From the NCBI RefSeq assembly GCF_003334815.1, contig NZ_QOWO01000057.1: DNA of 13,444 bases. The stretch is one strand, 5' to 3'. Of this stretch, positions 1 through 13,444 are shown piece after piece. This DNA is from Escherichia coli (GTDB taxonomy: Bacteria > Pseudomonadota > Gammaproteobacteria > Enterobacterales > Enterobacteriaceae). The stretch's first letter is position 1, and each line of letters begins with the position of its first letter. The notes beneath the pieces are model-generated. The model was not told the origin of the DNA, ran no database searches, and saw nothing but the letters and a program-made list of their open reading frames with translations. The translations under genes were made by a program, and so were the position numbers.

Positions 1-77
1 AGCTGATAGAAACAGAAGCCACTGGAGCACCTCAAAAACACCATCATACGCTAAATCAGTAAGTTGGCAGCATCACC
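1..77 (-). mobile_element. Terminal 77 nt of an IS1 copy (IRL plus the first codons of insA), with the element body lying off the left edge of the window
   Basis: Reverse complement of 1..77 reads GGTGATGCTGCCAACTTACTGATTTAGCGTATGATGGTGTTTTTGAGGTGCTCCAGTGGCTTCTGTTTCTATCAGCT. From memory this is the canonical IS1 left inverted repeat with one mismatch. On the minus strand, from position 22 downward, it is followed by GTG-GCT-TCT-GTT-TCT-ATC-AGC (M-A-S-V-S-I-S, the InsA N-terminus). The IS1 terminus ...GGTGATGCTGCC abuts host DNA at position 77. Confidence 0.85.
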
Positions 78-898
78 ATATAATTCCATTCACCATTTTT
101 TAATTCAAACAGCTCTGGAAGAGATGACGGTTGCAGAGTCATACGTTTGAGTGGTGCATTTTCATCACCCGGGATAACTTTATATCCCATTTTTGCATGG
201 ATCTCCGCGGTACCGGGATAGGCTTCTATACCAATTATTGGGTCATTACCCAACTCAATATTAGCATTAAGTAATGCGGCAAGGGCGAATCCGGAAGAGT
301 TTGCCACCCCTGAGACAGTCATTATCTGATCAATATAGATATCAATCCTTGGCTGCTCATTGGTCCATCTTTTTGCCTGAGAAGTTGGAAGAGTTGAAAT
401 ATATCCTATCGTGGTTCCGGCGTAACCTGGAACATTGCAACCAGGGCCTAATGTTATTTCATGAACTGTATAGTCCTCAACAGGATCGAAAGGGCTCTTC
501 ATAAATAAATTTAGCCGTAAACCTTCTGCTAATTCTGTAGCAGCATGCGCCTTTTTACATATGCCACCATATATTTCGTCTAAAGCTGAGGTGATTTTCA
601 AGTTTCGATAGAGCATACGTCCTGTTGTTGTAATACCATCGGATTCTCTGCATGCTTCTGTCACATAATTAAATGGCCAAGACTCTTTACTAATATCAAG
701 TTTTCTAATTTCGACAACGCTTTTTCCATCGTAATTATGGTTATTGCCACGAGCAAGAGGCAGAAGATAGATATTTTCCGTATCCAGGCGTGCACGTTCA
801 TATTTACGTGTTAACTCACTGTCGACTTTTGGATGATGAAGGAAGTGATTATCTGTAATAATTTGGCTCTGAAGGGTATTGCTTAATGGCATAGACAT
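56..898 (-). CDS. yjiC: Uncharacterized protein YjiC, whose 3' end is fused to IS1 so that the last six codons and the stop come from the IS1 terminus
   Basis: 280-aa ORF with ATG at 898 and an AAGG box about 8 nt upstream. Its position, divergent from iraD across a long AT-rich region, matches K-12 synteny. The C-terminal ...EWNYM-VMLPTY-stop is read from GGTGATGCTGCCAACTTACTGA, the IS1 inverted repeat, so the native C-terminus is displaced. AT-rich composition. Function unknown. Confidence 0.7.
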   Translation of the reverse strand: MSMPLSNTLQSQIITDNHFLHHPKVDSELTRKYERARLDTENIYLLPLARGNNHNYDGKSVVEIRKLDISKESWPFNYVTEACRESDGITTTGRMLYRNLKITSALDEIYGGICKKAHAATELAEGLRLNLFMKSPFDPVEDYTVHEITLGPGCNVPGYAGTTIGYISTLPTSQAKRWTNEQPRIDIYIDQIMTVSGVANSSGFALAALLNANIELGNDPIIGIEAYPGTAEIHAKMGYKVIPGDENAPLKRMTLQPSSLPELFELKNGEWNYMVMLPTY

Positions 899-1570
899 AA
901 TAGTTACCTTTTATGAGTATTTCACTGATGTTTAGAAAAATAGATAAATTTTTCTGTAGTAAAATGAGAAGTAAACAAATGACATGCATGTTTCTGTTGT
1001 AGTGATATCAACTCTACACGGTGATATTAAAGGGTAGGAAACACTCTAAAGTATCAAAAAACGCTCATTTGAAATTATTTTCATGCAATTTAAAAGCATA
1101 TCTTATTACTAATTGGAATTTGATGTTGCTATATTGATGTCTATATTAATAATGCCTGTGAATGGTATTTTTGATGTATTTGATATGTTATCAATTTATA
1201 TTATTTACAAACTAATTGTTTCAAATAATACATGGCTGATTATGCGGAAATAAATAATTTCACACCGGAATTAAGTAGCGGTGGTGACAAGTATTTTCAT
1301 CTACGTAACTATTCGGAATATTCAGAATATACTAGCGGTTTTTTTTTGAGTTTGATGATTTTTATCAAATCATGACTTTTTTCCTGAAAAGTCAGTAGAT
1401 ATTCATAGGCAAGTAAGGTTTTATACTTTGCTGACAGGATTCAGGCCTGTCTCAGACTGACATGGATGTAATGAACAAAAGGGAATGGCTATGGAAAATG
1501 AGCATCAATACAGTGGTGCCCGGTGTTCAGGGCAAGCCGCATATGTTGCTAAACGTCAGGAGTGCGCAAA
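899..1570. promoter_or_regulatory. Long AT-rich divergent intergenic and control region between yjiC and iraD, expected to hold the iraD promoters
   Basis: About 670 bp without a long ORF, with very high AT content and A/T tracts (for example TTTTTTTTT at 1339-1347). Contains several short inverted repeats: TGACTTTT-N6-AAAAGTCA at 1373..1394, TGATTT-N5-AAATCA near 1355..1371, and AGAAAAAT-N6-ATTTTTCT near 930-955. A strong SD (AGGAG, 1557-1561) precedes the iraD ATG at 1571. Confidence 0.6.
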
Positions 1571-1963
1571 ATGATGCGCCAATCACGTCAGGCTGTTTTA
1601 CCTGAAATTTCAGGCAATAAAACGTCATCGCTGCGTAAATCAATATGTAGCGATCTCCTCACTCTTTTTAATTCTCCTCATTCGGCATTACCGTCATTAC
1701 TTGTTTCAGGCATGCCCGAGTGGCAAGTGCATAACCAGAGCGACAAACATCTCCAGAGCTGGTATTGCCGTCAGCTGCGTTCTGCACTGTTATTTCATGA
1801 GCCACGGATTGCGGCGTTGCAGGTCAATCTGAAAGAAGCGTACAGCCACACGCTGGCGATCAGCCTTGAGATAATGCTGTACCACGACGATGAACCGCTA
1901 ACGTTTGATCTGGTCTGGGATAATGGCGGTTGGCGTAGTGCGACCCTCGAGAATGTCAGCTAA
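1571..1963 (+). CDS. iraD: Anti-adaptor protein IraD, which inhibits RssB-mediated RpoS degradation; a gp25/TssE-like fold family member
   Basis: The ORF-track entry 1562..1963 starts at a GTG. An ATG at 1571 preceded by AGGAG 9 nt upstream gives a 130-aa product [21 protein letters not shown]...[10 protein letters not shown]. This matches my recollection of E. coli IraD in both length and sequence. Confidence 0.85.
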
Positions 1964-2867
1964 GTACAATCTCCAGCTCGCGCAGTTCACGCCAGAAGCG
2001 TTCGGCAACTGGATTCATGCGGGTATTCATTCGGTATGCATAGGCCTGAATCGGGATCACCAGTTCGTCCCGATTCAGTACAACGAGCTGCCCGCTGCGA
2101 ATTTCTTGTTGGATGGCGTACTCCGGCAGCCAGGCAATCCCACAGCCGTCGAGGGCAACCTGCTTTAAAAGCTCGCTCATCGAAGAGACAAAAAAGGTGC
2201 TGAAACTTAACTCACTGTGGCGCGTCAGGGTGCGATTAATCAATCGCCCCATGTAGGAGTTGCGGCTGTAATTCAGTAACGGAAAGTGTGGCTGCGCGAG
2301 GTTAAAAAGTGCTTCTCCGTGTTCGTCACTGGCGCAGACAGGGAACAATTGAGATTCAAATAAGCGAATGTGGTCAAACGGCGCTTCCAGCAAATCTTCG
2401 TCGTGAAAGGAAAAAATACAGTCACTTTGCCCTTCACGCAGTTTATCGACCGCTTCATCGACATCAATAGCTTCAATTGCCCAGGTAAAGAGCGGCGGCA
2501 TCTGGCTGATAATGGACGGTAACAGCCCGAGGGAAAGAGAGTGTGCAGCGGCTATTTTAATTTTGCGTTGCGCGTAATCGCTGCCACCACGGAGTTCTGC
2601 AAGGTTGCTCTCTAACTGTTGCAACAGATGGCGGATCTGCGAATGGAATATTTTACCTTGTTCCGAGAGTTGCAGCGGCGTCACCTGGCGGTTAAACAAT
2701 TCAACGCCAATCGCCTGTTCCAGCGCACGGATGCGGCGGCTGAATGCCGGTTGCGAGACGTTGCGACTGACTGCTGCCTGGGAAAAATTGCGGCATTTTT
2801 CCAGGGTCAGAAAATCATAAAGCCATTTAGTTTCAATATTATGCAAAACCGCACCACAGTCATCCAT
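1956..2867 (-). CDS. hypT: LysR-family transcriptional regulator (HypT/YjiE, hypochlorite-responsive)
   Basis: 303-aa ORF. The N-terminal helix-turn-helix is typical of LysR-type regulators (...[41 protein letters not shown]...) and is followed by a LysR substrate-binding-like region. Its length and its position between iraD and iadA match yjiE/hypT. The 3' end overlaps the iraD 3' end by 8 nt, convergently. Confidence 0.85.
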
Positions 2868-2880
2868 TACGTTTTACTCT

Positions 2881-2925
2881 GTCAGCCGCCCTTGCGGGCA
2901 TTCTACGTCCATTCGGGCGGCTGAC
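2881..2925 (-). terminator. Stable stem-loop between the iadA 3' end and the hypT 5' end: 11-bp perfect stem GTCAGCCGCCC / GGGCGGCTGAC with a 23-nt loop
   Basis: Perfect inverted repeat at 2881-2891 and 2915-2925, lying in the 64-nt gap between the iadA stop (2932) and the hypT start (2867). On the transcribed minus strand no clean U-tract follows it. It may be a partial terminator, an RNA-stabilising hairpin or a protein site rather than a canonical intrinsic terminator. Confidence 0.4.
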
Positions 2926-2931
2926 AACCGT

Positions 2932-4104
2932 TTATGCCGTTTCAAACGTTCCTTTCACGCAGGCTTTGCCGTCTTTGACCATCAGCTTGCCGCGAGCGTA
3001 TACCTGCTCAATGCGTAATTCTGGCGTCATGACCAGTAAGTCTGCGTCATTGCCTGGCAGAATTTCGCCTTTCCCGCTCAGGTTAAGGAAACCGGCTACG
3101 CTACTGGTGAGCGGGCGCAGGGCATCGCTGATACTGAAATCATAATCTTTGACCAGCACCTGCACGGTTTCCAGCAACGTTTCAAAACCGGCAACACCGA
3201 TATGGGTTAAATTCCCTTCGTCATCGAAGAACGGCTGGCTACCGTTGCCGTCGGAGCTGAGGGTGACGCGTGCCAGCGGAATACCCGCCTGAACGGCGCG
3301 GGCAATACCTTCGGCAGGGGCGACTGGTTCGTCAATGCTGCTGGTGATATCGATGGTGCCGCCTTTGCGCGCGAACTCCAGCGCCTGCTCAAACAACGGA
3401 ACGTTGCGGTTAACGTGGGTCGGCAGCAACTTGCTAATCGGCACATCGCAGTTTTCCAGCAGGTCATAGACAGGCTGTAACGCCTTTTTGCTGTCGCCCA
3501 TGTGGAACACGGTGACGCCAGGTTTACCGCCGAGCAAACCGCCAACGCGGGATTCCGCCGCCATATTAGCCAGGTGATAAACGTCCGGTGCGGCAGAACG
3601 GTGATCAGAGATGGCGCATTTCACGCCAATCACGCGATCGATAATCGCCACGTCTTTTTCCACGGAACCCGTAATAGTGCGGGAAGGGACATGATAAGCG
3701 CCGGTCAGCATCCAGGCGCTGATGCCTTCTTCATTGAGCGCACGGGTCTTGGCGAGCAGGGATTCCGGGTGGCGAGAGATAGAGTCGGTGCCCAGCAGAC
3801 CAACCACTGACGTGACGCCTGCTTCCGTCAGACGACTTAACGCCACTTCCGGCGTGCGCGTCGTGGGACCTGCTTCGCCGCCACCGCCAATCAAATGGAC
3901 GTGTTGATCAATAAAACCTGGGCAGAGGATCTGCCCGCTGAGATCGACAACCGTGCAGTCCGGTACAATGTCAGAAGGGATATTACTGGCAACGGCGATA
4001 ATTTTGCCGTTAGCGACGAGGACATCGCAAATTCCCCGATCTTCCGGCGCATACAAATGCGCTCCCTGCAGCAGGGTAAAACCGGCTGCGGTATAATCAA
4101 TCAT
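2932..4104 (-). CDS. iadA: Isoaspartyl dipeptidase (beta-aspartyl dipeptidase) of the amidohydrolase superfamily
   Basis: 390-aa ORF MIDYTAAGFTLLQGAHLYAPEDRGICDVLVANGKIIAV... with metal-binding HxH-type motifs of the amidohydrolase fold (FIDQHVHLIGGGGE). Strong SD (AAGGAG, 5-nt spacer) before the ATG at 4104. Only 12 nt downstream of the yjiG stop. Confidence 0.9.
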   Translation of the reverse strand: MIDYTAAGFTLLQGAHLYAPEDRGICDVLVANGKIIAVASNIPSDIVPDCTVVDLSGQILCPGFIDQHVHLIGGGGEAGPTTRTPEVALSRLTEAGVTSVVGLLGTDSISRHPESLLAKTRALNEEGISAWMLTGAYHVPSRTITGSVEKDVAIIDRVIGVKCAISDHRSAAPDVYHLANMAAESRVGGLLGGKPGVTVFHMGDSKKALQPVYDLLENCDVPISKLLPTHVNRNVPLFEQALEFARKGGTIDITSSIDEPVAPAEGIARAVQAGIPLARVTLSSDGNGSQPFFDDEGNLTHIGVAGFETLLETVQVLVKDYDFSISDALRPLTSSVAGFLNLSGKGEILPGNDADLLVMTPELRIEQVYARGKLMVKDGKACVKGTFETA

Positions 4105-4116
4105 GGTAACTCCTTG

Positions 4117-4578
4117 TTAAACAATAAGCTGCATAACCCAGATCGACAGCAATGCGTTAATCACGCAGACCGTAATGATATGCGGGTAATATTTGGCATT
4201 CACTTCGGCTGTCCCCAGGCAGCGACCGACATTTTGCACCGGGTTGCCCATTAAATACATCGCGGGCAGTAAAACGGTGACATCGTGACCGGTTAATGCG
4301 CCAGCGGTTGCCAGACTGGCGGCAACACCGACTGCGCCACCCATACTCATTAATGCGGCTAAAAGGACGGTTGCCGCTTCACCGGGTAATCCCCACAGCG
4401 CCATTACGGGTTCACAGATATGCCCCACCCAGTCGAGCAGGCCGGTAATTTTCAGCGCCTGAATGATGACAAACGCCATCACCACGTTTGGCAGCAGGTT
4501 GGTCGTGGCGATAGTAAAGCCACGGCGCGCACCATCGATAAACATATCCATGACGTTTTTGCGGACCTGAGTTGTCAT
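4117..4578 (-). CDS. yjiG: Inner-membrane protein YjiG, a SpmB-like half of a nucleoside-recognition (Gate) domain transporter
   Basis: 153-aa hydrophobic ORF. Its ATG overlaps the yjiH stop (ATGA at 4575-4578). Its position between yjiH and iadA matches K-12. Confidence 0.8.
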   Translation of the reverse strand: MTTQVRKNVMDMFIDGARRGFTIATTNLLPNVVMAFVIIQALKITGLLDWVGHICEPVMALWGLPGEAATVLLAALMSMGGAVGVAASLATAGALTGHDVTVLLPAMYLMGNPVQNVGRCLGTAEVNAKYYPHIITVCVINALLSIWVMQLIV

Positions 4579-5258
4579 GCTTGCGCTCCTTGCGTTGGGT
4601 TGCGACGTTCTTCGAAGTTAAGCCAGACGCGCAAAATGTTGGCTCCGACAAATTTAAACACCAGGATGACTGCTAAAGGTACGATTACGGACGTGCCCAG
4701 AAAGGCAAACACCGCGACGCCGGAAGAGAAGTAGTTGGTGATAATGGCGCTACCGCTGGTTTGATATGCGGCGAAAATCACTTTATCGCGTTCGGTAATT
4801 TCACCTTCCTGCGCCAGCTCTTTGGTCATACCTGCGGCGGCATCGGTGTTTTGCAGGTTAGCGATCAGCGCCAGCGAGCAGATCCCTGGAATGCCCAACA
4901 ACGGTTTTAGCACTGGCGTCATTAACTGCTGCGCGGCGCGTAATCCGCCAAGACCATCGGTAATTGAAATAATCCCCAGAGAGAGAATGACTGACGGTGC
5001 CAGCTCCAGCGCAAAGAGAAAGCCATCTTTAGCCCCCGCGCCACCCGCGCCGCGAAACGAGGTGGTGGCTCCGTTCGCACCAGGCAGTTGCCCAAACGAT
5101 CCGTTCAGAACGGAAAAATCAAAAACGCGCCACCAACTGTCTGTCCCGGAAAAAACACCGGAAAAAAAGATTATGGTGAGAAAAAAAGCCAGATACCCTT
5201 TAATGCCCACTTTTTCTGTCGCCAGCTCCCCGGCTACAGCATCCCCTTGTTGTGTCAT
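4575..5258 (-). CDS. yjiH: Inner-membrane protein YjiH, a SpmA-like nucleoside-recognition domain half
   Basis: The ORF track gives 231 aa from an ATG at 5270 with no SD. An ATG at 5258 (MTQQGDAVAG...) has a GGGGA box 5 nt upstream and gives 227 aa, which fits what I recall for YjiH. Hydrophobic; coupled to yjiG. Confidence 0.7.
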   Translation of the reverse strand: MTQQGDAVAGELATEKVGIKGYLAFFLTIIFFSGVFSGTDSWWRVFDFSVLNGSFGQLPGANGATTSFRGAGGAGAKDGFLFALELAPSVILSLGIISITDGLGGLRAAQQLMTPVLKPLLGIPGICSLALIANLQNTDAAAGMTKELAQEGEITERDKVIFAAYQTSGSAIITNYFSSGVAVFAFLGTSVIVPLAVILVFKFVGANILRVWLNFEERRNPTQGAQA

Positions 5259-5299
5259 AACAATCCCCATTGTTTTTTTGTGTTTGTGTGTTGCTTGAG

Positions 5300-5315
5300 C
5301 CAGGAAAATTCCTGG
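5300..5315. promoter_or_regulatory. Perfect 16-bp palindrome CCAGGAAAATTCCTGG in the divergent yjiH/kptA intergenic region; candidate operator
   Basis: Read directly: CCAGGAA-AA-TTCCTGG, a 7-bp inverted repeat with a 2-bp centre, inside the 249-bp region between the yjiH start (5258) and the kptA start (5508). A second small hairpin, CTATGC-GTTTTTT-GCATAG, lies at 5372-5390. Confidence 0.4.
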
Positions 5316-5507
5316 AGCTGAAAAACCTTATCAGCCATGTGGGTATGGGGAAAATGCAAGTATGTTTCTGACTATGCGTTTTTTGCATAGCGGTAAAATT
5401 ACGCTGTGTGGAAAAGGTTCTACGCAGGATTGAGTTGCAGAAAATTCATAAACCCAGTGACAATGACATAGTAAATAAAAAACAGATAATCCAGGGACGA
5501 AAACGCG

Positions 5508-6062
5508 ATGGCAAAGTACAACGAAAAAGAGCTGGCGGATACGAGCAAGTTTTTAAGTTTTGTCCTCCGACACAAACCGGAGGCGATTGGTATCGTACTG
5601 GACCGTGAAGGATGGGCGGATATCGATAAGCTCATACTTTGTGCCCAAAAAGCGGGCAAGCGGTTAACCCGTGCATTGCTGGATACCGTGGTTGCCACCA
5701 GCGATAAAAAGCGTTTTAGTTATTCCAGTGATGGTAGGTGCATCCGCGCGGTTCAGGGGCATTCGACTTCGCAGGTCGCTATTTCCTTTGCCGAAAAAAC
5801 ACCGCCACAGTTTCTCTACCACGGTACGGCAAGCCGTTTCCTTGACGAGATAAAAAAACAGGGGCTGATTGCAGGTGAGCGTCACTACGTACATCTCTCT
5901 GCTGATGAAGCAACGGCACGCAAAGTGGGAGCAAGACACGGATCGCCGGTTATTTTAACCGTCAAAGCACAGGAAATGGCGAAACGAGGCCTCCCTTTCT
6001 GGCAAGCGGAAAACGGGGTCTGGCTGACATCAACGGTTGCGGTCGAATTTCTTGAGTGGTAA
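5508..6062 (+). CDS. kptA: RNA 2'-phosphotransferase KptA, a Tpt1-family enzyme
   Basis: 184-aa [46 protein letters not shown]... with conserved Tpt1/KptA catalytic-region residues (R..H..R pattern: VLRHKPE, VQGHS, YHGT, VHLS). The 3' end overlaps the yjiJ 3' end by 33 nt. Confidence 0.9.
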
Positions 6063-7253
6063 GGGAAACACTCCCCATGAAGTGACCACTTGCAGCTTAA
6101 ATAATTGTACTGTGCTGATAAGCGCAGCAATAAACAACGCCGCCGCGCCGCAGAGAGTGGCGCCGGCAAGCGCCGATGTTCCATTGCCGAGCATACTGGT
6201 CAGCGCCGGGCCGAGGATTTGTCCAATGCCGTAAATGAGCGTCACAAAGCCTAAAAGATTGAGATTTCCCGGTACGCTCAGTTGGCGGGCGATAGTCATC
6301 ACCAGAGATGTCGTGCCCATAAAGGTACCGCCAAAACCAAGACTGCTGATGATAAGCAAGAGAGGCGAGTCGCTGGCGAGAGTAAGCAGCACACAGATAG
6401 CCTGCACCAGCAAATTCGCCGTCAGGCAGGGCAAAGCCCCCCAACGTTTTGCTGCCCATAGCCAGCCAAAGCAACCAGGCACAATTGATAAGCCGACTAA
6501 CGTCCAGAGATGGGCGGTTAACAATGGTGAGCCTGCATCTTTCGCCATGAGCGGCAGGTAAGTCGCGACGATGATATAACCAAATCCCGCCAGGCCGTAC
6601 AGAATAGCCAGTAACCACCAGCTCATTATCTGTTGCTCCGTTTTTGCCAATGGCATTGGTGTGATGGCGTGTTTTTTCGAGGGCATTAAAAGCGTAAGTG
6701 CAATCAGCATCATGCCAGAAAGCGCCCCGGCGCCTTGCCATAACGTTTGCGAGGAGAGGTCAAAATGCAGGCCTGCCAGAACATATTCATTGCCCAGTGC
6801 GATGCCAATGCCAACGCCAGAAAACAAAGCTGCCAGCACAAAAGGATGGCGCGTGTGCTGCATAATCAGCGTCGAACCAAAAATCAGCATACCGGCGCTG
6901 GCGACACCCGCCAGGACGCGAATCAATAACACCAGAATAAATGGCAGCAACCATGCCATTGCGAGGATCAACAACCCGCTCGCCAGGGCAGAAGCCAACA
7001 GAAATGGGCGCAGGCGCGATGGCTGGTGAAATGCGCCAAACGAAAATAGCAGACTGCCAGCCAGATACCCCGCATAGTTGCCGCTGGCAATCCACGAGAG
7101 CTGGCTAAATGAAAACGATCCTTCCGCCATCATGACGGGCAACATAGGCGTATAAAGGAAGCGGCCTAAACCCATACCTAAGGTCAGAACCAGCATCCCG
7201 AAAAGCGCGGTGCTGAAAGAAAAGCGTTCTACGGGATGCGAGGGCGAAGGCAT
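6030..7253 (-). CDS. yjiJ: Major-facilitator-type inner-membrane transporter YjiJ (DUF1228/MFS-like)
   Basis: 407-aa ORF with about 12 predicted hydrophobic helices. ATG at 7253 with an AAGG box 6 nt upstream. Convergent overlap with kptA (6030..6062). The exact start is uncertain, since the K-12 product may be shorter. Confidence 0.75.
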
Positions 7254-7277
7254 GTTTAACCTTGTTTGTCATTTTTG

Positions 7278-7298
7278 TTGTTAACAAGTTAATAACAA
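7278..7298. promoter_or_regulatory. Overlapping palindromes TTGTTAACAA / TTGTTA-N9-TAACAA in the yjiJ upstream region
   Basis: The perfect 10-bp palindrome TTGTTAACAA at 7278-7287 is extended to TTGTTAACAAGTTAATAACAA. It sits in the 67-nt gap between the yjiK stop and the yjiJ start, 25-45 nt upstream of the yjiJ ATG. Confidence 0.3.
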
Positions 7299-7320
7299 AA
7301 AGGTGAAACATGCCAGCCTG

Positions 7321-10428
<3,108 letters not shown>

Positions 10429-10543
10429 GATTTTCCTTCCCCGTACCACGGGAGATAATGAAAAGAGGCCACATTATTACCATTCTTTTAGTGTGGTTTA
10501 TTTGATCTCTCTCGCGGTTAGCCACTTAGTTTTTCATGGATTT

Positions 10544-11824
10544 CTAAAAATTGCTGAGGGGGAATAAGGCCGGGAGCTGCGACAGCAAATACAAAATTAG
10601 CCCAATACAACCGCCGACCAGCGTACCGTTGACACGGATAAACTGCAGATCTTTGCCGATATTTAACTCTATTTGCCGCGACATATCCCGCGCATCCCAG
10701 CTTTTTACCGTATCGCTGATGTGGCGCGTCAGGAATGCGGAAAACTCAGGCGCGACGCGGTGCGCGGCTTGTTCCAGGTGACCATTTAACGACGCCCGCA
10801 AGGCATCATCGGCAATTAACGTTTCGCCAAACCATTGACCCGCCCGCGCGATACGTTCTTTCACACGAGAATCTTCACTGTCGATATCCGCTTTCAGCCA
10901 TTCCCGTAAATCCCCCCACAATTCACTGAGATAGCGGTTAAAAGCTTCATCTTCTTTCAGATAACTTTTTACGGCATCGGCTCGCGCTGCCATTTCCGGA
11001 TCGTTTTTCAACTTGTCGATCAGGGCAAAAGTGGCGCGATCAAACGCATGGCGGATCTGATGTACACGATCGCGGCTGATATCATCAAGCAAAGAATTCA
11101 CCGCGTCAGAAACCAACTCCGCGCTATGTTCGCCCAGCCATTCAGTAGGCAAAATTTTGGCTTTCAGCGGATGCTCGCTCTCCAGCCAGCGAACAATTTG
11201 CTGGGCAATAAACTTGCGCGATTTATCGCGCTGGAGAAGAGCAATCAACTGCGCGATCAGCGTATCCAGCAGCACCTGATGACGATCGTTTTTGGTCATA
11301 CTCTCCAGCATCAACGCACTGGTGCCGGAAAGATCGATCTTATCAATCGCCCGATGGACTGCGCGCTTAAGCAGGCGCTGAATACGCGCATCATCGGTCA
11401 GTTCAAGAAAACCACTCATGATCTGCAACAGATGCTGACCAACGCGGCGGGCGTTTTCTGGCTGACTAAACCAGTTGCCAATCAACAACACCGGTTCGTG
11501 ACGTCGAATCAATGCCACCAGCGATTGGGTATCGAGAAATTTTTCCTGCACGAACTGACCGAGATTTTCGCCAATCCGGTCTTTATTACGCGGGATAATC
11601 GCCGTATGACGAGAAATGATCGGAATCGGCACGCGGCGAAACAGCGCCACCACCGCAAACCAGTCTGCCAGCGCGCCGACCATCGCCGCTTCAGCAATCG
11701 CCTTCACTCCGCTCACCCAAAAATTGGGTGGCAAAAACAGCGTAACGACAAAGGTAGCAGCGGCGATAAGCAGTAAAGAGAGCGCCAACATTTTGGCGCG
11801 TCTGAGTTCAATGAGTTTATTCAT
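10544..11824 (-). CDS. yjiN: Inner-membrane protein YjiN (DUF445 family)
   Basis: 426-aa ORF with an N-terminal TM helix ([19 protein letters not shown]), a long helical charged middle and a C-terminal hydrophobic segment. Position between mdtM and yjiM matches K-12. Confidence 0.75.
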
Positions 11825-11864
11825 AATGTTAAGAATAGAGCCTGACGGCAGGATCGCGCAAAAA

Positions 11865-13097
11865 TCACCGCTCCTCCGCCAGCTCGGCAGCCTGATGTTG
11901 GCGCACGCGATTAAGCAATCCCGCCAGGGTGAAAACGACGATAAGGCCCGCCACGACGGCTAACAGATGAAACGGCAAGCGACCGCCGTTAAACCACAGC
12001 CAGCGGCCGATTTCGACCGAGACAGACATCACCATCAGGATCACCATATTCAGCGATGCGGAGACGGTCCCTTTCGGTAAGTTATTGGAAAACAGCGTAA
12101 AGCGGAATAAGGTCGGGATAATCAAACCAATCCCGAAAGCATACAGACTGGTGCCCAGCACCGACCACAGCCAGACGTGCGGTGACAGCAGATTGCCGAT
12201 AATCAACAGCGCGAGGCCAACCAGTTGAATGGGTACGGCACGCCAGATAAAGCGCGGTTCGGTCGGATCTTTAACGAAACGCGCCACGATGGCATTCGCG
12301 ACAATCACCGCGCCGAATACCGGAACCTGTGTCCAGGCGAACTGCGAGGTCGTTAAGCCGCCTGCGTCAATCAGGATCACCGGCGAGACAGCCACCCAGC
12401 TCATCATTGGGATATAGCTTAAAGAGATGGTTGCTGCACCAAAGAGGAACAGCCGATTGCAAAAGACATTACGAAAATCGCGCAAGACGCTTTTGGCGCT
12501 AAATGAAACCGCGCCGCGCTTCACCGTCTCTGGCATCGCCAGCAGTAAGCCAACAAATGAGATAAAACCCATAATCGCAATGATGGCAAAAAGGACTTTC
12601 CAGTGTACAAAGTGCATCAGAGCTGCGCCGGAAAGCGGGCCGATAATCGGCGCAATCAGTACGATGGAGGTGATAATCGCCATCAACCTGATCCCTTTTG
12701 TCTGGCCGAACGCCTCCTGCACCGTGACATAACCAACGGTGGCAATAAAACAGATACTGGTGCCCTGAATTGCACGCGCGATAAGAAACTGTGTCATAGA
12801 CGTTGTGAACATTGTCGCAGCGCAGGCAAGGGTAAATATTAGCGCCCCGGTAATCAGCACCGGCCTGCGGCCAATCCTGTCGGAAAGCGGCCCCAGCAGC
12901 CACTGTAACGCCATACCGCCCGCGAGATAGAGACTGACGGCTGCCGGGGCCAGACTGACATCGGCATTAAAATCACGGACCACATTAATGATCCCCGGCT
13001 GAATCAGGTCCGTCGACAGGTACGCGGCAAAATCATACAAAATCAACGCCATCGGGAAAAACAGCGTGGCGGCATGGCGGGCAAAAAAACGTGGCAT
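11865..13097 (-). CDS. mdtM: Multidrug efflux MFS transporter MdtM (YjiO), a 12-TM drug:H+ antiporter
   Basis: The ORF track extends to 13196 (443 aa). An ATG at 13097 preceded by AAGGAG (8 nt) gives [35 protein letters not shown]... (410 aa), which matches what I recall of MdtM. MFS signature [13 protein letters not shown] present. Confidence 0.85.
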
Positions 13098-13256
13098 AAC
13101 AAACAACTCCTTGTCCGGAGAACCCCAACGGGCAAAACGAAATTCAATACCGTCGGTAATGACGAAAGGCAGGCGAGAAGGGCAACGAGACTGCAAATGT
13201 ACTGAATTTCATGTAATCAACCACACTGCCTGTGAACACACCGACAGAGAAATACC

Positions 13257-13275
13257 TTCTGACTCCAGGTCAGAA
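13257..13275. promoter_or_regulatory. Inverted repeat TTCTGAC-TCCAG-GTCAGAA in the mdtM upstream region
   Basis: 7-bp perfect arms with a 5-bp spacer, 160-180 nt upstream of the mdtM ATG and about 95 nt before the IS1 terminus. Candidate regulator site or small hairpin. Confidence 0.25.
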
Positions 13276-13367
13276 TGTATAACGATTACAAATAGTCATC
13301 AGCACATTACACCTCTTTAATTGATGGCTTGCATAGAAAATATACACCTTAAGTGTAATTAAAATTT

Positions 13368-13444
13368 GGTAATGCTGCCAACTTACTGATTTAGTGTATG
13401 ATGGTGATTTTAAGGTGCTTGCGTGGCTTCCATTTCCATCAGAT
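13368..13444 (+). mobile_element. Left end (IRL plus the first insA codons) of a divergent IS1-family isoform; the body continues beyond the right edge of the window
   Basis: 13368.. reads GGTAATGCTGCCAACTTACTGATTTAGTGTATGATGGTGATTTTAAGGTGCTTGCGTGGCTTCCATTTCCATCAGAT, which I count as 66/77 identical to the reverse complement of 1..77. GTG at 13423 opens GTG-GCT-TCC-ATT-TCC-ATC (M-A-S-I-S-I...), the InsA N-terminus variant seen in divergent IS1 isoforms. Confidence 0.8.

Follow-up and report, generated by a model that had tools for sequence, protein, structure and literature searches.

The locus studied here raises the question of whether two IS1 elements that enclose a segment of the Escherichia coli chromosome form a unit with it, mobile or invertible, or are insertions with separate histories. 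The window, by which we mean the whole 13,444-bp stretch of DNA analyzed, ends on both sides within IS1, with the genes from yjiC to mdtM in between. The source genome of the window supplies 77 nt of each IS1, and the full copies were read from near-identical complete genomes, the data given below being from CE0021a, a complete genome that contains the entire window (100% coverage) and differs from it by 5 SNPs. Counts refer to a set of 5426 complete E. coli genomes. As a whole explanation, the history of the right copy included, the window is very probably a native 13.3-kb piece of chromosome between two unrelated full-length IS1 copies, which are old polymorphisms common to many lineages. 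The features on which the argument depends are as follows.

1..77, minus strand: IS1A-type left end (IRL, insA promoter region and first 7 insA codons), matching MG1655 IS1A at 76/77 positions; the remainder lies to the left of the window
56..898, minus strand: yjiC, whose annotated product is a DUF2686 protein of 280 aa and whose 3' end was altered by IS1A (from the ORF list and comparison with the K-12 translation)
78..86, no strand: the inner of the two ATATAATTC copies that form the 9-bp target-site duplication of IS1A
11865..13097, minus strand: mdtM, the last gene before the right IS1 and transcribed away from it (CE0021a annotation and sequence)
13359..13367, no strand: left flank of IS1F (TTAAAATTT) and breakpoint of K-12 homology, with no matching duplication beyond IS1F
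13368..13444, plus strand: IS1F-type left end (IRL, insA promoter region and first 7 insA codons), matching MG1655 IS1F at 77/77 positions; the remainder lies to the right of the window

Two different IS1 elements around a native segment

The reverse complement of positions 1..77 reads GGTGATGCTGCCAACTTACTGATTTAGCGTATGATGG...GTGGCTTCTGTTTCTATCAGCT, and positions 13368..13444 read GGTAATGCTGCCAACTTACTGATTTAGTGTATGATGG...GTGGCTTCCATTTCCATCAGAT. In both ends the insA GTG start is at element position 56, followed by a reading frame that begins (M/V)ASVSIS on the left and (M/V)ASISIR on the right. Because the two window ends are the left ends of IS1A-type and IS1F-type elements (77..1 on the minus strand and 13368..13444 on the plus strand, respectively), the elements diverge, each with its IRL/insA end toward yjiC-mdtM. 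These results agreed with the first-pass annotation, which had described both ends as inverted IS1 IRL sequences with inward-facing insA starts; the matches to K-12 IS1A and IS1F were also above the identity of about 80% that it had set as the lower limit for this assignment. Its observations that the two ends share 66/77 positions and that their InsA starts differ (MASVSIS and MASISI) were both reproduced. Matches of 77–81 nt to annotated IS1 ends in other genomes had E-values near 1e-31, so the similarity cannot be due to chance.

In complete genomes that contain the whole window, each of these junctions continues into a full IS1 copy of 768 bp. In CE0021a, the left copy (L001 5310-6077) had 4 differences from K-12 IS1A (764/768), 18/23 matching positions in its terminal inverted repeats, a 91-aa InsA, an A6C frameshift site at position 307 and an open 232-aa InsAB', and was annotated by PGAP as 'IS1-like element IS1A family transposase', with a programmed frameshift. 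The right copy (L001 19368-20135) had 4 differences from K-12 IS1F (764/768, 99.5%), 20/23 terminal repeat positions, a 91-aa InsA, the A6C frameshift and an open 232-aa InsAB', and was annotated as 'IS1 family transposase, programmed frameshift'. Both copies thus had the size, terminal inverted repeats and insA/insB' organization with A6C frameshift of the IS1 family. Between the two copies there were 70 differences (90.9% identity).

Comparison with the reference copies of MG1655 supported the two assignments. The left element shares with the 'consensus' IS1, IS1A (19796-20563), its length of 768 bp, the 18/23 repeats, insA, A6C, the 232-aa InsAB' and a 9-bp target duplication; what sets it apart are 4 bases and its location at the 3' end of yjiC, a site that is empty in MG1655. 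The right element has the length (768 bp) and sequence (764/768, with an identical first 77 nt) of IS1F (4518472-4519239), a divergent type of IS1 that adjoins fecI in MG1655, whereas the element of the window, which lacks a target duplication, lies at the boundary of mdtM and the immigration control region (ICR). Published IS1F differs from IS1A at 73 positions (PMC12428005), in agreement with the approximately 70–73 differences from IS1A in the right element. IS1F of K-12 and the ICR copy of ST131 share a TGG-to-TAG stop, whereas InsAB' is kept open in the right element of the window lineage.

The DNA between the two elements (87..13367) is native chromosome that runs from yjiC to mdtM and includes 270 bp of K-12-like DNA upstream of mdtM. 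It aligned with MG1655 4555496-4568790 in a single collinear alignment at 97.3% identity, and no IS1 homology was found within it. The annotation of CE0021a confirmed the gene content between the IS1 copies as yjiC, ytiD, idlP, iraD, hypT, iadA, yjiG, yjiH, kptA, yjiJ, yjiK, ytiA, yjiL, yjiM, yjiN and mdtM. The locus is constant (uxuR-yjiC...mdtM-ICR), and the best matches of the window, IS1 ends apart, were all located there; at least 80% of the window was covered at one place in 4936/5426 genomes.

The left insertion and the distribution of the junctions

IS1 makes target duplications of 8–9 bp, and its transposition is mainly replicative (PMC12428005). Beyond the left element of CE0021a, an outer copy of ATATAATTC abuts the IS1A IRR end (L001 5301-5309), and K-12 has this sequence once (4555500-4555508). 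The left copy is a simple IS1A-type insertion made by ordinary transposition in the last codons of yjiC. As a result of this insertion, the yjiC ORF extends 22 nt into IS1 and ends in ...NGEWNYMVMLPTY before the stop codon, compared with ...NGEWNYIGK in K-12; the last 3 residues of YjiC are replaced by 7 IS-encoded residues. The check proposed by the first-pass annotation, that full copies, outer ends and target duplications be recovered, thus yielded two 768-bp copies with their outer ends and the 9-bp duplication on the left, but a duplication on the right was absent. Its view that these are separate insertions of distinct isoforms held, one being an IS1A-type element with its own 9-bp duplication and the other an IS1F-type element with none and a different history.

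The first-pass annotation had also stated that MG1655 has neither junction, which the K-12 comparison bore out. Its description of the junctions as strain-specific did not hold: the exact yjiC/IS1A junction was present in 242/5426 complete genomes, including SE15, ETEC H10407 and ML35, and the exact mdtM-upstream/IS1F junction in 448/5426, including NCTC86. All 242 left-junction matches were at least 99% identical, and CE0021a and SE15 were nearly identical along 6.5 kb spanning gntP-uxuR-IS1A, which supports a single origin of the IS1A insertion. Of the 30 best full-window matches, about two dozen had both junctions (span 1-13444), and D2 was the only strain common to the first 40 matches listed for the left junction and the first 60 listed for the right. 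Exact 32-mers over each junction had no match among the GTDB representatives, a comparison of low power in which each species has one genome and E. coli is thus a single genome. A literature search on this locus and IS1 found only general papers on the ICR and on IS elements. IS1A and IS1F are textbook elements, and the public annotations of hundreds of genomes, SE15 and H10407 among them, already contain both insertions.

Composite transposition, inversion and assembly artefact as unlikely readings of the bracketed segment

A composite element is one way in which two IS1 copies could come to enclose chromosomal genes. Tn1681 is an IS1 composite transposon with inverted arms, and the Tn9 type is likewise an IS1 composite. 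As in these systems, two full IS1 copies bracket DNA at yjiC-mdtM, and the inverted arms resemble those of Tn1681, so that IS1A, core and IS1F might be viewed as a 14.8-kb transposon able to mobilize mdtM and its neighbors. In CE0021a both arms are indeed full length, with intact terminal repeats, open InsAB' and outward-facing IRR ends; intact outer ends and a transposase are necessary for such an element, but not sufficient. In contrast to the Tn1681 and Tn9 types, the yjiC-mdtM unit has separately acquired, different isoforms as arms, no flanking duplication, the native core as cargo and no known second location. Whichever way they are oriented, the sequences that adjoin the unit on the outside, ATATAATTC and CGACAGCGA, are unrelated, and the 9-bp duplication is private to the left arm. 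Arrival of the unit as a composite transposon was rejected, since no duplication is common to the outer flanks and the core, collinear with K-12, occupies its usual chromosomal position between uxuR and the ICR. A search of a plasmid collection revealed no IS1-bounded copy of the core; the matches were chromosome-sized 'plasmid' records (mislabelled chromosomes), distant Klebsiella and Citrobacter homologues, and one 22-kb record in which part of the segment lies downstream of ISEcp1-blaCTX-M-14 and not between two IS1 copies. The first-pass suggestion that the pair may act as a composite element if the outside ends are intact is correct as to the ends and possible in principle, but nothing observed points to such behavior, and we consider a Tn1681-like element to be very improbable.

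The two IS1 copies are inverted relative to each other, and nothing indicates that they cooperate. Chromosomal inversions are known to arise by recombination between inverted IS copies, and inverted repeats of 768 bp, 13.3 kb apart, could in principle make the yjiC-mdtM block invertible by homologous recombination, as the first-pass annotation had proposed. The repeats are only 90.9% identical, however, a level of identity that strongly reduces the recombination permitted by RecA and MutS. The predicted inverted junction (uxuR flank, IS1 and reversed mdtM upstream region, at 80% coverage or more) was found in 0/5426 genomes, the best matches ending at the IS1 end with 72% coverage; the segment was not found in both orientations among these assemblies, a count with which a rare or transient inversion is compatible. 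Inversion of this block therefore appears highly improbable as an explanation of the locus.

Both IS1 stubs in the window are exactly 77 nt long, which suggests, circumstantially, that the short-read contig was ended at the repeats by a de Bruijn assembler with k=77. A stub of this typical k-mer length might also be taken as a sign that the IS1 ends are assembly artefacts, that is, chimeric contig ends without real junctions. Closed genomes hold exactly these junctions and run on into full IS1, as in CE0021a, and the junctions recur in the further 242 (left) and 448 (right) genomes; an artefact is hence extremely improbable. Two IS1 subtypes break short-read assemblies at this locus, so the 'bracket' defines a contig and not a mobile unit.

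The right insertion at the border of the ICR

The right copy is located at the mdtM-side (left) edge of the hypervariable ICR, and Sibley and Raleigh are said to have described the ICR in 2004 as a hypervariable locus between mdtM/yjiO and yjiA. K-12 homology ends at 4568790 and picks up again exactly at the yjiA stop; where K-12 has 19.1 kb (rpnD...hsdRMS, mcrBC, mrr) between mdtM and yjiA, the window lineage has IS1F and brnTA. The outer flank of IS1F is CGACAGCGAGG, whereas K-12 continues with ...AAAATTTGCGGTTAATC. The two flanks of the element, TTAAAATTT and CGACAGCGA, show no 8–9-bp target duplication, indicating rearrangement after insertion, which leaves the identity of the element as IS1 unaffected. 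In CE0021a, brnT is frameshifted, and the ICR content is minimal (IS1F, brnT and brnA). In some strains IS elements have caused loss or remodelling of the ICR, and that of Crooks was 'changed by IS element insertions' (PMC3032704). Like the restriction-less strains W and Crooks, the window lineage is without hsdRMS, mcrBC and mrr (PMC3032704).

The arrangement mdtM...IS1F-brnTA was present at one place in at least 1005/5426 genomes, and the IRL junction of the window in only 448 of the 5426. Genomes of the ST131/SE15 type had the same IRR/brnT junction with a different and unrelated IRL flank, in which mdtM is joined to a yghX/yghW fragment comprising the promoter region and first codons of yghW. 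IS1F thus has one constant and one variable end. In ECE313, which has an IS-free ICR allele, brnT-side homology begins exactly at the first base past the IS1F IRR. The right element accordingly has one conserved and one variable junction, no target duplication and DNA missing relative to IS-free alleles, which are the marks of an adjacent deletion.

IS copies that lack a target duplication usually result from adjacent deletion or from IS–IS recombination (PMC11708052). The right element shares with IS-promoted adjacent deletions the retained IS, one conserved junction with the other joined to new DNA, the absence of a target duplication and the loss of a large block relative to other alleles (PMC11708052). 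At this locus the event was deduced by comparing natural alleles, as opposed to a before-and-after pair. On these comparisons, the right IS1F probably reflects an IS1-promoted adjacent deletion. IS1-promoted adjacent deletions were reportedly observed at gal by Reif and Saedler in 1975. Under the proposed mechanism, IS1F would have inserted just upstream of brnT, after which intramolecular replicative transposition involving its IRL end would have caused an adjacent deletion; the deletion would have taken all DNA as far as the mdtM upstream region, leaving the IRR/brnT junction fixed and forming a new IRL junction. In a search for a hybrid precursor based on ECE313 (ECE313-type left flank alone), no genome was found with IS1F and a CGACAGCGA duplication before an otherwise intact ICR. 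The query gave a single match, Ec-91, in which an unrelated IS1 insertion lies approximately 200 bp away in the brnT 5' region.

Recombination between two IS copies would also leave a single IS without a duplication (PMC11708052), and IS1F-type copies occur at many chromosomal sites. The right IS1F might thus descend from two direct-repeat copies, located upstream of mdtM and of brnT, respectively, with deletion of the ICR between them. The precursor junction that this predicts (IS1F-IRR/TTAAAATTT/rpnD-side DNA) was found in 0/5426 genomes. Moreover, genomes of the ST131 type combine the same IRR/brnT junction with another, unrelated IRL flank, a pairing that is explained more economically by repeated events at one end, and we regard the two-copy origin as unlikely. 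Homologous exchange of whole ICR alleles could be an alternative way for the right junction to have reached different backgrounds. With respect to the adjacent deletion, it is conceivable, although we hold this reading only tentatively, that IS1F at the mdtM edge was the agent that erased the whole ICR (hsdRMS, mcrBC, mrr) in approximately one-fifth of sequenced E. coli, by repeated rearrangements at its IRL end with at least two outcomes. The basis for this reading is the IRR/brnT junction common to at least 1005/5426 genomes, including ST131/SE15-type strains; the two outcomes would be the K-12-like mdtM upstream junction of the window and the yghX/yghW-mdtM junction of the ST131 type.

IS1 fusion promoters have been catalogued (PMC9330008). 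The IS1F IRL is 270 bp from the mdtM start codon, and an IS1-derived promoter effect on mdtM is possible.

The yjiC-mdtM bracket is therefore ordinary E. coli chromosome between two common, separately acquired insertion sequences. The right IS1F marks a minimal, restriction-less ICR allele, which is a useful lineage marker and may bear on how readily such strains take up foreign DNA. If IS1F did erase the ICR, the right IS1 would be a scar left by the loss of the restriction systems and might influence mdtM expression.

IS1 ends and the full elements

The window carries the insA-proximal end (IRL) of an IS1 element at each edge, as follows.

Window 1..77, minus strand: left stub, IS1A-type
Window 87..13367: core, with yjiC, ytiD, idlP, iraD, hypT, iadA, yjiG, yjiH, kptA, yjiJ, yjiK, ytiA, yjiL, yjiM, yjiN and mdtM
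Window 13368..13444, plus strand: right stub, IS1F-type

The left stub, read as the reverse complement, starts GGTGATGCTGCCAACTTACTGAT, and a GTG at element position 56 opens (M/V)ASVSIS; the right stub starts GGTAATGCTGCCAACTTACTGAT, with a GTG likewise at position 56 opening (M/V)ASISIR. The stubs were the same at 66/77 positions; the left differed from the annotated IS1A of MG1655 by 1 base and the right was identical to the annotated IS1F. The stub sequences and their alignment with these two copies bore out the coordinates, the inward-facing insA-proximal ends, the number of shared positions and the two InsA N-termini given in the first-pass annotation. A de Bruijn assembler emits a repeat-bounded unique segment as a contig extending k bases into each repeat, and 77 is often the largest k used. 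The 77-nt length of both stubs may thus reflect an assembly break at repeats, and CE0021a, the nearest closed genome, showed about ten further IS1 matches. The bracket would then account for the size of the window and not mark a biological unit.

The whole window was found in closed E. coli chromosomes, the best being CE0021a (NZ_CP119006.1; 5 SNPs in 13,444 bases), in which both IS1 elements are complete at 768 bp each. The left element differs at 4 bases from the IS1A of K-12 and the right at 4 bases from the K-12 IS1F, and between the two full copies there are 70 differences (90.9% identity), so that they are indeed two different isoforms, as first proposed. This number is in line with the 73 mismatches reported for IS1F against the IS1 consensus (PMC12428005). 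In each copy InsA is 91 aa long, the A6C frameshift site is present and the InsAB' frame is open for 232 aa; the terminal inverted repeats match at 18/23 (left) and 20/23 (right) positions. Both therefore have the defining features of IS1, the right one being short only of a target duplication (flanks TTAAAATTT and CGACAGCGA). The core aligned collinearly to MG1655 4555496-4568790 with 97.3% identity, and a search inside it for IS1-like sequence found none. Some of the best full-window matches (H3, H19-H25 and H27; e.g. NZ_CP103694.1 3933050-3947268) covered the window in two pieces with a span ~90 to 775 bp longer than the query, which implies that in those strains the yjiC-mdtM segment has gained further small inserts, perhaps another IS.

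The IS1 pair as a possible unit

The first-pass annotation had proposed that the pair could invert the segment or act as a composite element. A query for the junction that inversion would create, made of 500 bp of uxuR flank, IS1 and 500 bp of mdtM upstream sequence reversed, reached 80% coverage in none of 5426 complete genomes; the best matches (72%) stopped at the IS1 boundary, and inversion was rejected. Divergence of 9% between the arms would suppress homologous recombination. A composite transposon was also rejected: the sequences outside the two arms do not duplicate each other, the left arm has a target duplication to itself, the cargo consists of core chromosome at its usual location, and no plasmid copy was tied to the IS1 pair. 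The IS1A-core-IS1F unit was not brought in as a transposon, and nothing indicated that it moves or flips.

In the plasmid collection the core occurred only in chromosome-sized records and in one 22.3-kb record, RCS63_p (NZ_LT985269.1), typed as mobilizable. At 3638-19554 it carries ISEcp1-blaCTX-M-14, 13.2 kb of chromosome-like DNA and then strAB-sul2; the 13.2 kb is collinear with the CE0021a locus (L001 8201-21378), from inside hypT through mdtM-IS1F-brnTA to inside yjiA. This arrangement points to ISEcp1-type (read-through) mobilisation, or to a misassembled or mislabelled chromosomal fragment, rather than to the IS1 pair.

IS1A at yjiC and the distribution of both junctions

The left element is a plain IS1 insertion with a canonical 9-bp duplication: ATATAATTC lies on either side of it in CE0021a and occurs once in K-12, at 4555500-4555508 within the 3' end of yjiC. 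Through the insertion YjiC ends in ...NGEWNYMVMLPTY rather than in ...NGEWNYIGK, its new stop lying within the IS. The junction was found in identical form, every match at >=99% identity, in genomes including SE15, ETEC H10407 and ML35. In several carriers it was the sole match to the junction query, which suggests that they have no other IS1A-type copy.

CE0021a and SE15 are nearly identical across 6.5 kb from gntP through uxuR to IS1A, and beyond it identical blocks alternate with ~3%-divergent ones. Over most of the 25-kb region there were 0-2 differences per 500 bp; the divergent blocks, yjiC-iraD (window 501-2500, L001 6501-8500) and yjiM-mdtM (window 9501-12500, L001 15501-18500), had 5-25. 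By sequence comparison the alternating blocks appear to be a recombination mosaic around the immigration control region (ICR), where, according to Milkman and Raleigh, recombination is reportedly high. The pattern fits one old IS1A insertion that would have spread through descent and recombination.

The first-pass annotation called the junctions strain-specific; MG1655 does have neither, but each is shared by hundreds of other strains (242 for yjiC|IS1A and 448 for mdtM|IS1F, of 5426). Both occurred together in about two dozen of the best 30 full-window matches, spanning 1-13444. In SE15 (sequenced in 2010) the IS1A at yjiC is the same and an IS1F is present at the ICR, but with the other inner junction. 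Neither junction was present in a one-genome-per-species collection, which says little on this point. Both insertions are already catalogued in public annotations.

IS1F at the edge of the immigration control region

Homology to K-12 ends at 4568790, between ytiE and rpnD, and restarts exactly at the yjiA stop codon; 19.1 kb of K-12 (rpnD, yjiR-V, mcrBC, symE, hsdRMS and mrr, the ICR) is replaced by IS1F and brnT/brnA. The ICR is a hypervariable locus that some strains have lost or had remodelled by IS elements (PMC3032704). The genes mdtM and IS1F-brnTA lay in one place in at least 1005 of the 5426 genomes, and just 448 had the window's IRL junction. In ST131/SE15-type genomes the junction of the other end (IRR) with brnT is unchanged and the IRL adjoins 263 nt copied from the yghX-3'/yghW-5' region. 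In ECE313, an IS-free ICR allele, homology to the brnT side starts at the very first base past the IRR. These counts, the second IRL flank and the ECE313 boundary argue that rearrangement started at the IRL of an IS1F that had first inserted upstream of brnT.

IS copies without a target duplication are usually put down to adjacent deletion or to IS-IS recombination (PMC11708052). One constant end, one variable end and no duplication are the signature of the former, and we lean towards IS1F-promoted adjacent deletion as the origin of the right junction. IS1F would first have inserted upstream of brnT; its IRL end would then have promoted adjacent deletion or rearrangement while the IRR|brnT junction stayed fixed, and the later rearrangement would explain the missing duplication. 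IS-IS recombination would equally leave no duplication, but its precursor, IS1F followed by TTAAAATTT and rpnD-side DNA, occurred in 0/5426 genomes, and we consider it unlikely. The simple-insertion precursor that adjacent deletion predicts, sought with an ECE313-based hybrid query, was not found either, the single match being an unrelated IS1 in Ec-91 (NZ_CM192146.1). This separate copy (L011 ~4326-5093) lies inside the 5' part of brnT, ~200 bp right of the IS1F site, so the brnT upstream region has been struck by IS1 more than once; to the left of it Ec-91 retains a type I R-M system and a gene for a restriction endonuclease.

The 263 nt separate IS1F from mdtM codon 8 in ST131 strain 2822 (L003 3210-3472) and SE15 (L009 30097-30393). 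They duplicate, with 96-98% identity, a stretch made up of the yghX 3' end, the spacer between yghX and yghW and the opening yghW codons; the source stretch (MG1655, L010 ~360-650) is found at its native position in 5418/5426 genomes. MdtM there starts MAGLKAT... instead of MPRFF(T/A)R..., with the joint at a CGGCATG microhomology, as if mdtM had exchanged its promoter and N-terminus beside the IRL.

In CE0021a, brnT (L001 20319-20595, next to the right of IS1F) carries a frameshift according to its annotation; in ST131, SE15 and ECE313 it is intact (288 bp). brnA is intact in all, CE0021a included. At column 542 of the IS1 alignment (A1), a TGG-to-TAG nonsense change that cuts InsAB' short at residue 162 is common to the MG1655 IS1F next to fecI (L006) and the ST131 ICR IS1F (L003 3473-4240); the IS1F of the window's lineage keeps TGG and the open 232-aa frame.

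Tentatively, IS1F may be the scar of an ICR loss common to roughly one in five sequenced E. coli; its IRL end would have been remodelled at least two times, with one event fusing yghW 5' sequence to mdtM in ST131-type strains.
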